Sequence record: MZ234013.1
From: Escherichia phage vB_EcoM-101112UKE3-1
Reading direction: 5' to 3' (one strand)
Length of the DNA: 64,000 nucleotides
Part shown: in pieces, positions 1 through 64,000 of the stretch
How positions within the stretch are numbered: the stretch's first letter is position 1
How the letters are laid out: each line of letters begins with the position of its first letter
Notes under the pieces: generated by a model
Told to the model about the DNA's origin: nothing
The model's database searches: none
The model's input: the letters and a program-made list of their open reading frames with translations, nothing else
Position numbers and translations under genes: made by a program

Positions 1-1191
1 CTGGCTGATTCTCCAGAAGACCACAGCTGGTTAGTAAAAGAAACAGAAAAATATGTTCAGCAAAGGGCGATGTTTAATGCTACGTCTAAAATAATTGAAA
101 TTCAAACTAATGCTGAGCTTCCTCCAGAAAAACGAAATAAGAAAATGCCGGATGTTGGTGCTATTCCTGACATCATGCGTCAAGCATTATCAATTTCATT
201 TGATAGCTACGTTGGTCATGATTGGATGGATGACTACGAAGCACGCTGGCTATCTTATATGAATAAAGCTCGTAAGGTTCCATTTAGACTCAAAATTCTA
301 AATAAAATTACTAAAGGCGGAGCTGAAACAGGAACACTGAACGTTTTAATGGCTGGCGTTAACGTTGGTAAATCATTAGGACTTTGTTCATTAGCAGCAG
401 ATTATTTGCAGCTTGGTCATAACGTTCTTTATATCTCCATGGAAATGGCAGAAGAAGTCTGTGCTAAACGTATTGATGCTAACATGCTCGATGTTTCTCT
501 TGATGACATTGATGATGGACATATTTCTTATGCCGAGTATAAAGGAAAAATGGAAAAATGGCGTGAGAAATCTACTCTCGGTCGTTTAATCGTTAAGCAA
601 TATCCTACTGGTGGAGCAGACGCTAATACATTTCGATCACTTTTAAATGAATTAAAGCTCAAGAAGAATTTTGTTCCAACAATCATTATTGTCGACTATC
701 TAGGTATTTGTAAATCTTGTCGCATTAGAGTTTATTCAGAAAATAGTTACACAACTGTTAAAGCCATTGCAGAGGAATTACGTGCTCTGGCTGTTGAAAC
801 CGAAACTGTTCTTTGGACTGCAGCACAGGTTGGTAAACAAGCTTGGGATTCTTCTGATGTTAACATGAGTGATATCGCAGAATCTGCCGGTCTTCCAGCA
901 ACAGCTGATTTTATGCTTGCGGTCATTGAAACCGAGGAGCTAGCAGCTGCTGAACAACAACTCATTAAGCAAATCAAATCACGATATGGTGATAAGAATA
1001 AGTGGAATAAGTTTTTGATGGGTGTTCAAAAAGGAAATCAGAAATGGGTAGAAATTGAACAAGATTCTACTCCAACTGAAGTGAGTGAGGTAGCAGGTTC
1101 ACAACAGATACAAGCTGAGCAGAATCGCTATCAAAGAAACGAATCGACTCGAGCTCAGTTAGATGCTTTGGCAAATGAATTAAAATTTTAG
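1..1191 (+). CDS. 41: DNA primase-helicase gp41 (DnaB-like replicative helicase), 5'-truncated by window edge
   Basis: Open frame from nt 1 with no stop; translation matches T4 gp41 C-terminal two thirds; Walker-type GKS motif. Confidence 0.9.
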   Translation: MADSPEDHSWLVKETEKYVQQRAMFNATSKIIEIQTNAELPPEKRNKKMPDVGAIPDIMRQALSISFDSYVGHDWMDDYEARWLSYMNKARKVPFRLKILNKITKGGAETGTLNVLMAGVNVGKSLGLCSLAADYLQLGHNVLYISMEMAEEVCAKRIDANMLDVSLDDIDDGHISYAEYKGKMEKWREKSTLGRLIVKQYPTGGADANTFRSLLNELKLKKNFVPTIIIVDYLGICKSCRIRVYSENSYTTVKAIAEELRALAVETETVLWTAAQVGKQAWDSSDVNMSDIAESAGLPATADFMLAVIETEELAAAEQQLIKQIKSRYGDKNKWNKFLMGVQKGNQKWVEIEQDSTPTEVSEVAGSQQIQAEQNRYQRNESTRAQLDALANELKF

Positions 1192-1220
1192 TTTACAAGC
1201 TGACAAGACTATGGTATAGT
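1191..1220 (+). promoter_or_regulatory. T4-type early promoter (GTTTAC -35, TATAGT -10, 18-nt spacer); -10 lies in the loop of an 8-bp hairpin
   Basis: Motif spacing read from sequence. Confidence 0.5.
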
Positions 1221-1249
1221 AGTCTTGTTGGTTAAATGAGGAGATTGTT

Positions 1250-1432
1250 ATGGAATTGGTAAAGGTAGTTTTTATGGGGTGGTTTAAGAATGAAAGTATG
1301 TTTACTAAAGAAATCACAATGATGAAAGATGACGTTCAATGGGCTACTACTCAATATGCTGAAGTTAATAAAGCATTAGTTAAAGCTTTCATTGATGACA
1401 AGAAAGTATGTGAAGTAGATTGCCGAGGATAA
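1250..1432 (+). CDS. dmd: Dmd, discriminator of mRNA degradation (antitoxin against host RnlA/LsoA), 60 aa
   Basis: 60-aa ORF with GAGGAG SD; sequence recognised as T4 Dmd; position immediately downstream of 41. Confidence 0.85.
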   Translation: MELVKVVFMGWFKNESMFTKEITMMKDDVQWATTQYAEVNKALVKAFIDDKKVCEVDCRG

Positions 1433-1433
1433 T

Positions 1434-1691
1434 ATGCATATTGTTTTATTTAAACCTACTCCGTATAACGTCAGGAAAAATACTCAATTCAAAGCACTTA
1501 TTGCAGATACGTGGGAATTGGTGCTAGATATTCCAGCAGAAGAAAGTCCTCCATTTGGTCGAGTGGAATTTATTAAGTTTGCTGTACGTCCTACGAAGCG
1601 ACAGATTCGTCAGTGTAAAAGGTATTTTCGTAAAATCGTCAAGTTAGAGAAACAGTTTGTAACATGTGATTACGCAGAAGTTTTAAAATAA
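1434..1691 (+). CDS. hypothetical protein (T4 61.4 position), 85 aa
   Basis: ORF in T4 gene order between dmd and sp. Confidence 0.55.
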   Translation: MHIVLFKPTPYNVRKNTQFKALIADTWELVLDIPAEESPPFGRVEFIKFAVRPTKRQIRQCKRYFRKIVKLEKQFVTCDYAEVLK

Positions 1692-1693
1692 CT

Positions 1694-1723
1694 GTTTACT
1701 TTTGTTGGAAATTGAGATACTAT
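1694..1723 (+). promoter_or_regulatory. T4-type early promoter
   Basis: GTTTAC then 18 nt then TACTAT upstream of sp. Confidence 0.5.
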
Positions 1724-1751
1724 ATAAACATAAACTACTGAGGAGATTATC

Positions 1752-2045
1752 ATGAAAAAATTTATCTTTGCTACAATTTTTGCTTTAGCTTCTTGTGCTG
1801 CTCAGCCTGCTATGGCAGGTTATGATAAAGATTTATGTGAATGGTCTATGACTGCAGATCAGACTGAAGTTGAAACTCAAATTGAAGCGGATATTATGAA
1901 TATCGTTGAGCGTGATCGTCCTGAAATGAAAGCTGAAGTACAAAAACAGCTTAAATCAGGTGGTGTGATGCAGTATAACTATGTTTTGTATTGCGATAAA
2001 AACTTTAATAACAAAAATATCGTAACCGAAATCACAGGTGAATAA
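1752..2045 (+). CDS. sp: Spackle periplasmic protein (lysis from without / superinfection related), 97 aa
   Basis: N-terminal signal peptide MKKFIFATIFALASCAAQPAMA; size and position match T4 sp. Confidence 0.8.
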   Translation: MKKFIFATIFALASCAAQPAMAGYDKDLCEWSMTADQTEVETQIEADIMNIVERDRPEMKAEVQKQLKSGGVMQYNYVLYCDKNFNNKNIVTEITGE

Positions 2046-2046
2046 T

Positions 2047-2685
2047 ATGATTTATTACATGCACAAAAACGCGCCGTTTAAATATGGTAAATTTCCTAAT
2101 GCGCAATGTTATAATATAACGCCGAATGAAAATAATAATGGATACCATATCGGTGTAATTTTTGTAATTGTTAAAGATAACGAAATCGTTGCCTGGGCAG
2201 ATTTTAAAGGTACAACACATGATGTTAATCCGGTGCCTTTCACATATTACAATATAATGGATTTGGCATATGATTATAATTGGTTTAATCATGACACGTT
2301 GGCTCATATTCATATTGAAGGTGTAGGATTTGACATCTCTTATTCTAGCTACTCATTGTGTCCTATGAGTCGGGCTCATAAAGAACCTGAATATTTTTCA
2401 TTTAGGAAACGTGTAAACTTTAAACGCAGCACAGAGTATGTCGGTGGAATATTTGTTAAAGATAATCGAATTATTCGTATTAATTATCCTTTGGGCTGTG
2501 GTCAAAAAGATATTGATGTTGATTTAGATTTCACTGAAAATAATATTAATCATATTGCTTCTGTGTATTTTGGTATCGATCACAAAATTGTAATATGTGG
2601 ATATGAATTACCGTTTGAAGAACAGCCTAAAGTAAAAGTTTCTATTGACGATCAAATTTTTAATGCTTTTATGAATAGAGGTTAA
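2047..2685 (+). CDS. hypothetical protein (T4 61.2 position)
   Basis: ORF; ATG at 2047 overlaps sp stop; track ORF starts at upstream GTG. Confidence 0.55.
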   Translation: MIYYMHKNAPFKYGKFPNAQCYNITPNENNNGYHIGVIFVIVKDNEIVAWADFKGTTHDVNPVPFTYYNIMDLAYDYNWFNHDTLAHIHIEGVGFDISYSSYSLCPMSRAHKEPEYFSFRKRVNFKRSTEYVGGIFVKDNRIIRINYPLGCGQKDIDVDLDFTENNINHIASVYFGIDHKIVICGYELPFEEQPKVKVSIDDQIFNAFMNRG

Positions 2686-2686
2686 T

Positions 2687-2851
2687 ATGAAAACATATAA
2701 AGAATTTATTAAAGAAGATATGGTTGCTGGAGATTCAGGTGGTAATCCTGAAAATATCTCTACTGGAACAACATCAGGTGCTGTAGTAAATAAAGGTCCT
2801 GAACAGATTCCTAAAAAGAAAAAAGAGGAATCTAAAGAAAAAGAAGAGTAA
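2687..2851 (+). CDS. small acidic/lysine-rich protein (T4 61.1 position), 54 aa
   Basis: ATG overlapping previous stop (TAATATG), 55 codons, ends 3 nt before gene 61 start. Confidence 0.45.
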   Translation: MKTYKEFIKEDMVAGDSGGNPENISTGTTSGAVVNKGPEQIPKKKKEESKEKEE

Positions 2852-2854
2852 AGA

Positions 2855-3883
2855 ATGTCATCAATAGCTTGGATTGATAATGAGTTTGCATATCGTGCAT
2901 TAGCTCATTTACCTAAATTCACACAAGTAAATAATAGTTCAACTTTTAAATTACGGTTTAGATGCCCAGTTTGTGGAGATTCAAAAACCGACCAAAATAA
3001 AGCGCGTGGATGGTATTATGGTGATAATAATGAAGGAAATATTCATTGTTATAACTGTAACTATCATGCGCCAATCGGAATATATTTAAAGGAGTTTGAA
3101 CCTGATTTATATCGTGAGTATATCTTTGAAATAAGAAAAGAAAAAGGTAAAAGTCGTCCAGTAGAAAAACCTAAAGAACTTCCTAAACATCCTGAGAAGA
3201 AAATAATTAAATCTCTTCCGTCATGTGTTAGATTAGATAAACTGGCGGAAGACCATCCAATTATAAAATATGTAAAAGCTCGTTGTATTCCAAAGGATAA
3301 ATGGAAATATCTTTGGTTTACAACCGAATGGCCTAAATTAGTTAATAGCATAGCACCGGGAACATACAAAAAGGAAATTTCTGAGCCTCGTCTTGTTATT
3401 CCAATTTATAATGCTAATGGAAAAGCTGAGTCTTTTCAAGGACGTGCATTAAAGAAAGATGCTCCTCAAAAATATATCACCATCAAAGCTTATCCTGAGG
3501 CAACAAAAATATATGGAGTCGAACGAGTTAAAGATGGTGATGTATATGTTCTAGAAGGACCTATAGATTCACTTTTTATTGAAAATGGTATAGCTATTAC
3601 GGGTGGTCAATTAGACCTAGAAGTTGTTCCATTTAAAGATAGACGAGTGTGGGTTTTAGATAATGAGCCTCGTCACCCTGACACTATCAAGCGAATGACT
3701 AAATTAGTTGATGCAGGAGAAAGGGTTATGTTTTGGGATAAATCTCCCTGGAAATCAAAAGATGTTAATGATATGATTAGAAAGGAAGGTGCAACCCCTG
3801 AACAAATTATGGAATATATGAAAAATAATATTGCCCAGGGGTTAATGGCTAAAATGCGGTTATCTAAATATGCCAAGATTTAA
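2855..3883 (+). CDS. 61: DNA primase gp61, 342 aa
   Basis: N-terminal zinc ribbon CPVCGDS...CYNC; sequence matches T4 gp61; length 342 aa. Confidence 0.9.
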   Translation: MSSIAWIDNEFAYRALAHLPKFTQVNNSSTFKLRFRCPVCGDSKTDQNKARGWYYGDNNEGNIHCYNCNYHAPIGIYLKEFEPDLYREYIFEIRKEKGKSRPVEKPKELPKHPEKKIIKSLPSCVRLDKLAEDHPIIKYVKARCIPKDKWKYLWFTTEWPKLVNSIAPGTYKKEISEPRLVIPIYNANGKAESFQGRALKKDAPQKYITIKAYPEATKIYGVERVKDGDVYVLEGPIDSLFIENGIAITGGQLDLEVVPFKDRRVWVLDNEPRHPDTIKRMTKLVDAGERVMFWDKSPWKSKDVNDMIRKEGATPEQIMEYMKNNIAQGLMAKMRLSKYAKI

Positions 3884-4080
3884 ATTAACCCAACTAAAGC
3901 AAATGCTAGATCTACGAATGTATCAAGAGTAACTACTGGAATATTAACACCATGCGCAATTGCAATTGGTGATAAAATAAAGTTCCAGAGTAAAATTCCT
4001 ACCATAGCAGAAATAGTAAAAGCTATACGTTTTTTATTACCTTTTATGGCATTAACAAGTGCCATTAATTTTTGTGCCAT
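3880..4080 (-). CDS. small hydrophobic (membrane) protein, 66 aa, convergent with gene 61
   Basis: Minus-strand ORF with strong SD (AAGGAGGA then 3 nt then ATG); hydrophobic stretches; stop codon overlaps gene 61 stop (TTAA). Confidence 0.55.
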   Translation of the reverse strand: MAQKLMALVNAIKGNKKRIAFTISAMVGILLWNFILSPIAIAHGVNIPVVTLDTFVDLAFALVGLI

Positions 4081-4124
4081 ATGTCCTCCTTTAAATTAAT
4101 ATTTATCACAAATTTCATAAATTT

Positions 4125-4154
4125 GTTTACTTTCTCAGCTTGTTATGGTATTAT
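4125..4154 (+). promoter_or_regulatory. T4-type early promoter upstream of the 186-aa ORF/dam operon
   Basis: GTTTAC then 18 nt then TATTAT. Confidence 0.55.
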
Positions 4155-4179
4155 AAAATAAATTGCTGAGGATGATATA

Positions 4180-5519
<1,340 letters not shown>

Positions 5520-5579
5520 TTGCTTACATACTCAAATGATATAATTATTTAACTTATTGATGAATTGAAAGGAAAAATA

Positions 5580-6098
5580 ATGGCTTACTTTAACGAATGT
5601 AGTCAACTGATCGAAGGCGCTGATAAAGCTCAAAATGAATATTGGGATATTCTCGGTGATGAAAAAGACCCGCTGCAGGTAATGCTTGACATGCAGAAAT
5701 CTCTGCAGATTCGTTTAGCTAAAGATAAACCTGAATATAACCGTCATCCTGATGATTTGGCTACTGCAGGTGAAGTTGTTGATTGGCTGCGTAATCAGAA
5801 AGATTATATTGATGATGAATTCCGCGAACTTCTGACTTCTCTTGGTGGTATGAGCAATGGTGAAAAAGATGCATCTGCTGTATGGAAGCCTTGGAAAGCT
5901 CAACATGGTGAACGACGTGAAACTCTGATTACTGATTTGTCTCCACAAGACCAGTTGGAAATTAAATTCGAAATGATTGATATTCTTCATTTCGTTCTGA
6001 ACATGTTCCAAGGCCTCGGTCTTACGGCTGAAGAAATCTTTAAACTTTATTATCTGAAAAATGCTGAAAATTTCGCTCGTCAAGACCGAGGTTATTAA
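5580..6098 (+). CDS. 56: dCTP/dCDP pyrophosphatase gp56
   Basis: Sequence matches T4 gp56 (MAxFNEC...); follows dam. Confidence 0.9.
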   Translation: MAYFNECSQLIEGADKAQNEYWDILGDEKDPLQVMLDMQKSLQIRLAKDKPEYNRHPDDLATAGEVVDWLRNQKDYIDDEFRELLTSLGGMSNGEKDASAVWKPWKAQHGERRETLITDLSPQDQLEIKFEMIDILHFVLNMFQGLGLTAEEIFKLYYLKNAENFARQDRGY

Positions 6099-6128
6099 CA
6101 GCTCGTCTTAAAAGCCGCGAGAATTTAT

Positions 6129-6136
6129 TATAAATA
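6129..6136 (+). promoter_or_regulatory. T4 late promoter box TATAAATA upstream of soc
   Basis: Exact TATAAATA about 30 nt upstream of soc ATG. Confidence 0.5.
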
Positions 6137-6166
6137 ATCATGTAATTTAAATAAAAGGAGAATTAC

Positions 6167-6412
6167 ATGGCTAGTACTCGCGGTTATGTTAATATCAAAA
6201 CATTTGAGCAGAAATTAGATGGAAATAAGAAAATTGAAGGAAAGGAAATTTCAGTAGCTTTCCCTCTTTATTCTGACGTTCACAAAATTTCTGGTGCTCA
6301 TTACCAGACGTTCCCTTCAGAAAAAGCAGCATATACTACTGTATATGAAGAAAATCAGCGTACTGAATGGATTGCTGCAAACGAAGATTTGTGGAAAGTA
6401 ACTGGTGGTTAA
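6167..6412 (+). CDS. soc: small outer capsid protein Soc
   Basis: Sequence matches T4 Soc (MASTRGYVNIKTFEQ...). Confidence 0.9.
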   Translation: MASTRGYVNIKTFEQKLDGNKKIEGKEISVAFPLYSDVHKISGAHYQTFPSEKAAYTTVYEENQRTEWIAANEDLWKVTGG

Positions 6413-6418
6413 TAATTC

Positions 6419-6445
6419 AAGGACTCCTTCGGGAGTCCTTTTTTC
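6419..6445 (+). terminator. intrinsic terminator (GGACTCC-TTCG-GGAGTCC + T6)
   Basis: Perfect 7-bp GC stem with TTCG tetraloop followed by TTTTTT. Confidence 0.75.
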
Positions 6446-6454
6446 ATTTAAATG

Positions 6455-6484
6455 GTTTACTTTCCAAAATGAGTATGGTATAAT
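6455..6484 (+). promoter_or_regulatory. T4-type early promoter
   Basis: GTTTAC then 18 nt then TATAAT. Confidence 0.55.
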
Positions 6485-6510
6485 AGAATTATCTTATAGA
6501 GGAGAGCGCT

Positions 6511-6717
6511 ATGTTAAATCGTTGGATTAAACCGAATGAAGATTTAGATATTATCATTTCACGGCATGTAATGAAGAAATATGAACTACAGCCATGGTCT
6601 ACAGAAGTTGTTGTGCATTCATTTATGATGTACGCAGATGGTTCTGTTGAATTTAATGCAGAGATTCGATATGATTATGGCGAGAAGCAAGTTGAATTCA
6701 AAAGAGGCTTTTTGTAA
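6511..6717 (+). CDS. hypothetical protein, 68 aa (soc.1 position)
   Basis: ORF with GGAG SD. Confidence 0.5.
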   Translation: MLNRWIKPNEDLDIIISRHVMKKYELQPWSTEVVVHSFMMYADGSVEFNAEIRYDYGEKQVEFKRGFL

Positions 6718-7058
6718 TGTTTATCTTTAATTGGTTTAAAAGTTTCTTTACGGATTTTTTCTCTACAACTCCCGGAGAAGGTGTAGTTCCTATTTCAAAT
6801 GACTACCTTCCTTTAACTGTAGTTGAATATGTTTATATGGGAGATGGAACAGTAGAAGCAGTTACTATGACTTATGAAGAAGCCCAAGAATATTATAAAA
6901 ATCCTTGGCGCTGGTCAACACCTACTACATCATCTAATGCACAGAAAACACAGTCTAGTTCTGATTCATATGATACAAATGTTCCTGTTCACGTATGGGC
7001 AGGTGATTCATGTGGAAGTTCTTGTGATTCTAGTTGTTCATCTACATCTTGTGATTGA
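6717..7058 (+). CDS. hypothetical protein, 113 aa, with C-terminal Ser/Cys-rich tail ([16 protein letters not shown])
   Basis: ORF overlapping previous stop (TAATG). Confidence 0.5.
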
Positions 7059-7066
7059 GGAAAATT

Positions 7067-7552
7067 ATGGAAGCAATTTTGTTTGAAATGTTTATCAATA
7101 GTATTAGTATGGCGTTTGTCAAGGATGTTCCAATTACCGTAGCAGTAATGATTGATAAAAGATATGACAATAACATGTATCTAGTAGAAGATTTTATTTC
7201 AATGCCAATTCCAGAAGATGTTGAAATAAAACTTAAAAAGATCGGAATTATTGAAACTGTACAAAATTCTCCATTTATGGCAATTCAAGCATTTACTAAA
7301 TCTAACTATATTGATGTTAGTGAAGCATATTATAATAATAAACCGTTATCCTTCTATTCATATGATTCAATATATGATTGGAAAATAGATAAAGGAAATA
7401 AATTTATAATTACGGACGAAAGTGCGCTATCATATTTTATTACCTCTTTATGGAATAAGTTAAATCCAAATTTACTAAAAATTCATAAATTTGACGATGC
7501 TCCTACTATTGTTTTAGGTAAAATAAATGAAAGCTCCCAAGAAGATTCTTGA
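7067..7552 (+). CDS. hypothetical protein, 161 aa
   Basis: ATG with GAGGA SD; track ORF begins at upstream TTG. Confidence 0.5.
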
Positions 7553-7730
7553 ATGGTTCAATAGACCAAACTCAATGTATATTGACGATGGTTGGGTTGA
7601 ACAAGCAAATAAAGAAATGCAGAACGAATCGGAAGAATGGATGAAATCAATGATTAGTGCTGAGAAAGAAAAGAAATTAGAACGCTCAGCGCTTAAATTG
7701 ATGAGAGACATCTATGGTGATAAATCATGA
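7527..7730 (+). CDS. hypothetical protein, 67 aa
   Basis: ORF overlapping neighbours. Confidence 0.4.
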
Positions 7731-7891
7731 ACAAAGATATAACGTTAGAAGAGGCTAAAGCAAAAGCAAATGAAGCACTGGATTTGCTTCTTAAAATTGG
7801 CAGTAAAATGATGGAAGAAAATGAGAAATATATCCAGGAAAACAAAATTCCCGATGGTCCATTAGTAGGCAAAAGGAAATCACATGATTGA
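7727..7891 (+). CDS. hypothetical small protein, 54 aa
   Basis: ATG overlapping previous stop (ATGA). Confidence 0.35.
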
Positions 7892-8366
7892 AGTAGCAAA
7901 ACATTATTCAGTAGAATTCATGTCTAAAGAAGGTAAATCAGTAAATACTCTTGGTAAAAAATGCTCATTAATTATTCCTTTAGCAGAAAATCCGGATTTT
8001 TTAATTAAAGATATAAAAGAAAGAAAATATCCAGAAAATGTTATTCTAATTATAAAGCATACTGAAGATATTTTACAGAATACTGATTCACCGTTTTCTT
8101 CTTCTGAAGCTTTAACTATTAAAGGCTATAAAAGAGCTCATGAATATGGTCTTTTTGCCCTGTTTGAAGACGATAAAGTTAAATTAGCACTTAATTTAGC
8201 AGGTCAACCTTCTAAAAGTAAAACATTCATTATTGAAGATATTAAAGATATAAATGCATTTGTTAAGATGGTCTGGGCTCATTTTGATGTTGGACTACGC
8301 TGGAGAATATCTGAAGAAGAAAGAAAGATTATTGAAGCTAATCGTTATTTTGGTTTTTATCGCTAG
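7884..8366 (+). CDS. hypothetical protein, 160 aa (mrh region)
   Basis: ORF in T4 gene order between soc and modB. Confidence 0.5.
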
Positions 8367-8374
8367 GAATTAAT

Positions 8375-8557
8375 ATGGATTTATTTGAGATGTTAGAAGA
8401 TAATCATTCTACGAATATCCAGAATGATTCTAGTGATTATAAGAAAGAGTACCGTATAGTATTACAGAATTATGGAATTGAAGCCCCAGATGCTCTTCTA
8501 GAAGAACTAGCTTCATACCATCTTGACCCTCCGCCTTGGGCTCCCTGGGCAAAATAA
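8375..8557 (+). CDS. hypothetical protein, 60 aa
   Basis: ORF with ATG start. Confidence 0.45.
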   Translation: MDLFEMLEDNHSTNIQNDSSDYKKEYRIVLQNYGIEAPDALLEELASYHLDPPPWAPWAK

Positions 8558-8567
8558 TTCAAAAAGT

Positions 8568-8598
8568 TGTTTACTTTCCTTCCTAACAATGATATGAT
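8568..8598 (+). promoter_or_regulatory. T4-type early promoter
   Basis: GTTTAC then about 19 nt then TATGAT. Confidence 0.45.
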
Positions 8599-8624
8599 AG
8601 CTTCTGAAGTATATGGAGGCTATC

Positions 8625-9248
8625 ATGATTATTAATCTCGCAGATGTTGAACAGTTATCTATAAAAGCTGAAAGTGTCGATTTTCAATATGATATGTACA
8701 AAAAGGTCTGTGAAAAATTTACTGACTTTGAACAGTCAGTTCTTTGGCAGTGTATGGAAGCCAAAAAGAATGAAGCTCTTCATCGGCAGTTGAATAAAAT
8801 CGTTAAAAAGCATTTAACTAAATCGCCTTATCAGCTATATCGTGGTATATCAAAATCGACAAAAGAACTCATTAAAGATTTACAAGTTGGAGAAGTGTTT
8901 TCAACGAACAGAGTAGATTCATTTACTACTAGTTTGCACACAGCATGTGGTTTTTCTTATGTTGAGTATTTCACTGAAATAATATTTCGCTTAAAAACTG
9001 ATAAAGCTTTTAATTATTCTGACCATATCAGCGATATTATACTTTCTTCTCCTAATACTGAATTTAAGTATACATATGAAGATACTGATGGATTAGATTC
9101 AGAACGTACTGATAACTTAATGATGATTGTACGTGAACAAGAATGGATGATTCCAATTGGAAAGTATAAAATAACTTCTATTTCAAAAGAAAAATTACAC
9201 GATTCATTTGGAACATTTAAAGTGTATGATATTGAGGTAGTTGAATGA
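8625..9248 (+). CDS. modB: ADP-ribosyltransferase ModB, 207 aa
   Basis: R-S-E ADP-ribosyltransferase motif pattern (YRG...STS...EQEWMIP); size and position as T4 modB. Confidence 0.75.
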   Translation: MIINLADVEQLSIKAESVDFQYDMYKKVCEKFTDFEQSVLWQCMEAKKNEALHRQLNKIVKKHLTKSPYQLYRGISKSTKELIKDLQVGEVFSTNRVDSFTTSLHTACGFSYVEYFTEIIFRLKTDKAFNYSDHISDIILSSPNTEFKYTYEDTDGLDSERTDNLMMIVREQEWMIPIGKYKITSISKEKLHDSFGTFKVYDIEVVE

Positions 9249-9847
9249 AATATTCAGCAATGCAATTAAAAGATTTTAAAATCAAATCAATGGATGCATC
9301 TGTGCGTGCTTCTATTCGTGAAGAATTACTTTCCGAAGGATTTAATTTATCTGAAATTGAACTTTTAATTCATTGTATTACTAATAAACCAGACGATCAT
9401 TCTTGGTTAAATGAAATAGTCAAATCTCGTTTGGTTCCAAACGATAAACCTCTTTGGAGAGGTGTTCCAGTTGAGACTAAACAGGTGTTAAATCAAGGAA
9501 TTGATATTATTACATTTGATAAAGTAGTATCAGCTTCATATGATAAAAATATAGCTCTACATTTTGCTTCTGGATTAGAATACAACACACAAGTTATTTT
9601 TGAATTCAAAGCTCCTATGGTGTTTAATTTCCAGGAGTATGCTATAAAAGCTCTACGCTGTAAAGAATACAATCCAAACTTTAAGTTTCCGGATAGTCAT
9701 CGTTATCGTAATATGGAATTAGTTTCAGATGAACAAGAAGTAATGATACCAGCTGGAAGTGTATTTAGAATTGCAGATAGATATGAGTATAAAAAGTGTT
9801 CAACATACACTATCTATACTCTTGATTTTGAAGGATTTAATCTATAA
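9245..9847 (+). CDS. modA: ADP-ribosyltransferase ModA, 200 aa
   Basis: R-S-E motif pattern (LWRG...SAS...EQEVMIP); paralog of upstream ORF. Confidence 0.75.
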   Translation: MKYSAMQLKDFKIKSMDASVRASIREELLSEGFNLSEIELLIHCITNKPDDHSWLNEIVKSRLVPNDKPLWRGVPVETKQVLNQGIDIITFDKVVSASYDKNIALHFASGLEYNTQVIFEFKAPMVFNFQEYAIKALRCKEYNPNFKFPDSHRYRNMELVSDEQEVMIPAGSVFRIADRYEYKKCSTYTIYTLDFEGFNL

Positions 9848-9904
9848 TGGAAGGACTTAGATTCATTATACCATGAAATTTTTAAAGCATTTTTACATAA
9901 AGTT

Positions 9905-9934
9905 GTTTACAATCTGAAGTAAAAATGTTATAGT
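9905..9934 (+). promoter_or_regulatory. T4-type early promoter
   Basis: GTTTAC then 18 nt then TATAGT. Confidence 0.55.
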
Positions 9935-9972
9935 AATAAAGTATTAAATCGTCCGTAAGATGTGAGAAAAAT

Positions 9973-10719
9973 ATGAAGCTGTCTAATAACCAAATTCGTA
10001 AAATTAAACGTCGTCTAGAGCATACTCAGGCATCTGCAAAAAGACGTTCTAAAGATTTTAACTTAGACTTCAATTACATTAAGAACATTTTAGATCAGAA
10101 AGTTTGTGCTTACTCAGGAGAACCTTTTGATAATCGTGTTGAAGGAGAGAAATTATCATTAGAACGTTTTGATAATAACGTTGGATACATTAAAGGGAAT
10201 GTTATTGCAGTAAAGAAAAAGTATAATACATTTCGTTCTGATTATACTTTAGAAGAGTTGATTGAAAAGCGTGATTTATTTGCTTTGCGAATTGGTCGTT
10301 CATCTGCGAAAAAAGTTCATAAACTAAATTTAGATGAAAAGAAATGGGCTAAAATCAAAAAGACTTATAATCAAATTAAAGCTATACAGAAAAAACGTGA
10401 AAACCGAATTGAACACATTTCTCAGCTTTCTAAATCAAAACAGACCTCTGACATTAAGCTAAGGATTATAGCACTTAAAGCTCGTATTGATGGTTCTCAC
10501 ATAGCAGAAGGCGCTGAAGTTGTTAAATTGAACGTTCTTCTTAAAGGCTCGGATTGGAAAATTGTGAAAAAGTTGTCAGAAGCAGAAATGCAATATGATA
10601 TGTGTGATAAAATTATTCAAGGTGTAGAGCGGTATCAAAATTTGTCTTTTATTGATAAACTTAAACTGAAAAGAGGATACCCGCTAAATTGTTCAATTTT
10701 TAAACTTATCCGAGGATAA
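9973..10719 (+). CDS. hypothetical basic protein, 248 aa (position of T4 srd)
   Basis: ORF between modA and dda.1; assignment to srd is positional only. Confidence 0.55.
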   Translation: MKLSNNQIRKIKRRLEHTQASAKRRSKDFNLDFNYIKNILDQKVCAYSGEPFDNRVEGEKLSLERFDNNVGYIKGNVIAVKKKYNTFRSDYTLEELIEKRDLFALRIGRSSAKKVHKLNLDEKKWAKIKKTYNQIKAIQKKRENRIEHISQLSKSKQTSDIKLRIIALKARIDGSHIAEGAEVVKLNVLLKGSDWKIVKKLSEAEMQYDMCDKIIQGVERYQNLSFIDKLKLKRGYPLNCSIFKLIRG

Positions 10720-10720
10720 T

Positions 10721-11032
10721 ATGGTTTATGTATATGCGATAGTTTACCGAGACAAAGACGGATTTACGGCGCCAGTTCCGCTTGATGAACATCGTCCTGC
10801 TGTATTTTTTGAAAGGGAGATTGCTGATAAAGTATTTACTACTCTTAAAGAGCAGTATCGACTAGCTTTAGGTATGGGAATTCCGAGATTAGTTGAGACT
10901 CCACGCAAGTTTTGGTTTAATAAAATAGAAGTTAAACATGTTAAGCCTGATGTAGACACACAAAGATTATATCGGCGAATTTTAGATACTGGGCGTATTG
11001 TTAGTATACCAATTGCAGGGAATTTACGATGA
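10721..11032 (+). CDS. hypothetical protein, 103 aa (dda.1 position)
   Basis: ORF overlapping dda start. Confidence 0.5.
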   Translation: MVYVYAIVYRDKDGFTAPVPLDEHRPAVFFEREIADKVFTTLKEQYRLALGMGIPRLVETPRKFWFNKIEVKHVKPDVDTQRLYRRILDTGRIVSIPIAGNLR

Positions 11033-12348
11033 CATTTGATGATTTGACCGAAGGCCAGAAAAATGCCTTTAACATTGTTATGAAGGCTATTAAAGAAAAG
11101 AAACATCATGTAACTATTAATGGACCTGCTGGTACCGGTAAGACTACTCTTACTAAGTTCATCATTGAAGCTTTAATATCTACGGGTGAAACTGGTATTA
11201 TTTTAGCAGCTCCTACTCATGCGGCTAAAAAGATTCTTTCAAAACTATCAGGGAAAGAAGCAAGTACTATTCATAGCATTCTTAAAATTAACCCAGTAAC
11301 ATATGAAGAAAACGTTCTTTTTGAACAAAAAGAAGTACCGGATTTAGCTAAATGCAGAGTATTAATCTGCGACGAAGTGTCAATGTATGATAGAAAGCTA
11401 TTTAAAATTCTGCTTTCAACTATCCCGCCGTGGTGTACTATAATTGGAATAGGTGATAATAAGCAGATTAGACCTGTTGACCCAGGAGAAAACACTGCTT
11501 ATATCAGTCCATTCTTTACACACAAAGATTTTTATCAGTGTGAACTCACTGAAGTTAAACGCAGTAATGCTCCTATTATTGATGTAGCTACTGACGTTCG
11601 TAACGGTAAGTGGATTTATGATAAAATTGTTGACGGGCATGGAGTACGTGGATTTACAGGTGATACCGCTTTACGCGATTTTATGGTAAATTATTTTTCA
11701 ATCGTAAAATCACTAGATGATTTGTTTGAAAATCGCGTAATGGCATTTACGAATAAATCTGTTGATAAGTTAAATAGCATCATTCGTAAAAAGATTTTTG
11801 AAACTGATAAAGATTTTATTGTCGGTGAAATTATTGTAATGCAGGAACCATTAATTAAAACATATAAAATTGATGGAAAGCCTGTGTCAGAAATTATTTT
11901 TAATAACGGACAATTAGTTCGTATTATAGAAGCAGAGTATACATCGACGTTTGTTAAAGCTCGTGGTGTTCCTGGAGAATATCTAATTCGTCATTGGGAT
12001 TTAACAGTAGAAACTTATGGCGATGATGAATATTATCGTGAAAAGATTAAAATAATTTCATCTGATGAAGAACTGTATAAGTTTAACCTATTTTTAGGTA
12101 AAACGGCAGAAACTTATAAAAATTGGAACAAAGGCGGAAAAGCTCCATGGAGTGATTTTTGGGATGCTAAATCACAGTTTAGTAAAGTGAAAGCACTTCC
12201 TGCATCAACATTCCATAAAGCACAGGGCATGTCTGTAGACCGTGCTTTCATTTATACGCCTTGTATTCATTACGCAGATGCTGAATTGGCTCAACAACTT
12301 CTTTATGTTGGTGTCACCCGTGGTCGTTATGATGTATTTTATGTGTGA
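11029..12348 (+). CDS. dda: Dda DNA helicase (SF1B), 439 aa
   Basis: Sequence matches T4 Dda; Walker A GPAGTGKT. Confidence 0.92.
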   Translation: MTFDDLTEGQKNAFNIVMKAIKEKKHHVTINGPAGTGKTTLTKFIIEALISTGETGIILAAPTHAAKKILSKLSGKEASTIHSILKINPVTYEENVLFEQKEVPDLAKCRVLICDEVSMYDRKLFKILLSTIPPWCTIIGIGDNKQIRPVDPGENTAYISPFFTHKDFYQCELTEVKRSNAPIIDVATDVRNGKWIYDKIVDGHGVRGFTGDTALRDFMVNYFSIVKSLDDLFENRVMAFTNKSVDKLNSIIRKKIFETDKDFIVGEIIVMQEPLIKTYKIDGKPVSEIIFNNGQLVRIIEAEYTSTFVKARGVPGEYLIRHWDLTVETYGDDEYYREKIKIISSDEELYKFNLFLGKTAETYKNWNKGGKAPWSDFWDAKSQFSKVKALPASTFHKAQGMSVDRAFIYTPCIHYADAELAQQLLYVGVTRGRYDVFYV

Positions 12349-12354
12349 GGATAT

Positions 12355-12615
12355 ATGATTAACATCAATTCAAAATATTTAAATCGTCTAATAGATGGTA
12401 TAAGGAAGCATACTAATAAGCAAGATAATCTTAATGTTATGGTAACAGGAGCTGAGCTCCTTCATAAGCTTTATCTTATAAGTGATACTATATTAGCAAT
12501 TAAACGAATTGAAAAACAATCATATCACAGTAATACAGATACGGTAATTACACTAGATGAAAGTGTCTGTAAATTACTAATTAAATTTGAGGAAGCTATT
12601 CGTGGAAATAACTAA
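12355..12615 (+). CDS. hypothetical protein, 86 aa
   Basis: ORF; first of three tandem small ORFs. Confidence 0.45.
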   Translation: MININSKYLNRLIDGIRKHTNKQDNLNVMVTGAELLHKLYLISDTILAIKRIEKQSYHSNTDTVITLDESVCKLLIKFEEAIRGNN

Positions 12616-12847
12616 AGATCAGTTTTATCTTCTTCAGGATAAAGTTAGCGAAATTTATGAAATAGCTTATAGCAAAAATCGCAAAAATGTGAAAACTGAA
12701 TCAGGCAAGTTAATGCTTCAATTAGAAGAAATTGAACGAGATTTAATTGCGTTAGAATTCTTTTGTGGTGAAGTGAAAACTGTTACAATCAGTGATTATG
12801 TTTTAGGCGAAATTAGCCATCTTTATAAGGCGATTATTAATGATTGA
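12587..12847 (+). CDS. hypothetical protein, about 86 aa (non-ATG start; paralog of next ORF)
   Basis: C-terminal similarity to the following ORF (DYVLGEISHLYKAI vs DYTVGQIRDLARKI); start codon uncertain. Confidence 0.4.
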   Translation: MRKLFVEITKDQFYLLQDKVSEIYEIAYSKNRKNVKTESGKLMLQLEEIERDLIALEFFCGEVKTVTISDYVLGEISHLYKAIIND

Positions 12848-13082
12848 ATTAAGTTGGTATCAGTTTAAATCTCTTATGGCAAATGTTAAAGCTGTCATTG
12901 AAGAAAATCAGGGTCCTGAAAATATTACTATTCGCGAAAAAGCTTTAAAGATAGTATACAGTCTTGAAGAAATACAAAAAGATATTGAATCTATGGCAAA
13001 ATTTATTGATGAACCTATTAATAAAGTTTATATTCAAGATTATACTGTAGGTCAAATTCGCGATTTAGCAAGGAAAATTTAA
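12840..13082 (+). CDS. hypothetical protein, 80 aa
   Basis: ATG start; paralog of preceding ORF. Confidence 0.45.
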   Translation: MIELSWYQFKSLMANVKAVIEENQGPENITIREKALKIVYSLEEIQKDIESMAKFIDEPINKVYIQDYTVGQIRDLARKI

Positions 13083-13765
13083 TGTTTGATTTTATTATAG
13101 ATTTTGAAACAATGGGAAGCGGCGAAAAGGCAGCTGTTATTGATTTAGCTGTAATTGCTTTTGACCCTAACCCAGAAGTAGTTGAAACATTTGATGAATT
13201 AGTTTCACGCGGCATTAAAATCAAATTTGATTTAAAAAGCCAAAAAGGACATCGTCTTTTTACTAAAAGCACTATTGAATGGTGGAAGAACCAATCTCCT
13301 GAAGCTAGAAAAAATATTGCACCATCAGATGAAGATGTAAGCACTATCGATGGTATTGCAAAATTTAATGATTACATCAATGCACATAATATCGATCCTT
13401 GGAAATCTCAAGGCTGGTGCCGTGGAATGTCGTTTGATTTTCCAATTTTAGTCGATCTCATTCGTGATATTCAACGTCTTAATGGTGTTTCTGAGAATGA
13501 ACTTGACACATTTAAGTTAGAACCATGTAAATTCTGGAATCAGCGTGATATTCGTACCAGAATTGAAGCACTTCTGCTTGTTCGTGATATGACCACGTGT
13601 CCTCTTCCAAAAGGAACTTTAGATGGATTCGTTGCGCATGATTCTATTCATGACTGTGCGAAAGACATCCTGATGATGAAGTACGCTTTGCGATATGCTA
13701 TGGGTCTTGAAGATGCTCCATCAGAGGAAGATTGCGATCCTCTATCTCTTCCAACAAAACGATAA
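13082..13765 (+). CDS. dexA: exonuclease A (DexA), 227 aa
   Basis: Sequence matches T4 DexA; DEDDh-type exonuclease N-terminus (FDFETMG). Confidence 0.85.
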   Translation: MFDFIIDFETMGSGEKAAVIDLAVIAFDPNPEVVETFDELVSRGIKIKFDLKSQKGHRLFTKSTIEWWKNQSPEARKNIAPSDEDVSTIDGIAKFNDYINAHNIDPWKSQGWCRGMSFDFPILVDLIRDIQRLNGVSENELDTFKLEPCKFWNQRDIRTRIEALLLVRDMTTCPLPKGTLDGFVAHDSIHDCAKDILMMKYALRYAMGLEDAPSEEDCDPLSLPTKR

Positions 13766-13771
13766 AAAGTT

Positions 13772-13801
13772 GTTTACTTCCTCGGTTAGTTGTGGTATTA
13801 T
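13772..13801 (+). promoter_or_regulatory. T4-type early promoter
   Basis: GTTTAC then 18 nt then TATTAT. Confidence 0.55.
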
Positions 13802-13828
13802 AACACCATAGCTACTGAGGATAATAAA

Positions 13829-14329
13829 ATGAAAATTTATCGTGTTGAATCATCGTTTAGTATTCTTGATTATGAAGATGCTATAACAATACGTCGAAAT
13901 CTTTGTGTTCAAATAACGCCGTACAGGAGTATAATAGATTCATGGAGCGAAGAGTGGCTATTACACGTAGGTTATGACAGACCTAATTTTATGCATCATA
14001 GCGATAATAATAAAAGAATTCCTTTACCACACGAAGATAAACTATTAGTTAAAAACGCTAATATAGTAATTAATACTAAGTTCAAGAAAGATTATGTTGG
14101 AGTAGAATATCATATTCCAGGATGGTTTATAGGTCTTTATCATTTTGCTTTCGCTAGTGAATATGATATGATGAGATGGTTCACACGAGAAGAGCGGGAA
14201 GAATTATCTTCTAAAGGATTTTATCTCGCTGTATACGAAGTTCCTGAAGATGAAGTTATCATTGGTGGGCACCAAGTAATGTTCCGCAAATCGCATGCTG
14301 AACTCGTAGATTTTATTGAAATGAGATAA
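13829..14329 (+). CDS. hypothetical protein (position of T4 motB), 166 aa
   Basis: ATG with GAGGA SD; track ORF starts upstream. Confidence 0.5.
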   Translation: MKIYRVESSFSILDYEDAITIRRNLCVQITPYRSIIDSWSEEWLLHVGYDRPNFMHHSDNNKRIPLPHEDKLLVKNANIVINTKFKKDYVGVEYHIPGWFIGLYHFAFASEYDMMRWFTREEREELSSKGFYLAVYEVPEDEVIIGGHQVMFRKSHAELVDFIEMR

Positions 14330-14331
14330 TT

Positions 14332-14880
14332 ATGAAATTTAATTATAATCCTGAATACATACCAAATCCGGTAGCTAAACTGATTGATTTTGATGTTGTA
14401 AGCACTTATGTATGCCCTGTTAAACCACTGGAAATTAAGGAACCTACTATGACTACCGCTATTGAAATCGGCAAAACCTACAAACTGGTTGAACCTAAAA
14501 TTAAAACTAATGCCTTGATTTCTGGTCATAAAACTCTGACTGATGTTTTTGGCGAAGGCGAATTTATTGTTGAAGAATTTGCCAAAAGTGAGTGGTTTGA
14601 CAAATCTTACGTCATCCACGGTCGCCGGTTAGATAATAACAAAATAAAGAAAAACCTGGTTTATGAAGATGAGTTCATCCTGTTCCAAGAAGTTGAAGAA
14701 CAAGACCCTACAGACCTGTTGTGTGCTGCTGTGTCTATCCGTCGTCCTTTTGATAATCCTATCTGTGGTTGGGTAACAGACCAGTGGATTGAAGATGGCG
14801 TTGAACTTCTGAACGTAGTTCATGCTGGAGAATACTCTGTAGTTCCTCGTAGCGCAGTGATTAATGTTCGTGTAAGCTAG
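14332..14880 (+). CDS. hypothetical protein, 182 aa
   Basis: ORF; C-terminal region paralogous to 14954..15445 (TDQWIEDGVEL vs TDQWVEDGVKL). Confidence 0.5.
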   Translation: MKFNYNPEYIPNPVAKLIDFDVVSTYVCPVKPLEIKEPTMTTAIEIGKTYKLVEPKIKTNALISGHKTLTDVFGEGEFIVEEFAKSEWFDKSYVIHGRRLDNNKIKKNLVYEDEFILFQEVEEQDPTDLLCAAVSIRRPFDNPICGWVTDQWIEDGVELLNVVHAGEYSVVPRSAVINVRVS

Positions 14881-14909
14881 TTTACAAACTCTTGGGACCA
14901 GAGTATAAT
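14880..14909 (+). promoter_or_regulatory. T4-type early promoter
   Basis: GTTTAC then 18 nt then TATAAT. Confidence 0.55.
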
Positions 14910-14953
14910 GGTCCTGTGGAGTATAAAATCTTTTTAACAAGTGAGAGATAATT

Positions 14954-15445
14954 ATGAATATTAATATCGGTGAAATTGCTCGTGTATCTGATAAATCCCG
15001 TTCTAAAGCAGCAGGAAAATTGGTCGAAGTTGTAAGCATTCAGCTTAAACACGGTGTTAAAGATGAAGATTCTGAAGTAAAAGTACGTATCATTGCTAAA
15101 GATGGAATGTCTAAGCCCCAGTTTGGTTATGTTCGATGGAAATTTCTTGAGCCTGCGTTTTTGAAAGCTGTTCCTGCTAAAGGAATTGAAACGATTGATA
15201 CTTCGCATGTAGGTGTAGACTTTAAGTGGAAACTTGGTCAAGCTATCAAGTTCATTGCTCCTTATGAGTTTGAATTTATCGAAGGTGGACAACCACTTCC
15301 TCGGCGTACTCGCGCTATGTGTGCATACATTACTGATCAATGGGTAGAAGATGGCGTTAAGTTATACAACGCGGTATTTTTAGGAACATACAAAGTCATT
15401 CCTGAAAGTTGGATTAAACACTACAGCAAAGCTCGCTATGCATAA
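14954..15445 (+). CDS. hypothetical protein, 163 aa (paralog of upstream ORF)
   Basis: ORF with GAGAGA SD. Confidence 0.5.
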   Translation: MNINIGEIARVSDKSRSKAAGKLVEVVSIQLKHGVKDEDSEVKVRIIAKDGMSKPQFGYVRWKFLEPAFLKAVPAKGIETIDTSHVGVDFKWKLGQAIKFIAPYEFEFIEGGQPLPRRTRAMCAYITDQWVEDGVKLYNAVFLGTYKVIPESWIKHYSKARYA

Positions 15446-15475
15446 AGTTTAAAATTTTTTCATAAAACTATATAC

Positions 15476-15519
15476 ATCAGTAGTTGATTATGGTACTATA
15501 TCAATATCAACTACTGATA
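15476..15519. repeat. 13-bp perfect inverted repeat (ATCAGTAGTTGAT / ATCAACTACTGAT) with 18-nt spacer
   Basis: Read directly from sequence in an intergenic region. Confidence 0.8.
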
Positions 15520-15616
15520 CAGAAAACAACTTGAAGAATAAAATGGATAATTCGTTAAAGGTGCGCTGATACTCTTCTGAAACGCATCGCTCCAATGTTC
15601 AATTAATGAGGAAATT

Positions 15617-15835
15617 ATGATGAAACGTAAAATTGTTCAGAATTGCACTAATGATGAATTTGAAGATGTATTATTCGATCCAGATTTGGTAGTAGTTCAA
15701 AAGGAACACACTATCAAGTTTACTCACTTGACTTCGGTTTATGTATATGAGAAAGTCGGTGATAAACAACCAATTTACGGTGTATTTCGTGAAATCACTG
15801 AAGATGGTACAACTTACTGGAAGGAAATTTATTAA
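15617..15835 (+). CDS. hypothetical protein, 72 aa
   Basis: ORF with GAGGA SD. Confidence 0.5.
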
Positions 15836-16248
15836 TGGCTATTAAATTTGAAGTTAATAAATGGTATCAATTTAAAAATAAACAAGCTCAAGAAAATTTT
15901 ATTAAAGACCATACTGATAACGGAATCTATGCACGCCGTTTAGGTATGCATCCTTTTAAAATTTTAGATGTGGATGCTCTTGGGCGTCCTATTAAAATTA
16001 TGTCATTTGCTGGAAATTTAGTACTATCTTCTGGTAAAGATATTTTGGATGAAGATTTTATTTGGCTTTCATCGAATGAAGCTGAATTCTTTAATGAAGT
16101 TGAAAATCCATACCAGGCAGCTGAAGAGCAGGAAGAATCTGCACCGATAACTGATCAATCTAAATTCCCTGTAATGAAAGTTACTATTGAAAATGATGAA
16201 CAGGCATGGTCCTTGTATCAGATGTTGAAAGCTCACTTTAAGGAATAA
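15835..16248 (+). CDS. hypothetical protein, 137 aa
   Basis: ORF overlapping previous stop. Confidence 0.5.
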
Positions 16249-16250
16249 TT

Positions 16251-16427
16251 ATGCCGCTTTATGATTATAAATGTCAATCAAAAGACTGCGCAAAAGAATA
16301 CGAAAAAATCAAGAAAATTTCTGAAAGAGATACTGATGTATGTCATGATTGTCATCGGATTGCTATTCGGTTAGTCTCTGCCCCTAAGCATGTGAATGGC
16401 GGATTTTACGACTTACTTAAAGGGTAA
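16251..16427 (+). CDS. small zinc-ribbon protein (C-x2-C...C-x2-C), 58 aa
   Basis: CQSKDC and CHDCH cysteine pairs; below the 60-aa ORF track threshold. Confidence 0.45.
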   Translation: MPLYDYKCQSKDCAKEYEKIKKISERDTDVCHDCHRIAIRLVSAPKHVNGGFYDLLKG

Positions 16428-16429
16428 TT

Positions 16430-16801
16430 ATGTTTAAAATCGGTAAGAAATATCGCATTCGCGAAGGTGAAGAAAAGAAATATCTATTTTCTGCTATTTA
16501 TAGGAATGGTTCTATTAATGCTGTAATATCTACAAGCGAATTTATCGTTGAAGATATGAAAGGTAATAACGTTACAATGATTAGTACAGCATCTGGAAAT
16601 GACGGAAAAATTCTTCACAGTTTTCAGAGTAATGTTCTAATATATGATGAAGAATTTGACTTCTTCGAAGAAGTTCCCGAAGATTTTGATTTTGAATGCG
16701 CTATTACTATGAAGTCTGGTGACCCTCTTTCTTTTACAGTTAAAGATGAAAGAAGTCGCTTGAGAGTTATTAGTCTTCTTCAAGTCATTAAATTTAAGTG
16801 A
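16430..16801 (+). CDS. hypothetical protein, 123 aa
   Basis: ORF. Confidence 0.5.
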   Translation: MFKIGKKYRIREGEEKKYLFSAIYRNGSINAVISTSEFIVEDMKGNNVTMISTASGNDGKILHSFQSNVLIYDEEFDFFEEVPEDFDFECAITMKSGDPLSFTVKDERSRLRVISLLQVIKFK

Positions 16802-17067
16802 AAATTATGAAATATATTAATCGTTCTATCGCAGCATTAGTATTAGCAGTGTCTTTAATAGGATGTACTGATGCTGATAATGCAACCAAAGTTTTGTCTT
16901 CAAGTGGTTTTACTAATATTGAAATCACTGGATATAATTGGTTCGGTTGCTCTGAAAATGATTTCCAGCATACTGGATTTCGTGCTATTGGACCTACTGG
17001 GCAGAAAGTAGAAGGAACAGTATGTTCTGGACTATTCTTCAAGGATTCGACTATTCGTTTTAAATAA
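16798..17067 (+). CDS. putative lipoprotein, 89 aa
   Basis: Signal peptide with lipobox LIGC. Confidence 0.5.
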   Translation: MKIMKYINRSIAALVLAVSLIGCTDADNATKVLSSSGFTNIEITGYNWFGCSENDFQHTGFRAIGPTGQKVEGTVCSGLFFKDSTIRFK

Positions 17068-17083
17068 AAGGCCTTCGGGCCTT
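17067..17083 (+). terminator. GC hairpin (AAAGGCC-TTCG-GGCCTTT), weak terminator candidate
   Basis: Stem-loop after ORF; weak U tract. Confidence 0.4.
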
Positions 17084-17136
17084 TAGCTTTATGATTACCG
17101 GAGTATAATATTCCCGAAACCAAACGAGGATAAGTG

Positions 17137-18954
17137 ATGATTAAGAATGAAATTAAAATTCTGAGCGATATTGAGCATATCAAAAAGCGTAGTGGCATGT
17201 ATATTGGCTCTTCTGCTAATGAAATGCATGAGCGCTTTCTGTTTGGTAAATGGGAAAGTGTTCAGTATGTACCTGGTCTTGTTAAGCTTATTGATGAAAT
17301 TATCGATAACTCAGTAGATGAAGGTATTCGTACTAAGTTTAAATTCGCAAATAAAATTAATGTTACTATTAAAAACAATCAAGTAACAGTTGAAGATAAC
17401 GGTCGTGGTATTCCGCAGGCGATGGTTAAAACACCTACCGGTGAAGAAATTCCTGGTCCTGTTGCTGCATGGACTATTCCAAAAGCAGGTGGTAACTTCG
17501 GTGATGATAAAGAACGCGTCACTGGCGGTATGAATGGTGTTGGTTCTAGTTTGACAAACATTTTTTCTGTGATGTTTGTCGGTGAAACTGGTGATGGTCA
17601 AAATAATATTGTAGTTCGTTGTTCAAATGGCATGGAAAATAAATCATGGGAAACTATTCCTGGAAAATGGAAAGGAACTCGTGTTACTTTCATTCCTGAT
17701 TTTATGTCATTTGAAACTAATGAGCTGTCCCAAGTTTATCTTGACATTACACTAGATCGTCTCCAGACACTTGCAGTAGTTTATCCTGATATTCAATTTA
17801 CCTTTAATGGTAAAAAGGTTCAGGGCAATTTTAAGAAATATGCACGCCAATATGATGAGCATGCTATCGTTCAAGAACAAGAAAATTGTTCTATTGCGGT
17901 TGGTCGTTCACCGGATGGTTTTCGTCAATTAACATACGTCAATAACATTCACACTAAGAATGGTGGCCATCACATTGACTGTGTTATGGATGATATTTGT
18001 GAAGACCTTATTCCACAAATCAAACGTAAGTTCAAAATTGATGTAACTAAAGCGCGTGTTAAAGAATGTTTGACTATCGTTATGTTTGTTCGTGATATGA
18101 AAAACATGCGATTTGATTCTCAAACTAAAGAGCGTTTGACTTCTCCATTTGGCGAAATTCGTAGTCATATTCAACTTGATGCTAAAAAGATTTCACGCGC
18201 TATTCTAAATAATGAAGCAATTCTAATGCCGATTATTGAAGCTGCTTTGGCTCGTAAATTGGCGGCAGAAAAAGCAGCAGAAACTAAAGCAGCTAAAAAG
18301 GCTTCTAAAGCTAAGGTTCATAAACATATCAAAGCGAATCTTTGTGGTAAAGATGCTGACACTACTCTTTTCTTGACTGAGGGTGATTCGGCTATCGGAT
18401 ATCTTATTGATGTTCGTGATAAAGAACTTCACGGTGGTTATCCATTGCGCGGTAAAGTTCTCAACAGTTGGGGTATGTCTTATGCAGATATGCTTAAAAA
18501 CAAAGAACTATTTGATATTTGCGCAATCACTGGATTAGTTCTCGGTGAAAAAGCTGAAAACTTGAATTATCATAATATTGCTATTATGACTGATGCTGAC
18601 CATGATGGTCTAGGAAGCATTTATCCTTCTCTGCTCGGGTTTTTTAGTAATTGGCCAGAACTGTTTGAGCAAGGAAGAATTCGTTTTGTCAAAACTCCTG
18701 TAATCATCGCTCAGGTCGGTAAAAAACAAGAATGGTTTTATACAGTCGCTGAATATGAGAGTGCTAAAGATGCTCTACCTAAACATAGCATCCGTTATAT
18801 TAAAGGACTTGGCTCTTTGGAAAAATCTGAATATCGTGAGATGATTCAAAATCCAGTATATGATGTTGTTAAACTTCCTGAGAACTGGAAAGAGCTTTTT
18901 GAAATGCTCATGGGAGATAATGCTGACCTTCGTAAAGAATGGATGAGCCAGTAG
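17137..18954 (+). CDS. 39: DNA topoisomerase II large subunit, fused gp39+gp60 form (GyrB-like ATPase/TOPRIM), 605 aa
   Basis: Matches T4 gp39 N-terminus and continues through the gp60-homologous C-terminus (IAIMTDADHDGLGSIYPSLLGFF...) in one frame. Confidence 0.9.
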   Translation: MIKNEIKILSDIEHIKKRSGMYIGSSANEMHERFLFGKWESVQYVPGLVKLIDEIIDNSVDEGIRTKFKFANKINVTIKNNQVTVEDNGRGIPQAMVKTPTGEEIPGPVAAWTIPKAGGNFGDDKERVTGGMNGVGSSLTNIFSVMFVGETGDGQNNIVVRCSNGMENKSWETIPGKWKGTRVTFIPDFMSFETNELSQVYLDITLDRLQTLAVVYPDIQFTFNGKKVQGNFKKYARQYDEHAIVQEQENCSIAVGRSPDGFRQLTYVNNIHTKNGGHHIDCVMDDICEDLIPQIKRKFKIDVTKARVKECLTIVMFVRDMKNMRFDSQTKERLTSPFGEIRSHIQLDAKKISRAILNNEAILMPIIEAALARKLAAEKAAETKAAKKASKAKVHKHIKANLCGKDADTTLFLTEGDSAIGYLIDVRDKELHGGYPLRGKVLNSWGMSYADMLKNKELFDICAITGLVLGEKAENLNYHNIAIMTDADHDGLGSIYPSLLGFFSNWPELFEQGRIRFVKTPVIIAQVGKKQEWFYTVAEYESAKDALPKHSIRYIKGLGSLEKSEYREMIQNPVYDVVKLPENWKELFEMLMGDNADLRKEWMSQ

Positions 18955-18983
18955 TTTACTTTACCACAAGGATGTGGTATAAT
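18954..18983 (+). promoter_or_regulatory. T4-type early promoter
   Basis: GTTTAC then 18 nt then TATAAT. Confidence 0.55.
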
Positions 18984-19008
18984 TAATTGGGCAAATGAGG
19001 ATATTGAA

Positions 19009-19212
19009 ATGAAATCATATAAAGTAAATTTAGAACTTTTTGATAAAGCAGTTCATCGAGAATATAGAATCATTCAACGCTTTTTCGATATGGGAGAAGC
19101 CGAAGAATTTAAAAACCGCTTTAAAGATATTAGAGATAAAATTCAATCCGACACTGCAACTAAAGATGAATTACTAGAAGTTGCTGAAGTTATTAAGCGT
19201 AATATGAATTAA
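19009..19212 (+). CDS. hypothetical protein (rIIA.1 position), 67 aa
   Basis: ORF between 39 and rIIA. Confidence 0.55.
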
Positions 19213-19222
19213 TGAGGAAATT

Positions 19223-21400
19223 ATGATTATCACCACTGAAAAAGAAACAATTCTTGGCAATGGTTCTAAATCAAAAGCATTTAGCATCACAGCATCTCCT
19301 AAAGTATTTAAAATTCTGTCATCTGATTTGTATACAAACAAGATTCGTGCAGTAGTCCGTGAATTAATTACTAATATGATTGATGCCCATGCACTTAATG
19401 GAAATCCTGAAAAATTTATCATACAAGTTCCAGGACGATTAGATCCGCGATTTGTTTGTCGAGATTTTGGTCCGGGTATGAGTGATTTTGATATTCAGGG
19501 TGATGATAATTCTCCTGGGTTATATAATTCATACTTCAGTTCATCTAAGGCTGAATCTAATGACTTTATTGGCGGGTTTGGTTTAGGTTCTAAATCTCCG
19601 TTTAGTTATACTGATACATTTAGTATTACTTCGTATCATAAAGGTGAAATTCGTGGTTATGTAGCTTACATGGATGGTGATGGTCCACAAATTAAACCTA
19701 CATTCGTAAAAGAAATGGGTCCAGATGATAAAACTGGTATTGAAATCGTAGTTCCAGTTGAAGAAAAAGACTTTAGAAACTTTGCTTATGAAGTTTCTTA
19801 TATCATGCGACCATTCAAAGATTTGGCTATCATTAATGGTCTTGACCGCGAAATTGATTATTTTCCGGATTTTGATGACTATTACGGTGTAAATCCAGAA
19901 AGATACTGGCCTGATCGTGGTGGATTATATGCTATCTATGGCGGTATTGTTTATCCTATCGATGGTGTTATTAGAGACCGTAACTGGCTAAGCATTCGCA
20001 ATGAAGTGAATTACATTAAGTTTCCAATGGGTTCACTTGATATTGCTCCATCTCGCGAGGCTCTTTCACTGGATGATCGTACTCGTAAAAATATTATTGA
20101 ACGAGTTAAAGAACTCAGTGAGAAAGCATTTAATGAAGATGTAAAACGATTTAAAGAATCCACATCTCCCCGTCATACATATCGTGAATTGATGAAGATG
20201 GGGTATTCTGCTCGAGATTATATGATTAGTAATTCAGTCAAATTTACGACTAAAAATCTGTCATATAAGAAGATGCAAAGCATGTTTGAACCTGATAGTA
20301 AGTTATGCAATGCAGGAGTTGTGTATGAAGTAAATCTTGACCCTCGACTGAAACGCATTAAGCAAAGCCATGAAACTTCAGCCGTTGCATCAAGTTATCG
20401 TCTGTTTGGTATTAATACAACAAAAATTAATATCGTTATTGATAATATTAAAAATCGTGTTAATATTGTCCGTGGATTAGCACATGCGTTAGATGATAGT
20501 GAATTTAATAACACTTTGAATATTCATCACAACGAACGCCTTCTGTTTATTAATCCAGAAGTAGAATCGCAGATTGATTTGCTTCCTGATATTATGGCGA
20601 TGTTTGAAAGTGATGAAGTTAACATTCATTATTTGTCAGAAATTGAAGCTTTAGTTAAAAGCTATATTCCAAAGGTAGTTAAAAGTAAAGCTCCTCGTCC
20701 TAAAGCTGCTACAGCATTTAAGTTTGAAATTAAAGACGGGCGCTGGGAAAAAGAGGAATTATTTACGCTCACATCAGAAGCAGATGAAATTACTGGGTAT
20801 GTAGCGTATATGCATCGTTCTGATATTTTCTCTATGGATGGTACTACATCTCTTTGTCATCCATCTATGAATATTTTGATTCGTATGGCTAATCTTATTG
20901 GCATTAATGAGTTTTATGTTATTCGTCCGCTTTTGCAGAAAAAGGTAAAAGAACTCGGTCAGTGCCAATGTATTTTTGAAACTCTGCGTGATTTATATGT
21001 AGATGCTTTTGATGATGTAGATTATGATAAGTACGTAGGTTATTCAAGTTCAGCTCAACGATATATTGATAAAATTATCAAGTATCCTGAACTAGATTTT
21101 ATGATGAAGTACTTCAGTACAGATGAAGTTTCTGAAGAATATACACGACTCGCTAATATAGTTAGTTCATTGCGCGGTGTATATTTTAATGGTGGAAAAG
21201 ATACCATCGGTCATGACATCTGGACAGTAACTAATCTCTTTGATGAATTATCACGTAATGCTTCAAAAAATAGTGATAAAATGGTTGCTGAGTTTACCAA
21301 GAAATTCCGTATTGTTTCCGACTTCATCGGTTATCGTAACTCTTTGAGTGATGATGAAGTTTCCCAAATCGCTAAAACTATGAAGGCCCTTGCGGCCTAA
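19223..21400 (+). CDS. rIIA: rIIA membrane-associated protein, 725 aa
   Basis: Length 725 aa and sequence match T4 rIIA. Confidence 0.92.
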
Positions 21401-21411
21401 TAAGGAAAATT

Positions 21412-22350
21412 ATGTACAATATTAAATGCCTGACCAAAAACGAACAAGCTGAAATTGTTAAATTGTATTCAAGTGGTAATTACACCCAACAGGAATTGGC
21501 TGATTGGCAAGGTGTATCGGTTGACACAATTCGTCGTGTTTTGAAAAATGCTGAAGAAGCTAAACGCTCTAAAGTTACTATTAGCGGTGATATTACAGTT
21601 AAAGTTAATAGCGATGCAGTTATTGCTCCAGTTGCTAAATCTGACATTATTTGGAATGCATCTAAAAAATTCATTTCAATTACTGTTGACGGTGTAACTT
21701 ATAACGCAACTCCTAATACTCATTCAAACTTCCAGGAAATTCTTAATCTGCTTGTAGCGGATAAGTTGGAAGAAGCGGCACAAAAAATTAATGTTCGTCG
21801 CGCTGTTGAAAAATATATTTCAGGCGATGTTCGAATTGAAGGTGGAAGCTTATTCTATCAAAATATTGAATTGCGATCTGGTTTGGTTGATCGTATTCTT
21901 GACTCGATGGAAAAAGGCGAAAACTTTGAATTTTATTTTCCGTTCTTGGAAAATCTGTTGGAAAACCCAAGCCAGAAAGCGGTATCTCGACTCTTTGATT
22001 TCTTGGTAGCAAACGATATTGAAATTACAGAAGATGGTTACTTCTATGCTTGGAAAGTAGTTCGCAGTAATTACTTTGACTGTCATTCAAATACTTTTGA
22101 TAACAGTCCTGGTAAAGTAGTTAAAATGCCACGTACTCGTGTGAATGACGATGATACACAAACTTGTTCTCGTGGTCTGCATGTGTGTTCTAAATCTTAT
22201 ATTCGTCACTTTGGTAGTTCAACCAGTCGAGTTGTAAAAGTTAAAGTGCATCCTCGCGATGTGGTATCAATTCCGATTGATTACAACGACGCTAAAATGC
22301 GTACCTGCCAATACGAAGTAGTTGAAGACGTTACTGAACAATTTAAATAA
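21412..22350 (+). CDS. rIIB: rIIB protein, 312 aa
   Basis: Length 312 aa; adjacent to rIIA. Confidence 0.9.
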   Translation: MYNIKCLTKNEQAEIVKLYSSGNYTQQELADWQGVSVDTIRRVLKNAEEAKRSKVTISGDITVKVNSDAVIAPVAKSDIIWNASKKFISITVDGVTYNATPNTHSNFQEILNLLVADKLEEAAQKINVRRAVEKYISGDVRIEGGSLFYQNIELRSGLVDRILDSMEKGENFEFYFPFLENLLENPSQKAVSRLFDFLVANDIEITEDGYFYAWKVVRSNYFDCHSNTFDNSPGKVVKMPRTRVNDDDTQTCSRGLHVCSKSYIRHFGSSTSRVVKVKVHPRDVVSIPIDYNDAKMRTCQYEVVEDVTEQFK

Positions 22351-22364
22351 GGGCTTCGGCCCTT
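22349..22364 (+). other. GC hairpin AAGGGC-TTCG-GCCCTT (no U tract)
   Basis: Perfect hairpin; same 16-mer recurs at 22578. Confidence 0.6.
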
Positions 22365-22378
22365 AACTGAGGAAAATT

Positions 22379-22573
22379 ATGTTAGGTTATCAAGCACGAG
22401 TAAAAGAAGAATACGATCAATTAATGCTCAAAATTAATGCACTGAGCAAATTTTTAGAAAGCGCAAAGTTTCTAACAGTTAATGCAGTTGAGCAAGAACT
22501 GTTACTTTCGCAGTTTATCTCAATGAAATCTTATGCTGAATGTCTAGAGAAAAGAATTGCACAATTCAAATAA
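22379..22573 (+). CDS. hypothetical protein, 64 aa
   Basis: ORF with GAGGA SD. Confidence 0.5.
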   Translation: MLGYQARVKEEYDQLMLKINALSKFLESAKFLTVNAVEQELLLSQFISMKSYAECLEKRIAQFK

Positions 22574-22577
22574 AATA

Positions 22578-22599
22578 AGGGCTTCGGCCCTTTTGTTTT
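22578..22599 (+). terminator. intrinsic terminator (AAGGGC-TTCG-GCCCTT + TTGTTTT)
   Basis: Hairpin plus U-rich tract. Confidence 0.65.
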
Positions 22600-22659
22600 A
22601 AGAGAAATTATGATTTATTATATGAATACCAGTGATTCAGACATAAAAGGAAAGTTTAA

Positions 22660-23217
22660 ATGCAGAAAACGAATCCGGGGTTACAGAGACTATTTCAGAT
22701 TCCGACATTTACCCTATCGAACAGTGACTTGACTAGTGAAATGAAGGTCAAAATTGCTGATACTGCAAGATACTCTTTAAAACAAAACCCGAACCAGGAT
22801 AAAGCAGAAGTTATTGAAAGATGTCGTATTGCTGTATACGCAGAGTTTTTTGTAGCAGATTGGCTAAGCGGGTATGTTAATAAAGGTCAAGAAGATGTCG
22901 ATGATCCATATACATACGCGTGGGATGTTTTAGCACATCCAAAATACTGTGGGCTTCGTGTAGAAGTTAAGACACATCAAACTGGCTCACGTTGGATTTC
23001 TGTAACAACAGGATGCAGCGGAGAGTATCCATACGGTTCTGGAATAAATCTAGGGCCCATTCTAAATCATCAAGTCGCTGACTGTATAATTATATTCAAC
23101 ACTAAAGAAATTCATCCAGGTGTTATCCAGTACACTCCGAAGTTCATCGGTGACAGAGAAGACCTTCGTAAGGTTGTAAGAAAAAGCAACTACAATGGAT
23201 GGTATCTTTCCATTTAA
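22660..23217 (+). CDS. denB: endonuclease IV (DenB), 185 aa
   Basis: 185 aa; position downstream of rIIB as in T4. Confidence 0.8.
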   Translation: MQKTNPGLQRLFQIPTFTLSNSDLTSEMKVKIADTARYSLKQNPNQDKAEVIERCRIAVYAEFFVADWLSGYVNKGQEDVDDPYTYAWDVLAHPKYCGLRVEVKTHQTGSRWISVTTGCSGEYPYGSGINLGPILNHQVADCIIIFNTKEIHPGVIQYTPKFIGDREDLRKVVRKSNYNGWYLSI

Positions 23218-23235
23218 AAAAATTTTCACAAAACA

Positions 23236-23265
23236 GTTTACATACCACAAGGACCGTGGTACTAT
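23236..23265 (+). promoter_or_regulatory. T4-type early promoter
   Basis: GTTTAC then 18 nt then TACTAT. Confidence 0.55.
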
Positions 23266-23292
23266 ACAACTATCAGCTACGGAGGAGTAAAA

Positions 23293-23556
23293 ATGAAATT
23301 TAAATTTTATTATGCTAAACATAAAATTACCGGTGAATTTATTGCATTTACGACTTCAACTACAGATGAAGGAGATATTTTTACTGCAGTATTTTTATCA
23401 AAATGGGAATCAGATCAACCTTACTTATCATCACGTGAAGATCTCCAACGATTAGTTAATGGAGAATATAATGATTCATGGTCATATTTAGTCCATGATT
23501 GTGTTAAAAAGGCAATAAAACAAAAACACTTGGAAATCGTTGAGATTGAACTATGA
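23293..23556 (+). CDS. hypothetical protein, 87 aa
   Basis: ORF with GGAGGAG SD. Confidence 0.5.
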   Translation: MKFKFYYAKHKITGEFIAFTTSTTDEGDIFTAVFLSKWESDQPYLSSREDLQRLVNGEYNDSWSYLVHDCVKKAIKQKHLEIVEIEL

Positions 23557-23589
23557 GTTCATTATGTTGGTGTTTTGTTTGGTTAATTA

Positions 23590-23699
23590 GTATTCCAGTA
23601 ATTTGTTTAACATTTACTTTTGTGATGAGGTTATTATGAAAATTGTATTCCAGTAATTTGTTTAACATTTACTTTTGTGATGAGGTTATTATGAAAATT
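23590..23699. repeat. perfect tandem duplication, 2 x 55 bp
   Basis: 23590..23644 is identical to 23645..23699. Confidence 0.9.
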
Positions 23700-23789
23700 T
23701 TGAATTCTGTACTTATTGCGTGTGCATGGTGGGTTGCACAAGTTTCGGCAGTAGTGATTGGTATTCACATTTATTACGAATATTTTTAA
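23691..23789 (+). CDS. small hydrophobic peptide, 32 aa (start lies in second repeat copy)
   Basis: ATG with GAGG SD; hydrophobic; short. Confidence 0.3.
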   Translation: MKILNSVLIACAWWVAQVSAVVIGIHIYYEYF

Positions 23790-23796
23790 AAAAGTT

Positions 23797-23826
23797 GTTT
23801 ACAAGACTGTTCTTCCGTGGTACTAT
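23797..23826 (+). promoter_or_regulatory. T4-type early promoter
   Basis: GTTTAC then 18 nt then TACTAT. Confidence 0.55.
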
Positions 23827-23854
23827 TACCCTATCAACTACGGAGGAACAGAAA

Positions 23855-23968
23855 ATGAAAAAGATTGTTAAAGCTATATGGAATGTAGTTATAATACTAA
23901 TAGTTTTGAGTATATTCCCAATCGTTTTAATGATTGATGTATTAAACGTTTACTTTGGATTTATGTGA
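23855..23968 (+). CDS. small membrane protein, 37 aa
   Basis: ATG with GGAGGA SD; hydrophobic. Confidence 0.45.
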   Translation: MKKIVKAIWNVVIILIVLSIFPIVLMIDVLNVYFGFM

Positions 23969-23975
23969 GGAAAAT

Positions 23976-24173
23976 ATGAAGCGTAAACGCAGTGCTTTTA
24001 CATTTATTGAATGGTTTTTCGATAATATTTTTCCGGCTTTATTCATTTTCATGCTGATTTTTGCCTTAGGTTCAGTTGTAGTTGGAATTTATTTGATGAC
24101 GGTAGTCGGAATGGATATTCATCAAAATGGTTTAAAATCCGTGGTTGAAACAATTTGGAATGGTGTAAAATGA
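23976..24173 (+). CDS. small membrane protein, 65 aa
   Basis: ATG with GAGGA SD; hydrophobic. Confidence 0.45.
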   Translation: MKRKRSAFTFIEWFFDNIFPALFIFMLIFALGSVVVGIYLMTVVGMDIHQNGLKSVVETIWNGVK

Positions 24174-24280
24174 TGAATTTGATGAGTGGTTGGTTTTATA
24201 TTCTTATGTTTTACATTGGCGCAAATTTTCCATATTGGATGGGATGGTCAACAACTGCATTTGGATTTTATACTCCTTGA
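24170..24280 (+). CDS. small membrane protein, 36 aa
   Basis: ATG overlapping previous stop; aromatic/hydrophobic. Confidence 0.35.
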   Translation: MMNLMSGWFYILMFYIGANFPYWMGWSTTAFGFYTP

Positions 24281-24288
24281 GGTGAATT

Positions 24289-24504
24289 ATGAAAATCTTT
24301 AAAGATGTAAAAGTTGGTGAAATTTTTTGCTTGGATAGTGGTGATCAGTTAATTCGTATTTCACCTCTTAAGAGCACTAGCGAAAAAATGACAGTTAATG
24401 CTACTTTAGCAAATAACAGTAATGAACGTTTCTGTATTGAAAATGATACTGAAACTTATACCGTAGAAGAGTTTTGGGAATTGAGCGTCGACTGCGACGA
24501 TTAA
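24289..24504 (+). CDS. hypothetical protein, 71 aa
   Basis: ORF with GAGG SD. Confidence 0.45.
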   Translation: MKIFKDVKVGEIFCLDSGDQLIRISPLKSTSEKMTVNATLANNSNERFCIENDTETYTVEEFWELSVDCDD

Positions 24505-24564
24505 TTTAATGGCCGCGTGTATTCATGCGGCCTTGGAGTAGAAAATAATTTAGAGGAAATTAAT

Positions 24565-25023
24565 ATGAAATACATGACTGTTACTGATCTGAATAATGCA
24601 GGCGCTACTGTTATTGGTACAATCAAGGGTGGTGAGTGGTTTTTGGGAACTCCGCATAAAGATATTTTATCTAAACCTGGATTTTATTTTTTAGTAAGTA
24701 AATTAGATGGTCGTCCATTTAGTAATCCATGTGTGTCTGCACGATTTTATGTAGGTAATCAGCGTTCTAAGCAAGGATTCAGTGCAGTTCTAAGTCATAT
24801 TCGTCAACGTCGGTCTCAGCTTGCACGTACTATTGCAAATAACAATATGGTATACACAGTATTTTATCTGCCTGCTTCTAAGATGAAACCTCTGACGACG
24901 GGATTTGGAAAAGGACAGTTAGCTTTAGCGTTTACTCGTAATCATCATTCTGAGTATCAAACACTTGAAGAAATGAACCGTATGTTGGCTGATAATTTTA
25001 AATTCGTTTTGCAGGCGTATTAA
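24565..25023 (+). CDS. ndd: nucleoid disruption protein Ndd
   Basis: Sequence recognised as T4 Ndd; ATG with GAGGA SD. Confidence 0.85.
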
Positions 25024-25103
25024 TGAGTAATTTCCACAACGAACACGTGATGCAGTTCTATCGTAATAATCTTAAAACTAAAGGCGTCTTCGGACGCCAG
25101 TGA
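25023..25103 (+). CDS. stp: Stp peptide (26 aa; modulator of the host EcoprrI/PrrC system)
   Basis: 26-codon [29 protein letters not shown] recognised as T4 Stp; overlaps ndd stop (TAATG). Confidence 0.8.
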
Positions 25104-25110
25104 GGAAAAT

Positions 25111-25269
25111 ATGAATATCGCAAAATTATTAGGAGTTATTTCATTTATTTGTTGGATAGTAGCATGTGTTTTAACTATCTGTATTGATGCCAGCAGTGTG
25201 TTTTCGCAAGCTTTAGCTCAGGGTATGTGTGCATATTTAACATTTGTGTTGTTATCTACTAATGATTAA
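25111..25269 (+). CDS. small membrane protein, 52 aa (position of T4 ac)
   Basis: ATG with GAGGA SD; hydrophobic; ac assignment is positional. Confidence 0.5.
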   Translation: MNIAKLLGVISFICWIVACVLTICIDASSVFSQALAQGMCAYLTFVLLSTND

Positions 25270-25402
25270 GAAAATCTTGGGCTATTCATTAGCCCTTGCT
25301 ATTTTATTGATAGCATTATATTACGGAATAATGTTCGGATTAATTCAAGTCGTGCTTTTCATTTCTGATGTTATTATGGCACTACATTCACTAGTATGGT
25401 AA
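25262..25402 (+). CDS. small membrane protein, 46 aa
   Basis: Overlapping ORF with hydrophobic sequence. Confidence 0.4.
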   Translation: MIKKILGYSLALAILLIALYYGIMFGLIQVVLFISDVIMALHSLVW

Positions 25403-25406
25403 ATTT

Positions 25407-26735
25407 ATGCAACTGAATAATCGTGATTTAAAAAGTATCATTGATAATGAAGCATTGGCTTATGCTATGTACACGGTTGAAAATCGTGCCATTCCAAATA
25501 TGATTGACGGATTTAAGCCAGTTCAACGATTTGTTATTGCTCGAGCTCTTGATTTGGCACGAGGAAATAAAGATAAGTTTCACAAACTCGCTTCTATCGC
25601 AGGCGGTGTAGCGGACCTTGGATATCATCATGGTGAAAACTCTGCGCAAGACGCAGGTGCTTTGATGGCTAACACTTGGAATAATAACTTTCCTCTGTTA
25701 GACGGTCAAGGAAACTTTGGTTCTCGTACTGTCCAAAAGGCAGCAGCAAGTCGTTATATTTTTGCTCGTGTAAGTAAAAATTTCTATAACGTATATAAAG
25801 ATACTGAATATGCTCCAGTACATCAAGATAAAGAACACATTCCGCCTGCTTTCTATTTGCCTATTATTCCTACTGTTCTTCTTAATGGCGTTTCCGGTAT
25901 TGCAACTGGTTATGCAACTTACATTCTTCCTCATAGTGTTTCTTCTGTCAAGAAAGCTGTACTGCAAGCTCTTCAAGGAAAGAAAGTAACTAAACCGAAG
26001 GTAGAATTCCCAGAATTTCGTGGTGAAGTCGTTGAAATTGATGGGCAATATGAAATTCGTGGAACATATAAGTTTACTTCACGAACTCAAATGCATATCA
26101 CTGAGATTCCATATAAGTATGATCGTGAAACTTATGTGAGTAAAATCTTAGACCCGCTTGAAGATAAAGGCTTCATTACATGGGATGATGCTTGTGGTGA
26201 GCATGGCTTTGGCTTCAAAGTTAAATTCCGAAAAGAATACTCTTTGAGCGATAATGAAGAAGAACGCCATGCAAAAATTATGAAAGACTTCGGGTTGATT
26301 GAGCGTCGTTCCCAGAATATTACCGTCATTAATGAGAAAGGAAAGCTGCAAGTTTACGATAATGTAGTTGATTTAATCAAAGACTTCGTTGAAGTTCGTA
26401 AAACTTATGTCCAAAAACGAATTGATAACAAAATCAAAGAAACTGAATCAGCATTTCGTTTAGCTTTTGCCAAGGCACATTTCATTAAGAAAGTAATTTC
26501 AGGTGAAATTGTTGTACAAGGTAAAACTCGCAAAGAACTGACCGAAGAACTTTCTAAAATTGATATGTATTCTTCTTATGTTGATAAACTAGTTGGAATG
26601 AACATTTTTCATATGACTTCCGACGAAGCAAAGAAACTTGCTGAAGAAGCTAAAGCCAAAAAAGAAGAAAACGAATATTGGAAAACTACTGATGTAGTTA
26701 CAGAATACACCAAAGATTTAGAGGAAATCAAATGA
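25407..26735 (+). CDS. 52: DNA topoisomerase II medium subunit gp52 (GyrA-like), 442 aa
   Basis: Sequence and length match T4 gp52. Confidence 0.92.
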   Translation: MQLNNRDLKSIIDNEALAYAMYTVENRAIPNMIDGFKPVQRFVIARALDLARGNKDKFHKLASIAGGVADLGYHHGENSAQDAGALMANTWNNNFPLLDGQGNFGSRTVQKAAASRYIFARVSKNFYNVYKDTEYAPVHQDKEHIPPAFYLPIIPTVLLNGVSGIATGYATYILPHSVSSVKKAVLQALQGKKVTKPKVEFPEFRGEVVEIDGQYEIRGTYKFTSRTQMHITEIPYKYDRETYVSKILDPLEDKGFITWDDACGEHGFGFKVKFRKEYSLSDNEEERHAKIMKDFGLIERRSQNITVINEKGKLQVYDNVVDLIKDFVEVRKTYVQKRIDNKIKETESAFRLAFAKAHFIKKVISGEIVVQGKTRKELTEELSKIDMYSSYVDKLVGMNIFHMTSDEAKKLAEEAKAKKEENEYWKTTDVVTEYTKDLEEIK

Positions 26736-26881
26736 GTCCATTCATTGGTATCACAAGCGCTGCACTAGTATCTGGTGGCATTTTACTGGCGGGTTTAGGT
26801 GTTGTTCCTGCCGTAGCAGGAGGTCTTCTTGCGTTCGGAATTCAACGTGTTATCATGACAGTTATCACAGTCATGCAGTAA
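26732..26881 (+). CDS. small membrane protein, 49 aa
   Basis: ATG overlapping 52 stop (ATGA); Gly/Ala-rich hydrophobic. Confidence 0.45.
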   Translation: MSPFIGITSAALVSGGILLAGLGVVPAVAGGLLAFGIQRVIMTVITVMQ

Positions 26882-26886
26882 TTTTA

Positions 26887-26913
26887 GGGAGAGCCTCGGC
26901 TCTCCCTTTTTTA
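26887..26913 (+). terminator. intrinsic terminator (GGGAGAGCC-TCG-GCTCTCCC + T6)
   Basis: Hairpin plus U tract. Confidence 0.75.
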
Positions 26914-26937
26914 TTTCAAAAATTTTTTCACAAAACG

Positions 26938-26967
26938 GTTTACAACCAAAGCATACTGTGGTACTAT
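26938..26967 (+). promoter_or_regulatory. T4-type early promoter
   Basis: GTTTAC then 18 nt then TACTAT. Confidence 0.55.
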
Positions 26968-27016
26968 ACAACTATCAAATAAATGAACTGAAACAAACAA
27001 CCCGGAGATACAAAAA

Positions 27017-27244
27017 ATGAAATTTAAAATCGAAAACGAAATCGTTAAAGCTAAAAATGCTCTGACTGCTAACAAACTGGTTGTAGATGGTATTGAATAT
27101 GATATCTGTGGAGTTCGTGAAGAAAAACCTGGTGTTCTGACTTTCTTCACAATGATTTTTAAATTTAAAGGTGACACAGAATTCAAACAGTTTGATTTTG
27201 CCCATGAAGACGAAATCGAAGTTCGTAATCTGAACATTAAGTAA
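27017..27244 (+). CDS. hypothetical protein, 75 aa
   Basis: ORF with GGAGA SD. Confidence 0.5.
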   Translation: MKFKIENEIVKAKNALTANKLVVDGIEYDICGVREEKPGVLTFFTMIFKFKGDTEFKQFDFAHEDEIEVRNLNIK

Positions 27245-27283
27245 GTACTTTATTAGAGCTCTTGAAAAAGAGTGCAAAAAAGT

Positions 27284-27312
27284 GTTTACTTCTGCTTTAA
27301 ACATGATACTAT
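27284..27312 (+). promoter_or_regulatory. T4-type early promoter
   Basis: GTTTAC then 17 nt then TACTAT. Confidence 0.55.
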
Positions 27313-27349
27313 AGACCTATCAAATAAATGAACTGAAACGGAGATTAAA

Positions 27350-27985
27350 ATGTCTAAAGTAACTTACATCATCAAAGCTTCTAACGATGTTCTGAATGAA
27401 AAAACTGCTGCGATTTTAATTACCATTGCTAAGAAAGATTTCATTACAGCTGCAGAAGTTCGTGAGGTGCATCCAGATTTAGGTAACGCAGTAGTTAATA
27501 GTAATATTGGGGTATTGATTAAAAAAGGCCTGGTGGAGAAATCTGGTGATGGATTAATCATTACAGGTGAAGCTCAAGATATTATTTCAAACGCAGCAAC
27601 TTTATACGCGCAGGAAAATGCTCCGGAACTACTGAAAAAACGAGCAACTCGTAAAGCTCGTGAGATTACTTCTGATATGGAAGAAGATAAAGACCTCATG
27701 TTAAAACTTTTAGATGAAAATGGATTTGTTCTTAAAAAGGTTGAAACTTATCGTAGTAATTATCTTGCCATTTTAGAAAAACGCACTCACGGAATTCGTA
27801 ATTTTGAAATTAACAATAATGGAAATATGCGAATTTTTGGATACAAAATGATGGAACATCATATTCAGAAATTTACTGATATCGGAATGTCATGTAAAAT
27901 CGCTAAAAACGGTAATGTGTATCTTGACATTAAACGCTCGGCAGAAAACATTGAAGCTGTAATCACTGTAGCATCTGAACTGTGA
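27350..27985 (+). CDS. motA: MotA middle-transcription activator, 211 aa
   Basis: Sequence and length match T4 MotA. Confidence 0.9.
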   Translation: MSKVTYIIKASNDVLNEKTAAILITIAKKDFITAAEVREVHPDLGNAVVNSNIGVLIKKGLVEKSGDGLIITGEAQDIISNAATLYAQENAPELLKKRATRKAREITSDMEEDKDLMLKLLDENGFVLKKVETYRSNYLAILEKRTHGIRNFEINNNGNMRIFGYKMMEHHIQKFTDIGMSCKIAKNGNVYLDIKRSAENIEAVITVASEL

Positions 27986-27995
27986 GGAATAAATA

Positions 27996-28325
27996 ATGAA
28001 CAAGTTAGAAATTGTCAATGAACTTCGTCGTTGTGTAGAACCTACTCAAGAGGGTTGGGACATCTGGTACCATGGAGCTTATCTTGGAACTATCGTAAAG
28101 ATTAAGACTGGTAAATACATGATTATTCGTGAAAGTAAAGATGCTCCAGTAGGTATTCGCAATAATTTTATGGCAGCGATAAGTTCATTTACGGATGCAG
28201 CTTACGAAATTTACCTTGCTGATTATAAAGAATTTCAGGAATCTCAACCAGTTATTCGTTCAATTGGTGTTAACAAAGCTCAACAGAAAACTTTATGGCA
28301 ACGTATTAAAGGATGGTTTAAATGA
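27996..28325 (+). CDS. hypothetical protein, 109 aa
   Basis: ORF. Confidence 0.5.
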
Positions 28326-28783
28326 ACCCATTTATTAATCGTTTAAAAATGCTGAATGTTCCTTTATGTCGTGAAACTCCAGAAAGTCTTGTTGAAAAAT
28401 TTAAAGCGCATGGTTATAAATGCACAGAAGAAGATATTCTAAAAGAAGTTCCTGAAATCTGTTGGCAGACCGCATACTGGGATGAAAACCAAAAGTATCA
28501 ACGACGAATTGTTTGTGCCGCCAACCGTTTTAAATTAAAAGATGGACGAACTCTTGTTATTCCAGGTGCTCGTCATTATTCTAAAGATATGGCAGAAGTT
28601 TTAGATGTAGTTAAACCCCAATTAGTTACTCAGCAAGTTTGTGATGATGACCAAGGGTTTATTGATCAGTATAGCAATTACTGGACACGTGAAGAAGCAA
28701 TGATTATTGCAACTTACGCCGGACAAGTACGTATTGAACGTGGTGGTAGTGAAAAAGAACTTTACTCTGAGGACCTTTACTAA
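28322..28783 (+). CDS. hypothetical protein, 153 aa
   Basis: ORF overlapping neighbours by 4 nt. Confidence 0.5.
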
Positions 28784-29079
28784 TGAATATTAAAAAGTTT
28801 CAAATTGATGGAATTAAGAATCAAATCCAGGCGTTGGAATATGCCAATAAAATGATGTCAACTAATTGGGGAATTTATGCCAATGAACCGGCATTTCAGT
28901 TCTGTGATATGGAATTCACCAAAAAGCTCGTAGGAAAAGATTATGTATGTCCATTTAGTTCTCCAGTAAATGGAATGTTAAAACCTGCTTTACGCGATCT
29001 TTATATTGCGATGAACGAAGAAATGATAAAAGAACTAAAACGTCAACTGAAGGTGATTCAATTTGGCCAGGGAAATTAA
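28783..29079 (+). CDS. hypothetical protein, 98 aa
   Basis: ORF. Confidence 0.5.
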   Translation: MNIKKFQIDGIKNQIQALEYANKMMSTNWGIYANEPAFQFCDMEFTKKLVGKDYVCPFSSPVNGMLKPALRDLYIAMNEEMIKELKRQLKVIQFGQGN

Positions 29080-29281
29080 TTCAAAATCCGATTATTTTAA
29101 TTCTCTCAATGATAAAGATAAAAATCTAATAAGACATTTTATTGTTGAGATGGGATATACTGACACACGCGATTTAAGAGAACATATATTTGAATGTGGT
29201 GTAGCTAAAAAGTTTTCATTCACGTGCAAATGTTTGAGAGAGGTAATTCAGCACTATGAACAATTTAGTCGCAAAACATAA
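29063..29281 (+). CDS. hypothetical protein (start uncertain: TTG at 29063 or ATG at 29150)
   Basis: ORF track entry with non-ATG start. Confidence 0.3.
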   Translation: MAREINSKSDYFNSLNDKDKNLIRHFIVEMGYTDTRDLREHIFECGVAKKFSFTCKCLREVIQHYEQFSRKT

Positions 29282-29364
29282 TTTTAATAGAGCTTCTGTC
29301 CATAAAGATAAGAAGAAAGCGTTTAAAGAATCTAATCGCAAACAGAAACATAAGGGGAAGGTTT

Positions 29365-29643
29365 ATGATTATTGATTCTCAGTCTGTGGTTCAATATACA
29401 ATCAAAATTGATATTCTAGAAAAGCTATATAAGTTTCTACCAAATTTATACCACTCAATTGTCGATGAATTAGTTGAAGAACTACATCTTGAAAATAATG
29501 ATTTCTTGGTTGGAACTTATAAAGATAACTCAAAGGCGGGATATTTTTACGTAATTCCAGCTCCAGGAAAAAGTATTGATGATGTATTAAAAACTATAAT
29601 GATTTATATCCATGATTACGAAATTGAAGATTATTTTGAATGA
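29365..29643 (+). CDS. arn: Arn, anti-restriction inhibitor of McrBC, 92 aa
   Basis: Sequence recognised as T4 Arn; position upstream of asiA. Confidence 0.8.
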   Translation: MIIDSQSVVQYTIKIDILEKLYKFLPNLYHSIVDELVEELHLENNDFLVGTYKDNSKAGYFYVIPAPGKSIDDVLKTIMIYIHDYEIEDYFE

Positions 29644-29792
29644 GTCATAATCTTGAAAAGGTAATCGAGCATAATGTAGCTCAGGAACGTGAGTCGTTCA
29701 AGGAATTCGTAGAAAAAATTTTTGAAGAAAATAACACAGACCAGTTTACAAATCAAGCGTCTGATGATATTATAACAAAGTCAACTAATTGA
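29640..29792 (+). CDS. hypothetical acidic protein, 50 aa
   Basis: ATG overlapping arn stop (ATGA). Confidence 0.4.
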   Translation: MSHNLEKVIEHNVAQERESFKEFVEKIFEENNTDQFTNQASDDIITKSTN

Positions 29793-29804
29793 GTGGTATA
29801 GTTA

Positions 29805-30077
29805 ATGAATAAAAACATTGATACAGTTCGTGAAATTATTACTGTTGCATCTATTTTGATTAAATTTTCTAGAGAAGATATTGTTGAAAATCGTGCTAAT
29901 TTTATTGCATTTCTGAATGAGATTGGAGTAACGCATGAAGGTAGAAAGTTAAATCAGAATTCATTCCGTAAAATTGTTTCTGAATTAACTCAAGAAGATA
30001 AGAAAACCCTCATCGACGAATTCAACGAGGGTTTTGAGGGTGTATATCGATATCTAGAGATGTATACAAACAAATAA
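29805..30077 (+). CDS. asiA: AsiA anti-sigma70 factor, 90 aa
   Basis: Sequence matches T4 AsiA (MNKNIDTVREIITVASILIKF...). Confidence 0.92.
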   Translation: MNKNIDTVREIITVASILIKFSREDIVENRANFIAFLNEIGVTHEGRKLNQNSFRKIVSELTQEDKKTLIDEFNEGFEGVYRYLEMYTNK

Positions 30078-30734
30078 TTATTTAGCCCTTCCTAATATTC
30101 TGGCCGCCTGAGAACATATTGATTCAAGGCGGTCATTACTTATATGATCATTTCTATACCAGTACATGGTTATTGTTCCAGCATAGATATTATCCAAATT
30201 GAAATATGGACAACTGTACATGTAATTTATTTCGGGAGTAGGCTTTTTGGTTGGTAAAAAAGCAAATTTTGAGTCGGAATAATAATGACGTCCATTTAAA
30301 TGAACTGTATATTCATCCATAGTTTTATCAACAGGATATCCTCCAAGTGATTTTTCACTTATTGTTGAAGGTAATTTTCCTTCATATGCTATAATATCAA
30401 CAAAGTAGTTTAAGTTTTTAGGGCGGAAAGAATACACCGCACTAAAGTCTGCCTCAGATGATATATGAACTATCTGGAGTTGTTCCAGGGCGACAGATTC
30501 AAAGCGTGCATTTCTTTCCTTTTCAATAATTTCACTGTATGTTTCATACTTTGATTGCTTATAGTACTCAAAGAAACTATCTCCCCTATACCAAACAATC
30601 GCCATTATAAACAAAAGAATTACGACAGCCACTCGGGAAGCAAGAACCTTCCCGGTAGCGTTATCTTTGAACAAGCGATCTAGAACACCAAATAGAATAT
30701 CAGAGGGCGAAAATGATATTCTAGGTGCTGCCAT
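30078..30734 (-). CDS. t: holin T, 218 aa
   Basis: 218 aa; N-terminal TM segment; sequence matches T4 holin. Confidence 0.9.
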   Translation of the reverse strand: MAAPRISFSPSDILFGVLDRLFKDNATGKVLASRVAVVILLFIMAIVWYRGDSFFEYYKQSKYETYSEIIEKERNARFESVALEQLQIVHISSEADFSAVYSFRPKNLNYFVDIIAYEGKLPSTISEKSLGGYPVDKTMDEYTVHLNGRHYYSDSKFAFLPTKKPTPEINYMYSCPYFNLDNIYAGTITMYWYRNDHISNDRLESICSQAARILGRAK

Positions 30735-30764
30735 AGACCCTCCTTTTAAGGATATTTATTCAAA

Positions 30765-31544
30765 TTATACTCTTGGACCGTATATTGCTCCAACATTTTG
30801 CCATGTTGGAGCGGACCCTATGACAGCATAACCAGCAGCTCCGCCGTTATATTCTGCACCGTTACCATGAGTATTACATCTTCCTCCAGCAGCACCAACG
30901 TTACCGCCCGCACCGCCTGTATATGCACTAAGAGACCCATTACCGACAGATCCTGCACCCGGAGCGTAAATGGTGCCAGCGGTTGCGCCTGTATTCATAC
31001 CAATAGATCCGCCAGGTGCACCAAACGGACGCCCACCGCCGCCGCCAAATACTAGTCGACCCCTGTTACCGCCGCCACCGCCGCCACCGCCGCCTGCAAT
31101 AGCTCCACCATTATTAATTCTTAGTCTCCCACCAATATCGTTTTGAATACAATGACCTCCAGCTGAGCCAGGACTATCCATACCGCCATTACCGCCACGT
31201 CCATACATCGTTACGCCGTGTATATTCAGCTGAACATATTCATTCGGTGTATCTCCATACATGAAGAATAAAGGAACATCTCTAGAATATGATACTAAAT
31301 CACCTGTAATATTAAACACTATAGGTGCATTACCTGCCTCAAAACATCTATCTCGGAACCATTGACCATTGAAGTTATGGTCTGCTCCAAGCGTGTGAAT
31401 AATTTCTCGTGAGCGACCTGCAAATTGACTCATCCAGCAAGGAACACCCAATCTTAATTGACCAGCCGCTTGACTCATCCAGCGCTGACCCGTTTCATTT
31501 ACGGATGAACTTCCAATCCAACCGGGAACACCAACTACTGCCAT
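30765..31544 (-). CDS. 38: gp38 long-tail-fibre adhesin (T2-type, glycine-rich motifs)
   Basis: N-terminus [13 protein letters not shown]...; multiple poly-Gly motifs with intervening variable segments; immediately downstream of gp37. Confidence 0.85.
31033..31095. repeat. low-complexity GCC/ACC repeat encoding poly-glycine of gp38
   Basis: ccgccgccaccgccgccaccgccgcc run on + strand. Confidence 0.8.
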
Positions 31545-31576
31545 AATTATCTCCAAAGGGGCAAAGCCCCTTGTTG

Positions 31577-34561
31577 TTAGAATTTAAAATAATTACTAAT
31601 TTTGCGAGCAATTTTAGTGAAGAAAGGCGTTTTTAATTCTTTAATTTCTTCGCTCATTTCTTGGATAGCCTTAATTAAAAGAGCATTTACAGCGGAGTTA
31701 GAAATTGTCAGAACATCAGAACCATCAACTTCAACTTTAGACACAGCTTCCGGTAATTCCTTTTCAAGGTCCTGAGCAATAATACCAACTTCGCGTTTAA
31801 TAACACTACGGTCTTTAATAGACTTAACCTTATCGTAAATATAAACTTTCAGTCGGCATACTTTTTCAAGTGCTCCGTTTTCTAGCTCTTTTTTATTAAT
31901 CTTAAGACGACCATCGGAACGAATATACACATCGTTAAAGTTACCATTACCAGGAGAATAGAAAGTACCGTCGTAATGAAATTCAAATACCGCGTTAGGG
32001 TGTCCAGTCGCTGGCGATGCCTCTGCAGATCCAACACGAATAATTGCTTGCCCCCAATTGTTAGGGACACGACGAATACCAAGATCGACGGCAGTTACAA
32101 ACCCTTGATTGGTGATTACACTTTTTCCTTTAATAATTGGATAATAACAATCCTGTGAAACATAACCATGATCGACGAATAATGGAGCTTCTACTCGCCA
32201 TTGGTTGCCCCAATCACCCGGTTGTCTAGCAATCCATCCAGAACCGTTAATGTGTACACGATCGCGGTTAACGTTAACCATTGCGATATTTTGTGGATTT
32301 AGCGAAATCTCACCATTGTTTGTGATATGTACTGCCGCCTGAGTAGCATAGCTATAAAATGCTAGCGAATTATCAGCACCACTCTTACCAATATACCAGT
32401 TACCACTCCCGTCTACGTCACCACGAATATACAAAGCATTACCAGCAGTTGTTGATAATACAATAGAATCACCCGGACGTTTAATAATCAATCTACCTTC
32501 GGATTCAACTTCACCAAAGAATTTAGTTTTAATTGCACCAGTCGCTAAAGTACGTTCAGTGGAAAAATGAACGCCTTTGCTGTCTTCTAACTGAATAATG
32601 TTATCGCGCGCATTATTACTATCACCCCAATGGTTAAATTTAAAATAATCTCGTGATCCTAAACGTCCGGCATCAAAAGTCATCAAGCCTTTTATATTAA
32701 TATCACCACCAAAAAATGCGGTGAGAGAATCGCGTTTTAATTTTAAAACGTTAGCACCACTAGTACCACCCAAAGTAACATCACCAGTTCTTAATTCATA
32801 ACGGAAAGGTCTATTTGTATTAAAGTTTCCATCTTGATCATTTTCGTCGGTGGAAAGAATATAAAGACTCTCTCCATCATTACGGAAAATTGTACCAAAT
32901 TTTCCGCCATACATACGGAATGCATTAGATGAGCGGAATTTAACTTCTGTTTTAAATGTGGTAGTGTTATTAAGGTTAACAGTAGAGTTAAAATTGGTAG
33001 GAGCACCGAAGTTAACAGCACCATTAAAATCTTGTTGAGCTGTCCATGTGTGGCGACCATCTTCAAGAACAACACGGCGGACTGTGCAAGTTCTATTTCC
33101 AGAATTACCGAACACACGAACGACAAAATAACGGTAGTTTGTCTGGGATACAGTACCGCGCCAAACCTGAACAGTACGCCCTGTGCTAGTATGTTCACTA
33201 GGACCAACGGAAAACATAACCAGGTTTCCGTCAATCGTCCCCCAATCCATATTTGCTGGCATGTTCTTTATTTTGTTCAAAGGAACGCTAAACATACTAC
33301 CAGGAACAAAATCAAAGGTTTGCCAATCTAACTCCGCTAATTGAGCTTTAATACCACCCATACCCAAAGTAATTGGAAGAGAATAAGATGTATATACTTC
33401 GTTCCATGCACCCCACGCACCACCAGTATATGCACGCTCAAAAATACGATCGCGAGTAGTTGCACCCGTTCCGGCAGTAGTAAATTTTTGGAAAATAGCA
33501 CCACCAGAAGCACGCTGTTTAACTTCCAGCAAACCAACAATAACGGCTGGTAAACCTTCACCAGTAGGACAGTTAATAACGGCATCAGTGCCTAAAATGT
33601 TATATAACCCAGGAGTTTTAAAATCATTCAGATCTCCATCATAGAAAGTCGCTGGTGTGCCATGACCAACCTGCTTCCATTCCTCCCACTTAGGTGCACT
33701 AGCATCCCATGCAGCAGCGAGACAACGAGTATAAACCATACCCATGCGGGTAGTATAACGCTGCGTTCTTGTGTATAAACCACCTTCAAATATTTCTAAA
33801 AATCCTTGTGCGGCTGATCCTTCTTCTGGATAATGGCGATCAAATGATGCGATTGCGCTTGAACTGTTTCTCCATAAGCCACAATGTTCTAATTCTCCCA
33901 AGCTATCAAGGTCAATCGTTTGTGAAAGTGGACGAGTTGACGCTTGAACATTACGCCACACACCCCATGGACCATCGACGCCATTCCATTTAGCAGATAA
34001 GGAACGAATATAGACGTTACCAGATCTTACAGTATAACGCTGAGTGCCAGCAAATTGGCCGGCCACAAATACTTCTAGTACACCTACGGCATTTTCTTCT
34101 GGGAATTTATTTGCTGGTTGCGCATTTGTTGAAGTAGATTTCGACCAAACACCAAGATATTCTTCAATGGGCCCATACGTATCTAAATTAGCATCAGTAG
34201 GTAATTCGCCATTATTTTTTATAAATGTTGTGCTATTGACATTTATGTCAGATGGAGTTAAGGTAATGTCCTTTGACCCATCAAAAGATATACCATTAAT
34301 TTTCCTAGGTGTTTGCAATTTAGTAGCTGTGCTAGAATTTCCAATTAAAGTCCCAGTTATATTTTCTGTAACCTCTAAAGACCCATTTATAGTTCCTCCA
34401 TATTTTAAACCTAATTCTATAACACTACCTGAGTCATCTTTTGTGAAAATTGTTTTATCTTTTAAGTTTATAGCCAATTCACCTTCGGCTAATACTGAAG
34501 CAGCAGGACGTTGACCTGCAGTTTTGCTTCTTTTAAATTGTATTTGTTTTAAAGTAGCCAT
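31577..34561 (-). CDS. 37: long tail fibre distal subunit gp37, 994 aa
   Basis: Sequence matches T-even gp37 N-terminus; gene order 34-35-36-37-38. Confidence 0.9.
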
Positions 34562-34569
34562 AAGTCCTC

Positions 34570-35220
34570 TTAATAATAGCCGAAATCTTGAACAGAATCC
34601 TTCATTACGATTTGGTCAAATCGTGGAACGTGTGAAGGTTGAGATGCAGGATTCTGTGAAAAAAGGTTTGGCGCAGTTAAATTTCCTGTCATAGTGTCTC
34701 CAGAGCGTAATACCCTAGAGTTTGCATTTGCTGTAACAGTATTTATTGCTCCATCAACATAATCTTTACGAGTAACATCAGATGCTGCGGAAGGAGTAGA
34801 TGTAACAGTTACAGATGGAGCCGTTACAGCTTTGGTAAATGTTGTCAAACCTTCTGGCGTAATCGTAATTTGTCCAGTAGTGATTTCACTACCTGCTGGT
34901 CTAAAACTAATACCGCCAGAAGAGCCACCAACTACAAGAGTATTACCAGTGCCGCCACCAGAACGAATTCGGATGGGGGTTTCATTATTACTTAATTGAA
35001 GATAACTATTTACCCCGTAATTAATAGTAATTGGACCGGTGTAAGTACCACCATTAGCTTTAGAAACGAAATCGTTATCAGCTGCCTGCGGTTTATTATA
35101 TTCTGAATATATTTTAAATGATTTGTAGAGTACATCGTCACCGGCTGAATTCAATGGAAAATTTCCTTGATGCCAAATGACAGATCCACCCACAGTTGAA
35201 CCTACTTTTAAATCAGCCAT
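34570..35220 (-). CDS. 36: long tail fibre distal connector gp36, 216 aa
   Basis: Size and position. Confidence 0.85.
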
Positions 35221-35243
35221 TATATGCCCCTTTATTTTAATAT

Positions 35244-35251
35244 TATTTATA
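35244..35251 (-). promoter_or_regulatory. T4 late promoter TATAAATA (minus strand) upstream of gene 36
   Basis: Exact box on minus strand. Confidence 0.5.
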
Positions 35252-35279
35252 AAGAAAAAGGGAACCCGAAGGCTCCCTC
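35252..35279 (-). terminator. intrinsic terminator after gene 35 (GGGAGCC-TTCG-GGTTCCC + U tract on minus strand)
   Basis: Hairpin plus U tract. Confidence 0.6.
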
Positions 35280-35282
35280 AGT

Positions 35283-36398
35283 TTAAACTTCTCTAAATTC
35301 CTGTCCAAACACTTTGCCAGTTTTAGAAGAGGCTTGTGTAGGAAGTACCATTATATCTGGAGGTGAAGCCGATTCACAGACATAATTAACGCGAATACCG
35401 TTGACGCCAAATTCTGCAGGTTTTGAAATGCCGCCATTTCTTGATACTTCAGAAAAACTTAAATTTCTCATGCCGCCTTGACCTGCTTGAGCAGTTCTTT
35501 GTGCATATATCGTAAATCCTACTGCATTTTCAGGAACAACTACATAATCTTCTTTTAATTCCCAAGACCCAGCTTGCCCAGTAAACTCAGCTTGGGTCGA
35601 GGAAATATATCCATTTGATGCATCATAAAAACGAATAGATATATTTGTAGTTCCAAGATCAAGTAAATCAGCATCAGCATATAGTTGTGCTTTAAGATAA
35701 AGAACATCACCAGGAATTAAATTGTAGTCAGAAAGTTTACTTATAGCAGCTGAAGTTGGCAATCGCGCAATTTCATTATTAGTTCCTCCAACCGCAGACA
35801 TAAATTGCTCAACGCTTTCGTATGTTCTTTTAGGAAATCCTGTAGCTCCGACGTCTTCTAAACTATCAAATACAACATCTAAAATAGTTTGATAATCATC
35901 TGTGCTTTTTCTATTACTTAGTTTAACATGCTCTAATGCAATAGCTCTTTTAGAAGAAGTATAAAAAGCAGCATATGACACGTCAAATCTTGACAATACT
36001 GAATCTGATGGAAAAACTGAAGTTCCTGCTCCCCTTAACCAAGATACCACTTCAGGAGGAAAATTAACCTTTCCGCTAGTTAATATAGCAACAAGTCTAT
36101 TGTTTGACAAAGAATTCATGAAACTGACAAAAGCGGCAGATGTTGTATTGTTTGAAGCAGAAAAAGCATATGACTTACTATCAACTAATGCTCCCGTAGA
36201 AGGGTCAAAAACTCTTAAATGAAGACCTGCACTAAATGTTTGATTTCCAACGGGATTATCCTGAAATTTAACATACGGTCCTGCGGTAGAAAGCGGGCAA
36301 GAACCCGCTATGCTTATTTTATATCTTACTGAATTGCTTTCCGATAAAAATGGCGTTTGGACATATCCTTGTCCAAACTCTGCCATAAATTTTTCCAT
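35283..36398 (-). CDS. 35: long tail fibre hinge gp35, 371 aa
   Basis: Sequence matches T4 gp35 N-terminus. Confidence 0.85.
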   Translation of the reverse strand: MEKFMAEFGQGYVQTPFLSESNSVRYKISIAGSCPLSTAGPYVKFQDNPVGNQTFSAGLHLRVFDPSTGALVDSKSYAFSASNNTTSAAFVSFMNSLSNNRLVAILTSGKVNFPPEVVSWLRGAGTSVFPSDSVLSRFDVSYAAFYTSSKRAIALEHVKLSNRKSTDDYQTILDVVFDSLEDVGATGFPKRTYESVEQFMSAVGGTNNEIARLPTSAAISKLSDYNLIPGDVLYLKAQLYADADLLDLGTTNISIRFYDASNGYISSTQAEFTGQAGSWELKEDYVVVPENAVGFTIYAQRTAQAGQGGMRNLSFSEVSRNGGISKPAEFGVNGIRVNYVCESASPPDIMVLPTQASSKTGKVFGQEFREV

Positions 36399-36406
36399 AA
36401 TACCTC

Positions 36407-39400
36407 TTATTCAACCCATTCAAATTTAACAGTTTTATTCACTGGGTCAGGAATAATGCGAACATTACCAATTCGCAAGAAATCGCGAATAGTAAGATTA
36501 CCTATTATTCCATTATCAGATGGGATCGCTCCTATATCTGAAGGTTGAGGAGGGTTACCTCCGTCAAATACCTGAACAAAACTTGACCAAGAGTTTTTGG
36601 TTTTCTGCCATGTACGTGTCCAGCGAGTGGTACGTGCTTCTGGGGTCGTTGGATAAGTAATCCAATCTTGGTAAAGTGAATCAAGTGTGTTACCAAACTG
36701 AGTCAATGTACCAGGAGATTTAACTTCTTCACCACGTTCTAAGTATGGAAGTCCAGTCACTTCATTAGTTTTTTCAACCATTTTAAAATAACCCGGGAAC
36801 TGGTTATAAGTGGCTGAATCATTAATATCGATTGACCAGAATCCTACTGTATCAGATGTTGGCGCACGGGTATATAAATCAGAGGTTTTAGTACCCTGAG
36901 AACGAATTCTCGAGTTAACAGTCAAACCACCCGAACTTATAGTAGCACCTTTTGCAATGATTAAGCTTTCACCAATCGTTACTTGGCCAGATGCATTATT
37001 AATAGCTAAAGGACGCAATCCATTAAATCCGCCAGTTTGATCACCCGATGCAGTAAGCATAAAATTCGTTACTGACCCGTCATTGCGAACAATGAAACCA
37101 TAATTTCCGCTAATAGCACGGAAAGCATTTGCGCTTCGAGAAATAATTTCACCAGTTGCAGTGACTGAATTACCAAATGTTGCTACACCATTTGCATTCA
37201 ATGTTCCTGAAGCATTAACATTTATCGGTGTTACTGTACCGTTGATATTAAATGTTATATTTCCAGCTTTATTACGCTGAGAATAAAAATGACTAGACGT
37301 TTCATCACTAACTTCAAATACGGTAGAACGTGTTGTGTCTGATTCCCCGCTAAATTGATTTCCCCACACTCTGACTGTCATCGTTTGAGCCGGGTTTGTT
37401 CCAGTTTGAGGTCCTTTCTCAAAAATCAGACGAGTTGCCGTTCCAGTATTAGAAATAGTTAATGTACTATTTGCTGAAACTGATCCACCGAATGTAGCAG
37501 TACTAGATGATACAAGAGGGGCACTCAGATTCGTTTGTTGGGTTAAGGTTAGTGAACCATTAACTGTTTGTGCAATGTCCCTACGAATGAACTGGAGCGA
37601 ATCTAGACCATCTAATAAATTACTATCTACAGCTTTTGCTTTTAATGGCAAATAATTTGCTAATACGCGATTTAATTCATATGGTGATACTGCATAACCA
37701 TTTTTCTCATATGATTCTAATGGCTGTGTTGAACCTACCGTATCATTACCAACAAACGTTAATGAACCAGAAGAAGTTTTAACAAACCCTCTTATCAGAG
37801 TAGTTGCTGCCCAAGTTGGTTCACTCTGCACAATCCATTTTAAATTTTTTGGAGATACAGCAGTATTTGCTGACGTTCCAGTCACAGTTTCAGACTGAGT
37901 TGCAACTTTAATAACACCTTCTTGCGATTCGGTAGATTTAGTACCTAAAAGCTTTTTAGGAGTTATTAAAACATTATCTAATGTTCCTGCAGCAGCTTCA
38001 ACTTGTGTAGCTACACGAAGTGTACCACGCTGTGTCTCATTTGCTTCAAGAATATTAAGGGTATAATGGTCCCAGAGAGTTCCTGATTCAACTAATCCAG
38101 ATAGAGCAACAACAGAAGTACGATCAGTACTATTAAATCTGGTTTTAATTTTTAATGGTGTAGAGATACGAGTATCGTCGACGCCTGCGTCGAATTCAAC
38201 CTGTGTAGCAATTTCAGCTATACCACTTAAACTTTCAGTTGCTCTACGGTCATTTAAAGTTTTAGGAGTGACTGCACGAGTATAGTCAGTTCCTGTATTA
38301 ACTTCACTTTGCGTAGCAATTTCAATTAAACCAATTCTTCCATCAGTTGATGTCTTTTTATGTAACGTTTCTGGCGTTACAACCGCATTTGCCCATCCTT
38401 CTTGGCTTTGTCCAGCAATTACTTCACTTTCAACTGCTAAAATTACTGCGCCTTGTTGCGTTGGAGTAGCTTTATACTGATCCAAAGCTTTAGGTGAAAC
38501 AACTAAATTATTAGTGTTTTTATTATAAACATTCGTACCATTTAATTCACGACTAGAAGCTGGAGTAGCTCCTGCGGTAGATACAAAAGTTACAATACCA
38601 GATAATGATTCAGAACCTTGGCGAGCTTGAAGCTTTTTAGGAGTAATGATTGTAGTATCATCAGTACCTGTATTAGTTTCCTGCTGCGTAGCAATTTCAG
38701 CGACACCTCTGCGAGTTTCTGTAGCAGTTCTTTCATTCAGCTTTTTAGGAGTGATGATAAGGTCATCTGCAAAAGAGAATGCGGTGTTCTGATTCACTTG
38801 AGCAGTAGTTGCTATTCTTGCAATACCTCTGCGAGTTTCTGTAGCAGTACGATTAGCTAACGTTTCTGGAGTAATTGCCAATTCTTTTTGCGGAGAATTT
38901 TCTAAATCAGCATTTGCTTGAGCTTGTGTAGCTAAAGCAATTACGCCTAATCTTGCTCTAGTAGAATTATTTAAAGAATCGACTCTTTCAACTGTTGGAA
39001 CGTTTTGCTGTACAACCCAGTATTTTCCATCAGAATCTTCTATATAAGCAAGTTGCAAAACTTGTACATAATCAGTTTCACCGTTAAAAACTAATTCTTG
39101 AACTGTTACCCATTCAGCTTCAGGCGGATATTCTGAACGTTTTGGGAATTGCAGCAATTGAACTGAAGAAGCAATTTTATCTTCACCAGCAGCTTTGATT
39201 TTAACTGTTTGTCCTTTTCTCATGTAATTCATGGAAATTTTAACAGTATCACCAACAGAAATATCAGTCGGAAGCTGAAGTTCAATTGTTTGGGTTGTTC
39301 CATTATTCGCGCCAAATACCATGACTTCTTCATTTGGACGAATATTTGAATTAGTTGTTATAATGCGTAAACGTGCTTTACTATCCCCGTCAAACAATCT

Positions 39401-40276
39401 CCACAATTTCTCATTATCGTCAAACATCAAGAAACCGTCAATCGATGTACGGCCTTCAATGGAATGAGTTCCAACTTCTTGTACTGAAGTCGTTTCATCG
39501 TATGTAGTAACAATTGTATGATAAAGTGGATTCAGTTTATCTAAATCAACGAAATTAATAATATCGCCATGATTAGCAAATCTCGGAAGTTTAACATTAA
39601 TTGGTGCAGCAGAAGTAAATCTACGTACGATAAAATCATTAGATTGTGCTTGATATGCAGTCGATGGAGTAACAATCGCAGCTTCTCTGCTATAATCAGC
39701 AATATACATTTGCCACAAACGATTATTAAAAATGAATACCATCTGTGACTTTGGATGAGTCATTAAAACTGAACGTACCTGTTCACCTCTAAAATTGACA
39801 ATACTCTGATTTGAAGAATTTATTTTAACCTGATTTATGCCAGGTTTTCCACCGATATCTTGAATTATTACGGTTTCTCCATCAAGCGGAGAAGGTGGTA
39901 AAGTAAACTCAATGTCATTGCCAACTGATGTATCTACTGAAATTGCTTCTCCGGATTTTAATTGATATGGTCCAGATGATACGGTTGTATATACGGCATC
40001 AGTACGTAATGCTTTCCAACGAATTCTATTAAAATTTCCAGCAGGTTTTGGAATATTATCCGTTGCTGCCCAAAAACGATTATTATAAATGATTACAAAA
40101 TCTTTTAAATATCCACGAGTTGGATCATATTGCTGAACTGTGTTTTCTTGAATTAAGTAATCAACGTTAACACCGTCAGTTCCTACGGTACGATCAGCTA
40201 AAGCTACGTTGATTATTTTATCGCCACCTGCGTCCAGACCATCTTCTGCTCTGAACTTTCTTTTAATCTCGGCCAT
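36407..40276 (-). CDS. 34: long tail fibre proximal subunit gp34, 1289 aa
   Basis: Length 1289 aa as T4 gp34; sequence match. Confidence 0.9.
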   Translation of the reverse strand: MAEIKRKFRAEDGLDAGGDKIINVALADRTVGTDGVNVDYLIQENTVQQYDPTRGYLKDFVIIYNNRFWAATDNIPKPAGNFNRIRWKALRTDAVYTTVSSGPYQLKSGEAISVDTSVGNDIEFTLPPSPLDGETVIIQDIGGKPGINQVKINSSNQSIVNFRGEQVRSVLMTHPKSQMVFIFNNRLWQMYIADYSREAAIVTPSTAYQAQSNDFIVRRFTSAAPINVKLPRFANHGDIINFVDLDKLNPLYHTIVTTYDETTSVQEVGTHSIEGRTSIDGFLMFDDNEKLWRLFDGDSKARLRIITTNSNIRPNEEVMVFGANNGTTQTIELQLPTDISVGDTVKISMNYMRKGQTVKIKAAGEDKIASSVQLLQFPKRSEYPPEAEWVTVQELVFNGETDYVQVLQLAYIEDSDGKYWVVQQNVPTVERVDSLNNSTRARLGVIALATQAQANADLENSPQKELAITPETLANRTATETRRGIARIATTAQVNQNTAFSFADDLIITPKKLNERTATETRRGVAEIATQQETNTGTDDTTIITPKKLQARQGSESLSGIVTFVSTAGATPASSRELNGTNVYNKNTNNLVVSPKALDQYKATPTQQGAVILAVESEVIAGQSQEGWANAVVTPETLHKKTSTDGRIGLIEIATQSEVNTGTDYTRAVTPKTLNDRRATESLSGIAEIATQVEFDAGVDDTRISTPLKIKTRFNSTDRTSVVALSGLVESGTLWDHYTLNILEANETQRGTLRVATQVEAAAGTLDNVLITPKKLLGTKSTESQEGVIKVATQSETVTGTSANTAVSPKNLKWIVQSEPTWAATTLIRGFVKTSSGSLTFVGNDTVGSTQPLESYEKNGYAVSPYELNRVLANYLPLKAKAVDSNLLDGLDSLQFIRRDIAQTVNGSLTLTQQTNLSAPLVSSSTATFGGSVSANSTLTISNTGTATRLIFEKGPQTGTNPAQTMTVRVWGNQFSGESDTTRSTVFEVSDETSSHFYSQRNKAGNITFNINGTVTPINVNASGTLNANGVATFGNSVTATGEIISRSANAFRAISGNYGFIVRNDGSVTNFMLTASGDQTGGFNGLRPLAINNASGQVTIGESLIIAKGATISSGGLTVNSRIRSQGTKTSDLYTRAPTSDTVGFWSIDINDSATYNQFPGYFKMVEKTNEVTGLPYLERGEEVKSPGTLTQFGNTLDSLYQDWITYPTTPEARTTRWTRTWQKTKNSWSSFVQVFDGGNPPQPSDIGAIPSDNGIIGNLTIRDFLRIGNVRIIPDPVNKTVKFEWVE

Positions 40277-40310
40277 TCTCCCGGGCTCCTATTGTGTTTT
40301 CAATAATAAG

Positions 40311-40318
40311 TATTTATA
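40311..40318 (-). promoter_or_regulatory. T4 late promoter TATAAATA (minus strand) upstream of gene 34
   Basis: Exact box on minus strand. Confidence 0.55.
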
Positions 40319-40321
40319 CCT

Positions 40322-40351
40322 GTTTACTTTAAGATTTAGATAGTATATAAT
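40322..40351 (+). promoter_or_regulatory. T4-type early promoter for rnh
   Basis: GTTTAC then 18 nt then TATAAT. Confidence 0.55.
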
Positions 40352-40380
40352 AGAAATCTCACTAATTGAACGAGGTTCAT

Positions 40381-41298
40381 ATGGATTTAGAAATGATGCT
40401 GGATGAAGATTACAAAGAAGGAATTTGCTTTATTGACTTTAGTCAAATTGCTCTTTCAACTGCTCTGGTAAACTTCCCAGATAAAGAAAAAATTAATTTA
40501 TCAATGGTTCGTCATTTGATATTGAACTCAATTAAGTTTAATGTCAAAAAAGCAAAAACGCTTGGATACACTAAAATTGTACTGTGTATTGATAACGCGA
40601 AATCTGGATATTGGCGTCGTGATTTCGCGTATTATTACAAGAAAAACCGTGGAAAAGCACGAGAAGAATCTACTTGGGACTGGGAAGGTTATTTTGAATC
40701 CAGTCATAAAGTTATAGATGAATTGAAAGCTTATATGCCATACATTGTTATGGATATTGATAAGTATGAAGCAGATGACCACATTGCTGTTCTTGTTAAA
40801 AAGTTCTCTTTAGAAGGACATAAGATTTTAATCATTTCATCGGACGGTGACTTTACTCAACTTCACAAATATCCAAATGTTAAGCAATGGTCACCGATGC
40901 ACAAGAAATGGGTTAAAATTAAAAGCGGTTCTGCTGAAATTGATTGTATGACTAAAATTCTTAAGGGTGACAAAAAGGATAACGTTGCTTCAGTTAAAGT
41001 ACGATCTGACTTTTGGTTTACCAGAGTTGAAGGTGAACGAACTCCTTCAATGAAAACTTCAATCGTTGAAGCTATTGCTAATGACCGTGAGCAAGCTAAG
41101 GTGCTTCTCTCAGAATCTGAGTATAATCGTTATAAAGAAAATTTAGTTCTAATTGATTTTGATTATATTCCTGATAATATTGCTTCAAACATTGTGAATT
41201 ACTATAATTCATATAAATTACCACCGCGTGGCAAAATTTATTCATATTTTGTAAAAGCGGGTCTTTCTAAATTAACTAATAGCATTAATGAATTTTGA
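40381..41298 (+). CDS. rnh: RNase H (5'-3' exonuclease, FEN family), 305 aa
   Basis: Sequence matches T4 RNase H. Confidence 0.9.
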   Translation: MDLEMMLDEDYKEGICFIDFSQIALSTALVNFPDKEKINLSMVRHLILNSIKFNVKKAKTLGYTKIVLCIDNAKSGYWRRDFAYYYKKNRGKAREESTWDWEGYFESSHKVIDELKAYMPYIVMDIDKYEADDHIAVLVKKFSLEGHKILIISSDGDFTQLHKYPNVKQWSPMHKKWVKIKSGSAEIDCMTKILKGDKKDNVASVKVRSDFWFTRVEGERTPSMKTSIVEAIANDREQAKVLLSESEYNRYKENLVLIDFDYIPDNIASNIVNYYNSYKLPPRGKIYSYFVKAGLSKLTNSINEF

Positions 41299-41306
41299 GG
41301 TGAATA

Positions 41307-41576
41307 ATGGCTAAAAAAGAAATGGTTGAATTTGATGAAGCTATCCATGGCGAAGACTTGGCTAAATTTATTAAAGAAGCATCTGATCATAAACTGAAAA
41401 TTTCCGGTTATAATGAACTGATTAAAGATATTCGAATTCGTGCTAAAGATGAACTTGGCGTTGATGGTAAGATGTTTAATCGTCTATTAGCTTTGTATCA
41501 TAAAGATAATCGTGATGTGTTTGAAGCTGAAACTGAAGAGGTAGTTGAACTTTATGACACAGTTTTCTCTAAATGA
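41307..41576 (+). CDS. dsbA: dsDNA-binding protein DsbA, 89 aa
   Basis: Size and position. Confidence 0.8.
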   Translation: MAKKEMVEFDEAIHGEDLAKFIKEASDHKLKISGYNELIKDIRIRAKDELGVDGKMFNRLLALYHKDNRDVFEAETEEVVELYDTVFSK

Positions 41577-41892
41577 CATTCGTCCGGTCGATGAGACCGG
41601 TCTTTCAGAAAAAGAACTTTCAATCAAGAAAGAAAAGGATGAAATAGCAAAGCTTCTTGATCGTCAAGAAAATGGATTTATTATTGAAAAAATGGTAGAA
41701 GAGTTTGGAATGAGTTATCTTGAAGCTACAACAGCATTCTTAGAAGAAAACTCTATTCCTGAAACTCAATTTGCTAAATTTATTCCTTCGGGTATAATTG
41801 AAAAAATTCAGTCAGAAGCCATTGACGAAAATCTTTTACGTCCTTCTGTTGTTCGTTGTGAAAAAACTAATACATTAGATTTTCTGCTATGA
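41554..41892 (+). CDS. 33: late transcription co-activator gp33, 112 aa
   Basis: Sequence matches T4 gp33. Confidence 0.85.
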   Translation: MTQFSLNDIRPVDETGLSEKELSIKKEKDEIAKLLDRQENGFIIEKMVEEFGMSYLEATTAFLEENSIPETQFAKFIPSGIIEKIQSEAIDENLLRPSVVRCEKTNTLDFLL

Positions 41893-42542
41893 TTAAACTC
41901 CGCATGCCTGCTGGTGGTGAAAGATACATTGATGGTAAATCAGTTTATAAATTATACTTAATGATAAAACAACATATGAATGGAAAGTATGATGTAATTA
42001 AGTATAATTGGTGCATGCGGGTGTCTGATGCCGCTTATCAAAAGCGAAGGGATAAGTATTTTTTCCAGAAGTTATCAGAAAAATATAAATTAAAGGAACT
42101 TGCTTTAATCTTTATAAGTAATTTGGTTGCTAACCAAGATGCTTGGATTGGTGACATCTCTGACGCTGATGCACTTGTGTTTTATCGTGAATATATCGGA
42201 CGCTTAAAGCAAATTAAATTTAAGTTTGAAGAAGATATTCGCAACATTTATTATTTTAGTAAAAAAGTTGAAGTTTCTGCTTTTAAAGAAATCTTTGAAT
42301 ATAATCCAAAGGTTCAGTCAAGTTATATTTTTAAACTTCTGCAATCGAACATAATTTCGTTTGAGACGTTTATCTTGCTTGATTCGTTTTTAAATATAAT
42401 CGATAAACATGATGAACAGACTGATAATTTAGTTTGGAACAATTATTCTATAAAGTTAAAAGCTTATAGAAAAATTTTAAATATTGATTCACAGAAAGCT
42501 AAAAATGTTTTCATTGAAACTGTGAAATCTTGCAAGTATTAA
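41889..42542 (+). CDS. 59: helicase loader gp59, 217 aa
   Basis: Size and position. Confidence 0.85.
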   Translation: MIKLRMPAGGERYIDGKSVYKLYLMIKQHMNGKYDVIKYNWCMRVSDAAYQKRRDKYFFQKLSEKYKLKELALIFISNLVANQDAWIGDISDADALVFYREYIGRLKQIKFKFEEDIRNIYYFSKKVEVSAFKEIFEYNPKVQSSYIFKLLQSNIISFETFILLDSFLNIIDKHDEQTDNLVWNNYSIKLKAYRKILNIDSQKAKNVFIETVKSCKY

Positions 42543-42550
42543 TTGCTTAT

Positions 42551-42558
42551 TATAAATA
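42551..42558 (+). promoter_or_regulatory. T4 late promoter TATAAATA upstream of gene 32
   Basis: Exact box. Confidence 0.55.
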
Positions 42559-42575
42559 GATTATAATTATCTCAC

Positions 42576-42607
42576 TGACCAGCTATGAGGTCATACATCG
42601 TCATAGC
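42576..42607 (+). promoter_or_regulatory. gene 32 autoregulatory leader pseudoknot
   Basis: TGACC / GGTCA and GCTATGA / TCATAGC interleaved pairing, followed by A/U-rich operator to the ATG. Confidence 0.7.
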
Positions 42608-42641
42608 ACCAACTGTTAATTAAATTAAAAAGGAAATAAAA

Positions 42642-43550
42642 ATGTTTAAACGTAAATCTACTGCTGAACTCGCTGCACAAATGGCTAAACTGGCTGGAAA
42701 TAAAGGTGGTTTTTCTTCTGAAGATAAAGGCGAGTGGAAACTGAAACTCGACAATGCGGGTAACGGTCAAGCAGTAATTCGTTTTCTTCCGTCTAAAAAT
42801 GATGAACAAGCACCATTTGCAATTCTTGTAAATCACGGTTTCAAGAAAAATGGTAAATGGTATATTGAAACATGTTCATCTACCCACGGTGATTACGATT
42901 CTTGCCCAGTATGTCAATACATCAGTAAAAATGATCTGTACAACACTGACAATAAAGAGTACAGTCTTGTTAAACGTAAAACTTCTTACTGGGCTAACAT
43001 TCTTGTTGTAAAAGACCCAGCTGCTCCAGAAAACGAAGGTAAAGTATTTAAATATCGTTTCGGTAAGAAAATCTGGGATAAAATCAATGCAATGATTGCA
43101 GTTGATGTTGAAATGGGTGAAACTCCGGTTGATGTAACTTGCCCGTGGGAAGGTGCTAACTTTGTACTGAAAGTTAAACAAGTTTCTGGTTTTAGTAACT
43201 ACGACGAATCTAAATTCCTGAATCAATCTGCGATTCCAAACATTGATGATGAATCTTTCCAGAAAGAACTGTTCGAACAAATGGTTGACCTTTCTGAAAT
43301 GACTTCTAAAGATAAATTCAAATCATTTGAAGAACTGAGCACTAAATTCGGTCAAGTTATGGGAACTGCTGTGATGGGCGGTGCCGCTGCAACTGCTGCT
43401 AAGAAAGCTGATAAAGTTGCTGATGATTTGGATGCATTCAATGTTGATGACTTCAATACAAAAACTGAAGATGATTTTATGAGCTCAAGCTCTGGCAGTT
43501 CATCTAGTGCTGATGACACGGACCTGGATGACCTTTTGAATGACCTTTAA
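42642..43550 (+). CDS. 32: ssDNA-binding protein gp32
   Basis: Sequence matches T4 gp32 including acidic C-terminus. Confidence 0.95.
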
Positions 43551-43573
43551 TAGATTATATTACTAATTAATTG

Positions 43574-43601
43574 GGGACCCTAGAGGTCCCCTTTTTTATT
43601 T
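43574..43601 (+). terminator. intrinsic terminator (GGGGACC-CTAGA-GGTCCCC + T-rich)
   Basis: Hairpin plus U tract. Confidence 0.75.
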
Positions 43602-43621
43602 TAAAAATTTTTCACAAAACT

Positions 43622-43651
43622 GTTTACATCCTTGTTCTTCCATGGTACTAT
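43622..43651 (+). promoter_or_regulatory. T4-type early promoter
   Basis: GTTTAC then 18 nt then TACTAT. Confidence 0.55.
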
Positions 43652-43694
43652 ACAACTATCGGCAATACTGCTGATGATTAAAGAGGAAAACAAT

Positions 43695-43922
43695 ATGGCT
43701 AAAGTTGATATTGACATCGTTGATTTTGAATATATTGAAGAAATTATTCGTAATCGTTATCCTGAACTTAGTATCACAAGCGTACAAGATTCTAAGTTTT
43801 GGAGTATTCAAATCGTTATTGAAGGTCCTCTTGAAGACCTCACCCGCTTTATGGCTAATGAATATTGTGATGGCATGGATTCTGAAGACGCAGAATTTTA
43901 CATGGGACTGATTGAACAATAA
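43695..43922 (+). CDS. hypothetical protein, 75 aa
   Basis: ATG with GAGGA SD; track ORF starts upstream. Confidence 0.5.
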
Positions 43923-43967
43923 TTATCAAGGGGCTATTAAGCCCCTATTAAAATGAGGAAAATCAAA

Positions 43968-44354
43968 ATGGAAATCGGCAAAAAATACGAGTTAAATCCA
44001 CACCGTATTAAATCTTTCATTGATATTAGTTCATCAAATGCTAATATGGTTGGCATCATTCAAGAAAATGGTGGTTGGTTTGAAGTTAAATCAATATCAA
44101 GTTTAGATGGCTTTGATTATGTAACTGAAATCATTTGTGCTAATGGCGAAATCTATAATGATGATGGTATGGGTGATGATTATTTTGAACTTAGTGAAGA
44201 AGAGTTTTATTGTTTCCGCGAGTATAAAGAACCGACTTCTGAAGAAGATGAAGTCAAAGACAAGGTTTCTGGCGTAACAAAAATTCACTGCATTGTTGAC
44301 GAAAACAATGTAGATGAAATCATTGAACTTTTGCGAAAAACTTTCAAAAAGTAG
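43968..44354 (+). CDS. hypothetical protein, 128 aa
   Basis: ATG with GAGGA SD. Confidence 0.5.
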   Translation: MEIGKKYELNPHRIKSFIDISSSNANMVGIIQENGGWFEVKSISSLDGFDYVTEIICANGEIYNDDGMGDDYFELSEEEFYCFREYKEPTSEEDEVKDKVSGVTKIHCIVDENNVDEIIELLRKTFKK

Positions 44355-44383
44355 TTTACAGAAGGGTAGTAGTGTGATACTAT
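44354..44383 (+). promoter_or_regulatory. T4-type early promoter
   Basis: GTTTAC then 18 nt then TACTAT. Confidence 0.5.
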
Positions 44384-44413
44384 TACCCTATCAAAACTAA
44401 TGGAGAAAAGAAA

Positions 44414-44482
44414 ATGTTCGCACCTTATATTATGGCAGCAGTTATGTTGGTCTGTTTATATCTTTTGATTAAAGCTTGCTAA
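44414..44482 (+). CDS. tiny hydrophobic peptide, 22 aa
   Basis: ATG with GGAGAAAAG SD; very short. Confidence 0.25.
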   Translation: MFAPYIMAAVMLVCLYLLIKAC

Positions 44483-44492
44483 GGAGAATAAA

Positions 44493-44735
44493 ATGAGATT
44501 ACAACGCCAGAGCATCAAAGATTCAGAAGTTAGAGGTAAATGGTATTTTAATATCATCGGTAAAGATTCTGAACTTGTTGAAAAAGCTGAACATCTTTTA
44601 CGTGGCCTGGGCTGGGAAGATGAATGTGATGGATGCCCTCTTTATGAGGATGGAGAAAGCGCAGGATTTTGGATTTACCATTCTGACGTCGAGCAGTTTA
44701 AAGCTGATTGGAAAATTGTGAAAAAGTCTGTTTAA
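44493..44735 (+). CDS. hypothetical protein, 80 aa
   Basis: ORF with GGAGAA SD. Confidence 0.5.
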   Translation: MRLQRQSIKDSEVRGKWYFNIIGKDSELVEKAEHLLRGLGWEDECDGCPLYEDGESAGFWIYHSDVEQFKADWKIVKKSV

Positions 44736-44745
44736 GGAAAATAAT

Positions 44746-45774
<1,029 letters not shown>

Positions 45775-45775
<1 letters not shown>

Positions 45776-46323
45776 TGAAACAATACCAATTTTTAATTAA
45801 AGATATCCTGGAAAATGGCTACGAAACCGATGACCGAACAGGCACAGGAACAATTGCTTTGTTCGGTACTAAATTACGCTGGGATTTAACTAAAGGTTTT
45901 CCTGCAGTAACAACTAAGAAGCTCGCCTGGAAAGCTTGCATTGCTGAGCTGCTTTGGTTTTTATCGGGAAGCACAAATGTCAATGATTTGCGATTAATTC
46001 AACATGATTCGTTAATCCAAGGCAAAACAGTTTGGGATGAAAATTACGAAAATCAAGCAAAAGATTTAGGATACCATAGCGGTGAACTTGGTCCAATTTA
46101 TGGAAAACAGTGGCGTGATTTTGGTGGTGTAGACCAAATTATAGAAGTTATTGATCGTATTAAAAAATTGCCAAATGATAGGCGTCAAATTGTTTCAGCA
46201 TGGAATCCAGCTGAACTCAAGCAGATGGCATTACCGCCTTGTCATATGTTCTATCAGTTTAATGTGCGTAATGGCTATTTGGATTTGCAGTGGTATCAAC
46301 GATCAGTAGATGTTTTCTTGGGT
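45775..46323 (+). CDS. td: thymidylate synthase, exon 1 (183 codons)
   Basis: Matches T4 TS from MKQYQ to ...VDVFLG; frame breaks at the group I intron 5' splice site. Confidence 0.9.
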
Positions 46324-46643
46324 TAATTGAGGCCTGAGTATAAGGTGACTTATACTTGTAATCTATCTAAACGGGGAACCTCTCTAGTAGACAATCCCGT
46401 GCTAAATTGTAGGACTACCCTTTAATAATTTCATCAGGATTAGTTACTTATCGTGTAAAATCTGATAAATGGAATTGGTTCTACATAAATGCCTAACGAC
46501 TATCCCTTTGGGGAGTAGGGTCAAGTGACTCGAAACGATAGACAACTTGCTTTAACAAGTTGGAGATATAGTCTGATCTGCATGGTGACATGCAGCTGGA
46601 TATAATTCCGGGGTAAGATTAACGACCTTATCTGAACATAATG
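46324..46643 (+). ncRNA. group I self-splicing intron in td, 320 nt, lacking an intact homing endonuclease ORF
   Basis: 5' end TAATTGAGGCCTGAGTATAAGGTGACTTATAC... and 3' end ...GGGGTAAGATTAACGACCTTATCTGAACATAATG match the T4 td intron core; TS frame resumes at 46644. Confidence 0.85.
46431..46496 (+). pseudogene. probable remnant of intron homing endonuclease I-TevI (3' terminal codons only)
   Basis: In-frame SSGLVTYRVKSDKWNWFYINA then stop, with no start codon; recalled as the I-TevI C-terminus. Confidence 0.5.
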
Positions 46644-46955
46644 CTTCCATTTAATATTGCATCATATGCTACGTTAGTTCATATTGTAGCTAAGATGTGT
46701 AATCTTATTCCGGGAGATTTGATATTTTCCGGTGGTAATACTCATATCTATATGAATCACGTAGAACAATGTAAAGAAATTTTGCGTCGTGAACCTAAAG
46801 AGCTTTGTGAACTGGTAATAGGCGGATTGCCTTATAAATTCCGCTATCTTTCTACTAAAGAACAATTGGAATACATTCTTAAACTCAGGCCTAAAGATTT
46901 CGTTCTCAAAGATTATCAGTCCCACGGCGTCTTGAAAGGAAAAATGGCGGTGTAA
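46644..46955 (+). CDS. td: thymidylate synthase, exon 2 (103 codons)
   Basis: LPFNIASYATLVHIV... continues the TS sequence to stop. Confidence 0.9.
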   Translation, partial: LPFNIASYATLVHIVAKMCNLIPGDLIFSGGNTHIYMNHVEQCKEILRREPKELCELVIGGLPYKFRYLSTKEQLEYILKLRPKDFVLKDYQSHGVLKGKMAV

Positions 46956-46978
46956 TTTTAATTTAATTGTGAGGATTT

Positions 46979-47242
46979 ATGATTTTACGATTTAAAGATA
47001 CTTCTGGTGTAGTTCTTTTTACACTTCCTAACCCAAGTGAGTTAGAAGTTCCAGGACCAAATCAGCCTATTATCATTTATGGCAAAAAATATTATACTCA
47101 TAAAATGACTCGTGAGTATTTTGATAATAAAATTTCTACAGTTAAAACTTCTTCTGATTGTTACTATGATATTACTGTTTTAACGGAAAAACAATATGAC
47201 GAATTATCACCGCGCGGGCCGTCTATGTCGGGTAGTGAATAA
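46979..47242 (+). CDS. hypothetical protein, 87 aa
   Basis: ORF with GAGGA SD. Confidence 0.5.
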
Positions 47243-47522
47243 ATATAAATCCGACTTTGATGTCAATATTCACCGCGGTACATTTTGGGGAAATTACGTT
47301 GGTAAAGATGCTGGCAGCCGGGAGGCTGCCATTGAATTATTCAAAAAAGATTTTATACGTCGAATTAAATCCGGAGAAATAACTAAAGCACATTTAGAGC
47401 CTTTACGTGGAATGAGGCTAGGATGCACATGTAAACCAAAGCCGTGTCATGGTGATATAATAGCTCATATAGTTAACCGACTGTTTAAAGACGATTTTCA
47501 AGTTGAGGACTTATGCAATTAA
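47196..47522 (+). CDS. hypothetical protein, 108 aa
   Basis: ORF overlapping previous ORF in another frame. Confidence 0.45.
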
Positions 47523-49777
47523 TTAATGTTATCAAAAGTAGTGGTGTTTCTCAGAGCTTTGACCCACAAAAAATTATTAAAGTTTTATCTTGGGCAGCTG
47601 AGGGAACATCAGTAGATCCTTATGAATTATATGAAAATATTAAATCTTATCTCCGTGATGGAATGACAACTGATGATATTCAGACTATTGTCATTAAGGC
47701 CGCTGCGAATTCTATTTCGGTTGAAGAGCCTGATTATCAATATGTAGCTGCACGTTGTCTAATGTTCGCTCTTCGTAAGCATGTTTATGGGCAGTATGAA
47801 CCGCGTTCATTTATTGACCATATTTCTTACTGTGTAAATGAAGGTAAATACGACCCTGAACTGTTGTCAAAATATTCAGCAGAAGAAATTACATTTTTAG
47901 AATCAAAAATTAAGCACGAGCGGGATATGGAATTTACTTATTCCGGGGCGATGCAATTAAAAGAAAAATATCTAGTTAAAGATAAAACCACTGGTCAAAT
48001 TTATGAAACTCCACAGTTTGCATTTATGACTATTGGAATGGCATTGCATCAAGATGAACCTGTTGATAGATTAAAACATGTTATTCGTTTTTATGAAGCA
48101 GTATCTACTCGACAGATTTCATTGCCAACTCCTATTATGGCTGGTTGCCGTACTCCGACTCGACAGTTTAGTTCATGCGTTGTTATTGAAGCTGGTGATT
48201 CATTGAAGTCAATTAATAAAGCTTCTGCTTCAATTGTTGAATATATTTCTAAACGCGCTGGAATTGGAATTAACGTAGGTATGATTCGTGCTGAAGGTTC
48301 TAAGATTGGCATGGGTGAAGTACGCCATACTGGTGTTATTCCTTTTTGGAAACATTTTCAGACTGCAGTTAAATCATGTTCACAGGGTGGAATTCGTGGC
48401 GGCGCTGCTACTGCTTATTATCCTATTTGGCATTTGGAAGTTGAAAATCTTCTCGTTTTGAAAAATAACAAAGGCGTAGAAGAAAACCGCATTCGTCATA
48501 TGGATTATGGTGTTCAGCTGAATGATTTGATGATGGAACGATTCGGAAAGAACGATTACATTACTTTGTTCAGTCCGCATGAAATGGGTGGCGAGCTTTA
48601 TTATTCTTATTTTAAAGACCAAGACCGTTTCCGTGAATTATACGAAGCAGCAGAAAAAGACCCTAATATTCGTAAAAAGCGTATTAAAGCCCGTGAACTA
48701 TTTGAATTGCTCATGACTGAACGTTCAGGAACAGCAAGGATTTATGTGCAGTTCATTGATAATACGAATAACTATACTCCGTTTATTCGTGAAAAGGCAC
48801 CTATTCGTCAGAGTAACTTGTGCTGTGAAATTGCTATTCCAACAAATGATGTGAATAGTCCTGATGCTGAAATTGGATTGTGTACTCTCTCTGCATTCGT
48901 ACTGGATAATTTTGACTGGCAAGACCAAGATAAAATTAATGAATTGGCAGAAGTTCAAGTTCGTGCTCTTGATAATCTTTTGGATTACCAAGGATATCCA
49001 GTTCCTGAAGCAGAAAAAGCTAAAAAGCGTCGAAACCTTGGTGTAGGTGTTACTAACTATGCAGCTTGGCTGGCAAGTAACTTTGCTTCTTATGAAGATG
49101 CTAACGATTTAACACATGAACTATTTGAGAGATTACAGTATGGACTCATTAAAGCATCCATTAAGCTCGCCAAAGAAAAAGGACCTTGCGAATATTATTC
49201 AGACACTCGTTGGTCTCGAGGCGAATTACCTATCGACTGGTACAATAAAAAGATTGACCAAATCGCAGCTCCAAAATACGTTTGTGACTGGTCGTCGCTG
49301 CGGGAAGACCTTAAGCTCTTTGGCATCCGTAATAGCACATTATCAGCACTTATGCCATGTGAGTCATCTTCCCAAGTTTCTAACAGTACAAACGGTATCG
49401 AGCCTCCACGTGGACCAGTCTCTGTTAAAGAATCAAAAGAGGGCTCCTTTAATCAAGTCGTGCCCAATATTGAGCATAACATAGACCTTTACGACTATAC
49501 ATGGAAATTAGCTAAGAAAGGTAATAAACCTTATCTTACGCAGGTAGCTATTATGCTGAAATGGGTATGTCAATCAGCTTCAGCGAATACATACTATGAC
49601 CCGCAGATTTTTCCAAAAGGAAAGGTTCCAATGTCAATAATGATTGATGACATGCTATACGGATGGTATTATGGCATTAAAAACTTCTATTATCATAATA
49701 CTCGTGATGGTTCCGGTACTGATGATTATGAAATAGAAACTCCAAAAGCCGATGATTGCGCAGCGTGTAAATTGTAA
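47513..49777 (+). CDS. nrdA: ribonucleotide reductase large subunit NrdA, 754 aa
   Basis: Length 754 aa; ATP-cone N-terminus; class Ia RNR motifs. Confidence 0.95.
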   Translation: MQLINVIKSSGVSQSFDPQKIIKVLSWAAEGTSVDPYELYENIKSYLRDGMTTDDIQTIVIKAAANSISVEEPDYQYVAARCLMFALRKHVYGQYEPRSFIDHISYCVNEGKYDPELLSKYSAEEITFLESKIKHERDMEFTYSGAMQLKEKYLVKDKTTGQIYETPQFAFMTIGMALHQDEPVDRLKHVIRFYEAVSTRQISLPTPIMAGCRTPTRQFSSCVVIEAGDSLKSINKASASIVEYISKRAGIGINVGMIRAEGSKIGMGEVRHTGVIPFWKHFQTAVKSCSQGGIRGGAATAYYPIWHLEVENLLVLKNNKGVEENRIRHMDYGVQLNDLMMERFGKNDYITLFSPHEMGGELYYSYFKDQDRFRELYEAAEKDPNIRKKRIKARELFELLMTERSGTARIYVQFIDNTNNYTPFIREKAPIRQSNLCCEIAIPTNDVNSPDAEIGLCTLSAFVLDNFDWQDQDKINELAEVQVRALDNLLDYQGYPVPEAEKAKKRRNLGVGVTNYAAWLASNFASYEDANDLTHELFERLQYGLIKASIKLAKEKGPCEYYSDTRWSRGELPIDWYNKKIDQIAAPKYVCDWSSLREDLKLFGIRNSTLSALMPCESSSQVSNSTNGIEPPRGPVSVKESKEGSFNQVVPNIEHNIDLYDYTWKLAKKGNKPYLTQVAIMLKWVCQSASANTYYDPQIFPKGKVPMSIMIDDMLYGWYYGIKNFYYHNTRDGSGTDDYEIETPKADDCAACKL

Positions 49778-50508
49778 TGAATTATCAAAAAATCTATAAC
49801 GACCTAATTTCCCGAGCTCAGGCTCGGGAATCTTTACTAGAATATAAAGAGACACATCATATAATCCCTAAATGCATGGGAGGTTCTGATGATAAGGAAA
49901 ATTTAGTTGAATTAACAGCCAGAGAACATTTTATAGCTCATCTATTACTATGTAAGATAAATGAAGGCCATTTTGGTCTTGCCTCTGCGTTAACGTTACT
50001 GGCAACAGATAAAGCTGGCAATAGAATTAATAACAGATTGTACAGCTTACACAGAAAATTATTTGCTAAAGCTAATTCTGAGTTCTTTAAGAAATATTGG
50101 AAAAATAATCCTCATCCTAAAGGGATGCTAGGCAAGCATCATAAAAACGAAACTAAACAGCATGTATCTAACGTGAATAGATATGCGTGCCCATCTGTAG
50201 AAATACATAAATTCTCATTAGATGGGGATTTCATAGAAACCTTTCACTCTATTGCGGCAGCGTCCCGGTCAGTTAATGGAAACGGGTCAAATATCAAATA
50301 TTGTGCCGAGGGTAAATTTCAATATGCTTATGGATTTAGATGGTCATATCAACTTGATGCAAAGTTTGACAAAATAAAACCAAGAGATTATAAAGGAATC
50401 CGCGGTAAGAAATGGATTAATAATGGAAGTGAATGCACGCTTATAGGTAAAGATGATATTATACCGCCAGGTTGGAAACACGGCAGAATTTTAAAGAGGA
50501 AAAATTAA
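49777..50508 (+). CDS. mobE: free-standing HNH homing endonuclease (MobE-like), 243 aa
   Basis: HNH motif HHIIPKCMGGSDDKENLVELTAREHFIAH; sits between nrdA and nrdB with TAATG overlaps at both ends. Confidence 0.7.
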   Translation: MNYQKIYNDLISRAQARESLLEYKETHHIIPKCMGGSDDKENLVELTAREHFIAHLLLCKINEGHFGLASALTLLATDKAGNRINNRLYSLHRKLFAKANSEFFKKYWKNNPHPKGMLGKHHKNETKQHVSNVNRYACPSVEIHKFSLDGDFIETFHSIAAASRSVNGNGSNIKYCAEGKFQYAYGFRWSYQLDAKFDKIKPRDYKGIRGKKWINNGSECTLIGKDDIIPPGWKHGRILKRKN

Positions 50509-51686
50509 TGTCTACAGTTTTTAATACAAATCCAGTTGATGTTTTAAAAGAACCTATGTTTTTTGGTTCAGGTCTTGGTATTGCGCGTTATGATATTCAA
50601 CGCCATAAAGTTTTTGAAGATTTAACCGAAAAGCAGTTGTCATTTTTCTGGCGTCCTGAAGAAGTAAACTTAATGATGGATGCTGCACAGTTTAATAAGC
50701 TTCCTCAATATCAGCAAGATATTTTTACTAATAACCTGAAGTATCAATCACTTTTGGATAGCATTCAGGGTCGTGCGCCGTCTGCTGTACTTATGTCATT
50801 AATTTCAGACCCTAGCCTTGATACATGGGTTGCTACGTGGACTTTTAGTGAAACTATTCACAGCCGTTCATATACACATATCATGCGAAATCTTTATACT
50901 GATCCATCGAAGGTGTTTGATGAGATTGTATTAGATGAAGCTATTATGAAACGTGCTGAATCAATTGGACGTTATTATGATGATGTTCTGATTAAAACTC
51001 GTTATTGGGAAAACGCTAAAGCTGATATCGAATACCAAAAAGAAATTAATGCAGACGAAGACGTTATTGAAGATGCTATTGAGCATGAGACATATTGGAA
51101 GCATGAGCTAATGAAATCTCTTTACCTCTGTTTGCATGTAATCAACGCATTGGAAGCTATTCGTTTTTATGTATCTTTCGCATGTACCTTTAACTTCCAT
51201 AAAAACATGGAAATCATGGAAGGTAATGCCAAGATTATGAAGTTCATTGCGCGCGATGAGCAACTTCACCTTAAAGGTACTCAATATATTATTCGTCAAC
51301 TTCAACTTGGCACTGATGGCGATGAATGGGTTAAAATTGCTCAAGAGTGTGAACAAGAAGCAGTTGATATTTTCATGGAAGTTAACCGCCAAGAAAAAGA
51401 TTGGGCGGTTCATTTATTTAAAGATGGCGATGTTCCTGGATTAAATACAAATAGCATGTGGAGCTTTATTGATTACTTAACTGTATCTCGTATGAAACAG
51501 TGCGGTCTTCCATGTCCAATTACCGATGCTCCGGTTAAACATCCGTATCCTTGGATTCGTGAATATCTTAATTCTGATAATGTTCAATCCGCGCCACAAG
51601 AAGTAGAACTGTCATCTTATCTTGTAGCACAGATTGATAATGACGTTGATGATAAAGTTATGATGAGTTTTAAAAAATATTTTTAA
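50508..51686 (+). CDS. nrdB: ribonucleotide reductase small subunit NrdB, uninterrupted
   Basis: Sequence matches T4 NrdB from MSTVFNTNPVD; continuous ORF, no intron. Confidence 0.92.
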   Translation: MSTVFNTNPVDVLKEPMFFGSGLGIARYDIQRHKVFEDLTEKQLSFFWRPEEVNLMMDAAQFNKLPQYQQDIFTNNLKYQSLLDSIQGRAPSAVLMSLISDPSLDTWVATWTFSETIHSRSYTHIMRNLYTDPSKVFDEIVLDEAIMKRAESIGRYYDDVLIKTRYWENAKADIEYQKEINADEDVIEDAIEHETYWKHELMKSLYLCLHVINALEAIRFYVSFACTFNFHKNMEIMEGNAKIMKFIARDEQLHLKGTQYIIRQLQLGTDGDEWVKIAQECEQEAVDIFMEVNRQEKDWAVHLFKDGDVPGLNTNSMWSFIDYLTVSRMKQCGLPCPITDAPVKHPYPWIREYLNSDNVQSAPQEVELSSYLVAQIDNDVDDKVMMSFKKYF

Positions 51687-51690
51687 GGAG

Positions 51691-51713
51691 TGGGCCGCAA
51701 GGCCCATTTTATT
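51691..51713 (+). terminator. intrinsic terminator (TGGGCC-GCAA-GGCCCA + U tract)
   Basis: Hairpin plus TTTTATTAT. Confidence 0.6.
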
Positions 51714-53301
<1,588 letters not shown>

Positions 53302-53304
53302 GCT

Positions 53305-53334
53305 GTTTACAAGTCCCTCGTGTTGTGTTATAGT
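53305..53334 (+). promoter_or_regulatory. T4-type early promoter
   Basis: GTTTAC then 18 nt then TATAGT. Confidence 0.55.
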
Positions 53335-53365
53335 AGTCTTACTGACATAACATGAGGACTTTATG

Positions 53366-53869
53366 ATGGATTTGCAGCTTATTACTACTGAAATGGTCGT
53401 TGAAGCATACGGTGATACTACAGATGGGATTTCTGTATTTAAAGGAAATCGTCGAGTTGGATATATCACCGATCTTAAGAAAGATTTAGCTAAGCAAGTC
53501 AAGCGGAAAACGACCATTAAAGAATATCGAAATCGTCGTCTTGAGCAAGCCCGTGATATGCTTCCTGATGCGGTTGAGGAGATGAAAGTCTTTTTAGAAA
53601 ATCAGCTTGCGAAATATGATTGCGATGTGTTCATTAATCAGACTCAACCTAATGTTCATATTAACAACTGTAAATGCTATATCATCGTTAATCCTTTAAC
53701 GGGAAAACATCGTCTTGGAATTAGTAATCCAAATCGTAGCGCATCGGATATGGCAGAAGATGTTGAGGCATGCTTTAAAATTTCTAAATCTCCGGCTGAA
53801 CATCATATTTTAATTAACGGTCTTTCTCAAGACGATATTATAGAGGTTATTAAAACTTTATGCAATTAA
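53366..53869 (+). CDS. alc: Alc (arrests host transcription on cytosine-containing DNA), 167 aa
   Basis: Sequence, size and position match T4 Alc. Confidence 0.8.
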   Translation: MDLQLITTEMVVEAYGDTTDGISVFKGNRRVGYITDLKKDLAKQVKRKTTIKEYRNRRLEQARDMLPDAVEEMKVFLENQLAKYDCDVFINQTQPNVHINNCKCYIIVNPLTGKHRLGISNPNRSASDMAEDVEACFKISKSPAEHHILINGLSQDDIIEVIKTLCN

Positions 53870-54213
53870 GTAATACGACAGCAGGTTTGCTATTAATTGT
53901 AATTGCATTAGGCGGAACTTCTTTAATTTTAAAAAATAAAATTGAAAGATTAGAAACGTCTGTTGTAGAAATTACAAAAACGGCCAATGAAAACGCCTTA
54001 GCATTAAATAATTTGCGAATTCAGTATAATTATATTGATGCGATGAATAATAAAAATCGTGAGGCGATTGCTGCTATTGAGCGTGAAAATGAAAAACTGC
54101 GCAAAGATGCAAAGAAGGCGGATGTGGTGGCTCGTAAGCCAGGATTGGTTGAAAAACAAATCAACAACTCCTTCAACAAGTTCGCAGAAGACATCCAGGA
54201 CCTTTCTAAATGA
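53860..54213 (+). CDS. hypothetical membrane-anchored protein, 117 aa
   Basis: ORF with N-terminal hydrophobic segment. Confidence 0.5.
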   Translation: MQLSNTTAGLLLIVIALGGTSLILKNKIERLETSVVEITKTANENALALNNLRIQYNYIDAMNNKNREAIAAIERENEKLRKDAKKADVVARKPGLVEKQINNSFNKFAEDIQDLSK

Positions 54214-54509
54214 TTAGACTATCAGCAGTAATATTATCTATCGGTCTTCTAGCTGGTTGTTCGACAAAGCCTCTAGAAGTAAAGAAAGAAACAGTTCATC
54301 CTAATTGGCCTGTACAGATAAAGTCATATGATGAAGCTAAACTATCTTGGCAAGTTAAAGTTATTGATGGTAAAGCTTGGGTCGGTATGCCATTTGAAGA
54401 TTCCCAGGAATTTCGTATTTGGCTTAATGATGTAAAACGATATGTACATGACCAAAAAACTATGATATGTTATTATCGTCAAGAGTTAAAAGAGGATAAA
54501 TGTAAATGA
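54210..54509 (+). CDS. putative lipoprotein, 99 aa
   Basis: Signal peptide with lipobox LAGC. Confidence 0.5.
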   Translation: MIRLSAVILSIGLLAGCSTKPLEVKKETVHPNWPVQIKSYDEAKLSWQVKVIDGKAWVGMPFEDSQEFRIWLNDVKRYVHDQKTMICYYRQELKEDKCK

Positions 54510-54732
54510 TTTCATGGCATCAATTTGAACATCTCAAAGGATTGATTTATGAATCCGAGATGGCTGCAATGATTTATGGACGCCAGATTCAGCGGTTAGA
54601 ATCTTTACCTCCAACTAATGATGTTTTATTAGCTCAATCCCGTGCTAATCTCAAAAATGAATATCAAAATAAGTGGGGTAAAGCATCTAAAGACCTGCAT
54701 GATTATATTCAATCATTAGTTGAGAAAAATAA

Positions 54733-54736
<4 letters not shown>
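54506..54736 (+). CDS. hypothetical protein, 76 aa
   Basis: ORF. Confidence 0.45.
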
Positions 54737-55954
<1,218 letters not shown>

Positions 55955-55955
<1 letters not shown>

Positions 55956-56152
55956 TGGCTTGGCACCATGAAACTTGGGCTATTGTTATTGTAAATAGCG
56001 GTTTAGTTGGTACTAGTAATGGGCAATTTTGTGTATTTACTAGTGAAAATAGAGCATGGGAGGAATGCCTTAAATTAAGAGAAAAGAATCCTGATGTTGA
56101 ACTAGTAGTAAAGAAAACTAAACTGCCTTTACCATGGAAAACGTATGAATAA
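55955..56152 (+). CDS. hypothetical protein, 65 aa
   Basis: ATG overlapping pseT stop. Confidence 0.45.
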
Positions 56153-56345
56153 CCTAGAAAAGATTTATCGTCTTTGTGATAAAATTGAAAAAGAAAAGAA
56201 ATATCTATTTTGTCTATGGCCTATTGTTGACGGAAGAGTAGGCCTAGATGTTCTTGATTATGAAACAGAAGACAAAGTAGATGGCGCAACTTTTGATAAC
56301 GCTTTGGATGTTATTGATTGGCTTGAAGAAAATTATGTGAGGTAA
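56145..56345 (+). CDS. hypothetical protein, 66 aa
   Basis: ORF. Confidence 0.45.
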   Translation: MNNLEKIYRLCDKIEKEKKYLFCLWPIVDGRVGLDVLDYETEDKVDGATFDNALDVIDWLEENYVR

Positions 56346-56347
56346 AT

Positions 56348-56623
56348 ATGTTTCCGACTTACTCTAAAATCGTAGAAGTAGTGTTTAGCCAAATTATCGC
56401 TAATAATATGTTTGAAAAACTTGATAACGCAGCTGAGCTTCGAATCCATGCTCAAGTGACTCATGTATTGAACACTTTGCTTCCAGACCAGGTGGATTCT
56501 GTTGCCATCACGTTGTATCCAGGTTCCGCGCATATCATTGTCGTATTCGGTCTTGATGCTGAGCTAGTCATCAAAGGCGATATTCGCTTTGAATCACAGA
56601 CATCAGAATTCAAAGCAATTTAA
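56348..56623 (+). CDS. hypothetical protein, 91 aa
   Basis: ORF. Confidence 0.45.
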   Translation: MFPTYSKIVEVVFSQIIANNMFEKLDNAAELRIHAQVTHVLNTLLPDQVDSVAITLYPGSAHIIVVFGLDAELVIKGDIRFESQTSEFKAI

Positions 56624-56624
56624 A

Positions 56625-56654
56625 GTTTACTTTACGGTAGAGTTGTGATATTAT
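56625..56654 (+). promoter_or_regulatory. T4-type early promoter
   Basis: GTTTAC then 18 nt then TATTAT. Confidence 0.55.
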
Positions 56655-56684
56655 AGCTCTACCAAAACAAACGAGGAAATTGAA

Positions 56685-57212
56685 ATGAGCGAATGGTTTG
56701 AAGAAGATAAGGTTTATCGCTTTAAAACTGGGTATAAAGATATTTTTAATGAAACTTGCGGGGCTAATAAACGAATTGCCCAGTTTATTGGGGAAAATTC
56801 ATTTAAAGTAAAAATAGATCCTGCGAAAAATGTTATTAGCATTAAACGCGAAATTGATGACTGCTGGTATAAAGCTGTTGATGTAATGGGCGAATCCTAT
56901 AAAGTTAGCCCGTTATTTTCAATTGCTTATATGTTAGAATATTCTTTTTTCGAAGAAGTTCAAAAAGATGATTCTGCCAGTAAATTTGAAATTAAAACTG
57001 ATAAAGAAATTAAGTGGAAAGTAGTAGGTATTACTGGTTGTATGTTTTATATCTATGCTCAAACTGATACGAAGGAAGAAGCTAAAAATAAAGCTCTAGA
57101 ATATCTTGAAGAGTATGAAGAAGGTCCGGTAATGATTACTCAAGATGCTGAATTAGTTTCTGTCAAATTAGTTAAAAACGTTGAAAGTAAGGAGCTGGGA
57201 TCAACATGCTAA
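56685..57212 (+). CDS. hypothetical protein, 175 aa
   Basis: ORF with GAGGA SD. Confidence 0.5.
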   Translation: MSEWFEEDKVYRFKTGYKDIFNETCGANKRIAQFIGENSFKVKIDPAKNVISIKREIDDCWYKAVDVMGESYKVSPLFSIAYMLEYSFFEEVQKDDSASKFEIKTDKEIKWKVVGITGCMFYIYAQTDTKEEAKNKALEYLEEYEEGPVMITQDAELVSVKLVKNVESKELGSTC

Positions 57213-57442
57213 GTGAAAAACCAATTACTGTTAAAGAATTCCAAGAAAAAGTTAAACTATTTGCACAGGAATTAGTAAATAAGGTTTCTGAACGATTTCC
57301 TGAAACGTCGGTTCGTGTTATTACCGAAACTCCTCGTTCAGTATTAGTAATTGTGAATCCAGGTGATGGCGATCAAATATCGCATCTTAAACTGGATTTT
57401 GATGGATTAGTTGAAGCACAAAGGGTGTATGGCGTACTATGA
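57206..57442 (+). CDS. hypothetical protein, 78 aa
   Basis: ORF. Confidence 0.45.
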   Translation: MLSEKPITVKEFQEKVKLFAQELVNKVSERFPETSVRVITETPRSVLVIVNPGDGDQISHLKLDFDGLVEAQRVYGVL

Positions 57443-57777
57443 TGAATTTAACTGATATAATTGATAATTGTCTTGAAAATGATACTGGCGATCATAGAGC
57501 GCTTGACTCTGAAACAGTACAGTTCATTAGAATAACTTTAATGAATGACACTCTAGTGAATAGTATTCATCCTTCTGTGTATGATGCTATTATTGTGACG
57601 AAGTATCCAGTTGAGCTTCACAAAAAGATGGTTGGCGCAATTTTTATTGATAAGAAAAACCGCTTTAAAGATGGGCAGAATATAATTAGTTCTGTTATTA
57701 AAAGTATAACTAAACTTCGTCACGAAATTTATCGTGTTGAAACTGCTAAATCTGCTTATCTGGTGATTATGAAATGA
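57439..57777 (+). CDS. hypothetical protein, 112 aa
   Basis: ORF. Confidence 0.45.
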   Translation: MMNLTDIIDNCLENDTGDHRALDSETVQFIRITLMNDTLVNSIHPSVYDAIIVTKYPVELHKKMVGAIFIDKKNRFKDGQNIISSVIKSITKLRHEIYRVETAKSAYLVIMK

Positions 57778-58355
57778 AAGCGAGTACAGTACTTCAAATT
57801 GCATATTTAGTATCACAAGAATCAAAATGTTGCTCCTGGAAGGTAGGAGCAGTAATTGAAAAGAATGGACGTATTATTTCTACTGGGTATAATGGTTCAC
57901 CCGCAGGGGGTGTGAACTGTTGTGATTATGCTGCTGAGCAAGGTTGGTTGCTGAATAAACCTAAACATACTATCATTCAAGGTCATAAGCCTGAATGTGT
58001 ATCATTTGGTTCAACTGATCGCTTTGTCTTGGCGAAAGAACATCGTAGTGCTCACTCGGAATGGTCATCTAAAAATGAAATTCATGCTGAACTAAATGCG
58101 ATTTTGTTTGCTGCACGAAATGGTTCTTCAATTGAAGGTGCTACTATGTATGTAACACTTTCTCCTTGTCCGGATTGTGCAAAAGCGATAGCTCAATCTG
58201 GTATTAAAAAGCTGGTTTATTGCGAAACATATGATAAAAATAAACCTGGCTGGGATGATATTCTGCGAAATGCAGGTATTGAAGTGTTTAATGTTCCTAA
58301 GAAAAACTTGAATAAGTTAAACTGGGAAAATATCAACGAATTCTGTGGTGAATAA
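57774..58355 (+). CDS. cd: dCMP deaminase, 193 aa
   Basis: Zinc-binding deaminase motifs HAE and PCxxC; matches T4 Cd length. Confidence 0.9.
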   Translation: MKASTVLQIAYLVSQESKCCSWKVGAVIEKNGRIISTGYNGSPAGGVNCCDYAAEQGWLLNKPKHTIIQGHKPECVSFGSTDRFVLAKEHRSAHSEWSSKNEIHAELNAILFAARNGSSIEGATMYVTLSPCPDCAKAIAQSGIKKLVYCETYDKNKPGWDDILRNAGIEVFNVPKKNLNKLNWENINEFCGE

Positions 58356-58591
58356 TGAAATTTCGTTTGGTACAACTCACAGCAATTAGTTCTTATTCCA
58401 ACGAGAACATTTCATTTGCTGTAGAGTATAAGAAATATTTTTTCTCTAAATGGAAGCAGTATTATAAGTCAGAATGGGTTTGTATTGATAGACCATATAG
58501 TTGGAAATCTGATTTAGAAAAATGCCAAAAATTACTTTCCACCCTTAAAGAACGTGGAACAACTCATATTAAAACTGTAATAGGTAAATAA
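58355..58591 (+). CDS. hypothetical protein, 78 aa
   Basis: ORF. Confidence 0.45.
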   Translation: MKFRLVQLTAISSYSNENISFAVEYKKYFFSKWKQYYKSEWVCIDRPYSWKSDLEKCQKLLSTLKERGTTHIKTVIGK

Positions 58592-58900
58592 ATGAAACTG
58601 ACAACTGAGCAGAAAGTAGCAATTCGTGAAATTTTGAAAACTAAATTGTCCATGGGTGTTTCAAACGTAGTTTTTGAAAAGTCTGACGGTACTATTCGTG
58701 TTATGAAAGGTACTCGCGACGCGGACTTTATGCCAACCATGCAAACTGGCAAATTGACTGAATCTACTCGGAAAGAATCTACTGACATGATTCCGGTATT
58801 TGATGTTGAGCTTGGTGCATGGCGAGGTTTTTCTATTGACAAATTGATTTCCGTTAATGGTATGAAAGTTGAGCATTTGCTTCAATTTATTGGTAAATAA
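58592..58900 (+). CDS. hypothetical protein, 102 aa
   Basis: ORF. Confidence 0.5.
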   Translation: MKLTTEQKVAIREILKTKLSMGVSNVVFEKSDGTIRVMKGTRDADFMPTMQTGKLTESTRKESTDMIPVFDVELGAWRGFSIDKLISVNGMKVEHLLQFIGK

Positions 58901-58956
58901 ATGCTTTAAGAATTATTTGTTATTATTAATTCATCTGTTAACAAAAAGGAAAAACG

Positions 58957-59292
58957 ATGTCTGAAGTACAACAGCTACCAATTCGTGCTGTCGGTGAATA
59001 TGTTATTTTAGTTTCTGAACCTGCACAAGCCGGTGATGAAGAAGTTACAGAATCAGGACTTATTATCGGTAAACGTGTTCAAGGTGAAGTTCCTGAACTG
59101 TGTGTAGTTCACTCTGTCGGTCCTGATGTTCCTGAAGGTTTCTGCGAAGTTGGCGATTTGACTTCTCTTCCAGTTGGTCAAATTCGAAATGTTCCGCATC
59201 CTTTTGTAGCTCTGGGTCTTAAGCAGCCAAAAGAAATTAAACAAAAATTCGTTACCTGTCACTATAAAGCTATTCCGTGTCTTTATAAGTGA
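58957..59292 (+). CDS. 31: co-chaperonin gp31 (GroES-like), 111 aa
   Basis: Sequence matches T4 gp31. Confidence 0.9.
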
Positions 59293-59300
59293 TATAAATA
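59293..59300 (+). promoter_or_regulatory. T4 late promoter TATAAATA upstream of rIII
   Basis: Exact box immediately after gene 31 stop. Confidence 0.5.
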
Positions 59301-59439
59301 ATAATATGAATTGGGTGTCGGAATAATAAGTTAACCGAACAATTCTATGTGGTAGTCTACAACTGAGAGATCTGTCGAAAGAAGATGAAATTCAGAAGAA
59401 CGTGACTACCGAGTTTTAATCTCTAACGAGAATTTTTAA

Positions 59440-59688
59440 ATGATTAAACAATTACAACACGCTCTTGAACTGCAACGAAACGCATGGAATAATGGTCACG
59501 AAAACTATGGCGCATCTATTGATGTTGAAGCCGAAGCTCTTGAAATCCTGCGTTATTTCAAACATCTGAATCCTGCTCAAACTGCATTAGCTGCTGAGCT
59601 TCAGGAAAAAGATGAACTTAAATATGCTAAGCCTTTGGCTTCTGCTGCGCGAAAAGCAGTTCGTCACTTTGTGGTAACATTGAAGTAA
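59440..59688 (+). CDS. rIII: rIII lysis inhibition accessory protein, 82 aa
   Basis: Sequence and length match T4 rIII. Confidence 0.85.
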   Translation: MIKQLQHALELQRNAWNNGHENYGASIDVEAEALEILRYFKHLNPAQTALAAELQEKDELKYAKPLASAARKAVRHFVVTLK

Positions 59689-59932
59689 TTTATTGGAGAT
59701 TCACTGCCTTAGTGTGAGCTAAATCGAGGAGCCGTCGAACTGTCTGATTAATGATTTGCGAATCATTATAGTTTTAAGACCCCGGCAGTTTTACGGTGTA
59801 CATCTTGAATGTGAATGATGACGGGTTTATGGTTATCCTGGTCGTTAAATATCCAAAAACCTATGTTCCCCTTGAGGGCTTGCGCAGGCAATGCCAATAA
59901 GTCCTGCATTTTCATTTAAAAGAGAATTTATA

Positions 59933-60109
59933 ATGGCAAAACAAGCTAAAGCAAAGAAAGCAGTTGAAAAGAAAGTTGGTGATTCTAAACGCGCTGGCTA
60001 CAAGCGTGGGTCGAACTCTCGTATTAATCAAACTGTTGAGAAGATCATGCGTCGAGCACGTGCGGTTCTTCGAGATGATGCTTCTCGTTTTGGTAAGCAG
60101 AAAGCATAA
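59933..60109 (+). CDS. small highly basic protein, 58 aa
   Basis: ATG with GAGAA SD; Lys/Arg-rich. Confidence 0.5.
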   Translation: MAKQAKAKKAVEKKVGDSKRAGYKRGSNSRINQTVEKIMRRARAVLRDDASRFGKQKA

Positions 60110-60113
60110 GTTG

Positions 60114-60143
60114 AGGACTCCTTCGGGAGTCCTTTTTTATTTT
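60114..60143 (+). terminator. intrinsic terminator (GAGGACTCC-TTCG-GGAGTCC + T6)
   Basis: Hairpin plus U tract; same stem as the terminator at 6419. Confidence 0.75.
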
Positions 60144-60162
60144 CCAAAGATTGCACAAAGTT

Positions 60163-60192
60163 GTTTACAGTACGGTTCCTTTGTGATAGTAT
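60163..60192 (+). promoter_or_regulatory. T4-type early promoter
   Basis: GTTTAC then 18 nt then TAGTAT. Confidence 0.5.
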
Positions 60193-60219
60193 TATCTTAC
60201 ACAAACAAAGGAGAATAAA

Positions 60220-60552
60220 ATGAAAACGATTAATCTGAACGCTACAGTTAAAACTAAATGCTTCAATGGTAAATATGATGAAACTATGTGGTTCTTAATG
60301 GCAGTTGAAGGTGATATTATTGAAGTAGAAACAACAGAAGGTATGGGAACAGATTTCACCTTTACAATCCAAGTTCATAATTTCTTTACTGGTTGGATTT
60401 ATGAATTGAATACAGTAATCGTTGGAAAAATTGAACAAAATGAATTAGGTGAATGGTATTATGTTACAGCTCGCCAACGTGCCGAACGCTTAATTGAGAA
60501 GATGAAAAAAGTTGGTAAACTTGACATGAAGCATTGGAAAGTAGTAAAATAA
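60220..60552 (+). CDS. hypothetical protein, 110 aa
   Basis: ORF with GGAGAA SD. Confidence 0.5.
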   Translation: MKTINLNATVKTKCFNGKYDETMWFLMAVEGDIIEVETTEGMGTDFTFTIQVHNFFTGWIYELNTVIVGKIEQNELGEWYYVTARQRAERLIEKMKKVGKLDMKHWKVVK

Positions 60553-60554
60553 TT

Positions 60555-60583
60555 GTTTACTTTGGTACAGGATATGATATTAT
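60555..60583 (+). promoter_or_regulatory. T4-type early promoter
   Basis: GTTTAC then 17 nt then TATTAT. Confidence 0.45.
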
Positions 60584-60620
60584 ATATCTGTACCGCAATT
60601 AAACATCTCGGAGAATAAAA

Positions 60621-60986
60621 ATGAACTACATCAACTTTGAACGTAAATATGTTTCTAACGGTATTGCAGGTTCTATTGATACTATCTGCCTTTGGAAACA
60701 TCAAAATGGATCAGTATGCGAAATTGAACAGTATATGACTCCTAACTACGTTTATATGCGATTTGAAAATGGCATCACGGTTTCAATCACGAAAGAAGGT
60801 TCTTCTTTTAAAATCGCATTAGATGATGATTTTCGTCAACGTGATTTAGGGACTCATCCTTGCTGGAATGGCGTCAATCGTAAGCTTCTGGTTAAAACTT
60901 GGATTCGTCATATTCTGAGTAACAGAGCTAAACCTGAACATCTTGAAGCAATCTTTGATGTAGTTCTTAACGAATTTGATATTTAA
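60621..60986 (+). CDS. hypothetical protein, 121 aa
   Basis: ORF with GGAGAA SD. Confidence 0.5.
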   Translation: MNYINFERKYVSNGIAGSIDTICLWKHQNGSVCEIEQYMTPNYVYMRFENGITVSITKEGSSFKIALDDDFRQRDLGTHPCWNGVNRKLLVKTWIRHILSNRAKPEHLEAIFDVVLNEFDI

Positions 60987-61026
60987 AATAAAACAGGGGC
61001 TTTGGCCCCTTACTGAGGAAAATGTT

Positions 61027-61314
61027 ATGTTTATGACTACTTATTTTGATACCCGTAAAAACTTCTGCGAAGTAGTTTTCTCAAAGGCACCTAAAGACCT
61101 TCCTGCACATTTGCAACCTACTAGCGAATCGATTAAAAACTACGTTGATGTGGTTTGTCCTTTAGAGTTTCGTACTGTAAATGGGCGCGATACTTTAGCT
61201 ATCACTAAACTCAATCGCGAAATTGACATTGACCCTTCAATTGCGCGTGAAATTAACATTTCTGATATTGGCGGCGGTAATGTTAAATCGCACGGTTTTC
61301 AGATGAGGTTTTAA
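61027..61314 (+). CDS. hypothetical protein, 95 aa
   Basis: ATG with GAGGAAAA SD; track ORF starts upstream. Confidence 0.45.
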   Translation: MFMTTYFDTRKNFCEVVFSKAPKDLPAHLQPTSESIKNYVDVVCPLEFRTVNGRDTLAITKLNREIDIDPSIAREINISDIGGGNVKSHGFQMRF

Positions 61315-61511
61315 TGAAATTCTTTTTAGGTCAAACCGTTGAATTAAAGGGAGTTGGTATACCTGGATTAATTTCTAAGGTTTTACCTCCATTTAAATGG
61401 AGTGGTATTCAAATAAAAGAGGCTTATATTGTTTCCTGGGTAGATGGAAATGAAGACCTTCGTATGGGTGATGAATTATCTCCTATCTACGGATTAAAGG
61501 AATTAGTATGA
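61314..61511 (+). CDS. hypothetical protein, 65 aa
   Basis: ORF. Confidence 0.45.
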   Translation: MKFFLGQTVELKGVGIPGLISKVLPPFKWSGIQIKEAYIVSWVDGNEDLRMGDELSPIYGLKELV

Positions 61512-61714
61512 ATATAATTAATAAGATTTTTGGAATTCAGTACATTAAGGTCACATATAAAGTAACAGATAAAAATCCATATACCGATGAACATGAAGAA
61601 CCACAAATTGAGTCTATTATATTAGAAAAAGGCAGTGACTGGCCAGTTGAATTTCGTCTACCAAACTATGGTCATTGGGCTGATGTTGAAATTATAAGCA
61701 TTGAAAATGTCTGA
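61508..61714 (+). CDS. hypothetical protein, 68 aa
   Basis: ORF. Confidence 0.45.
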   Translation: MNIINKIFGIQYIKVTYKVTDKNPYTDEHEEPQIESIILEKGSDWPVEFRLPNYGHWADVEIISIENV

Positions 61715-62165
61715 GTTAGAGATTAGAAGTAATTTTAGGTGGCCATCATGTGCATTAAGTAATTTCGCCCATTGGCCTTTCGTTATGGATGGTATTCAAT
61801 TTGGAGGTCTTGAAGGATTCCTCCAAGGATGCAAGGTGAAAAACGTTGAACAACAACGTCGTATATTTGGGTTATCCGGGCTTGCCGCTCAACAAGCTGG
61901 AAGGTCTTATGCTAGAGCTCAGGACCGTGGGACCCTCTTCTGGCTTGGAGTTCCATTTTCAAGATACTCCCCGGCGTGGAAAGAATTATACACAAATGCA
62001 TATTTTGAAGCAGCGATTCAAAACAAGGGCTTTCGTGATGCATTACAAGCCTCGAAAGGAAAAGTTTTGAAGCACAGCATGGCTAGTGGTCTAACAAAAG
62101 ATGATACAATACTAACCGAAGCTGAATTTATTGATGTGTTAAACCTATTAAGAGACTCTCTATGA
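61707..62165 (+). CDS. NADAR-family (YbiA/DUF1768-like) protein, about 152 aa
   Basis: Motif SNFAHWPFVMDGIQFGGLEGFLQGCK parallels E. coli YbiA SNFAAWPIKVDGKTWPTSEHYFQAQK; start at ATG 61707 (track ORF starts at TTG 61701). Confidence 0.65.
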   Translation: MSELEIRSNFRWPSCALSNFAHWPFVMDGIQFGGLEGFLQGCKVKNVEQQRRIFGLSGLAAQQAGRSYARAQDRGTLFWLGVPFSRYSPAWKELYTNAYFEAAIQNKGFRDALQASKGKVLKHSMASGLTKDDTILTEAEFIDVLNLLRDSL

Positions 62166-63001
62166 AGCCTACTATTTTAACTGATATTGATGGAGTATGT
62201 TTAAGCTGGCAATCAGGTCTTCCTTATTTTGCTCAGAAATATAATCTTCCGTTAGAACATATTTTAAAAATGATCCAGGATGAGAAATTTATTTCTCCAG
62301 GTAAACTCTTTAATTGTGACGAAGAACTTGGCGTCAAGCTAATTGAAAAATACAATCGTTCAGATTTTATTCGTTACTTGTCTCCATATAAAGATGCTCT
62401 GTGTGTAATTAACAAATTAAAAGAAGATTATAATTTTGTAGCTGTTACAGCATTGGGTGATTCTATTGACGCTCTGCTGAATCGTCAATTTAATTTAAAC
62501 GCTCTTTTTCCTGGTGCCTTCTCAGAAGTACTGATGTGTGGTCATGATTCTTCAAAAGAAGAGTTGTTTAAAAAGGCAAAAGAGAAATATAACGTGATTT
62601 GTTATATTGACGATCTCGCTCACCATTGCGATCATGCGAGTGAAATATTAAATGTTCCTGTTTATTGGATGGCTCGAGGAGAGCGTGACAATATTCCAAA
62701 AACTGCTCAGCGAGTTTATACATGGAATGATGTAGAAAATAAGCTTTTTTCACCGAAGGAAAATAAAGAAAGTTTTGATAGTGAAAAAGCTATAAAAGAT
62801 GTAATTGAAAAGATGATTAAAAACGATTCTTTTCCTTGGAACACTACCTGGAGAACTCCTGGATTTAATCCTTATAATCATCCATATCATCCATATCAGA
62901 CGCATCCGTTTCAGACATGGAACTATATTAAACCCGGTGGCATAGAGTATTTGTATAATAGACCTACTGGTGCTAATAATATTTTCCAAGGAGCATTCTA
63001 A
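62162..63001 (+). CDS. HAD-superfamily hydrolase-like protein, 279 aa
   Basis: N-terminal motif LTDIDGV (DxDx[TV]); position upstream of gene 30. Confidence 0.55.
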   Translation: MKPTILTDIDGVCLSWQSGLPYFAQKYNLPLEHILKMIQDEKFISPGKLFNCDEELGVKLIEKYNRSDFIRYLSPYKDALCVINKLKEDYNFVAVTALGDSIDALLNRQFNLNALFPGAFSEVLMCGHDSSKEELFKKAKEKYNVICYIDDLAHHCDHASEILNVPVYWMARGERDNIPKTAQRVYTWNDVENKLFSPKENKESFDSEKAIKDVIEKMIKNDSFPWNTTWRTPGFNPYNHPYHPYQTHPFQTWNYIKPGGIEYLYNRPTGANNIFQGAF

Positions 63002-63270
63002 TGTTTGTTGTTCACACTATTTATGAAAATGAAGGTAATACTACACGTGATTACGGTCACGTAAATCAATTTTTTAGATGCAATCCAGAATTCCGAGCTC
63101 AAAAAGACGAACGAATTTTTAAAAAATGCGTAGAGCAAGGTTTCATTTACGTCAAGCACTGGATGCAAGGAAATAAAGTTAGAACCACGTACCACAGGTC
63201 TTTGACTGAGCTTAATGATGAATTGATTTATAATAGAGCTGTAAACCAAACTCTAAAGGATGAACAATGA
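63001..63270 (+). CDS. hypothetical protein, 89 aa
   Basis: ORF. Confidence 0.5.
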   Translation: MFVVHTIYENEGNTTRDYGHVNQFFRCNPEFRAQKDERIFKKCVEQGFIYVKHWMQGNKVRTTYHRSLTELNDELIYNRAVNQTLKDEQ

Positions 63271-64000
63271 TTCTTAAAATTCTGAACGAAATAGCATCTA
63301 TTGGTTCAACTAAGCAGAAGCAAGCAATTCTTGAAAAGAATAAAGATAATGAATTGCTTAAACGAGTATATCGTCTGACTTATTCTCGTGGGTTACAGTA
63401 TTATATCAAGAAATGGCCTAAACCTGGTATTGCTACCCAGAGTTTTGGAATGCTGACTATTACTGATATGCTTGACTTCATTGAATTTACATTAGCTACT
63501 CGAAAATTGACCGGAAATGCGGCAATTGAGGAATTAGTAGGTTATATTACTGACGGTAAAAAAGATGATGTTGAAGTTTTGCGTCGAGTGATGATGCGAG
63601 ACCTTGAATGTGGTGCTTCAGTATCTATTGCAAACAAAGTTTGGCCAGGTTTAATTCCTGAACAACCTCAAATGCTCGCAAGTTCTTATGATGAAAAAGG
63701 CATTAATAAGAATATCAAATTTCCAGCCTTTGCCCAGTTAAAAGCTGATGGAGCTCGGTGCTTTGCCGAAGTCAGAGGTGATGAATTAGATGACGTTCGT
63801 CTTTTATCACGAGCTGGTAATGAATATCTAGGATTAGATCTTCTTAAGGAAGAATTAATCAAAATGACCGCTGAAGCCCGCCAGATTCATCCAGAAGGCG
63901 TGTTAATTGATGGCGAATTGGTATACCATGAGCAAGTTAAAAAGGAGCCAGAAGGCCTAGATTTTCTTTTTGATGCTTATCCTGAAAACAGTAAAGCTAA
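63267..64000 (+). CDS. 30: ATP-dependent DNA ligase gp30, 3'-truncated by window edge
   Basis: Sequence matches T4 DNA ligase from MILKILNEIASIGSTKQKQ. Confidence 0.92.
   Translation, partial: MILKILNEIASIGSTKQKQAILEKNKDNELLKRVYRLTYSRGLQYYIKKWPKPGIATQSFGMLTITDMLDFIEFTLATRKLTGNAAIEELVGYITDGKKDDVEVLRRVMMRDLECGASVSIANKVWPGLIPEQPQMLASSYDEKGINKNIKFPAFAQLKADGARCFAEVRGDELDDVRLLSRAGNEYLGLDLLKEELIKMTAEARQIHPEGVLIDGELVYHEQVKKEPEGLDFLFDAYPENSKA

Follow-up and report, generated by a model that had tools for sequence, protein, structure and literature searches.

We analyzed a window of 64,000 nucleotides from Escherichia phage vB_EcoM-101112UKE3-1 (MZ234013.1), by which we mean the whole stretch of DNA considered here. 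Near one end of this window, a short ORF runs opposite to the early genes around it, in an otherwise non-coding gap between primase gene 61 and an ORF of 186 aa (Table 1). Its translation, MAQKLMALVNAIKGNKKRIAFTISAMVGILLWNFILSPIAIAHGVNIPVVTLDTFVDLAFALVGLI (66 aa), is strongly hydrophobic, with a GRAVY of 1.21. The TAA of gene 61 (3881..3883, +) overlaps that of the small ORF (the complement of 3880..3882), so there is no space for a terminator between the two genes, and a late transcript of the small gene would extend antisense into gene 61. On the other side, the 186-aa ORF begins on the + strand at 4180 and is therefore divergent from the small gene, with a 99-bp spacer between them. The small gene is the sole opposite-strand CDS among the 40 in the first 21.4 kb (NC_054914.1, a 100%-identical record). 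Because antisense ORFs of more than 60 aa are numerous in the ORF list of the window, the length of the small ORF is not significant by itself.

Table 1. Features of the small gene and its convergent neighbour in the 64-kb window
Feature	Position	Strand	Basis or detail
Gene 61 (DNA primase), constant convergent neighbour	2855..3883	+	Synteny in every lineage examined
TTAA common to both convergent stop codons	3880..3883	.	Read from sequence
66-aa protein CDS, stop included	3880..4080	-	ATG ORF in program-made ORF list
C-terminal part, codons 43-66	3883..3954	-	Loop H-G-V-x-x-P-x-V and short hydrophobic helix with D53 and D57
Predicted transmembrane helix, codons 19-42	3955..4026	-	Kyte-Doolittle 19-residue means 1.8-2.0
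Basic amphipathic N-terminus, codons 1-18	4027..4080	-	K4, K13, K16, K17 and R18, no acidic residue
Shine-Dalgarno sequence AAGGAGGA	4084..4091	-	3-nt spacer (CAT), then ATG at 4078..4080; read from sequence
Putative transcription start	4092..4095	-	About 5-8 nt downstream of the box
Late-promoter-like box GATAAATA	4100..4107	-	19 nt separate the box and the ATG

T4 late genes, whose transcription depends on gp55, gp33 and gp45, have a TATAAATA box about 10 bp ahead of the transcription start and need no -35 element. Three late genes of the window, soc, t and 36, are preceded by the same architecture as the small gene. Its box, GATAAATA, agrees with the T4 late consensus TATAAATA at seven of eight positions, the sole variant being at -13, and the sequence directly after the box, TTAATTTAAA, consists of A or T at 10 of 10 positions, which fits the A+T-rich downstream criterion for late promoters (PMC2988020). 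Among the 50 T4 late promoters listed in the same review, -13 is the commonest deviating position, and the in vivo strength of such variant promoters is not known (PMC2988020). Within the window, GATAAATA occurs only once, and the 7-mer ATAAATA is depleted three-fold, with 12 copies observed against 37 expected. Judging from the usual geometry of T4 late promoters, on which the placement of the start site rests, the transcript would carry a leader of about 12-15 nt with nothing in it but the ribosome-binding site.

These features bear on a sequence-only reading of the same DNA, which had described a gene for a small membrane protein, placed on the late strand and tail-to-tail with gene 61, in an antisense orientation unusual for this region, with a strong Shine-Dalgarno sequence at a 3-nt spacer and a late-promoter-like box one mismatch from the consensus. 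All of this holds, and comparison among phages strengthens it considerably: the hydrophobic ORF proves to be under purifying selection and conserved across genera, as described below. The same reading had also stated that the identical box variant precedes holin t, and here it was mistaken: holin t (30078..30734, -) is preceded by AATAAATA, which varies at the same box position with a different base.

Comparison across phage genomes shows that the small ORF is a real gene conserved in Tevenvirinae. The gene is already known as dam.1 in the record of phage T4T (HM137666.1, protein ADJ39749.1), the name used hereafter, and as RB69ORF029w in RB69 (NC_004928, NP_861719.1), and it corresponds to phrog_2024, a family of unknown function (hmmscan, E = 1.6e-31; residues 3-66 align to positions 2-65 of the 65-position profile). 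These entries represent the same family at the same position, convergent with gene 61, with no difference of substance; they are described as 'hypothetical protein', without assigned function, promoter or topology. The T4 reference records NC_000866 and AF158101 leave the gene unannotated.

The T4 copy is 95% identical to the window protein, and the RB69-type (Mosigvirus) copies are about 52-56% identical. In T4 the gene occupies 17738..17938 on the + strand, its late transcript would be expected to begin at about 17,715-17,725, and LMALVNAIK is the one convenient tryptic peptide of its product. Using tblastn, subtype A was found in 692 phage records, 686 of which cover at least 80% of the query, and subtype B in 122. 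The gene is intact in about 800 phage records from at least 10 Tevenvirinae genera, in every case convergent with gene 61. A profile search returned 105 clusters, all from T4-like phages or metagenomes, and a scan of IMG/VR gave only 10 loci. Outside Tevenvirinae, no positional equivalent was found in the KFS-EC, KP15, 44RR2.8t.2 and PhT2 records, and the checked records of Krischvirus, Slopekvirus KP15, Biquartavirus and Acinetobacter phages lack the family at the 3' end of the primase gene. In KFS-EC, the corresponding gap is occupied by a 187-aa same-strand ORF.

The small gene is convergent with gene 61 and opposite to the early strand in T4, T2, RB69, ST0, VR25, Marfa, JS98, PM2, Entb_45, PEi20 and the metagenomic loci. 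The same 4-nt TTAA overlap of the stop codons is shared by T4, T2, RB69, ST0, LF82-16, VR25, Marfa, JS98, Entb_45 and PEi20, the exceptions being L023 (14-nt overlap), PM2 (21-nt overlap) and L025 (9-nt gap). The upstream neighbours vary and may be the 186-aa ORF and dam, dam alone, gene 56, or others. The small gene dam.1 is an ancestral feature of the subfamily and not a recent acquisition, and its constant partner is gene 61.

This distribution also bears on the earlier suggestion that the small ORF and the 186-aa ORF may have been acquired as one module. Such a module could, for example, combine a toxin or nuclease with a partner in the membrane. In the window and in about 145 close relatives, the two genes stand side by side in divergent orientation. 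However, T4 keeps dam.1 with a mere 3' remnant of the 186-aa ORF, and dam.1 occurs with no adjacent homologue of that ORF in RB69, ST0, LF82-16, VR25, JS98, PM2, Entb_45, PEi20 and Marfa. At the level of genera, the small gene is present in Mosigvirus, Gaprivervirus, Dhakavirus, Kanagawavirus and Marfavirus, where the 186-aa ORF is missing and dam often is too. Since the 186-aa ORF overlaps the dam start and resembles a PD-(D/E)XK restriction-type nuclease, its partner is dam. The presence of dam.1 without the 186-aa ORF in T4 and nine other lineages refutes the two-gene module, to which we assign hardly any probability.

Substitution patterns indicate that dam.1 is under purifying selection. 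Within clades, typical dN/dS values are 0.1-0.35; in comparisons between genera, synonymous sites have reached saturation (pS 0.52-0.81), with pN of 0.30-0.39. Binomial tests revealed an excess of synonymous change in five within-clade pairs (P from 8e-5 to 4e-3), and two Gaprivervirus pairs gave P values of 0.02-0.06 in the same test.

The expression signals are conserved as well. Of 12 representative lineages, 11 have a NATAAATA box at 13-22 nt upstream of the start codon, in flanks that are otherwise unalignable, and the chance expectation for such a box is about 0.4% per lineage. In Marfa and Entb_45 the box is a perfect TATAAATA, and in the metagenomic lineage L025 no box was found within 45 nt of the ATG. 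An (A)GGAGG ribosome-binding site occupies the same place in all 12 lineages. In most lineages the first base of the box departs from the consensus, suggesting deliberately modest expression.

The product is predicted to cross the inner membrane once and to have a cytoplasmic N-terminus, the latter from the positive-inside rule. AlphaFold (mean pLDDT 79.5 for the model) places an N-terminal helix at residues 2-12, a central helix at residues 16-42 and a C-terminal helix of 11 residues at 52-62, and hydropathy identifies one robust hydrophobic helix in every subtype. W32-N33 (3982..3987) and P38 lie inside the transmembrane helix, and G44 directly follows it. These four residues are invariant across 24 aligned sequences, down to 18% identity, and P48 and V50 are nearly invariant in the alignment. 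The loop and the C-terminal helix are predicted to lie in the periplasm at the membrane interface. The C-terminal segment is hydrophobic in subtype A and weakly so in subtype B; in subtype A, its hydropathy could suffice for a second membrane segment.

We also searched for known relatives of the protein. The 66-aa protein had no match in Pfam (E<=0.1) or NCBIfam (E<=1), and neither subtype matched the PADLOC profiles at E<=1. A profile search against PDB sequences returned noise alone (E>0.5). Searching 1.84 billion representatives with phmmer retrieved family members alone, plus repeat-protein artefacts such as P0032, and Foldseek against viral models likewise retrieved family members alone, with no informative fold match. 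None of these comparisons favours any of the candidate roles named in the sequence-only reading, namely membrane effector, superinfection exclusion, lysis timing or toxin-like peptide.

Based on these data, we consider dam.1 to be a genuine late T-even gene encoding a membrane protein, with a probability of about 0.78 for the overall explanation including the mechanism proposed here. The part of it that concerns the gene and its late membrane protein is highly probable, and any specific role is tentative at best. In the proposed mechanism, a gp55-type late promoter of its own (NATAAATA, here GATAAATA) would drive dam.1 in the direction opposite to the early genes around it. It would stand back-to-back with the early promoter region of the operon formed by the 186-aa ORF and dam, and from this late promoter we infer the late timing. 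A short leader with a strong ribosome-binding site would then lead to translation of a 66-residue inner-membrane protein, in which the basic amphipathic N-terminus would be cytoplasmic, one helix (about residues 16-42) would span the membrane, and the conserved loop and short helix would be periplasmic. The putative membrane helix carries a central Trp-Asn pair, followed after five residues by a Pro, and a Gly closes it; we consider it most likely that the polar Asn within the membrane core would let this helix pair with itself or with another membrane protein.

If the helix pairs in this way, the dam.1 product would be a small late modulator at the cytoplasmic membrane, acting on an envelope process such as lysis timing, lysis inhibition or the exclusion of late-arriving phages; a role as an enzyme or virion part is unlikely. 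Late-acting small phage membrane proteins usually concern lysis or exclusion, and in T4 the questions in this area include the lysis-inhibition signal. A bolder version, which we regard as possible but clearly less probable than not, is that dam.1 is an unrecognised, subfamily-wide part of late envelope control, namely a lysis-inhibition or holin-timing partner or a late exclusion factor that would act through contacts of its Trp-Asn...Pro...Gly helix. It would then have been missed by 60 years of T4 genetics and by recent omics because the reference lacks its annotation. The locus may also have a coupled second role, the late antisense silencing of primase.

One specific possibility is that dam.1 is a lysis protein, which might be a small holin, a pinholin-like protein or a regulator of antiholin type. 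It would accumulate late in the inner membrane and either form lesions itself or tune the T holin and lysis inhibition. The late-promoter box, the small and strongly hydrophobic product, and a polar Asn in the membrane helix that could drive oligomerisation are consistent with this, and both the hydropathy and the AlphaFold model (residues 16-42) predict the transmembrane helix expected of a holin, itself a small protein with one or more such helices. A parallel in the window is the late gene t, which has a box variant at the same position (AATAAATA) and a strong ribosome-binding site, with promoter, ribosome-binding site and ATG spaced almost exactly as in dam.1. One family member is even named 'Holin' in UniProt, although this name is apparently automatic and RefSeq gives the protein as hypothetical. 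The proteins themselves are different, however. T, also located in the inner membrane, has an internal N-terminus, one transmembrane helix and a large periplasmic domain; it has 218 aa, compared with 66 aa and about 24 predicted periplasmic residues in dam.1, and phmmer detects no sequence similarity between the two. The small two-helix holins and pinholins, such as S21 of phage 21 and T7 gp17.5, resemble dam.1 in being 60-70 aa long, very hydrophobic and late (in dam.1, as judged from the promoter), with polar residues in their helices. They differ in spanning the membrane with two full helices and in ending with a basic cytoplasmic tail, and holins in general have a hydrophilic, highly charged tail at the C-terminus. 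In dam.1 the arrangement is the opposite, with a charged, basic domain at the N-terminus and a C-terminus that is hydrophobic up to its last residue (...AFALVGLI), and the model gives its short second hydrophobic segment a helix of just 11 residues. No holin family HMM matches it in Pfam (E<=0.1) or NCBIfam (E<=1), and Foldseek matches to holin-named proteins are insignificant (E>7). Two further points count against a lysis protein: T4 already has a full lysis set (T, RI, RIII, E and the spanins), and to our knowledge classical r-mutant genetics mapped no locus at dam.1. We therefore regard a lysis function as rather unlikely. Short hydrophobic membrane peptides whose mRNA overlaps a convergent transcript are also found among type I toxins of the Hok/TisB kind, but dam.1 shows no homology to them and is conserved in phages as a late gene whose ribosome-binding site is strong and exposed, with no dedicated antisense RNA gene evident.

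A late envelope factor that protects against secondary adsorbing phages or membrane-acting host defence, in a role like that of Imm or Spackle but unrelated to them, seems to us unlikely. The family is restricted to Tevenvirinae, its best-conserved residues lie in the loop and where the helix meets the periplasm, and Imm and Spackle are small envelope proteins, as dam.1 is predicted to be. The gene also lies within the 41-61 cluster that holds spackle, with T4_Spackle Pfam matches in Marfa and in metagenomic loci carrying dam.1, but this link is a correlation alone, and dam.1 has no sequence or fold similarity to Imm, Sp or any PADLOC model. Moreover, known exclusion genes are early, and imm and spackle lie on the early strand, whereas dam.1 has a late-type box alone and on the other strand. 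A very improbable reading is that the main product is RNA, with the late promoter sending an antisense transcript into gene 61 to shut down primase late and the ORF being secondary. The convergent arrangement is strictly conserved, the overlapping stops leave no terminator space, and a search of the - strand within gene 61 gave no terminator-like site. On the other hand, the protein is under purifying selection, about 800 records keep its frame intact, every lineage retains a strong ribosome-binding site, and the invariant residues persist to about 20% identity. An antisense side-effect may coexist with coding, yet the coding conservation cannot follow from it. Almost negligible is the chance that the ORF arose by accident in an A+T-rich spacer or that the DNA is kept as a terminator for early gene 61 transcripts. 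Antisense ORFs of more than 60 aa are common in the window, and a terminator-like hairpin with a T-run lies inside the small ORF at 4046..4065 (+); at -8.9 kcal/mol and z = -1.6 this hairpin is weak, and it is not shared by Mosigvirus, Gaprivervirus or Marfa, and the + strand terminator was rejected on these grounds. The conserved frame and the surplus of synonymous changes point instead to a protein.

T4 is the reference organism for the whole phage group, and its reference records lack a gene conserved in at least 10 genera. A full-text literature search (gene names, accessions, T4 antisense and late promoters, Ribo-seq, proteogenomics and CRISPRi) found no paper on the small gene, dam.1 or RB69ORF029w, and the phage transposon-mutagenesis preprints checked do not mention the gene or its region, T4 appearing in them only in passing. 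An RNA-seq and proteomics study of T4 counted RNA-seq reads over NC_000866.4-annotated features alone (PMC9697503), and a CRISPRi screen targeted annotated CDSs alone (PMC11879866). Because NC_000866 and AF158101 leave dam.1 unannotated, the gene was invisible to these studies. In practice, these results offer a corrected annotation and a clear candidate but no new principle: with dam.1 in the reference annotation, a conserved membrane protein that is probably late would become open to testing for the first time.

The window belongs to a Tequatrovirus (T4-like phage) and runs in reverse orientation to the standard T4 map; across 3400..4800 it shares 100% identity with vB_EcoM-fFiEco06 as well as several further phages. 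Genes here run in the order 41, dmd, 61.4, sp, 61.2, 61.1, 61, the small gene, the 186-aa ORF, dam, 56 and soc. A sequence-only reading had described a 66-aa hydrophobic ORF on the strand opposite the early block and had called this unusual. The ORF listing contains it, its product is strongly hydrophobic (GRAVY 1.21), and in the identical RefSeq record it is the sole opposite-strand CDS among 40 in the first 21.4 kb. The near-ideal ribosome-binding site with a 3-nt spacer and the stop codon overlap with primase gene 61 were likewise found as described. Because antisense ORFs of >60 aa are numerous in the window, ORF length says little, and the case for the small gene therefore depends on comparative evidence.

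Features of the small-gene locus, in window coordinates
Feature	Position	Strand	Remarks
Gene 61 (primase)	2855..3883	+	
TTAA	3880..3883		Contains the stop codons of both convergent genes (gene 61, small gene)
Small gene	3880..4080	-	ATG ORF of 66 codons, from the ORF listing
Small-gene ATG	4078..4080	-	Preceded by CAT, then AAGGAGGA
Ribosome-binding site AAGGAGGA	4084..4091	-	Sequence read directly
Late-promoter-like box GATAAATA	4100..4107	-	19 nt before the ATG; ten A/T bases after the box
186-aa ORF	4180..4740	+	
dam	4740..5519		

Using tblastn, we found the small gene in 692 phage records; conservation of the reading frame in relatives had been proposed as a check, and 686 of the matches spanned at least 80% of the query. 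About 500 matches were Tequatroviruses with 89-100% identity, and 190 fell below 60%, those sampled being Mosigvirus and Gaprivervirus (44-56%); in the sampled records the gene lies beneath or adjoining the primase annotation. The protein matched phrog_2024 (unknown function) across its full length (E=1.6e-31). A profile search and a second tblastn uncovered a diverged form, subtype B (MGT.FYQIWKL..KKDKKL.MGFLALDVFLWNLLVVPIAATQGV.LPQVT.EH...), in 122 records, including Dhakavirus (JS98, JS10, Bp7), Klebsiella phages (Marfa, Potts1), Enterobacter phages and Pectobacterium PM2, and Kanagawavirus carries a third form. In an alignment of 24 sequences, down to 18% identity, M1, W32, N33, P38 and G44 are invariant and P48, V50 and G64 nearly so. 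When 1.84 billion representatives were searched exhaustively with phmmer, the only matches outside the family were repeat artefacts. These comparisons indicate that the small gene is a real, conserved gene. Gaprivervirus VR25 carries subtype A (the window and T4 type) and subtype B in tandem (2495..2692 and 2701..2901 of its locus), 25% identical to each other; a late box stands at the first copy only, and the pair is therefore probably a late operon of two genes. TH40 and TH54 lack the second copy or match it only partially.

Nei-Gojobori estimates from 17 distinct coding sequences gave within-clade dN/dS values typically of 0.1-0.35. Between genera, synonymous sites were saturated (pS 0.52-0.81; pN 0.30-0.39), and binomial tests supported a synonymous excess between T4 and locus L015 (P=6e-4), ST0 and L019 (P=8e-5), and L018 and L019 (P=3e-4). 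The window ORF listing shows no ORF of 40 aa or more on the + strand across this stretch, so coding on that strand does not explain the constraint. Judged from these substitution patterns, selection operates on the sequence of the small protein.

The tail-to-tail arrangement with gene 61 held in every lineage examined. The 4-nt TTAA stop overlap is kept in T4, T2, RB69, ST0, LF82-16, VR25, Marfa, JS98, Entb_45 and PEi20; departures are a 14-nt overlap in locus L023, a 21-nt overlap in PM2 and a 9-nt gap in the metagenomic lineage L025. The upstream neighbour varies: the window and T2 have the 186-aa ORF and dam, T4 has dam alone, Mosigvirus, Gaprivervirus, Dhakavirus and PM2 have gene 56, and Marfa and Kanagawavirus have other small ORFs. 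In T4 the 186-aa ORF has been lost except for its last codons, a 3' remnant. The suggestion that the two genes form one acquired module is therefore rejected. The small gene was missing at the primase 3' end in the records of Krischvirus KFS-EC, Slopekvirus KP15, Biquartavirus 44RR2.8t.2 and Acinetobacter phage PhT2, and it looks like a Tevenvirinae trait. In KFS-EC, a 187-aa same-strand ORF (1944..2507 (+) of its locus, GTG start) lies in the 590-bp gap from primase to gene 56, which the record leaves unannotated; judged by its sequence, the ORF looks like an HNH/AP2-type homing endonuclease.

Of the promoter claim, the late-box variant upstream of the small gene stood, and GATAAATA occurs only once in the whole window; the statement that the same variant precedes holin t (30078..30734, -) was wrong, as t has AATAAATA, with a different base at the same box position. 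Among 12 representative upstream regions, 11 carry a NATAAATA box 13-22 nt before the ATG, in otherwise unalignable sequence. The T4 group and PM2 have G as its first base, Mosigvirus, JS98 and loci L012 and L023 have A, and Gaprivervirus and PEi20 have C; a perfect TATAAATA box is present in Marfa and Entb_45. The box 7-mer occurs at 1.9e-4 per position in the compared loci, for a chance expectation of about 0.4% per lineage. The late-promoter core ATAAATA is depleted about three-fold in the window (12 copies on both strands versus 37 +/- 6 expected), consistent with selection against stray late promoters, and TATAAATA occurs six times versus 9.4 expected. Box copies at 16495 (-), 42551 (+), 59293 (+) and 63018 (-) have no gene start obviously downstream. 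In the window, soc, t and gene 36 are preceded by the same layout of box, ribosome-binding site and ATG. A review of late transcription in T4 (PMC2988020) counts 32 perfect sites among the 50 it lists; nine others carry A at -13, and most of the remainder show a different single deviation. The review also states that late transcripts occur in either polarity and that it is unknown how strong variant late promoters are in vivo. From the conservation of the box and the layout shared with late genes, we strongly infer late expression of the small gene.

The small gene is already catalogued. The T4T record HM137666.1 lists it as 'dam.1, hypothetical protein', RB69 names it RB69ORF029w, and hundreds of relatives label it 'hypothetical' or 'putative membrane protein'; our literature search found no paper that mentions dam.1 or RB69ORF029w. 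In the T4 reference records NC_000866.4 and AF158101.6 the gene is unannotated, as it is in T2 (LC348380), JS98 (NC_010105) and PEi20 (NC_028683). The T4 copy is intact, with 66 codons and the same box and ribosome-binding site (NC_000866.4 17738..17938 (+); 3239..3439 of our T4 locus, L003), and occupies the 309-bp annotated intergenic gap between dam and 61. A time-course transcriptome and proteome study of T4 counted reads over NC_000866.4 features only (PMC9697503), and a CRISPRi-ART screen targeted annotated CDSs only (PMC11879866); the small gene therefore lay outside both assays. The main value of the locus is the omission that it exposes in the T4 reference annotation, along with the clean, testable candidate that it supplies.

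The predicted membrane character was supported by hydropathy analysis, with one robust hydrophobic helix in all subtypes (19-residue Kyte-Doolittle means 1.8-2.3). An AlphaFold2 model built with the 24-sequence alignment has helices at 2-12, 16-42 and 52-62 (mean pLDDT 79.5). The N-terminus is lysine-rich in all subtypes, in subtype A without an acidic residue, and is predicted to be cytoplasmic by the positive-inside rule. Subtype A has a hydrophobic C-terminal segment, with D53 and D57, and in subtype B this segment is only weakly hydrophobic; at 11 residues, the C-terminal helix falls short of the length needed to cross the membrane. The model and these features favour a single-pass topology (N-in, C-out) whose periplasmic helix is interfacial, and a hairpin topology is possible in subtype A. 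The invariant mid-helix Asn, the adjacent Trp and the later Pro and Gly may be features of the helix-helix association type.

Family, defence-model, solved-structure and fold searches gave no functional lead. One UniProt entry names a 63-aa family member 'Holin', the RefSeq name of the same protein being hypothetical; the small protein fails as a holin, since it lacks the charged C-terminal tail and no profile test places it among holins. Transcription from the small gene is likely to read through into gene 61, given the overlapping stops and the lack of any terminator-like site on the minus strand inside gene 61; a pure antisense-RNA role cannot account for the coding constraint. On the + strand, a terminator-like hairpin with a T-run lies at 4046..4065, within the 5' part of the small ORF and 160 nt beyond the stop codon of gene 61. 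Because this hairpin is weak (-8.9 kcal/mol, z=-1.6) and other genera do not conserve it, a terminator reading of the locus was rejected. The observation behind the sequence-only reading is thus confirmed and its interpretation partly supported. We propose that the small protein would be a low-abundance, late, inner-membrane protein that takes part in an envelope process through helix-helix contacts. The leading candidate role is lysis timing or inhibition, followed by late exclusion, each single role being unlikely when taken alone.

The stop codon of the 186-aa ORF overlaps the dam start, and T2 has a counterpart (T2_032) at the same position. In eight homologues, D72 and E85-x-K87 are invariant. 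Weak Pfam matches to DpnII and BanI fell below the cut-off, PADLOC matched REase_II (E=9e-5), and the AlphaFold model (pTM 0.78) matched the restriction enzyme MunI (E=7.6e-4, TM 0.60) and VC1899. The product is predicted to be a PD-(D/E)XK-type nuclease and, considered together with Dam, resembles a restriction endonuclease paired with the phage GATC methylase. The 99-bp spacer 4081..4179 carries back-to-back control signals, the small-gene late box (-) and early promoter candidates (+). The 1984 oriA-region record X01416 marks only early-strand promoters in the small-gene region. One sigma-70-like candidate for the 186-aa ORF/dam operon is TTTACT-17-TATTAT with an upstream TG (4126..4154 (+)), and another, TTCTCA-16-TAAAAT (4132..4159 (+)), coincides with the 'promoter' feature of the JB75 record.

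Follow-up and report, generated by a model that had tools for sequence, protein, structure and literature searches.

Hairpins with a C(UUCG)G tetraloop were reportedly described in the intercistronic mRNA of phage T4 by Tuerk et al. in 1988. It was also in T4 mRNA that UUCG tetraloops were first noticed (PMC4371310). In addition, recombination at short repeats is known from T4-type phages. T4 deletes and amplifies DNA between microhomologies of 6-10 bp (Srikant et al., 2022; PMC9391042). PeSL (promoter-early stem-loop) repeats, in which a stem-loop and a sigma-70-like early promoter form one conserved motif, release small ORFs as circles from RB49 and phi1, one crossover having been located inside the loop (Arbiol, 2010; PMC2839356), and the exchange of ndd.4/.5 between T4 and PST was attributed to PeSLs by its authors (Comeau, 2014; PMC4122927). 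On the T4 map, ndd.4/.5 lie just beyond denB, one of the genes of the locus treated here.

The subject of this work is a 64-aa ORF that stands between two copies of one hairpin in a stretch of phage DNA of 64,000 nucleotides, hereafter called the window. The gene, the hairpin class, and recombination at repeated stem-loops are all already described for T4-type phages. The two copies share with the C(UUCG)G hairpins of T4 intercistronic mRNA the UUCG loop with its C-G closure, the short G+C stem and the intergenic position, and, like those, they combine a place on an early or middle T4-type transcript with high predicted stability. We found no essential difference, and the two copies can be regarded as further instances of that class. 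The likeness to PeSL cassettes is that repeated stem-loops stand on both sides of a small ORF that is non-essential and lies in a plastic region, and that relatives without the ORF carry a single motif. However, PeSL motifs contain an early promoter and are about 50-100 nt long, whereas the repeat here measures 16-26 nt and no promoter-like site was found in it, the next ATG lying only 14 nt from hairpin 1 and 17 nt from hairpin 2. PeSL ORFs are ORFans that differ between close relatives, while the present ORF, denB.1, appears to be old and vertically inherited; about 496 of 497 Tequatrovirus records contain it, and it is absent only in other genera. As for the T4 microhomology deletions (PMC9391042), direct repeats that are short and separated by a few hundred bases, as in our case, are known substrates; a deletion of this kind was seen in the neighboring DUF7418 gene, but none was seen between these two repeats. 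The best explanation of the locus, to which we assign a probability of roughly three in four, is that the known gene denB.1 lies between two ordinary C(UUCG)G hairpins, of which hairpin 1 would be read through and hairpin 2 would act as a leaky attenuator.

The rIIB-denB interval and its two hairpins

By its DNA matches, the window is from a Tequatrovirus (T4-like) genome, and the rII gene cluster ends at the site. With 1 kb of surrounding sequence as the query, 520 phage records were matched, of which 497 showed 90-99% identity, T4, T2, the RB-series, and PST among them. The gene rIIA (19223-21400) is followed on the + strand by rIIB (21412-22350; 312 aa), which matched PHROG 609 "RIIB lysis inhibitor" (E = 5.6e-111) and is annotated as rIIB in T4 and relatives. 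The 64-aa ORF is located at 22379-22573 on the + strand, exactly where the preliminary description had placed it, as the ORF list showed. By its annotation in T4, it is the known gene denB.1, which appears as "ORF64" in an earlier entry, D16359. Further downstream on the + strand are a 40-aa stub of a DUF7418 gene (22610-22732; T4 "ORF37"), recognized by alignment with intact genes and by a tblastn remnant covering residues 84-109, and the next functional gene, denB, encoding DNA endonuclease IV (22660-23217, + strand; PHROG 1360, E = 3.5e-97). The DUF7418 gene is intact at 109 aa in phages G8 and PsgM02F (with a PF24193 match for the G8 gene), while a 214-bp internal deletion in the window and in T4 has left the 40-aa stub. 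In AR1 the deletion is larger than in the window and T4. The end-points of the DUF7418 deletion have a short AAAAG microhomology in common.

The 16-mer AAGGGCTTCGGCCCTT occurs twice on the + strand, and the earlier statement that the ORF lies between two copies of one hairpin was confirmed; the repeat is real. The first copy was found at 22349-22364 as given before, while the second, previously placed at 22578-22593, is actually at 22577-22592, the former coordinates being one base too high. The exact repeat within the window is 20 nt long (AAATAAGGGCTTCGGCCCTT), and the repeat finder extended it to 26 nt at 92% identity (family D4; 22339-22364 versus 22567-22592, spacing 228 nt). The left copy of the extended direct repeat (22339-22364, + strand) takes in the end of rIIB, namely its last three codons and stop codon, together with hairpin 1. 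The right copy (22562-22592, + strand) consists of CAATTCAAATAA, which is the end of denB.1, five extra bases, and hairpin 2.

Hairpin 1 (22348-22365, + strand) overlaps the rIIB stop codon TAA (22348-22350) and reads TAAGGGC-UUCG-GCCCUUA, with a 7-bp stem, a C(UUCG)G tetraloop, and no U tract. Copy 1 is followed by AACTGAGGAAAATTATG and leads straight into the Shine-Dalgarno sequence GAGGA (22369-22373), directly 3' of the hairpin, and the ATG of denB.1; the sequence between copy 1 and this ATG is AACTGAGGAAAATT. Hairpin 2 begins three bases past the stop codon of the ORF and occupies, together with its U tract, positions 22577-22599 on the + strand. It reads AAGGGC-UUCG-GCCCUU (22577-22592) and lies behind an A-rich 5' flank; 3' of it comes TTGTTTTAAG, so that the RNA, with the TT of the stem included, reads UUUUGUUUU (22591-22599). 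Both copies contain GGGC-UUCG-GCCC, i.e., a UUCG loop on a C-G closing pair, as in a C(UUCG)G tetraloop, and in both the stem is lengthened by A-U pairs. Their predicted fold energies are -10.9 kcal/mol (centroid) for hairpin 1 and -11.9 kcal/mol for hairpin 2, with z of about -2.2 to -2.3. No match was obtained in a search of Rfam.

The two copies differ in what follows the stem. Hairpin 2 shows the feature of an intrinsic (Rho-independent) terminator, a G+C-rich hairpin with an immediate U tract (GCCC-UUUUGUUUU), and it resembles such terminators also in its A-rich 5' flank. Hairpin 1 lacks the feature, since its stem is followed by UUAACUGAGG, and it runs into a ribosome-binding site instead. 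It was absent from the + strand list of the terminator scan, where only copy 2 appeared, so that the U tract at the second copy alone, as noted in the preliminary description, was borne out by the sequence as well as by the scan. Records of phage G8, of the D5505 type, and of the G9062 type annotate both hairpins as putative terminators, and hairpin 1 is labeled "putative transcriptional terminator" in phage G8. Both hairpins were terminator-like on the minus strand too, according to the consensus scan. The idea of antisense terminators was considered and rejected, as the minus strand from 22.6 to 35.2 kb is without the late-promoter motif TATAAATA.

Hairpins of this type were common in the window. 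There were five further stable intergenic C(UUCG)G hairpins with stems of at least 6 bp, four on the + strand (at 6419, 17067, 25083, and 60113) and one on the minus strand (at 35258). Those at 6419 and 60113 form a second identical pair, with 25 identical bases 53.7 kb apart. The hairpin at 25083 is laid out like hairpin 1, directly before GTGAGGAAAATATG. Apart from its two exact + strand copies, AAGGGCTTCGGCCCTT has a two-mismatch relative at 17068. Dinucleotide shuffles of the window gave an expectation of 0 exact copies, but such shuffles are not the proper null for a hairpin of this kind, the 16-mer being widespread among viral contigs. Indeed, an IMG/VR scan found AAGGGCTTCGGCCCTT in at least 120 viral stretches. 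The flanks were read in 70 of these, namely those matching on the + strand as stored, and were diverse. With the 16-mer so widespread and its flanks so diverse, the identity of two such hairpins alone is weak evidence of common origin.

denB.1 and its hairpins among T4-type phages

The product of denB.1 belongs to Pfam family PF21825 "crAss001_48 related protein" (68.3 bits against a cut-off of 24.8, residues 4-61) and to phrog_774, a family of unknown function; a PDB sequence search with DenB.1 gave no meaningful match. Orthologs with 46-59% identity occupy the same position in Gaprivervirus, Dhakavirus, Kanagawavirus, and Marfavirus. By this distribution, denB.1 is a real, conserved gene. 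The codon variants among ten Tequatrovirus alleles (13 synonymous versus 5 non-synonymous) indicate that it is under purifying selection. Its GC content, 31.8% as compared with 35.4% in the window, marks its base composition as native. A moron or other foreign gene cassette was considered and rejected: denB.1 has no promoter, its GC content is native, it is syntenic in at least six genera, and its similarity tracks that of RIIB. In a T4 CRISPRi-ART screen the knock-down of denB.1 was scored "Not Fit" (PMC11879866, supplement). We read this score as no measurable fitness effect, and the gene as dispensable in that screen.

Within Tequatrovirus, the arrangement appears fixed as far as the records tell. 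DNA of the rIIB-denB interval was matched at 90% or more by 497 records, and a DenB.1 of at least 80% identity is encoded in 496, which suggests that nearly every Tequatrovirus genome keeps denB.1. Both hairpins, with the same U-tract asymmetry, were present in all 11 Tequatrovirus sequences read base by base (the window and ten others). The survey rests on the phage record counts and these ten sequences, as the conserved core of denB.1 was present in only five IMG/VR contigs. An exact search of IMG/VR for the predicted deletion junction CAATTTAAATAAGGGCTTCGGCCCTTTTGTTTT found nothing. A synthetic junction was composed of the rIIB end, one hairpin, and the sequence after hairpin 2; in megablast its best 15 rows were all two-piece matches spanning 421 nt, i.e., the full cassette, and contained no deletion junction. 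The preliminary description had proposed that the ORF is a cassette inserted or deleted by recombination between repeated terminators, and had itself named an identical arrangement in all relatives as evidence to the contrary. For close relatives the proposal found no support, as neither present/absent variation nor a deletion allele was seen among approximately 500 Tequatrovirus records; by the measure just named, the uniform arrangement in the genus argues against a currently mobile cassette.

The comparison with related genomes, suggested at the same time, had an outcome that depends on distance, uniform in the genus and variable across genera. Four arrangements were found. In Gaprivervirus, Dhakavirus, Kanagawavirus, and Marfavirus (type A) rIIB is followed by a hairpin, denB.1, the DUF7418 gene, and denB. 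In Moonvirus (type B) rIIB and denB.1 overlap (TAATG), and a hairpin with a U tract follows. In Mosigvirus, including RB69, Jiaodavirus, and Gelderlandvirus (type C) rIIB is followed by a hairpin with a U tract and the DUF7418 gene, with no denB.1. Hairpins on both sides of denB.1 (type D) were found in Tequatrovirus and in Pectobacterium phage PM2, where, however, the flanking hairpins are unrelated to each other, GGGC-UCAG-GCCC and GGCC-GCAA-GGCC. Some lineage names were taken from DNA matches to phage records and others from the taxonomy lines of the records. In a neighbor-joining tree of the C-terminal 210 residues of RIIB, each type C lineage was sister to a lineage bearing denB.1, in the pairs Mosigvirus-Tequatrovirus, Jiaodavirus-Marfavirus, and Gelderlandvirus-Moonvirus. 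DenB.1 similarity follows RIIB similarity, and the inheritance of DenB.1 looks vertical. From these sister relationships and the parallel similarity we conclude that denB.1 is ancestral in the phages compared and was lost at least three times.

A hairpin was found in the rIIB-denB interval of every recovered T4-like locus having both rIIB and denB. The loop was nearly always UUCG, with UUUG, UCCG, UCAG, or GCAA in a few, and the stems varied (GGGC, GGGGC, GGGGAC, GGAGGC, GGAGCC, AAGCCC). In 18 such hairpins from different genera, 97% of the cells were paired, a value inflated by the fact that the set was gathered by a hairpin search; changes on both sides were seen in five of the six pairs, and these compensatory changes were not built into the set. 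Paired cells and compensatory changes were well above the shuffled and the slid controls. The six rIIB genes recovered that are most distant have 38-55% identity, and four of them are likewise followed by strong hairpins, with other loops, so a structured element where rIIB ends is, on this comparative evidence, an old gene-boundary feature. Across the genera compared, the hairpin at the rIIB boundary is kept, and its position relative to denB.1 shifts, before the gene, after it, or on both sides.

Origin of the two copies

The likeness of the two copies goes beyond the hairpin. Both rIIB and denB.1 end with CAATTY AAA TAA (Gln-Phe-Lys-stop) in coding register, denB.1 having five extra bases before the hairpin, unlike rIIB. 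The block CAATTTAAATAA recurs with one mismatch at 22562-22573. With up to one mismatch, approximately 3.3 chance matches to CAATTTAAATAA are expected per 128 kb, and the probability of a match within the small set of positions allowed immediately before hairpin 2 is about 2e-4, a value softened by the facts that the likeness was noticed afterwards and that both proteins have a Phe near the C-terminus in other genera. In those genera DenB.1 ends with RF-stop, YF-stop, or YFGE-stop; with these different endings in view, it looks as if the QFK-stop ending appeared in Tequatrovirus together with hairpin 2. There is thus moderate evidence that a local copying event, either duplication or gene conversion, which included the last rIIB codons, probably took place in the Tequatrovirus ancestor. 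The identity of the hairpins would then be due to two causes, the small choice of sequences suited to a good hairpin of this type and the probable copying event. In G8-type genomes the loop is UUUG in hairpin 1 and UUCG in hairpin 2, and with such a mismatch any homogenization between the copies is not continuous. The 40-nt flanks of the single hairpins, when compared with those of hairpins 1 and 2, scored within the shuffled range and were uninformative, and gene order was used as evidence in their place.

It could be argued that the two hairpins are independent and became identical only by convergence on the few maximally stable options with AT-rich flanks, the repeat as such having no significance. 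The wide occurrence of AAGGGCTTCGGCCCTT with diverse flanks in IMG/VR agrees with this, as do the second identical pair, 54 kb apart, among the seven strong UUCG hairpins of the window, and phage PM2, which brackets denB.1 without identical hairpins. Stability, however, leaves unexplained that the likeness extends upstream into the last codons, and the corresponding hairpin of other genera has a different stem while the two Tequatrovirus copies match each other. Pure convergence is for these reasons somewhat doubtful in our view. According to another explanation, the two hairpins form a direct repeat at which recombination, homologous or by microhomology, takes place, and by which denB.1 with one hairpin was excised, possibly as a mini-circle, or inserted, in the manner of a PeSL reduced to its stem-loop. 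T4 microhomology deletions, PeSL excision, and the ndd.4/.5 exchange make a crossover between the hairpins mechanistically plausible, and the repeat, at 20-26 nt, is longer than the microhomologies used by T4. The type C layout, moreover, with rIIB stop, one hairpin, U tract, and DUF7418 gene, is the exact product expected from a crossover between hairpins 1 and 2, and each lineage with this layout is sister to one bearing denB.1, Mosigvirus to the two-hairpin Tequatrovirus itself. Against this stand the absence of a deletion allele from the Tequatrovirus records and IMG/VR, the PM2 hairpins that differ from each other, and the fact that most genera bearing denB.1 have one hairpin, before or after the gene, so that no repeat was present in those ancestors. 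The spacer that follows rIIB in Gelderlandvirus, ACCGTCGTATCAC, is similar to the sequence with which denB.1 of Moonvirus begins at its 5' end, ATGTTACCGTATCAAC; the match is short and suggests, tentatively, that the loss was there an internal deletion which left a 5' remnant of denB.1. DenB.1 similarity that tracks RIIB and the native GC content also count against the recombination explanation, and the variation actually seen in the genus is a microhomology deletion in the DUF7418 gene, not one between the hairpins. We therefore consider recombination through the hairpins unlikely as an account of the locus. For distant relatives, nevertheless, the cassette proposal of the preliminary description was supported in part, since presence and absence are real, denB.1 missing in three genera; as a history of denB.1 loss it has circumstantial support and stays inside what has been published on PeSLs and microhomology, while as a mechanism it is unproven.

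A more specific scenario concerns these losses. The hairpins and the shared last codons may form a minimal recombination module without a promoter, both copies of which were already present in the common ancestor of Tequatrovirus and Mosigvirus. Mosigvirus, and perhaps Jiaodavirus, would then have lost denB.1 by crossover, while in Tequatrovirus the copies would have been kept alike by gene conversion. We regard this scenario as distinctly unlikely.

Probable read-through at the two hairpins

The promoter scan showed no promoter-like site between hairpin 2 and the denB start codon, and reading upstream of denB by eye, rather than by a formal scan, gave no convincing pair of a MotA-type box and a -10 element. 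The nearest strong promoter-like sites downstream, at 23237 and 23798, are past denB (TTTACA-N17-TACTAT, with an upstream TG). As denB is without a promoter-like site of its own, we infer that hairpin 2 is leaky, with denB probably relying on read-through; transcription of denB from promoters further upstream would require such leakage. Our literature search found no 3'-end map of T4 rII transcripts, and all transcriptional and RNA-stability roles proposed here, like the copying event, are readings of the sequence. RNA polymerase would mostly read through hairpin 1, and denB.1 would be co-transcribed with rIIB. Hairpin 1 would be a stable RNA structure at the gene boundary, which might protect the 3' end of the rII message after processing, cause weak pausing or termination, and separate the stop codon from the next ribosome-binding site. 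In agreement with its label in some GenBank records, it may have a weak terminator role. Hairpin 2, with the anatomy of an intrinsic terminator, would be leaky, an attenuator rather than a full stop. "Differential readthrough", the other possibility raised in the preliminary description, fits the anatomy, with a U tract only at hairpin 2 and no promoter at denB.

A stronger version of this idea is a regulated read-through switch, in which the pair of hairpins would set the ratio of rIIB, denB.1, and denB, for example through antitermination or an RNA-binding factor that recognizes the repeat. The U-tract asymmetry kept in all Tequatrovirus sequences read and the lack of a promoter-like site at denB speak for such a switch. 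Recognition of a specific sequence, however, agrees poorly with stems whose sequence drifts between genera while the structure is kept, and with a hairpin sequence that is generic and widespread. A review states that no protein binding to the UUCG tetraloop is known (PMC4371310). In other genera a single hairpin, on one side or the other of denB.1, is sufficient, and Rfam has no matching family. A switch of this kind seems to us very improbable.

Taken alone, the arrangement in the window is of little importance. Its added value is modest and comparative and consists in the shifting position of the hairpin and the losses of denB.1 among T4-type phages. If the module scenario were true, common UUCG terminator hairpins would also provide T4-type genomes with points at which small genes recombine, which would extend the PeSL idea to bare stem-loops. 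The locus could be used to test whether deletions in T4 have their end-points at bare terminator hairpins, and likewise what effect a hairpin without a U tract has on the stability and translation of the messages that flank it.

DUF7418 gene beside denB.1

Within the genus, it is the DUF7418 gene, not denB.1, that varies in presence. The window carries a DUF7418 (PF24193) stub of 40 aa at 22610-22732 (cf. L001:915-1244), 3' of hairpin 2, while phages G8 and PsgM02F have the gene at its full length of 109 aa. A 214-bp internal deletion is common to the window and T4, the corresponding deletion in AR1 is larger, and an AAAAG microhomology is shared by the end-points of the DUF7418 deletion.

Gelderlandvirus locus

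In Gelderlandvirus, which has no denB.1, the rIIB stop codon is followed by the spacer ACCGTCGTATCAC (L149:4395-4435; also in L150). This spacer is similar to the first codons of denB.1 in the sister lineage Moonvirus, ATGTTACCGTATCAAC (L153:895-920), and the likeness suggests that denB.1 was lost from Gelderlandvirus by internal deletion. The Gelderlandvirus-type genome L149 also has an insert of ~1.5 kb between the DUF7418 gene and denB (4888-6347), holding one ORF of 205 aa and another of 281 aa; its close relative L150 lacks this insert.

Hairpins, repeats and promoter-like sites in the window

The hairpin GGCGTC-UUCG-GACGCC at 25083-25098 is a third of the C(UUCG)G type that has no U tract, and GTGAGGAAAATATG lies directly 3' of it. 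Its layout is the same as that of hairpin 1, i.e., hairpin and then ribosome-binding site, and the 16-nt ribosome-binding-site block, GTGAGGAAAATATGAA, has an exact second copy at 23965. Two identical copies of the 25-nt terminator hairpin AGGACTCCTTCGGGAGTCCTTTTTT, with UUCG loop, 9-bp stem and U tract, lie 53.7 kb apart (6420-6444 and 60114-60138).

At 23585-23694 a 55-nt unit is tandemly duplicated in perfect register with 96% identity; both copies end in GAGGTTATTATGA, thus the ribosome-binding site and start codon were duplicated as well. An early-promoter-like site that reads TTTACA-N17-TACTAT and has a TG upstream occurs twice, at 23237-23293 and 23798-23854, flanking small ORFs downstream of denB. 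Both copies lead into a 40-nt leader repeat (80% identity) ending in GGAGG. The two promoter-like sites resemble the T4/PST-type consensus of the promoter-early stem-loop (PeSL) cassette, TTTACW-N17-TAYWAT.

Slot after rIIB in another T4-like genome

In the T4-like genome IMGVR_UViG_2974769608_000001, the slot 3' of rIIB (L155:4251-4552) contains an early-promoter-like sequence (GTTTAC...TATAGT) and a 66-aa ORF, 3' of which lies an AATGGGC-UUCG-GCCCATT hairpin with U tract. DenB.1 queries gave no match to this ORF, which is apparently unrelated to denB.1; the slot can therefore house different small genes.

Follow-up and report, generated by a model that had tools for sequence, protein, structure and literature searches.

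A perfect 55-bp tandem duplication between ndd.6 and ndd.5 in the record of Escherichia phage vB_EcoM-101112UKE3-1: most probably an untrimmed assembly overlap

Genes and early promoters around the repeat

The window analysed in this work, a 64,000-nucleotide stretch of the Escherichia phage vB_EcoM-101112UKE3-1 record (MZ234013.1), is assigned by gene content to Tequatrovirus, the T4-like phages, and is oriented in reverse with respect to the T4 map. Genes follow each other in the order rIIA, rIIB, denB.1, denB, an 87-aa ORF, ndd.6, ndd.5 and ndd.4, and ndd, stp, ac and gene 52 are encountered further along. The region extending from rIIB to gene 52 is non-essential and made of small genes, and hosts the two adjacent copies of a 55-bp sequence dealt with here (Table 1). 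The genes at the two sides of the repeat have been identified as ndd.6 and ndd.5 homologues on the basis of both full-length protein similarity and synteny, since they reside between denB and ndd.4. The phage record closest to the window is that of Yersinia phage PYps35T, with 98.8% identity over 24 kb.

The 87-aa ORF located upstream is part of the early transcription unit that also includes ndd.6. The ORF is missing in T4, where about 106 nt of non-coding DNA separate denB from ndd.6, and the exact 87-aa protein is present in 294 blocks of a public protein collection. An early promoter-like site of the T4 type precedes the ORF, and probably drives the expression of the 87-aa ORF, ndd.6 and ndd.5; the equivalent site in phage fPS-90 is annotated as a "predicted early promoter". 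A second site of the same type is found ahead of ndd.4. A sigma-70-type scan revealed only these flanking early promoters, and none within the 55-bp unit.

The two sites are part of promoter and stem-loop cassettes, which bracket the module formed by the 87-aa ORF, ndd.6 and ndd.5. In each cassette the TTTACA-17-TACTAT promoter is followed by a CCGTGG...CTACGG stem, which holds the -10 region within it and extends into a GGAGG Shine-Dalgarno (SD) sequence, and the two cassettes make up a 40-nt direct repeat with 80% identity. The stem of the second cassette is 11 bp long (-14.6 kcal/mol, z = -3.8), that of the first is weaker (z = -0.9). These cassettes resemble the PeSL cassettes of T4-type phages, which have been proposed to mediate modular shuffling in this group (PMC2839356, PMC4122927).

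Additional differences among relatives have been noticed along the window. The denB segment (22573-23217) is polymorphic (compare loci L003, L004, L012, L017 and L032, among others). The window and some relatives carry an intact 185-aa denB preceded by a non-coding gap; many other relatives host an extra 109-aa DUF7418 gene, and denB is called as a 158-aa product. In OL964735.1 (locus L036, 1-1240) the product encoded upstream of denB.1 carries the rIIB Pfam domain and spans 752 residues, the usual length of rIIB being 312 residues. The extra length may reflect a fusion of rIIA with rIIB, a deletion or a mis-called gene in this record. The 994-aa gp37 protein, which forms the distal long tail fibre, has no exact match in a collection of 15 billion proteins, unlike rIIA, gp52 and the 87-aa protein, and is apparently a tail-fibre allele new to the record. 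The neighbouring ORF, found at the position of gp38, includes a perfect tandem array of three ACCGCCGCC units. On the coding strand ACCGCCGCC reads GGC GGC GGT and encodes a run of glycines, which probably corresponds to a glycine-rich motif of the sort present in gp38-type adhesins.

Table 1. Features of the window discussed in the text
Feature	Position in the window	Strand	Content and evidence
rIIB	21412..22350
denB	22660..23217
Early promoter-like site, T4 type	23237..23265	+	TTTACA-17-TACTAT, extended TG; sigma-70-type scan
First promoter and stem-loop cassette	23237..23293
87-aa ORF	23293..23556	+	phrog_2390 (function unknown), no Pfam hit; ATGA overlap with the start of ndd.6
ndd.6 homologue, 28-aa predicted membrane peptide	23553..23639	+	phrog_8851 1-28/28, E 7e-17; T4 synteny
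Copy 1 of the 55-bp unit	23590..23644	+	last 50 nt of ndd.6, TGA included, and first 9 nt of the ndd.5 frame
GAGG SD in copy 1	23627..23630
Chimeric 6-codon ORF, MKIVFQ*	23636..23656	+	translation; present in the two-copy state only
Copy 2 of the 55-bp unit	23645..23699	+	provides the SD and the ATG of the intact ndd.5
GAGG SD in copy 2	23682..23685
ndd.5 homologue, 32-aa predicted membrane peptide	23691..23789	+	phrog_5011 1-32/32, E 4e-26; T4 synteny
Second early promoter-like site, T4 type	23798..23826
Second promoter and stem-loop cassette	23798..23854
ORF at the gp38 position	30765..31556	-
ACCGCCGCC x3 tandem repeat	31068..31094
gp37, distal long tail fibre, 994 aa	31577..34561	-

Geometry and distribution of the 55-bp repeat

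Direct comparison shows that the two copies are the same 55-mer, with 100% identity, as reported in the initial annotation. The repeat stands alone in the window. TRF scores it 223 (period 55, 2.1 copies), the runner-up array in the 64 kb scoring 54, and when all periods from 25 to 600 were scanned exhaustively, no other exact tandem duplication emerged. Given the base composition, an exact repeat of this sort is expected to occur by chance approximately 3e-24 times.

The run of exact period-55 matches is 55 positions long, and the periodic stretch, 23590-23699, therefore measures exactly 110 nt. The repeat does not extend by a single nucleotide beyond 2 x 55 at either side, and the microhomology (h) at its boundaries is 0. 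The left flank ends with ...TTAATTA and the unit with ...GAAAATT, and the A found before copy 1 thus differs from the T which closes the unit; similarly, copy 2 is followed by a T, while the first base of the unit is a G. The sequence is ...GGTTAATTA before the unit and TTGAATTC... after it, and copies 1 and 2 meet at ...TTATTATGAAAATT|GTATTCCAGTAATTTG..., or, in a shorter form, GAGGTTATTATGAAAATT|GTATTCCAGTAATTTG. An origin by slipped-strand pairing between AATTA (23585-23589) and AAATT (23640-23644) was considered and discarded, as the two match at 3 of 5 positions only, and are out of register with the boundary.

The duplicated unit spans from codon 13 of ndd.6 to nucleotide 9 of ndd.5. Copy 1 is therefore coding sequence, a point missed in the initial annotation, its 50 nt derived from the 3' end of ndd.6 being the ones in use, whereas the ndd.6-derived part of copy 2 is a non-functional 3' fragment. 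As ndd.6 is finished by copy 1, and ndd.5 is begun by copy 2 with an SD of its own, both genes are intact. The GAGG and ATG formerly noticed in each copy are there, GAGG being located in both instances 5 nt before the ATG. Translations also agree with the earlier reading of the two starts. The ATG in copy 1 (23636), which overlaps the TGA of ndd.6, opens the 6-codon frame MKIVFQ*, and the ATG in copy 2 (23691) opens the 32-aa hydrophobic peptide MKILNSVLIACAWWVAQVSAVVIGIHIYYEYF. The short frame is made of three ndd.5 codons, followed across the junction by out-of-frame sequence from the 3' end of ndd.6, and its stop lies 34 nt upstream of the ndd.5 ATG.

A comparison with related phages, recommended when the repeat was first noticed, was carried out on 41 related loci retrieved from GenBank, ENA, Logan and IMG/VR (366 kb in total), 31 of which cover the repeat site. 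The duplication is absent from all the 31. The distance between the ATG of ndd.6 and the ATG of ndd.5 is 83 nt in each of them, versus 138 nt in the window, and when the sequence is aligned to six relatives, T4 among them, copy 1 stands out as a clean 55-nt insertion. Aside from the inserted nucleotides, the 261 nt of the window in this alignment match fPS-90 and a Logan contig at every position. In T4 and in every relative examined the TGA of ndd.6 and the ATG of ndd.5 overlap in an ATGA motif, and the surroundings of the motif are identical in 19 of the first 22 loci retrieved.

Searches in larger collections gave the same picture. Among 495 phage records with a match, the best 60 each span about 456 nt, the length of the single-copy form, against 511 nt in the query. 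A 71-nt query crossing the junction found no match in one piece among 50,697 phage records, a collection which does not include the source genome, but only two-piece matches spanning 60 nt. A 34-nt junction sequence had no exact matches in IMG/VR, in JGI metagenome contigs or in GTDB genomes (one per species), and the 48-aa ORF specific to the junction is not on record. Independent assemblies of the same phage were also sought, in order to read their copy number. The exact rIIA of this phage was found on 14 contigs, the best of which is 99.55% identical; contigs carrying the exact gp52 are at most 98% identical, and no contig from either set represents the same phage.

Origin of the duplication

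The default k values of the SPAdes assembler are 21, 33, 55, 77, 99 and 127, and the largest default k used with reads shorter than 150 nt is 55. T4-type genomes are circularly permuted and packaged by the headful mechanism. A genome of this type would appear as a cycle in a de Bruijn graph assembler, and once the cycle is written as a linear contig, its last k bases would repeat the first k. Should the contig be rotated, or joined end to end, leaving the overlap untrimmed, both copies of the k-length sequence would come to adjoin, and the outcome would be a 55-bp sequence perfectly repeated in tandem, in exactly two copies, at an arbitrary point inside the genome, which in the present case would happen to straddle the ndd.6/ndd.5 boundary. 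Exactly two copies, 110 nt and zero extension are indeed what two concatenated k-length overlaps give. The process has a published counterpart in the T4-like phage 132 (MZ417521), which was assembled with SPAdes 3.12 from 150-nt reads into a contig with 55-bp overlapping ends, and taken accordingly as a circular genome; in that work one of the overlapping ends had to be removed ahead of re-opening (PMC8483715). The window is not phage 132, whose genome is a separate record of the phage collection. Overlaps of 127 bp have been similarly called artefacts by Philipson et al.

That such sequences may escape trimming, and reach public records of the genus, is documented by Escherichia phage vB_EcoM-G3G7 (MZ234040.1), whose identity to the window is 96.8% across the 24 kb compared. 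At 66463-66716 of this record (locus L030, 22464-22717), inside the essential tail-fibre gene 37, lies a perfect 127-bp tandem duplication. As given, the gene has a stop after codon 258, and has been annotated as two overlapping CDSs (G3G7_132/133). The duplication is missing in the sibling phage G3G6 (MZ234039.1), and apart from it the two records disagree at 2 of 25,374 positions; the genomes measure 168,522 bp (G3G6) and 168,649 bp (G3G7), the difference being exactly 127 bp. G3G7 was sequenced by MiSeq 600-cycle (2x300) reads and assembled with SPAdes 3.13/3.14, and forms plaques on 49% of a panel of 47 strains (PMC8614997). A truly broken gene 37 would prevent plaque formation, and the 127-bp duplication is therefore not biological: it is an untrimmed k=127 overlap left in a public record. 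G3G7 was spotted through the 127-bp length gap with its sibling, and hence proves that the class exists, but provides no unbiased rate.

Measured against this background, the repeat in the window consists of two adjacent identical copies, has one of the default k values as its period, shows no microhomology at the boundaries and is absent from relatives. The Tequatrovirus gene content and the high identity to PYps35T are, in addition, those of a genome expected to assemble as a circle. We infer that the genome of vB_EcoM-101112UKE3-1 was assembled and rotated in the manner outlined above, and that the 55-bp duplication is an untrimmed k=55 overlap, brought inside the sequence by the re-opening of the genome; we assign to this interpretation a probability of about 0.8. 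The record does contain the repeat, which however is most probably not a feature of the phage. The possibility of an assembly artefact had been raised as a caveat when the repeat was first described, and the period of 55, the number of copies, the lack of microhomology and the published 55-bp and 127-bp cases all favour it.

A genuine and very recent tandem duplication, essentially neutral, generated by replication template switching or by illegitimate recombination, would account for the repeat being present in the sequence as given, but is unlikely. T4 readily generates tandem duplications (PMC9391042), and the insertion falls in the non-essential region between rIIB and gene 52 and disrupts no ORF. 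According to the annotation of the 25.5-kb homologous region of G3G6, about 15% of 55-bp duplications placed at random would spare all CDSs. The harmless position is thus roughly a 1-in-7 coincidence if the repeat is an artefact, which counts slightly in favour of a real event that has passed selection. The phage would also be viable, because the SD and start context of ndd.5 is whole and its predicted accessibility is similar in the two forms, the unpaired probability being 0.54 with two copies vs 0.53 with one at the SD, and 0.34 vs 0.40 at the start region. The fine structure of the repeat, however, does not fit the known T4 events. The boundaries of T4 duplications and amplifications typically feature microhomologies of 6-10 bp, the range in earlier work being 2-10 bp. 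One copy of the microhomology is kept between the repeats, and the periodic stretch accordingly measures 2 x period + h (PMC9391042). Here the stretch is 110 = 2 x 55, and h is 0. The unit hosts 50 nt of ndd.6 and 9 nt of ndd.5, thus no complete gene, and no dosage benefit could be selected. That an event of arbitrary length matches exactly a default k is, by our own estimate, a coincidence of about 1%, and the duplication is found neither in the 31 related loci nor in the four collections searched for the junction. We estimate that the length match favours the artefact approximately 30- to 60-fold, and the missing microhomology a few-fold, while the harmless position counts against it, also a few-fold.

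Were the duplication real, ribosomes ending ndd.6 would restart at the overlapping ATG, make MKIVFQ, and be released at 23656. Translation of ndd.5 would have to start independently, from the GAGG-N5-ATG of this gene, and the expected effect is small. That ndd.5 is no longer coupled to ndd.6 follows incidentally from the duplication, and matches no known regulatory arrangement. A real, recent event which uncoupled two micro-genes in a single step, changing the ATGA overlap into a 6-codon spacer ORF, and which arose without microhomology, is a somewhat more doubtful proposition than a neutral duplication as such. If true, the lack of microhomology would point to a non-canonical route, such as a topoisomerase-mediated or an end-joining-like duplication, and the pairing of this phage with single-copy relatives would allow the coupling of uncharacterised membrane peptides to be tested.

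It had also been suggested that the recent repeat creates a decoy start site, or a short upstream ORF, able to modulate the expression of the downstream peptide. The anatomy on which the suggestion was based holds, since a second GAGG-N5-ATG and a 6-codon ORF do precede ndd.5. The regulatory role finds no support: the upstream ORF is conserved in none of the 31 loci covering the site, and takes the place of an ATGA overlap which is widely kept. Furthermore, the ORF ends 34 nt before the ATG of ndd.5, and is consequently uncoupled from it, the predicted accessibility of its SD and start region is hardly affected by the second copy, and two identical copies bear no sign of maintenance over time. 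The RNA of the two-copy region is no better structured than shuffled sequences (MFE z = +0.44), and a search for known RNA elements in the repeat yielded only sub-threshold Rfam matches (20 bits, the gathering score being 56), which were rejected. An adaptive duplication, in which the additional SD and ATG tune ndd.5 expression, is thus highly improbable.

Relevance and comparison with known systems

The untrimmed k=55 overlap, our preferred reading, is relevant mainly to data hygiene. Overlaps of length k left in the interior of a record inflate genome length, yield false ORFs or frameshifts, as shown by the split of gene 37 in G3G7, and mimic "very recent duplications" in genome scans. Such cases may be filtered, ahead of any biological reading, by searching for perfect repeats in exactly two copies which have a period equal to a common k (33, 55, 77, 99, 127, 141), lack microhomology and are absent from relatives. 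What the analysis usefully yields is this recognisable signature, together with one more instance, which can be demonstrated, in a GenBank entry. A real duplication would represent a minor polymorphism, probably neutral, in a non-essential region.

The repeat shares some traits with biological systems. As the rII, Hp17 (genes 16-18) and dmd-tifA events of T4, it is a head-to-tail duplication located within a plastic, non-essential region of a T4-type genome; however, those events, cited in PMC9391042, range from 0.7 kb to several kb and involve whole genes under dosage selection, whereas 55 bp are duplicated here. The ATGA stop/start overlap found in the relatives is of the kind connecting the coupled genes of T4 early operons. 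The window keeps the overlap at the end of ndd.6, but the overlapping ATG opens only MKIVFQ*, and the start of ndd.5 is found 55 nt further on, uncoupled. The comparison with G3G7 is of a different kind, because in that phage an essential gene is broken and the artefact is proven, while in vB_EcoM-101112UKE3-1 no gene is broken, and sequence alone does not amount to a proof. The closest likeness is to the terminal overlaps produced by SPAdes, with which the repeat shares perfect identity, two copies, a period of 55, an arbitrary position and the occurrence in one record only.

Follow-up and report, generated by a model that had tools for sequence, protein, structure and literature searches.

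The early promoters of T4 are UP/-35/TGn/-10 promoters with additional consensus regions (Hinton 2010, PMC2988021), and early-promoter logos have been published for several genera (Nolan et al. 2006, PMC1524935). The closest described systems are the PeSLs (promoter-early stem-loop cassettes), which were defined in RB49 and phi1, where mini-circles have their crossovers between the -10 element and the ATG and where the shuffling of cassettes was proposed (Arbiol et al. 2010, PMC2839356). A later paper added T4 and PST, gave the consensus as TTTACW-N17-TAYWAT, and took an example from the ndd region (Comeau et al. 2014, PMC4122927). The T-even internal-protein (IP) loci (Repoila et al. 1994), as far as their citation in PMC2839356 describes them, are similar in that early-promoter-based repeats bracket variable small genes and shuffling was proposed. 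Integron gene cassettes are a functional analogy only, in that small ORF cassettes next to a promoter come and go at short conserved sites.

The motA locus described here, in which a small gene (orfX) and a second promoter have been added next to a T4-like one, compares closely with these systems. Its promoters share with those of T4 the A/T-rich UP element, the G-TTTAC(A/T) -35 element, the 17-nt spacer, the TGn, and a -10 element of the form TA(C/T)(T/A)AT, and nothing essential differs. The likeness to PeSLs lies in the succession of terminator-like stem-loop, A/T-rich region, early promoter, Shine-Dalgarno sequence, and ATG, and in the small variable ORFs that these modules flank. Cassette gain or loss with a chimeric module, by which PeSLs are recognised, is found here as well: orfX is present in some relatives and absent from others, and one junction lies in the motif CTATCAA. 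Unlike the published PeSLs, the exchange of orfX needs two crossovers and looks inter-genus (Dhakavirus to Tequatrovirus), and one of the promoters discussed below (23215-23278) has no stem-loop. The motA case differs from the IP loci, as they are cited in PMC2839356, in locus and in genes. It differs from integrons in having no integrase and no attC or attI; exchange works instead at regulatory motifs, through general recombination or microhomology, and each cassette has its own promoter. The recombination reading is thus right but already published under the name of PeSLs (Arbiol et al. 2010; Comeau et al. 2014). There is no mention of motA in the main text of PMC4122927, and the example may be undescribed, though it would only add one more case to a known kind. 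The repeats are real and biologically meaningful and belong to a class already explained; the finding matters mainly as a check.

The window, by which we mean the whole 64,000-nt stretch of DNA analysed, comes from a Tequatrovirus. Escherichia phage KarlGJung (Tequatrovirus) matches its segment 26000-28500 at 100% identity, and at least 80% of that segment is covered by 479 Tequatrovirus-type phage records. Over the whole window, the identity to KarlGJung is about 97%, that of a close relative but a different phage, and the window has an extra 55-nt duplication. Gene names and positions were assigned by alignment to T4 (NC_000866); the plus strand of the window is the early, counter-clockwise strand of T4. 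The order on the plus strand is rIIA, rIIB, denB, the ndd cluster, ac, 52, motA.1, motA, arn, and asiA, followed by tail-fibre genes on the opposite strand and then by rnh, 32, frd.3-frd, td, and nrd. Rfam gave no match in the leaders, the td intron being its only match in the window, and our literature search found no usable genome-wide transcription-start data for T4.

Scanning the plus strand for G-TTTACN, 16-18 nt, and TAnnnT gave 22 convincing early-promoter candidates with the consensus tttcA.AaA.ttGTTTAC-N17-TGgTAttATA. Their UP elements are A/T-rich AAAAATTTTTTCACAAAAC blocks at about -40 to -60, with the family consensus aaAa..tttcA.AaA. Direct T4 orthologues exist for 20 of the 22, at 88-100% identity over 120 nt (97-100% for most). 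The following features are those at which repeated blocks had been noticed, together with the stem-loop that precedes one of them.

23215-23278, plus strand: early promoter after denB, -35 at 23237-23242 and -10 at 23260-23265, without an upstream stem-loop in our scan.
23797-23837, plus strand: early promoter before an ndd.4-type ORF, -10 at 23821-23826, carrying TACTATTACCCTATCAA.
26886-26907, plus strand: intrinsic-terminator stem-loop after a small motA.1-type ORF, the stem-loop half of a PeSL.
26915-26978, plus strand: PmotA-type early promoter, with an A/T-rich UP block, -35 G-TTTACA at 26938-26944, a 17-nt spacer, TGn at 26959-26961, -10 TACTAT at 26962-26967, and the start region ACAACTATCAA.
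43573-43661, plus strand: gene 32 terminator stem-loop (43573-43591) and early promoter for a frd.3-type ORF, -35 at 43623-43628 and -10 at 43646-43651.
44354-44394, plus strand: early promoter before a frd.1-type ORF, -10 at 44378-44383, carrying TACTATTACCCTATCAA.

The five promoters spanning 23237-23265, 26939-26967, 43623-43651, 23798-23826, and 44355-44383 have 17-nt spacers, a sixth (27285-27312) has a 16-nt spacer, and all six have the TGn. The modules end in a Shine-Dalgarno sequence and a start codon: GGAG and ATG before orfX (27018) and motA (27350), GGAGG or GAGG and ATG before the ORFs at 23293 and 43687. Judged by these motifs, the named blocks are sigma-70-dependent T4-type early promoters of the strong UP/-35/TGn/-10 class. 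A preliminary description of this DNA had reported a block common to about 23821 and 44378, and we find TACTATTACCCTATCAA at exactly 23821-23837 and 44378-44394, on the plus strand; like the two other repeat sets described below, it goes far beyond chance. The two promoters that carry it are orthologous to those before ndd.4 and frd.1 in T4.

The same description had reported a block of about 60 bp at three sites, which are the promoters with -10 elements at 23260, 26962, and 43646. The three copies are real, all lie on the plus strand, and exceed chance, but their identity is not continuous. What had been taken for one block is a UP/-35 sub-block of about 23 nt and a TGn/-10/+1 sub-block of 18 nt, separated by a spacer at background identity. 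The downstream sub-block, the 18-mer TGGTACTATACAACTATC, is exact at 23257-23274, 26959-26976, and 43643-43660 (plus strand); dinucleotide shuffles contain a mean of 0.01 matches to it, and three copies were reached in 0 of 100 shuffles. The upstream sub-block, AAATTTTCACAAAACNGTTTACA, occurs at 23220-23242, 26922-26944, and 43606-43628, with 0, 2, and 1 mismatches respectively. Over 63 aligned columns, the copies have 73-78% pairwise identity (family mean, 49.5%), which makes them the top three of the 231 pairs that the 22 candidates form. A position-weight null predicts 29 +/- 3.7 matches where 46-49 are seen (z = 4.6-5.5). By region, the pairwise identity is 23-25 of 30 positions in the UP element, 6 of 6 in the -35 hexamer, 9-10 of 10 in the TGn and -10, and 9-11 of 12 downstream, while the spacer core, with 4 of 13, is at the family background of 0.30. 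The conserved blocks are all within the RNA polymerase footprint (UP, -35, TGn/-10, and start region) and the non-contact spacer is not conserved. Since the conserved parts are those that RNA polymerase touches, we suggest that they are kept alike by selection for strong early transcription. The reservation in the preliminary description, that conservation over tens of base pairs is expected of T4 early promoters, was correct and accounts for most of the similarity.

All three copies are orthologous to T4 promoters (denB>ndd.6, PmotA, and 32>frd.3), the first of them to the promoter with its -10 near T4 coordinate 167062, and in T4 itself PmotA and the frd.3 promoter have 37 identical nucleotides upstream and 18 around the -10. 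The PmotA-type promoter equals T4 PmotA at every base of 26926-26978, the only mismatch in the module being C for T at 26925, and GenBank entry Z48569 annotates the T4 PmotA -35 (GTTTACA) and -10 (TACTAT) at exactly the corresponding bases. The other promoters listed above as counterparts of T4 promoters have 88-98% identity to them over 120 nt. Two of the three copies lie directly 3' of a strong terminator hairpin (26886-26907, z = -5.0; 43573-43591, z = -2.3), and at both sites the T-tail of the hairpin extends into the UP element, which is the PeSL architecture. The hairpin before the PmotA-type promoter has a 9-bp stem with six G-C pairs, followed by a T run, and an RNA fold of -18.6 kcal/mol; its sequence is kept in T4.

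Downstream of the PmotA-type promoter, the window departs from T4, and the features on which our argument turns are these.

26972-26994, plus strand: first copy of the leader block, its first seven nucleotides CTATCAA (26972-26978) being the proposed left crossover interval.
27018-27245, plus strand: orfX (75 aa), cargo of the cassette; phrog_10955, of unknown function, absent from T4.
27258-27273, plus strand: decayed stem-loop before the second promoter; fold -6.7 kcal/mol, z = -1.0.
27284-27339, plus strand: second early promoter, of Dhakavirus type, with G-TTTACT, a 16-nt spacer, TGA, and -10 TACTAT at 27307-27312.
27317-27339, plus strand: second copy of the leader block, following the second promoter and included in the stretch given for it.
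27340-27358, plus strand: motA translation initiation region, with a GGAG Shine-Dalgarno sequence and ATG at 27350 (motA, 27350-27985).

The block shared by the two leaders had also been noticed in the preliminary description; the repeat itself is confirmed, although the copies had been placed 1-6 nt from where they lie. CTATCAAATAAATGAACTGAAAC is exact at 26972-26994 and 27317-27339, with 0 copies expected by chance, and the full leader repeat is 36 nt long at 92% identity (26959-26994 versus 27304-27339), the copies being direct repeats 345 bp apart. T4 has at this locus a single module, which reads terminator, PmotA, leader CTACTGATACAGAATTAC, GGAG, and motA. The window has PmotA, leader ATAAATGAACTGAAAC, orfX, the decayed stem-loop, the promoter with the 16-nt spacer, the same leader, GGAG, and motA, so that the cassette amounts to about 370 extra bp, consisting of the 75-aa ORF and the second promoter. 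From this order, the second promoter probably serves motA in this phage, while the PmotA-type promoter would now drive orfX. The match of orfX to its PHROG has E = 1e-48, and a comparison with Pfam gave no match. The gene is found in 167 phage records; its protein is 98.7% identical to the homologue in Dhakavirus JS10, in Merlin (Moonvirus) it also lies between gene 52 and motA, and in Jiaodavirus and Gelderlandvirus phages it has other gene contexts.

Comparison with JS10 locates both junctions. From gene 52 through the intergenic region, window and JS10 are 37-82% identical; the identity rises to 97-100% across 26971-27249, continues at 87-100% up to 27369, drops to 50-85% just past the motA initiation region, and is 32-85% across motA. 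On the left side, three-way alignments show that the window equals T4 through TACTATACAACTATCAA (JS10: TACTATAGACCTATCAA) and from 26979 matches JS10 and not T4, which places the left exchange in CTATCAA (26972-26978), a stretch that contains the expected start nucleotide. On the right side, the window equals JS10 up to the ATG (GGAGATTAAAATG; T4: GGAGATTAGAAAATG) and T4 from codon 4 of motA, which places the right exchange within 27347-27358. In JS10, orfX lies between two copies of one promoter-plus-leader unit, spacer included. With the motA promoter of JS10, the second promoter of the window shares about 95% identity (100% from the -35 hexamer through the leader), and it has both marks of the JS10 promoter style, the 16-nt spacer and the ATGATACTATAGACCTATCAA block; we therefore suggest that the donor was Dhakavirus-like. 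The stem-loop corresponding to 27258-27273 is intact in JS10, with an 8-bp stem and a fold of -13.1 kcal/mol (z = -3.7). The JS10-like island is present in more than 100 independent genomes, which makes an artefact of assembly or annotation unlikely.

In the end, we favour, with a probability of roughly 85%, the reading in which early promoters are conserved through their contact with the polymerase and double as crossover points, the repeat at motA being the footprint of a cassette exchange. Selection for strong early transcription would keep the polymerase-contacted parts alike. Early regions have otherwise diverged, and the promoters, as their only well-conserved islands, would serve as crossover points in co-infection. 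Over time, promoters within a lineage would become more uniform and small gene cassettes would be moved between genomes. At motA, the ancestor would have been T4-like (terminator, PmotA, leader, motA) and would have gained about 370 bp from a Dhakavirus-like phage, comprising leader, orfX, stem-loop, second promoter, and the same leader again, by a left exchange in CTATCAA at the transcription start and a right exchange in the Shine-Dalgarno and start-codon region of motA. We infer that this happened while two phages shared a cell, by a double crossover or as a conversion patch, and that both promoters are active. The homology on the left is short, however, with only 7 exact nucleotides inside 17 nt containing two mismatches, and this junction could owe its origin to microhomology-mediated joining rather than to homologous exchange. 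As the junctions lie at the transcription start and the start codon, the incoming gene would arrive pre-wired for early expression and motA would keep a promoter. The motA locus illustrates the PeSL idea cleanly in a natural genome, and such junctions are useful as markers for following genes as they move between T4-like phages, therapeutic phages among them.

A synthetic junction, in which the DNA between the leader copies is deleted, was used as a query against the phage collection. With the long query, most Tequatroviruses, including T4, align in one piece and a minority in two pieces that lie about 345 bp further apart; the one-piece alignment of T4-type genomes arises because their leader differs by only a few bases. 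The short query distinguishes 116 records with the cassette (95-99% band) from about 390 with the T4 single module (90-95% band). No record in the collection aligned with the short query in one piece at 99% or more, as the simple product of recombination between the leader repeats would.

The alternative that survives best, though we consider it unlikely, has the cassette excised in the donor as a PeSL mini-circle between its flanking promoter modules and integrated into the resident PmotA by a single crossover. The two near-identical promoter-plus-leader repeats that flank orfX in JS10 are a substrate for an excising circle, and such circles were detected experimentally in RB49 and phi1 (PMC2839356). 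A mini-circle route, or ongoing excision, would give the junction TGGTACTATACAACTATCAAATAAATGAACTGAAACGGAGATTAAAATG. A single crossover at CTATCAA would, however, leave the T4 leader CTACTGATACAGAATTAC in front of motA, where the window has the JS10-type leader and GGAGATTAAAATG; a second exchange at the start of motA is therefore needed.

The comparison of loci and of related genomes bears on a further alternative, convergence, according to which each module was selected toward the same optimal promoter and no recombination took place between modules. Convergence would account for the coincidence of the conserved columns with the polymerase contact zones and for spacers that, in the three copies, are at background, and the 97-100% identity of most promoters to their T4 orthologues speaks for stable vertical inheritance. 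It fails on a transcribed leader of 23 identical nucleotides, on an island of about 400 bp that is 97-100% identical to another genus and ends inside a promoter, and on shared spacer strings of 9 and 11 nt and the occurrence of the same spacer type on different genes across genomes. The spacer 11-mer TACCACAAGGA is common to the promoters with -10 elements at 18978 and 23260, and the 9-mer TGTTCTTCC to those at 23821 and 43646; a longest shared run of 11 nt was reached in 0 of 2000 shuffles and two pairs at 9 nt likewise in 0 of 2000. Between the 43646 promoter and its T4 orthologue, the differences cluster in a 13-nt patch of the spacer, in which the palindrome CATAAAGCTTTATG of T4 corresponds to CCTTGTTCTTCCATG in the window. 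We consider convergence alone quite improbable.

The UP/-35, spacer, -10/+1, and leader sub-blocks are combined differently at different loci in related genomes. A search of IMG/VR with GTTTAC-N18-TACTATACAACTATC returned 30 copies of the -10/+1 block on 9 contigs, with up to 8 loci per genome, and identical spacer types are attached there to different leaders and genes. In these genomes, the T4 frd.3-type spacer stands before other genes, and a spacer of the TGTTCTTCC type is found in their frd.3 promoter; their counterpart of the ndd.4 promoter reads ACAACTATC in place of the TACCCTATC common to the window and T4. Paralogous promoters of T4 are more alike (UP 0.83, downstream 0.89) than are T4-JS10 orthologues (0.53 and 0.67), and the orthologues score no better than non-orthologues, that is, the promoters cluster by genome and not by locus (three loci, two genomes). 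Taken together, these sequence patterns indicate exchange among promoter copies, not convergence alone. The preliminary description had proposed that the modules are recombination substrates that shuffle early-gene cassettes; both the junctions of the orfX cassette and the combinations of sub-blocks across related genomes support it. What the sequences themselves show is which promoters these are, that the junctions are chimeric, and that sub-blocks are mixed among loci.

It had also been suggested that the repeats are shared binding sites, and the extended blocks (CACAAAAC upstream and CTATCAA at the start) could in principle be bound by a regulator of their own, from phage or host, such as an early-promoter shut-off factor. 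The mechanism of early-promoter shut-off is unsolved (PMC2988021, PMC3014915), and the blocks are lineage-specific, the T4 type and the JS10 type differing even though both phages use Escherichia coli RNA polymerase. Against this, the blocks contain no operator-like inverted or direct repeat, no candidate protein was identified, all of them fall within the -60 to +10 footprint of the polymerase, and only a subset of the 22 promoters carries them. The proposal finds no support beyond RNA polymerase itself and seems to us very improbable; being compatible with the exchange reading, a regulator would not exclude it.

Had the motA promoter region been duplicated in tandem in this lineage, and had orfX arisen or been inserted later between the copies, direct repeats 345 bp apart such as the 36-nt, 92% identical pair seen here would result, but the two promoters differ in type (17- versus 16-nt spacer, unrelated UP and spacer sequences), and we reject this origin on the three-way alignment, in which the upstream promoter is that of T4 and the downstream promoter and orfX are those of JS10.

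Between the window and T4, there are about 17 insertion, deletion, or replacement events. Event boundaries fall at a promoter or leader in 2-3 of these, and a rough binomial estimate (P about 0.13-0.22) gives no significant enrichment in this window-T4 comparison. A boundary inside a promoter-like element is found only for the orfX cassette and for one other, and a further event lies next to a promoter.

4113-4652: cassette of a promoter and a 186-aa ORF, bounded by ATC(A/G)CAAA.
56688-57206: event between the Shine-Dalgarno sequence of a promoter and the next ATG.

The remaining events concern seg and mob genes (homing endonucleases), introns, or tail-fibre genes, or are intragenic. The difference at 23284-23530, considered as promoter-associated, was rejected, as it is an internal ORF deletion in T4 that left an 8-codon remnant. 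Given the lack of significant enrichment, a role of the promoters in recombination rests on the specific junctions and on the published work, and not on this comparison.

A separate observation concerns translation. In five of 21 window promoters (23821, 13796, 53329, 60187, and 4149), the spacer is predicted to be strongly complementary to the downstream Shine-Dalgarno region, with duplex energies of -11 to -23 kcal/mol (-4 to -7 kcal/mol for shuffled spacers) and folds of z = -2.1 to -5.9; for the 23821 promoter, the fold that pairs spacer and Shine-Dalgarno region has -22.7 kcal/mol and z = -5.1. The three modules of the preliminary description have no such pairing (folds of z = +0.6 to -1.1). 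Before alc, the complementarity is found in six of seven genera, with a different sequence in each (ATCTCCGTTTAGTT/AACTAAACGGAGAT and TCCTCATTTCGTT/AACGAAATGAGGA are examples) and folds of z = -3.2 to -5.7; single-sequence folds were used for the alc promoters across genera, since indels shift the alignment register. That a promoter can lie inside a hairpin is known from e, soc, 49, and I-TevI, whose promoters of this kind are late ones (PMC3014915), and we found no early-promoter case of an anti-Shine-Dalgarno spacer in the literature searched, which did not cover older T4 papers. We tentatively suggest, as a possibility that has a fair chance of being wrong, that some early-promoter modules may also control translation, the spacer between -35 and -10 acting as an anti-Shine-Dalgarno sequence. 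In read-through transcripts from upstream, the following gene would stay silent; transcripts begun at the local promoter would lack the 5' arm of the hairpin and would be translated. If this is so, the promoter-inside-hairpin principle extends from late to early promoters, and only those spacer-leader combinations that still pair would survive the shuffling of modules, a constraint on mosaicism.

The Shine-Dalgarno region of alc is complementary to the -35/-10 spacer of its own early promoter (window 53305-53365). When the window sequence was compared with stretches from other phages (L045, L046, L048, L050 and L011), the predicted pairing between spacer and Shine-Dalgarno region was found to be retained in six of seven genera, with a sequence that differs from genus to genus. 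The folds at these alc promoters have z-scores of -3.2 to -5.7 and energies between -17.6 and -25.4 kcal/mol. The alc Shine-Dalgarno sequence would be masked in read-through RNA, and transcripts that begin at the local promoter would be without the hairpin's 5' arm. At four further early promoters, listed here, the spacer is likewise predicted to pair with the Shine-Dalgarno region of the gene that follows (z = -2.1 to -5.9).

Early promoters with predicted pairing between spacer and Shine-Dalgarno region
4125-4186, plus strand, early promoter with spacer/Shine-Dalgarno pairing
13772-13836, plus strand, early promoter with spacer/Shine-Dalgarno pairing
23797-23862, plus strand, early promoter with spacer/Shine-Dalgarno pairing
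60163-60226, plus strand, early promoter with spacer/Shine-Dalgarno pairing

At several other early promoters, the -10 is bracketed by inverted repeats; examples are repeats of 9 nt at the promoter with its -10 at 1215 and of 13 nt at that with its -10 at 15494. The T4 promoter between gene 32 and frd.3 has a spacer (146857-146873) that consists of a 14-nt palindrome, CATAAAGCTTTATG; other sequence replaces this palindrome in the window (43629-43642), and the flanks are almost identical.

Ahead of dam, the window carries a cassette (4113-4740) that is composed of an early promoter and a 186-aa ORF, is edged by ATC(A/G)CAAA and is missing from T4. The stop codon of the ORF overlaps the dam start codon (4740). 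The ORF has no match in NCBIfam or the PDB. Against PF04556, the family of the DpnII (GATC) restriction endonuclease, it scores 16.8 bits (E = 0.0045), below the cut-off of 23. On this weak similarity, it might possibly be a nuclease partner of Dam. A 175-aa ORF (56685-57212; phrog_3710, unknown function) is an insertion relative to T4 that separates the start codon of cd.2 from the Shine-Dalgarno sequence in the leader of the cd.2 promoter, and itself supplies a new Shine-Dalgarno sequence for cd.2.

Downstream of the denB promoter, the window has an 87-aa ORF (23293-23556), whose T4 counterpart (167039-167018) is an eight-codon remnant, MKIAEIEL. The remnant joins the start of the ORF to its end, so it is T4 that has undergone an internal deletion. 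A 55-nt tandem duplication (23585-23694, 96% identical), absent from both T4 and the relative KarlGJung, takes in the end of the ndd.6-type ORF (its 3' part) as well as the beginning of the small ORF that follows.

In Citrobacter phage PhiZZ23 (L004, 560-870), the 3' end of motA.1 and its terminator are tandemly duplicated (about 127 bp), with the junction within the A/T-rich UP region of PmotA. In Yersinia phage ZN18 (L038, 1380-1515), a 42-nt deletion ahead of orfX, the 75-aa ORF that lies between gene 52 and motA in the window, takes out the 3' arm of the terminator together with the UP element and -35 of the promoter that precedes orfX; with these removed, orfX should be transcribed there by read-through from gene 52.

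Follow-up and report, generated by a model that had tools for sequence, protein, structure and literature searches.

Closest described systems

The closest described relative of the element reported here is the td intron of phage T4 (1016 nt, subgroup IA2), which carries the gene of the homing endonuclease I-TevI. A review of 2010 stated that all three T-even introns carry their own endonuclease gene and that only the one in nrdB is degenerate (PMC2993671). I-TevIII of T4 nrdB is a natural deletion of the intact version of RB3 (Eddy and Gold 1991, cited in PMC2993671 and PMC2790892), an internal deletion that disabled the endonuclease gene and left a working ribozyme. This relic keeps a sizeable truncated ORF, and the neighbouring MobE mobilises it in trans; the target known for MobE is nrdB and not td (PMC2790892). 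For td, ORF-deleted introns are known from engineering, with a shortened P6a, a circular permutation at P6a or aptamer insertions in P6, and such introns of roughly 250-340 nt self-splice (PMC2729099, PMC8554844, PMC8565351). The literature searched, incomplete in its coverage, contained no account of a td intron that is naturally without I-TevI, and a prior report may exist.

A td intron of this kind lies in Escherichia phage vB_EcoM-101112UKE3-1 (MZ234013.1), of which a stretch of 64,000 nucleotides was analysed (the window). The window is from a Tequatrovirus, and its closest matches over 22 kb are PYps55T and UPWr_E2 (99.0% identity). With the T4 td intron, the window intron shares the insertion site, the splice-site sequences, the P1-P9.2 core and the last 22 I-TevI codons with their stop. 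It lacks 696 nt that in T4 hold the hairpin at the ribosome-binding site, the start codon, codons 1-223 and probably the late promoter, and with this loss it encodes no endonuclease and would not home on its own. The nrdB relic is the closest precedent, but it concerns another gene, another intron and another endonuclease family (HNH in nrdB, GIY-YIG in td). It also retains much more of its ORF, whereas the window intron has only 22 codons and no start, and no helper comparable to MobE has been shown for td. Like the engineered introns, the window intron is devoid of the P6a ORF loop; unlike them, it is not a designed deletion in the T4 allele but a natural allele with endpoints of its own and single nucleotide polymorphisms that are not those of T4. 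Other natural compact td introns (445-446, 315 and 262-263 nt) have the same site and core and are likewise P6a-loop deletions, with different junctions.

The td locus and its exons

The locus has the gene order of T4, with frd (44991-45572), td, nrdA.2 (DUF5496), nrdA.1 (DUF4326) and nrdA (47513-49777). On the 3' side of nrdA follow a mobE-like ORF with HNH and NUMOD1 domains (49777-50508) and then an uninterrupted nrdB. The td gene itself is made up of three parts.

45775..46323, plus strand: td (thymidylate synthase) exon 1, from ORF and translation, C-terminal end ...VDVFLG
46324..46643, plus strand: group I intron (td intron minus I-TevI), 320 nt, Rfam RF00028, terminal G at 46643
46644..46955, plus strand: td exon 2, LPFNIAS...KGKMAV, then stop

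Past 46323, the frame of exon 1 runs immediately into a TAA (46324-46326). When 45775-46323 and 46644-46955 are joined, an in-frame protein of 286 amino acids results, which aligns without gaps to T4 thymidylate synthase (PDB 1TIS, residues 1-286 to 1-286, E 1.7e-191) and is about 96% identical to T4 Td. The exon boundaries are the same in 22 alleles compared, and the position is the T4 td insertion site. A split of td after VDVFLG and its restart at LPFNIAS had been read from the letters by the original prediction, and its coordinates and sequences were all correct. ORF callers begin exon 2 at an ATG at 46641, that is, at the final three bases of the intron.

The group I ribozyme

The intron starts with TAATTGAGGCCTGAGTATAAGGTG and ends with CTGAACATAATG. 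Rfam model RF00028 matches 46314-46595 with 66.9 bits (E 8.5e-15; gathering score 50 bits) over all of its positions (1-253 of 253), and this is the sole Rfam match within the 64-kb window. The following helices were assigned.

46318-46323 / 46332-46337, plus strand: P1, exon UUGGGU pairing with the guide GCCUGA, read from the sequence
46362-46367 / 46537-46542, plus strand: P3, from complementarity and the Rfam alignment
46401-46402 / 46491-46492, plus strand: P6, from folds of the segment and of the whole intron
46408-46417 / 46476-46485, plus strand: P6a, 10 bp, UGUAGGACUA / UGGUUCUACA, enclosing a residual 58-nt loop
46498-46503 / 46568-46573, plus strand: P7, the guanosine-binding helix, GACUAU / AUAGUC, same in T4 and fFiEco06
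46543-46549 / 46556-46562, plus strand: P8, from complementarity and the Rfam alignment
46578-46584 / 46589-46595, plus strand: P9 hairpin, CUGCAUG-GUGA-CAUGCAG, from the Rfam alignment and fold predictions
46498..46573, plus strand: catalytic core 3' of P6 (P7, P7.1, P7.2, 3' strand of P3, P8), same as fFiEco06 and with no T4 difference

The exon sequence UUGGGU is the known P1 substrate of td (PMC2729099), and the 5' splice site is marked by the wobble pair U46323.G46332. In the alleles of the HP3 type, guide positions 13 and 14 are changed to A and G, and the pairing is kept. The pair G46401-C46492 corresponds to the first P6 pair, G78-C865 in T4 numbering (PMC2729099). The 10-bp P6a forms at minimum energy whether the segment alone or the whole intron is folded; its top pair is A-U in place of G.U, as A94 (46417) pairs with U46476. 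Group I features found in the window intron are thus the fit to RF00028, P1 with its U.G wobble, the terminal G, P7, P6 with P6a, and the T4 insertion site.

Outside the P6a loop, the window intron is base-for-base the intron of fFiEco06, which bears an intact I-TevI, and the core of T4 differs from it at one position only (949). Covariation gave supporting evidence. The compact alleles described below show a compensatory change from A-U to U-A in P8, and RNAalifold on nine of them recovered the helices P2, P8, P9 and P9.1/9.2 with three compensatory pairs, though it also proposed some non-native long-range pairs and was used for support only. P6a was left unresolved by this method because two alternative hairpins are aligned there.

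The deletion and what it removed

T4T, fFiEco06 and a20 have full-length introns of 1016 nt, in which I-TevI occupies positions 132-869, in agreement with the predicted length of about 1 kb for an I-TevI-bearing intron. The window intron corresponds to a T4-type intron from which 696 nt (about positions 105-800) are missing. The junction was placed by minimum-mismatch split mapping against the three full-length introns; MAFFT pairwise alignment of short and full-length loci had misplaced the gap. Split mapping gave one junction. Mismatches besides the deletion numbered 3 against fFiEco06, 4 against T4 and 9 against a20, and the resemblance is not one of chance. Save for this one internal ORF deletion, the window intron is colinear with the endonuclease-bearing intron of its relatives, with the ribozyme kept. 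Three features lie at or next to the junction.

46426..46429, plus strand: deletion junction, left arm to intron position 103-105, right arm from T4 intron position 800-802
46410..46429 (intron 87-106), plus strand: I-TevI operator-like sequence, kept, adjoined by the left end of the deletion
46428..46496, plus strand: I-TevI pseudogene remnant, codons 224-245 (ISSGLVTYRVKSDKWNWFYINA) and TAA stop, 22 of 22 residues identical

The exact breakpoint is ambiguous by a 2-nt AA microhomology (46427-46428). The left context is TTTAATAA before ATAC, the right one TTTT(A/G)AAA before TTTC. The deletion is wholly inside the P6a loop, a dispensable region. It took away the ribosome-binding site together with the regulatory hairpin, and the I-TevI coding sequence from the start codon to codon 223. 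The lost codons (1-223) encode the GIY-YIG domain, the zinc-finger linker and the greater part of the DNA-binding domain. An arrangement of operator and late promoter has been described in the td intron (PMC2988022). The operator-like sequence of the window is identical to the T4 homing site at 16 of 20 positions, compared with 14 of 20 in T4's own intron by the same ungapped count. The late-promoter-like AATAAATA, which overlaps it, now reads AATAATTT, and the late promoter was probably destroyed by the deletion.

Positions 46431-46496 translate to SSGLVTYRVKSDKWNWFYINA, followed by the stop. A tblastn search with T4 I-TevI matched residues 224-245 only and nothing elsewhere in the 64 kb, neither a second I-TevI nor the GIY-YIG catalytic domain. 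When compared with the 1i3j domain (residues 130-245), the last 22 of 116 residues remain, and the zinc-finger linker and a complete DNA-binding domain are missing. An in-frame TAG lies at 46410-46412, and no ATG, GTG or TTG is found between it and the remnant, which from its sequence is untranslatable. A small functional peptide or read-through product was considered and rejected: a TAA stands at the first intron codon and an in-frame TAG at 46410, a start is missing, and sister copies carry a frameshift and a missense change. Among the copies of the 320-nt class the remnant is in decay, with a 1-nt deletion in 235Ecol030PP and a change from Gly to Glu in Elenatom. In the I-TevI ORF, a structural role falls to the final 20 nt alone, which supply strands of P6a, P6 and P7 (PMC3073962). 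As 68-70 nt of the ORF survive, about 48-50 nt would be a true, unselected leftover.

The original prediction had been made without database searches, and most of it was borne out. It took the 320 nt for the core of the T4 td intron, in line with the RF00028 score and the 3-4 mismatches found besides the deletion, and the group I model fitted over its full length. P6, the 10-bp P6a and P7 are all kept, by folds and by sequence comparison. The single junction (103-105 joined to 800-802, 696 nt missing) supplied the endpoints of the deletion that it had proposed. It was also right that the I-TevI ORF is absent, with codons 1-223 deleted and no match elsewhere in the window, that 46431-46496 is the I-TevI C-terminus (residues 224-245, 100% identical), and that this piece has no start codon and an in-frame TAG upstream. 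The description as a naturally defunct intron holds in part: the endonuclease was lost by one internal deletion and the ribozyme was kept, but "defunct" applies to mobility only.

Compact td introns in other phages

A sample of 50,697 GenBank phage records, which includes duplicate and derived entries (HP3 twice, HP3.1, HP3.2), was searched for related alleles. The td region was matched in 657 records and the 3' core of the intron at a coverage of at least 80% in 236, so that about 420 td alleles would be intron-less. Most of the segment deleted here was present in 187 records. A synthetic 250-nt "core only" query, which ranks compact introns first, identified 37 records with compact introns, and these fall into four classes.

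Class A (window type), 320 nt (319 in one), 16 records: Shinka, PYps55T, MLP2, UPWr_E2, C2-3, 235Ecol030PP, Pinarejo, SYGD1, U115, ESh30, HP3 (2 records), HP3.1, HP3.2, L14, Elenatom
Class B, 445-446 nt, 8 records: G28, FL18, F1, FN, e11/2
Class C, 315 nt, 1 record: Klebsiella phage EI
Class D, 250-263 nt, 12 records: PD112, 215Ecol030PP, CE1, BYEP01, CJY920, N2, HMD-9, GRNsp7, SEA1 and others

The 16 records of class A come from Spain, Poland, the USA, China and elsewhere and have the same junction. In class B (FN, G28, e11-2), 570-571 nt are deleted and the ends are joined at a 9-10-nt CATTTTAAA repeat, leaving an in-frame fusion ORF of 55 amino acids (I-TevI residues 1-33 and 224-245). The junction of Klebsiella phage EI lies at a GGAAT repeat just past the start codon. 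In PD112 and 215Ecol030PP, 754 nt are deleted between positions 93 and 848, at the top of P6a, and the 262-263-nt forms (PD112, 215Ecol030PP, CE1, BYEP01) are I-TevI deletions confined to the P6a loop. As the junctions of the 445-, 315- and 262-nt forms differ, at least three other independent I-TevI deletions are indicated. In CJY920, N2 and SEA1 the P6a hairpin is an unrelated one (GTTC-NNNN-GAAC), and the 250-254-nt forms (CJY920, N2, HMD-9, GRNsp7, SEA1) may never have held an ORF.

An intron is absent from the annotation of all 16 class A GenBank records; they list two "thymidylate synthase" fragments, and some add three spurious hypothetical proteins inside the intron. At the gathering threshold, Rfam detected the compact forms (63.8-75.7 bits) and missed the full-length and 445-nt introns. 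The td records AY262149, AY262153 and AY262156 from the survey of Sandegren and Sjoberg (2004) contain full-length introns. Scans of IMG/VR and JGI metagenomes gave no match to the exact 320-nt junction, and a scan of IMG/VR with the 5' end of the intron found two contigs, too few for a census.

Is the intron still spliced?

With a deletion wholly within the P6a loop and everything outside this loop identical to the full-length fFiEco06 intron, the ribozyme appears untouched, and it can be strongly inferred from the sequence that the 320-nt intron should remain splicing-competent. Introns of td with a shortened or circularly permuted P6a still splice (PMC2729099, PMC8554844). The residual 58-nt loop could in principle slow folding.

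It might be argued that the intron is a splicing-dead relic and td a split pseudogene, the phage using host thyA or living with reduced dTMP synthesis. Damaged loci of this kind do occur: one IMG/VR contig has exon 1 and about 150 nt of the intron and continues directly into nrdA.2, and in PsgM02F exon 1 is missing together with the 5' portion of the intron. Furthermore, td is dispensable under some conditions, so that viability of the phage is no proof of splicing. However, both exons of the window are intact and the joined Td is full-length, the ribozyme outside the P6a loop is that of an I-TevI-bearing intron, and splicing has been observed in engineered td introns with a shortened P6a (PMC2729099). 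In addition, all the independent deletions stop before the P6a stem and are thus confined to the loop that it closes, a pattern expected if splicing is selected. Loss of splicing is therefore considered unlikely, and a spliced intron without endonuclease remains the preferred reading.

Origin of the 320-nt allele

Next to the junction, the window intron departs from T4 at three positions (A94, A806 and A809), and a divergent full-length allele, that of a20, has the same base at each of them. The I-TevI of a20 is intact and has 87% DNA identity to the T4 type over the ORF segment, with 218 identical among 246 aligned positions at the protein level (245 residues and the stop); about 26 records carry this type. 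From the match at A94, A806 and A809, the deletion probably arose in an a20-type intron and not in T4's own allele.

The three linked positions are of the a20 type in all 320-nt copies examined, and the rest of the locus varies. In copies of the HP3 type (HP3, U115, SYGD1, Pinarejo, Elenatom), the likeness to a20 extends over exon 1 and intron positions 13, 14, 54, 94, 806, 809 and 824. The window copy is a20-like only at 94, 806 and 809, a state shared with Shinka and UPWr_E2, and C2-3 differs from it at one position. Beyond this a20-like patch of at most about 74 nt, the window copy and fFiEco06 do not differ, also over 300 nt of each exon. The simplest reading would be that an a20-type intron suffered the deletion once and that homologous recombination then brought the junction into td backgrounds of the T4 type. 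Among the best 60 matches listed, no full-length record had A806 and A809 together with the T4-type T824; such a record should have followed directly on the 16 short-intron ones. The direction of the mosaic could also be explained by an unsampled intermediate parent rather than by a20-type origin and introgression.

A hotspot at which the same 696-bp deletion arose repeatedly would be an alternative to a single event followed by recombination. The unrelated 570-nt deletion of FN, G28 and e11-2 likewise ends on the right at about 800, and this shared endpoint suggests that the TTTTAAAA stretch is deletion-prone. On the other hand, a recurrent deletion in a T4-type intron would leave G94, G806 and T809, whereas all class A copies examined have the a20-type bases at these positions, even where the remainder of the intron and the exons are T4-type. 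Independent recurrence is thus very unlikely.

A relation in the opposite direction, with the 320-nt form as an ancestral, never-invaded intron and the 1016-nt form derived from it by insertion of I-TevI, would be consistent with the view that group I introns were originally ORF-less (PMC3073962), and the compact 250-254-nt introns with a tight P6a hairpin (CJY920, N2, SEA1) may represent such an uninvaded state. An uninvaded intron would carry neither an I-TevI remnant nor the operator-like sequence, and the window intron has both: 68-70 nt are colinear and in frame with I-TevI (22 of 22 residues), extending about 48-50 nt beyond the structural overlap, and the operator-like sequence upstream of the lost ORF is kept. 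These findings refute an ancestral 320-nt form almost completely. An assembly artefact or contamination with a laboratory construct, a concern since ORF-deleted td introns are common in vectors and the annotators of Klebsiella phage EI noted a likeness to the intron of plasmid pMTL007C-E2, is scarcely credible for a junction that recurs in 16 records of unrelated laboratories in different countries, in copies which differ by 0-7 substitutions and have different exon backgrounds and flanking polymorphisms of a natural divergent allele rather than of T4, the source of laboratory constructs.

Proposed course of events and mobility

Taken together, including its origin and spread, the account of the element as a T4-like mobile td group I intron after loss of its homing endonuclease is held with high confidence. 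Slipped or illegitimate recombination between two A/T-rich stretches, with a 2-nt microhomology at the join, is the most likely route to the deletion; a microhomology of this length is weak support for any particular mechanism. Since the loss is limited to the P6a loop, P1-P9.2 would be left untouched, and self-splicing of the td transcript would give normal thymidylate synthase.

Without I-TevI, the intron should now be unable to initiate homing alone. The nearest endonuclease gene in the window is the mobE-like HNH ORF already mentioned. If a co-infecting phage supplies I-TevI, the td allele itself should be protected from cleavage, as the intron occupies the insertion site and splits the I-TevI recognition site. 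It would still be movable as a passenger through ordinary homologous recombination between intron-bearing phages, and the mosaic pattern suggests that such passenger movement has occurred.

Translation of I-TevI interferes with td splicing (PMC2988022), and one may speculate that relief from this conflict makes the loss advantageous. If the 320-nt allele is indeed spreading by homologous recombination into backgrounds that bear I-TevI, loss of the endonuclease would be favoured and not merely tolerated, and the whole life cycle would be present side by side; this extension is tentative and more doubtful than not.

Meaning for the td intron of T4-like phages

Several states of the td allele are found in T4-like phages: intron-less genes, 250-254-nt introns, two diverged alleles bearing I-TevI and at least four independent I-TevI deletions. 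In the life cycle of homing endonucleases, which runs from invasion through fixation and degeneration to loss (PMC5009752), the window allele fits the degeneration stage, with the endonuclease gene gone and the intron persisting. This cycle was established mainly in yeast mitochondrial introns, whereas here all its stages seem to co-occur among closely related phages that recombine freely. Loss of I-TevI is a late stage to be expected in the history of a selfish intron, and does not make the element one of a new kind. The biology is thus as expected, and the finding is useful rather than surprising, with modest interest as part of an allelic series. On the practical side, the 320-nt intron goes unannotated in the 16 GenBank records and the split td gene is listed as fragments. 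The natural td introns without I-TevI form an allelic series with defined endpoints, in which the degeneration stage could be tested and which may be used to determine the cost of carrying I-TevI and the block to re-invasion by an occupied, endonuclease-free site.

Remnants of I-TevI in the td intron

The left end of the 696-nt deletion that removed the I-TevI gene adjoins a sequence resembling the operator of this endonuclease.

46410-46429: I-TevI operator-like sequence, retained upstream of the lost ORF

By ungapped count, 16 of its 20 positions are identical to the T4 homing site, and for the equivalent operator in T4's own intron the same count gives 14 of 20. This stretch of the window is a putative I-TevI operator, to which I-TevI supplied in trans may still bind.

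Another shortened td intron, 445-446 nt long with a deletion of 570-571 bp, was found in the phages G28, FN and e11/2 (td loci L006, L007 and L008) and is independent in origin of the deletion in the window. It leaves a short reading frame, for which promoter, ribosome-binding site and start codon are all kept.

L006 431-598 (G28): 55-aa fusion ORF joining I-TevI residues 1-33 and 224-245 in frame; the same ORF is present in FN and e11/2

In some records, this ORF is labelled "homing endonuclease" or "endonuclease I-TevI".

Deletions anchored in the td intron destroy td at two loci, L004 and L016. The former, from IMGVR_UViG_3300030021_000013, lacks td exon 2.

L004 2352-3425: exon 1 with about 150 nt of intron sequence, then nrdA.2 immediately after it

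In the latter, Pseudomonas phage PsgM02F (OR584013), T4 homology begins only at intron position ~749, so that neither exon 1 nor the 5' portion of the intron is present.

Detection and annotation

All compact td introns (L009, L010, L013, L015 and L024) were found at the Rfam gathering threshold with 63.8-75.7 bits. Nothing was reported at this threshold for the full-length 1016-nt introns (L001 and L018) and the 445-nt allele (L006), presumably because of their large P6a insertion.

The records of UPWr_E2 (PP418986), Pinarejo (PP925831) and Elenatom (PP925844) do not annotate the intron; instead, each places three small CDSs for a "hypothetical protein" within it. The exon-1 CDS of Pinarejo stops 17 nt early, and ungapped comparison suggests an indel. 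A note in the record of Klebsiella phage EI (MN106245) reads "with intron of plasmid pMTL007C-E2".

Other loci in the window

41889-42542: gene 59
42642-43550: gene 32
49777-50508, plus strand: 243-aa ORF with HNH and NUMOD1 domains, between nrdA and nrdB
~50508-51686: nrdB, uninterrupted

The HNH/NUMOD1 ORF resembles T4 mobE, a free-standing endonuclease gene. As nrdB is uninterrupted, the nrdB intron is absent from this phage, and an Rfam scan of the 64-kb window gave no match besides the td intron. Gene 59 is followed directly by gene 32 (42542-42642). In UPWr_E2, a close relative, these two genes are separated by a homing-endonuclease gene of 633 bp at the segG position, and most of the difference in length between the loci of the two phages is due to it.

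Introns with a different P6a hairpin

The 250-254-nt td introns of CJY920, N2 and SEA1 contain no I-TevI-derived sequence, and their P6a hairpin is unrelated in sequence to the T4 type.

L010 (CJY920), L012 (N2) and L015 (SEA1), intron positions ~84-105: P6a hairpin GTTC-UUUU/GAAA-GAAC

These introns may represent forms of the td intron that were never invaded.
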